DNA from: a phage
Length of the DNA stretch: 392 nucleotides
Strand: one strand, 5' to 3'
Sequence record: AF039883.1
The notes beneath the pieces are model-generated. The model saw only the letters and a program-made list of their open reading frames with translations. It searched no databases and was not told the DNA's origin. This document shows, piece by piece, positions 1 to 392 of this stretch. The translations under genes were made by a program, and so were the position numbers. How positions within the stretch are numbered: the first letter of the stretch is position 1; each line of letters begins with the position of its first letter.

Positions 1-1
1 G

Positions 2-124
2 GTTGATAAATTTGACAGAAAACGTTTACTAGAGGGTATCTACGATAATTCTACATCGATAAATGAATTACTAGAACATGCCCAAATATACGATAAGAGC
101 TGGATGTTAATATGGAGATCATAG
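2..124 (+). CDS. 3' end of an upstream protein-coding gene (5'-truncated by the window edge); hypothetical protein, C-terminal 40 aa ...VDKFDRKRLLEGIYDNSTSINELLEHAQIYDKSWMLIWRS
   Basis: Hand translation of frame 2 is open from position 2 to a TAG stop at 122-124, while the other two + frames hit stops early (TGA at 4-6; TAG at 28-30). The peptide is hydrophilic and protein-like. The only in-frame ATG is at 104-106, so any real gene must start upstream of the window. This ORF is not in the supplied ORF track, presumably because it is short and lacks a start. Confidence 0.45.
   Translation, partial: VDKFDRKRLLEGIYDNSTSINELLEHAQIYDKSWMLIWRS
95..99 (+). promoter_or_regulatory. Possible weak ribosome-binding site (AAGAG) for the 77-aa membrane protein gene
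   Basis: AAGAG at 95-99 is about 12 nt upstream of the ATG at 112; a weaker GGA at 102-104 has a 7-nt spacer. Both are poor matches to AGGAGG, so initiation may depend on coupling to the upstream gene. Confidence 0.25.
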
Positions 125-345
125 TAATTATTTTAGCAGTTATGTTATTTAGTGTAACATTTGTATCATTTGCTATTATGCACAGAGCTAGAGAACTAGC
201 GGAAGATATAATAAAATTACGTGGTGAGTTAGCTGCTCTAAAATTACAGCGTGAGGCTTTAAAGTTGTTTGTGGTTCAGGGTAGCGTAGAACATACAACA
301 GAAGACTTCATCACGTATCTCAAACGTTACATGGGAATTAAATAA
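112..345 (+). CDS. Small (77 aa) predicted single-pass membrane protein with N-terminal transmembrane helix and leucine-rich coiled-coil-like C-terminal region; function unknown
   Basis: ORF from the supplied track, ATG at 112-114 and TAA at 343-345. Residues 2-23 (EIIVIILAVMLFSVTFVSFAIM, nt 115-180) form an uncharged hydrophobic stretch of transmembrane length, followed immediately by basic residues (HRAR). Residues about 25-55 (nt 184-276) carry Leu/Ile at 3-4 residue spacing (I33, L36, L40, L43, L50, F53), consistent with an amphipathic helix or short coiled coil. The ATG at 112 is the first ATG after the in-frame TAA at 94-96; the next in-frame ATG (142) would cut the hydrophobic helix in half. 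A possible weak Shine-Dalgarno AAGAG lies at 95-99. Confidence 0.65.
   Translation: MEIIVIILAVMLFSVTFVSFAIMHRARELAEDIIKLRGELAALKLQREALKLFVVQGSVEHTTEDFITYLKRYMGIK
333..337 (+). promoter_or_regulatory. Putative ribosome-binding site (GGGAA) for the downstream gene starting at 345
   Basis: Purine-rich GGGAA is partly complementary to the 16S anti-SD and has a 7-nt spacer to the ATG at 345. It lies inside the 3' end of the preceding CDS, as is common in coupled genes. Confidence 0.4.
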
Positions 346-392
346 TGGAAACTCTTTTTCTTTTAATGCTCGTAGGTTCTCTGCTAGTTATT
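345..392 (+). CDS. 5' end of a downstream gene (3'-truncated by the window edge); N-terminus METLFLLMLVGSLLVI is hydrophobic, so a putative membrane protein
   Basis: ATG at 345-347 shares its A with the TAA stop of the preceding gene (TAATG). A GGGAA Shine-Dalgarno-like motif at 333-337 sits 7 nt upstream of the ATG. The frame stays open for 16 codons to the window end. The hydrophobic run starts at residue 4 with no basic n-region, which fits a transmembrane helix better than a classic Sec signal peptide. Confidence 0.5.
   Translation, partial: METLFLLMLVGSLLVI

Follow-up and report, generated by a model that had tools for sequence, protein, structure and literature searches.

T5.021 of T5-like phages: a small dispensable early protein with a predicted membrane anchor, leucine zipper and conserved C-terminal helix

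The window considered here, the whole analysed stretch of 392 nucleotides of phage DNA (record AF039883.1), is 99% identical at the DNA level to the genome of coliphage T5, where it corresponds to coordinates 12649-13039. It covers the end of one gene, a complete second gene and the start of a third (Table 1). By alignment, the complete gene is an allele of T5 gene T5.021, also recorded as YP_006849.1, as ORF020 in AY587007 and as AAX11957.1 (Escherichia phage T5); it differs from the T5 version by two amino acid changes, the proteins being 97.4% identical. The window allele has serine at position 14, where T5 has isoleucine, and histidine at position 24, where T5 has arginine; S14 occurs in one of 79 sequences. 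The exact protein was not found in a collection of 15 billion sequences.

Table 1. Features of the 392-nucleotide window, in window coordinates.
Feature	Position	Strand	Basis
3′ end of T5.022: last 40 codons and TAG stop (122-124)	2..124	+	Translation; T5 annotation L001 7834-8124
Weak Shine-Dalgarno-like GGA, 7 nt before the ATG, within T5.022	102..104	+	Sequence
T5.021 (ORF020) coding sequence, 77 aa, DUF7237 / PHROG 6021	112..345	+	ATG at 112, TAA at 343-345
Single transmembrane anchor, residues 2-23, predicted N-out	115..180	+	Hydropathy, AF2 helix, family charges
Juxtamembrane basic patch, residues 24-27, HRAR (RRAR in T5), putative topology determinant	181..192	+	Sequence, family
Putative four-heptad leucine zipper, residues 26-54	187..273	+	Heptad register, column conservation, AF2 helix
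Predicted C-terminal amphipathic helix, residues 59-74, EHTxEDFIxYLKRYM	286..333	+	Invariant columns; AF2 helix 63-73
Shine-Dalgarno-like GGA for T5.020, inside the last T5.021 codons	334..336	+	Sequence; Shivani RBS at the same position
First 16 codons of T5.020 (61 aa, small single-pass membrane protein)	345..392	+	T5 annotation

The start of T5.021 overlaps T5.022 by 13 nt. The GGA preceding this start lies inside T5.022, which is consistent with translational coupling, and the homologue CPT_Shivani21 has an annotated ribosome-binding site at the same position. A search for RNA elements in the window gave no Rfam match at E ≤ 1, and no support was found for two minus-strand ORFs of 23 and 36 aa that lie antisense to T5.022 and T5.021.

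A sequence-only reading of this DNA had left the protein unassigned and outside any named family, which does not hold: besides being T5.021, it matches Pfam DUF7237 (PF23884) with 135.3 bits (E 8.5e-40; gathering cut-off 27 bits), residues 1-77 aligning to positions 1-77 of the 77-position model, and PHROG 6021 with 149.8 bits (E 3.9e-44, 1-77/77). The precomputed PF23884 assignment is found on all 76 homologue clusters, and T5.021 has likewise been given PHROG 6021 in a published data set (PMC11879866, supplementary file 8). Both are catalogue names without function attached, and T5.021 is thus an ordinary, already catalogued ORFan that is re-identified here. The label ‘minor tail protein’, present on a few homologue records only, was rejected for a 77-aa membrane protein encoded in the early region beside the terminal repeat. 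A literature search returned no paper on DUF7237, T5p021 or its accessions, while ‘T5.021’ led to one unrelated paper. The T5 bNACHT study deals with orf008 and orf015 only, and T5-like phages lie outside the coverage of HIDEN-SEQ.

The 77-aa coding sequence proposed earlier at this place was recovered with the same sequence. Its length is only modestly unusual, since a complete ORF of at least 77 aa arises in 99 of 5000 mononucleotide shuffles of the 34% GC window, so that conservation has to decide the case. Homologues occur in 355 phage records, forming 76 protein clusters, and intact 77-aa frames extend across two genera with identity as low as 44%. Pairwise dN/dS among 26 distinct alleles has a median of 0.20, with values of 0.15-0.28 in all three segments of the protein, and the other two forward frames contain 5-14 stops in the homologues. 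T5.021 is a genuine gene under purifying selection.

The family, which falls within DUF7237, is restricted to T5-like phages (Tequintavirus/Epseptimavirus). An exhaustive hmmsearch of 1.84 billion representatives gave eight hits, four of them strong and representing the family itself. The remaining hits include a distant 76-aa member (P0322), from a T5-like contig of metagenomic origin in which the gene order is unchanged, and a 40-aa frameshifted fragment of the DUF7237 family (P0320); two others, P0319 and P0321, were discarded as repeat-protein artefacts. A profile search of the PDB yielded coiled-coil noise only (designed CC peptides, Maf bZIP, BST2; best E 0.037), Foldseek with the T5.021 model found no PDB matches and nothing below E 3 in BFVD, PADLOC returned nothing, and NCBIfam gave sub-threshold matches only (FtsL, L29, XrtX-associated).

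The genes T5.022-T5.021-T5.020-T5.019 form a tight string with overlapping stops and starts. The T5.021 stop and the T5.020 start share one base (TAATG), and this junction is the same in all 30 fetched loci carrying T5.021, including a distant metagenomic contig (L030); in each of the 30, T5.021 stands in the early region directly upstream of T5.020 and T5.019 homologues. Upstream of T5.022, a promoter-like TTGACG-17-TATAAT (11/12, with TG; L001 7774-7802) coincides with an annotated promoter, and no terminator-like site was found on the + strand from there to L001 10900, beyond T5.018. Transcription of T5.021 from the promoter upstream of T5.022 occurs only after the second-step DNA transfer, and the homologue in phage Bas33 reaches TPM values of 154/159 at 20 min. 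T5.021 sits in an early operon. Its neighbours are equally anonymous: T5.022 belongs to PHROG 9887 of unknown function, and T5.022, T5.020, T5.019 and T5.018 match no Pfam, NCBIfam or PADLOC family, only PHROGs of unknown function. The AlphaFold model of T5.019 is unusable (pLDDT 41), so the gene module gives no functional clue.

T5.021 is dispensable on laboratory E. coli. In the CRISPRi-ART screen it was scored ‘Not Fit’ (mean −4.35, 5 guides), as were T5.018-T5.024 (PMC11879866, supplementary file 16). For a gene this short and translationally coupled, silencing by CRISPRi may be only partial. Bas33 (HildyBeyeler), which was isolated and propagated on E. coli K-12, carries a 1-nt deletion in its copy, whereby the last 21 aa, with the C-terminal helix, are replaced. 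Three metagenomic clusters are frameshifted too, and in-frame 3-aa deletions occur among the homologues. The gene has been lost from several phages whose isolation host was E. coli or Salmonella: SP01, HdH2 and SelmaRatti are without both T5.022 and T5.021, and phA11 and phC11 share the SP01-type junction. Phages devoid of T5.021 still retain T5.020 and T5.019; T5.020 occurs in 432 records against 355 for T5.021, about 77 more, and stands without it in SP01, HdH2 and Bas34. A strict pairing of T5.021 with T5.022, suggested by 355 records each and by the joint deletions, was dismissed, as SP-3 and S124 have T5.021 without T5.022. Since T5.021 and its neighbours occur separately, no neighbour is an obligatory partner. 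T5.021 is thus a facultative element of T5-like genomes, always placed ahead of T5.020, and Bas34 (gene absent), Bas33 (frameshifted) and T5 (intact) offer a natural comparison set for a phenotype screen.

A gene that is not required in the laboratory, is frameshifted in Bas33 and the three metagenomic clusters, is deleted in several phages and tolerates 3-aa deletions might be regarded as a decaying or functionless ORF kept only by its embedding in the operon. This seems hardly credible: the low dN/dS ratios hold in all three segments, the full-length frames are intact at the divergence given above, the invariant residues cluster towards the C-terminus, in the last third of the protein, and the heptad and charge patterns are kept even in the most distant member.

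As to the architecture of the protein, the hydrophobic helix proposed earlier for residues 2-23 is borne out by a 19-residue Kyte-Doolittle mean that peaks at 2.84 over residues 3-22, by an uninterrupted apolar run at residues 3-23 and by a model helix with pLDDT above 94. The HRAR patch noted behind it is indeed present in the window, the T5 reference having RRAR. The family shows a consistent distribution of charges around the anchor: the protein begins with Met-Glu in 79 of 81 sequences, residues 1-3 are free of Lys and Arg in 80 of 81, and two to four Lys/Arg lie just past the anchor (residues 20-30) in all 81. The placing of the coiled coil in the cytoplasm by the positive-inside rule is strengthened by this pattern. 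An N-out/C-in topology is predicted because of this rule and because short acidic N-tails can be translocated by the proton-motive force (PMF), as in the Pf3 coat protein. T5.021 lacks a positively charged N-region and a signal-peptidase site, and it contains no cysteines.

The reverse orientation, N-in/C-out, would place the zipper in the periplasm, as in FtsB/FtsL/DivIC or in SPO1 gp56, a protein that binds FtsL/DivIC, and would make T5.021 a factor of divisome interference, superinfection exclusion or antiholin type. Phages are known to encode small single-pass proteins that block division, such as the 79-aa SPO1 gp56 (bioRxiv 10.1101/2020.02.06.938217), and the anchor and zipper fall in register in sub-threshold matches to FtsL (NF049847, E 0.01, residues 4-48) and DivIC (PF04977, E 0.09, residues 9-55). 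These matches score only 15.5 bits against a cut-off of 50 and 13.0 bits against 28.9, respectively, and hhalign probabilities against the E. coli proteins are 0.3% for FtsB and 0.8% for FtsL. The charges speak against N-in in 81 of 81 sequences, the features listed above (N-region charge, cysteines, signal-peptidase site) are missing, and the 54-residue ectodomain would lack the beta-rich C-terminal part through which FtsB and FtsL act. We consider this orientation improbable. The FtsB/DivIC/FtsL type named among the possibilities in the sequence-only reading thus finds sub-threshold profile matches, hhalign probabilities below 1% and a predicted topology opposite to its own, and on this comparison T5.021 is not a member of these families.

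Topology also bears on a second class named there, that of lysis regulators and holin partners, and on spanins. An i-spanin likewise has an N-terminal anchor and then a coiled coil; the product of the next gene, T5.020 (the would-be o-spanin), is a small membrane protein in which a Cys is conserved; and the holin of T5 belongs to the T4 T type, the T4 holin being controlled by small antiholins. A role for T5.021 in the lysis cassette as i-spanin, holin or antiholin is nevertheless very improbable. The holin and endolysin genes (T5.041/T5.040) belong to a different transcription unit, 7 kb upstream, and the spanin genes of this phage type are annotated elsewhere: the lysis-expert annotation of Shivani assigns the i-spanin to CPT_Shivani47 and the o-spanin to CPT_Shivani45, both adjacent to the holin region, and calls CPT_Shivani21, the homologue of T5.021, ‘hypothetical’. 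The 54 residues past the anchor are too short to span the periplasm (the periplasmic coiled-coil domain of an i-spanin typically has more than 100), and the charge bias predicts the wrong topology, C-in. Homologues of T5.020 carry ...LLIC, ...VVCC, ...IVVC or ...IIIC, where the residue before Cys is I, V or C and never G, A or S, so that they have no lipobox of the form [LVI][ASTVI][GAS]C. Moreover, the gene is dispensable and deleted in several phages.

The layout described earlier for T5.021, an anchor, a Leu/Ile-periodic coiled coil and a short polar tail, stands for its first two parts. All d positions of the zipper are Leu (L29/L36/L43/L50) and the a positions are A26, I33, L40, R47 and V54, giving an apolar a/d occupancy of 7/9. 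In the single sequence the heptad signal is weak (p~0.04; 857 of 20000 shuffles), and the a/d columns are conserved in the family, remaining mostly apolar in the most distant member P0322, where a33 and d43 are Gln. Across g-e′ the zipper pairs D32 with R37, E39 with K44 and Q46 with K51, the first pair being present in 76 and the second in 77 of 81 sequences. At least four heptads, apolar a and d positions, Leu at d and complementary g-e′ charges are features of parallel dimeric leucine zippers, and the conserved salt-bridge pairs suggest that T5.021 forms a parallel dimer.

The third part of the description has to be replaced: in place of a short polar tail, the last ~20 residues form what appears to be a conserved amphipathic helix. 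AlphaFold2, run on a 71-sequence alignment, gives one continuous helix at residues 2-60, a break at 61-62 and a second helix at 63-73 (mean pLDDT 84). The best conserved part of the protein is residues 44-77, i.e., the end of the zipper with the C-terminal helix, and all of 79 aligned sequences agree in having G57, S58, H61, E64, D65, K71, Y73 and G75, of which G57-S58 form a turn that precedes this helix. The C-terminal helix (residues 59-74) is presumed to be a partner-binding element.

A candidate to pair with T5.021 is T5.020, and the two together, rather than the T5.021 homodimer, might be the working unit, a hetero-oligomer of single-pass anchors with juxtamembrane helices, resembling FtsB/FtsL but facing the cytoplasm and possibly docking T5.019. 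T5.020 is a second small membrane protein with the same plan (Met-Glu start, anchor, helical tail), the one-base overlap of the two genes is kept in all 30 fetched T5.021 loci including the distant contig, and both genes are under purifying selection (dN/dS 0.20 and 0.13). Against such a pair stand the records of T5.020 alone, the free recombination of alleles between the two genes, the heptad pattern of T5.020, which is not significant (6221 of 20000 shuffles), and the g-e′ charges of T5.021, which are self-complementary. The two proteins share no sequence similarity that would indicate paralogy, and no covariation was seen between their anchor types. On balance, the hetero-oligomeric pair is rather unlikely.

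The caution voiced at the outset that architecture alone gives no function was right. Our preferred reading, which we hold with slightly better than even confidence, is that T5.021 serves an accessory function as a dimeric adaptor that is tethered to the membrane and faces the cytoplasm. On insertion into the inner membrane, the acidic N-terminus, two residues long, would come to lie outside and the rest of the protein in the cytoplasm. Directly below the membrane the zipper would join two copies in parallel, a homodimer being favoured by the matching g-e′ charges (D32-R37′, E39-K44′), and residues 44-77 would then serve as a surface for binding something else. With low certainty, such a dimer could act in the early phase by holding or sequestering at the inner membrane a protein from the cytoplasm, either one of the co-translated phage products (T5.020, T5.022, T5.019) or a host factor close to the membrane. 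We would expect an accessory role tied to particular hosts or conditions, as in host takeover or counter-defence, rather than a core function in lysis, division or the virion.

A bolder version, to which we give little credence, makes T5.021, with or without T5.020, an effector whose tethered zipper would present the EDFIxYLKR helix to a membrane-proximal host machine. Candidate targets would be the FtsA/ZipA-FtsZ interface or a membrane-associated defence sensor; the motif may loosely resemble the C-terminal peptide of FtsZ, which takes part in that interface. If this were true, the patchy presence of the gene among T5-like phages would stem from counter-defence or takeover directed at particular hosts.

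Most early genes of the classical model phage T5 are still without a function, and small membrane proteins rank with the most difficult to assign; the present finding leaves this unchanged. What is added to DUF7237 is a working model comprising an N-out/C-in topology, a self-complementary four-heptad zipper and a conserved C-terminal helix for interaction.

Among known systems, FtsB/FtsL/DivIC resemble T5.021 in being short single-pass proteins in which an N-terminal anchor is followed directly by a leucine-zipper-like helix. T5.021 differs in the lack of significant homology, in its opposite predicted topology, in having no periplasmic C-terminal domain, and in being phage-encoded and dispensable. 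SPO1 gp56 is a non-essential component of a host-takeover module that acts early. It is a Bacillus phage protein that blocks division through FtsL/DivIC (bioRxiv 10.1101/2020.02.06.938217). Like T5.021, it is a single-pass membrane protein of ~79 aa from a lytic phage; unlike T5.021, and compared by description, it has a central anchor (residues 37-59), an N-in/C-out orientation and an essential extracellular C-terminus. Its host is Gram-positive, and it blocks division, whereas no division phenotype is known for T5.021.

With i-spanins of the lambda Rz type, T5.021 shares the N-terminal anchor, the coiled coil and a gene for a small membrane protein directly downstream. However, its predicted orientation is wrong, its soluble part has about one third of the usual length, it lies outside the lysis region, and T5.020 has no lipobox. 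The Pf3 coat protein is alike in its very short acidic N-tail, single apolar helix and basic C-flank, and this analogy predicts Sec-independent, YidC/PMF-assisted N-out insertion of T5.021; Pf3 coat is a virion protein without a zipper, and the resemblance concerns the mode of insertion only. T5.021 of T5 itself is the same gene at the same position, between T5.022 and T5.020.

The window matches phage T5 (NC_005859 12649-13039, minus strand) with 99.0% identity over 391 of its 392 bases, and many other T5-like phages with 96-98%; the five differences from the T5 reference lie at positions 71, 152, 182, 240, and 392. Its 77-residue frame, whose extent and translation in the sequence-only reading agreed exactly on recheck, is T5.021 (YP_006849.1), annotated in T5 as 'hypothetical protein, contains single transmembrane domain' and listed in the independent T5 record AY587007 as ORF020. 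The window allele carries S14 in the anchor (position 152), where serine is found only here (of 79 family sequences, 72 have Ile and 6 have Phe), and H24 (position 182) where T5 has arginine; its exact 77-residue sequence has no match in a collection of 15 billion proteins. T5.021 is a phage ORFan of unknown function that was already annotated and catalogued, and genes of this kind are nothing unusual in the early regions of large virulent phages.

The protein had been called unassigned, which does not hold because it matches Pfam PF23884 (DUF7237) from end to end (135 bits against a cut-off of 27) and PHROG 6021 (E 3.9e-44), though both names carry no function. The profile-based homology search that had been proposed as a check retrieves a catalogued family (DUF7237, E 8.5e-40). 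A profile search over all 1.84 billion representative proteins returned eight matches, of which four are the DUF7237 family itself and two are eukaryote-like repeat proteins matched in many short stretches. The others are P0320, a 40-residue fragment that agrees with the first 25 residues of the family before a frame change, and P0322, a distant 76-residue member (E 2e-4), whose metagenomic contig keeps the T5-like order of 95, 76, 68, and 198 residues in which stops overlap starts. In tblastn, homologues came only from Tequintavirus and Epseptimavirus, phages infecting Escherichia, Salmonella, Shigella, Citrobacter, and Klebsiella. Among solved and predicted structures, nothing resembles T5.021 beyond generic coiled coils; PADLOC gave no match for the protein, and Rfam none in the window.

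Since about 2% of shuffles of this AT-rich window contain a complete frame as long, ORF length is weak evidence alone, and it is the comparative data that settle that T5.021 is a real gene. Homologues are present in 355 phage records and form 76 protein clusters, nearly all of exactly 77 residues. The median pairwise dN/dS for 26 distinct alleles is 0.20 (anchor 0.28, zipper 0.16, tail 0.15), and the other forward frames bear many stops in the homologues.

Within the early region, T5.021 sits about 2.5 kb in from the left terminal repeat boundary and shares its strand with the early genes around it. No terminator-like site was found on the + strand between the promoter upstream of T5.022 and L001 10900, past T5.018. 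The genes T5.022, T5.021, T5.020, and T5.019 each overlap or abut the next, and weak GGA Shine-Dalgarno elements, which match the annotated ribosome-binding sites of phage Shivani, lie within the preceding gene; this arrangement points to probable translational coupling along the T5.022-T5.019 string. By RNA-seq, the homologue in the T5 relative HildyBeyeler (Bas33), bas33_0164, reaches TPM values of 154 and 159 at 20 min after infection, dropping to 23 and 14 with daunorubicin, when infection is arrested after first-step transfer (PMC13250531 Dataset S1). The drop is consistent with an early-region location outside the first-step-transfer DNA.

Features of the T5.021 region and its variants (L001, fetched T5 locus; L029, HildyBeyeler locus; other L numbers, loci of relatives)
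Feature	Position	Remarks
T5.021	window 112-345	77 residues
T5.022, 3' end	stop at window 122-124	last 40 codons; overlaps T5.021 by 13 nt
T5.020, 5' end	window 345-392, running on to L001 8530	first 16 codons; ATG at 345, one base common to the T5.021 stop
Invariant motif	window 304-330	residues 65-73
T5.023	L001 7395-7841	upstream of the window
Sigma-70-type promoter site	L001 7774-7802	near-consensus TTGACG-17-TATAAT with extended TG; coincides with annotated promoter just upstream of T5.022
Bas33 1-nt deletion	window 279-280; L029 ~1508	G57 codon
Junction without T5.022/T5.021, SP01	L032 ~1090-1165	
Junction without T5.022/T5.021, HdH2	L033 1044-1050	
Junction without T5.022/T5.021, SelmaRatti	L034 1044-1067	
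Mosaic alleles, SP-3 and bobsandoy	L026 2501-2734; L006 2501-2734	

In the T5 genome-wide CRISPRi-ART screen, T5.021 was scored 'Not Fit' (5 guides, with a mean fitness of -4.35), the score also given to all genes from T5.018 to T5.024 (PMC11879866 supplementary file 16). Natural variants exist as well. In HildyBeyeler, for which E. coli K-12 was used for isolation and propagation (PMC13250531), a single-nucleotide deletion yields a 74-residue product with 18 unrelated residues in place of the conserved C-terminal helix; past the deletion, the new-frame stop has been lost (TAG to TGG) and another created. This frameshifted copy is still transcribed according to the published RNA-seq, and the shifted frame recurs in three metagenomic clusters. 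T5.022 and T5.021 are absent as a block from Salmonella phage SP01, Escherichia phage HdH2, and SelmaRatti (Bas34), where the stop of the T5.023 homologue directly meets the T5.020 start; phA11 and phC11 have the SP01-type junction too. Record counts agree with absence of the pair from some T5-like phages: T5.021 and T5.022 each occur in 355, T5.020 in 432, T5.019 in 440, and close relatives of the T5 holin in about 436. SP-3 and S124 have T5.021 without T5.022. Given the screen, the frameshifted and absent copies, and these counts, T5.021 is a gene under selection yet facultative.

Several other variants were noted. In-frame three-residue deletions remove I-K-L from the zipper of one family sequence (P0009), shifting the heptad register, and V-S-F from the anchor of two others (P0023, P0046). 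The SP-3 gene has a GTG start codon. The SP-3 and bobsandoy alleles join an Epseptimavirus-type N half to a T5-type C half, which implies recombination within the 234-bp gene. T5.023, adjoining the region of gain or loss, has weak PHROG endonuclease/HNH matches (E 9e-9 and 3e-5) via a Cys/His-rich segment.

The architecture proposed in the sequence-only reading was largely right: the hydrophobic segment is clear (Kyte-Doolittle 19-mer maximum 2.84, apolar run 3-23) and the heptad segment stands, but the supposed short polar tail does not, the last 20 residues and the zipper end being the best conserved parts. Leucine occupies every d position (29, 36, 43, 50), with A26/I33/L40/R47/V54 at a, a pattern better than 95.7% of shuffles for the single sequence and conserved in its a/d columns among 79 sequences; P0322, the remotest family member recovered, has I/L/Q/I at d and A/Q/V/I/V at a. 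The g/e pairs are complementary (D32-R37 in 76 and E39-K44 in 77 of 81 sequences, also Q46-K51), which by coiled-coil rules would be the textbook mark of a zipper that pairs as a parallel homodimer. From an alignment of 71 sequences, AlphaFold2 predicts one helix for residues 2-60 and, after an interruption at 61-62, another for 63-73 (mean pLDDT 84). L8, L12, L50, F53, G57, S58, H61, E64, D65, K71, Y73, and G75 are invariant in the 79-sequence alignment, and the mean majority fraction is 0.92 for residues 44-55, 0.91 for 56-77, and 0.83 for the anchor. The invariant motif D-F-I-x-Y-L-K-R near the C-terminus may loosely resemble D-I-P-x-F-L-R-K, the peptide conserved at the FtsZ C-terminus, a putative likeness that is weaker in P0322 (DFIKHLKA).

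T5.021 is a conserved, non-essential early-region gene, transcribed in infected cells, whose product is a single-pass protein. This protein would insert N-out/C-in, and its copies may pair in parallel via a self-complementary four-heptad zipper immediately beneath the membrane, leaving an invariant surface (residues 44-77) that might bind a partner, putatively either a neighbour translated along with it or a host protein close to the membrane. From this predicted insertion, dimer, and binding surface comes the suggestion that T5.021 is a dimeric adaptor tethered to the membrane, its early-phase role being accessory, e.g., in host takeover or counter-defence.

In the main rival reading, the working unit would be a hetero-oligomer of T5.021 and T5.020. 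T5.020 lies directly downstream of T5.021 in 30/30 fetched loci carrying the latter, and both T5.020 and T5.019 also occur without T5.021. T5.020 encodes another small single-pass protein, of 61 residues (Met-Glu start, anchor, conserved Cys at the anchor end, helical tail; PHROG 5799, no Pfam family, dN/dS 0.13) and is unannotated in AY587007, which has a gap between ORF020 and ORF019; the structure model of T5.019 (pLDDT 41) is unusable. Less likely than this rival are a periplasmic FtsB/FtsL-like role, a part in lysis, and a 'junk ORF'. T5.021 is unlikely to be a spanin because the soluble part has only 54 residues, the predicted orientation is wrong, T5.020 as the o-spanin partner has no lipobox, and the holin and endolysin genes (T5.041/T5.040) are 7 kb distant; moreover, the Center for Phage Technology's annotation of Shivani places the i-/o-spanin at CPT_Shivani47/CPT_Shivani45 and the T5.021 homologue is hypothetical there. 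The 'minor tail protein' label on homologues in H8, phiLLS, and ESCO40, supported neither by the early-region position nor by a 77-residue membrane-protein sequence, is probably a propagated annotation error.

Among known systems, FtsB/DivIC and FtsL both align in register but score far below threshold (13 bits against 28.9 and 15.5 bits against 50), and hhalign with the E. coli FtsB and FtsL sequences gave probabilities below 1%; their topology is, moreover, opposite to that predicted for T5.021. The positive-inside argument for a cytoplasmic coiled coil, already made from the single sequence, gains from a charge pattern kept family-wide: 79/81 sequences begin with Met-Glu, 80/81 are free of K/R in residues 1-3, and 81/81 carry 2-4 K/R in residues 20-30. 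Since the N-terminus has neither a positively charged n-region nor a signal-peptidase motif, the anchor is not a cleaved signal peptide. An acidic two-residue N-tail leading into an apolar helix with basic residues after it is typical of N-out/C-in mini-proteins, for example the Pf3 coat, and the like order of these elements in T5.021 predicts the same orientation.

Follow-up and report, generated by a model that had tools for sequence, protein, structure and literature searches.

A conserved 61-residue membrane-anchored leucine-zipper protein, T5.020, is encoded in an early transcription unit of T5-like phages and is not linked to the T5 lysis genes

The window, by which we mean the whole stretch of 392 nucleotides that was analysed, is bacteriophage T5 DNA. 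By megablast it is 99.0% identical over 391 nt to NC_005859, positions 12649-13039 on the minus strand, and the phage origin implied when this DNA was first read is borne out by this match to T5. A further 186 T5-like phage records match the window by megablast and no database record is 100% identical to it. Its three open reading frames are T5.022, T5.021 and T5.020 in the RefSeq annotation of T5, and the features are as follows.

1-124, plus strand: 3' end of T5.022 (frame-2 translation; T5 annotation; PHROG 9887 match, E 3.3e-58)
112-345, plus strand: T5.021, complete, 77 aa (translation; DUF7237, E 8.5e-40; PHROG 6021)
332-335, plus strand: GGGA, the likely Shine-Dalgarno sequence of T5.020 (reading of the sequence; a ribosome-binding site is annotated at the equivalent position of phage Seafire)
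345-392, plus strand: first 16 codons of T5.020, or T5p019 (translation; T5 annotation; PHROG 5799 match)

In T5 the T5.022 protein, a member of PHROG 9887, has 96 aa, and the stop of its gene overlaps the T5.021 start by 13 nt. The GGGA is 9 nt upstream of the T5.020 ATG and within the 3' end of T5.021, and the first base of this ATG is also the last base of the TAA that ends the 77-aa upstream ORF at 112-345 (TAATG). This one-base stop/start overlap confirms that the two genes are coupled, as the earlier note had said. The right end of the window falls inside the transmembrane (TM) helix of T5.020, whose coordinates in T5 are 12510-12695. The RefSeq product name of T5.020 is 'hypothetical protein', and T5.021 and T5.020 each carry the RefSeq note 'contains single transmembrane domain'. 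T5.020 is an already annotated T5 gene and its single TM domain is already in the public record.

The 16 visible codons of T5.020 encode the same residues as in T5; the last Ile codon differs synonymously, with ATT here against ATA in T5. Two residues of T5.021 in the window are not those of the T5 reference (window 152-154 and 181-183): I14S falls within the TM helix and R24H at the edge of the membrane. None of the 10 homologues that were aligned has either change. The window also has one V to L change in T5.022 relative to T5 (codon at window 71-73). In phages ESCO40 and phiLLS homologues of T5.022 bear the label 'minor tail protein', and the RefSeq record of T5 gives T5.036 (81 aa) as 'major head protein'; both genes are in the early region and both labels look like annotation noise. 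No RNA feature was found in the window by Rfam at E <= 1, and the only repeats found in it were short and at chance level. An imperfect 17-nt direct repeat lies at window 212-255, TAAAATTACGTGGTGAG / TAAAATTACAGCGTGAG, with the copies 27 nt apart, and its copies code for KLRGE and KLQRE in the zipper of T5.021.

The translation of window 345-392 is METLFLLMLVGSLLVI. These first 16 residues had been described as almost wholly hydrophobic, and they are: their Kyte-Doolittle mean is 2.31, which is above expectation from composition alone. Of random open starts of 16 codons with the base composition of the window, about 0.3% reach this value, and among all windows of 16 residues in the 20 annotated proteins of the homologous T5 region the share is 2.2%. 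The T5.020 ORF is 186 nt (61 aa) in all eight phage-record loci compared, from Tequintavirus and Epseptimavirus, and in pairwise comparisons of these eight loci dN/dS is 0.09-0.25 with dS up to about 1.9. By tblastn T5.020 is present in 432 phage records, of Escherichia, Salmonella, Shigella, Citrobacter and Klebsiella phages. Since dN/dS of 0.09-0.25 denotes purifying selection, the start of T5.020 is a real coding feature and not a chance one. The contrary reading, that no gene is present and that the hydrophobic start is an artefact of a 33.7% GC window in which T-rich codons of AT-rich DNA favour Leu, Phe and Ile, is refuted by this conservation of 61 codons, by the 432 records and by the rarity of equally hydrophobic starts among composition-matched ones, and we give it practically no credence.

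The whole of T5.020 (residues 1-61) aligns with positions 1-61 of the phrog_5799 profile at E 4.4e-36, and the category of PHROG 5799 is 'unknown function'. A word-indexed search of 5.8 billion proteins returned 132 close homologues; the 120 that are listed are 79-100% identical to T5.020 and all but six of them are exactly 61 aa long. When 1.84 billion cluster representatives were searched with a profile HMM, five clusters were obtained for T5.020, all of them T5-like, as either their sequences or the genes around them on their contigs show. The two most divergent metagenomic relatives, P0123 and P0124, have 66 and 68 aa, and their contigs are T5-like with the gene order DUF7237 gene, T5.020 homologue, T5.019 homologue of about 206 aa. 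The position of the gene is conserved in the early regions of T5-like phages, where it follows the DUF7237 gene (or T5.023) and precedes the T5.019 homologue. Because the clusters from the profile search and the gene context are all T5-like, the family is, on this sequence evidence, confined to T5-like phages (Markadamsvirinae). No meaningful family match to T5.020 was found in Pfam, NCBIfam or PADLOC, and its profile gave only coiled-coil noise against PDB (E >= 0.16). In the literature no paper on T5.019, T5.020, T5.021 or T5.022 was found, and the T5.026 paper and a 2026 preprint on pre-early genes do not cover the T5.019-T5.022 genes. The CiPGr genome-reduction paper was set aside as a source on essentiality because its phage, seszw, is a Skatevirus and not T5-like.

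The full T5.020 protein of T5 is METLFLLMLVGSLLVILALLLICHLLNKENLELKCENQILNRELKQYNLAAHKMLDKLENK. The earlier note had proposed to obtain the full-length protein and count its TM helices; it has 61 aa and one TM helix. The TM segment is residues 4-26, and the best 19-residue hydropathy window is 4-22 with a mean of 3.19, so that the N-terminal tail before the helix is nearly absent, consisting of Met-Glu-Thr. By heptad analysis residues 26-58 form an amphipathic leucine-zipper helix of five heptads, with L26, L33, L40, Y47 and M/L54 at the d positions and N30, N37, L44, A51 and L58 at the a positions. N30, L33, N37, L40 and L44 are invariant in the alignment, and N30 and N37 are retained in P0123 and P0124, whose C-terminal ends differ. 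The AlphaFold2 model of T5.020 is one unbroken helix from residue 2 to residue 60 with a mean pLDDT of 89.8. There is no Lys or Arg on the N-terminal side of the TM helix in 113 of 114 homologues of 61 residues; on the C-terminal side there are one to three Lys/Arg within 12 residues of the helix. Since all Lys/Arg of T5.020 are on the C-side and the only charge on the N-side is Glu, the positive-inside rule predicts an N-out/C-in topology with the zipper in the cytoplasm. This prediction is only moderately secure, and the charge bias on the C-side is weak, with a net charge of 0 to -1 over 12 residues.

T5.021 also begins with a TM helix, so the claim that two adjacent genes both encode membrane-inserted proteins holds for the full-length products. 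After its N-terminal TM helix T5.021 has a leucine zipper of four heptads (L29, L36, L43, L50) and then a conserved tail, FVxQG..DFI.YLK.Y..IK. It matches Pfam DUF7237 over its full length with 135.3 bits against a gathering cut-off of 27 (E 8.5e-40), and its dN/dS is mostly 0.1-0.25 with a range of 0.06-0.62. The sequence RRAR comes directly after the TM helix, and the positive-inside bias of T5.021 is stronger than that of T5.020. Paralogy of the two proteins was considered and rejected: the hhalign probability is 3%, and at that sensitivity no homology is detectable. By BLASTP, no match of T5.020 or T5.021 to the holin, to the spanins or to further small membrane proteins of T5 had an E-value under 0.29.

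T5.020 is the third gene in a translationally coupled early unit of four genes, T5.022-021-020-019, whose stops and starts overlap. Just upstream of T5.022, at positions 5774-5802 of the T5 locus (L001), there is a strong sigma-70 promoter of the extended -10 type that is close to consensus (TTGACG-17-TATAAT with TG, 11/12 match), and it coincides with an annotated promoter. Only one further early transcription unit stands between this unit and the left terminal repeat. The early-region gene for gpT5.026, an RNA-polymerase-binding protein, lies 1.5 kb upstream (PMC7472727). In all 12 loci examined T5.019 follows a TM-zipper module of the T5.020 type with a one-base stop/start overlap, and in loci L001, L003-L009 and L010-L012 it is the end of T5.020 itself that meets the start of T5.019. 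T5.021 is found in fewer phage records than T5.020 (357 against 432), and about 75 of the 432 records bearing T5.020 are without detectable T5.021. One of the loci compared, that of phage DT571/2 (L009, 956-2177), has T5.023, T5.020 and T5.019 contiguous with the one-base T5.020/T5.019 link kept, and tblastn found neither T5.021 nor T5.022 there; both of these upstream genes are naturally deleted in this phage. Because DT571/2 has T5.020 without T5.021, the two genes are, to judge from these genomes, not an obligate pair. The T5.019 protein has no match in Pfam, NCBIfam, PADLOC or PDB, it is without a hydrophobic N-terminus, and its AlphaFold2 model is poor (pLDDT 44.9).

Yersinia phage phiR2-01 (L013) has no separate T5.020. 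Its ORF 2426-2662, which encodes a 78-aa DUF7237 member, directly precedes the T5.019 homologue, and the N-half of this protein aligns with the T5.020 profile with an hhalign probability of 67% and 39% identity over 38 columns, in what is a low-complexity TM and coiled-coil segment. The phiR2-01 record annotates this gene, g013, from 2528 only, and so drops the TM helix. A second small phiR2-01 protein, that of the neighbouring g014 (2211-2417), bears an N-terminal half that elsewhere belongs to the DUF7237 proteins of Epseptimavirus (43% identity, E 1e-11). The 78-aa chimera, in which a TM-zipper like that of T5.020 is joined to a DUF7237 tail, and g014 suggest that TM-zipper modules may have been exchanged among these small phage proteins. 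A second adjacent overlapping pair is present in T5, T5.031 (54 aa) and T5.030 (93 aa) at L001 3053-3498, and these proteins have the same kind of plan: a single TM helix with no tail on its N-terminal side and, after it, a charged helical tail. No sequence similarity was found between T5.031/T5.030 and T5.020/T5.021.

T5.020 is an early gene of T5 that codes for a 61-residue TM-zipper protein, lies in a coupled unit, is under purifying selection, is found in T5-like phages only and is unlinked to lysis, and of this we have hardly any doubt. What follows about mechanism is tentative. The zipper tail of T5.020 would be at the cytoplasmic face of the inner membrane, where it most likely drives parallel in-register oligomerisation. 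In zippers of the GCN4 type, conserved Asn at a positions makes the helices pair in parallel and in register, and the conserved Asn at the a positions of T5.020 are the reason for proposing such pairing here. We propose that T5.020 may be a small membrane-anchored coiled-coil adaptor, made early, whose cytoplasmic helix would keep another protein at the inner membrane. That protein would most likely be the product of T5.019, possibly together with T5.021, because T5.019 follows a T5.020-type module in all 12 loci, including the one that lacks T5.021; T5.021 would then be a dispensable second membrane-anchored zipper protein of the T5.022-019 unit. Adjacency and coupling of the genes do not prove a physical interaction between T5.020 and T5.019. 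Identity, architecture and context taken together with the adaptor mechanism make up a statement towards which, as a whole, we lean slightly; in the adaptor mechanism by itself our confidence is low.

The plan of T5.020, a bitopic protein with a TM helix and then a zipper, is common to FtsL/FtsB/DivIC, the i-spanins and p16.7 of Bacillus phage phi29. The phi29 p16.7 protein is an early membrane protein of about 130 aa with an N-terminal TM segment, a coiled coil and a C-terminal DNA-binding domain. By analogy T5.020 would resemble it in being made early and in having an N-terminal anchor and then a dimerising cytoplasmic coiled coil; T5.020, however, ends after the zipper, and the likeness, which is drawn from the description of p16.7, is one of architecture.

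A different role that we consider unlikely is that T5.020 is a membrane protein of superinfection exclusion or counter-defence, which blocks the entry of other phages' DNA or neutralises a membrane-associated host defence. The small T4 proteins Imm and Sp are a precedent of the exclusion type. Such a role would suit an early operon that adjoins the first-step-transfer region, a narrow family specific to one phage lineage, and neighbouring genes that are accessory, being gained, lost or recombined between lineages. T5.020 itself, however, is strongly conserved (61 aa in 8/8 loci, dN/dS about 0.15), unlike typical arms-race genes, it has no match in PADLOC or to another family, and a tail predicted to be cytoplasmic is ill-suited to blocking the entry of DNA in the periplasm.

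The earlier note had raised the possibility of a holin-like lysis module. In this form or in the broader one, in which T5.020, alone or with T5.021, is a small holin, an antiholin or a regulator of lysis timing at the inner membrane, we regard the reading as very improbable. T5 already has its lysis genes, which are annotated as follows.

19931-20344 in T5: T5.040, endolysin
adjoining T5.040, 7.6 kb from T5.020: T5.041, holin, 218 aa, single TM
22518-23245 in T5: T5.044/045, spanin pair

These genes span 19.9-23.2 kb, which is 7.2-10 kb from T5.020 (12.5 kb), and several annotated promoters and terminators lie between. They share the early region and the strand with T5.020, and T5.020 is small and has one TM helix and a charged, K/E-rich hydrophilic C-terminus as holins do. 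One TM helix with a charged tail is, however, too generic a pattern to carry a holin inference, and the other marks of a holin, clustering with endolysin or lysis genes and membership of a holin family by sequence, were not found. It had been suggested to look next to the pair for an endolysin or peptidoglycan hydrolase gene, and there is none; the neighbours are T5.021, T5.022 and T5.019, and T5.020 is transcribed together with T5.022 and T5.019, which are not lysis genes. A homology search with the full protein, also suggested at the time, gave T5-like phage relatives only and no holin. The Pfam holin models had no match at E <= 1 to T5.020 or to 14 homologues, PHROGs places T5.020 in no holin family either, and no similarity was found between T5.020 and T5.041 or the T5 spanins. 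The absence of T5.021 from DT571/2 also argues against a two-gene lysis module. Thus, T5.020 is not linked to the T5 lysis genes. Of the two other membrane functions named in the earlier note, a small membrane effector pair may be what these genes encode, and a transport accessory pair received no support.

Comparison with known lysis proteins leads to the same distinctions. Holins such as T5.041, the single-TM T-type holin of T4 and the small class I/II holins are, like T5.020, small membrane proteins of virulent phages with a charged C-terminal region. T5.020 differs from them in not being beside an endolysin gene, in belonging to no holin family, in being co-transcribed with genes that are not for lysis and, on the predicted topology, in having no periplasmic domain. 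The i-spanins of the Rz type, for example T5.045, share with T5.020 an N-terminal TM helix that is followed by coiled-coil helices. They are, however, about 130-150 aa long and N-in/C-out with a periplasmic coiled coil, and they are paired with the gene for an outer-membrane lipoprotein, whereas T5.020 has 61 aa, no positive N-terminal tail and no lipoprotein partner. T5.021 contains no cysteine and is, therefore, without the lipobox of an o-spanin, and T5.019 has no hydrophobic N-terminus.

It has also been considered that T5.021 and T5.020 mimic the division proteins FtsL, FtsB and DivIC and enter or poison the FtsQLB complex, thereby stopping host division. The shared plan, in which a TM helix is followed directly by a leucine zipper in the products of two adjacent genes, fits this idea, and members of the T5.021 family repeatedly match, below threshold, three FtsL models of NCBIfam and the DivIC model of Pfam, with a best whole-protein E-value of 0.0018. 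T5.021 nevertheless scores far under the cut-offs (FtsL, 15.5 bits where 50 are required; DivIC, 13 where 28.9 are required), T5.020, for all its TM and zipper plan, gives no FtsL/DivIC match and reaches no curated score threshold, and TM and coiled-coil sequences cross-match through composition. The T5.021-family matches are, therefore, probably architectural similarity only. The phage proteins are much shorter than FtsL, FtsB and DivIC and have no C-terminal FtsQ-binding region. Because there is no positively charged N-terminal tail the orientation is predicted to be opposite to that of FtsL/FtsB, and the N-out/C-in prediction would put the phage zippers on the other side of the membrane from the FtsL/FtsB zippers, although the bias in T5.020 is weak. 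On balance, mimicry of the divisome seems to us a far-fetched explanation.

A wider reading joins the exchange of modules to such host proteins. In it, T5.020 and T5.021 would belong to a modular toolkit of membrane-anchored leucine-zipper proteins in which TM-zipper modules and C-terminal tails are swapped between lineages and which might pair with host bitopic zipper proteins such as FtsL/FtsB. The phiR2-01 chimera and the second T5 pair, T5.031/T5.030, point to such a toolkit. We think the reading very doubtful; if it were true, the toolkit and its pairing with host zippers would be a previously undescribed class of early host-takeover effectors.

To return to T5.020 as observed, the appeal of a lysis cassette does not hold, and T5.020, a gene already annotated as hypothetical in a classic model phage, has little significance as it stands. 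It is one of several conserved small inner-membrane proteins that T5-like phages make early in infection. T5-like phages are widely used in biocontrol and therapy, and T5.020 could lead to a component of the host membrane that T5 targets early in infection.
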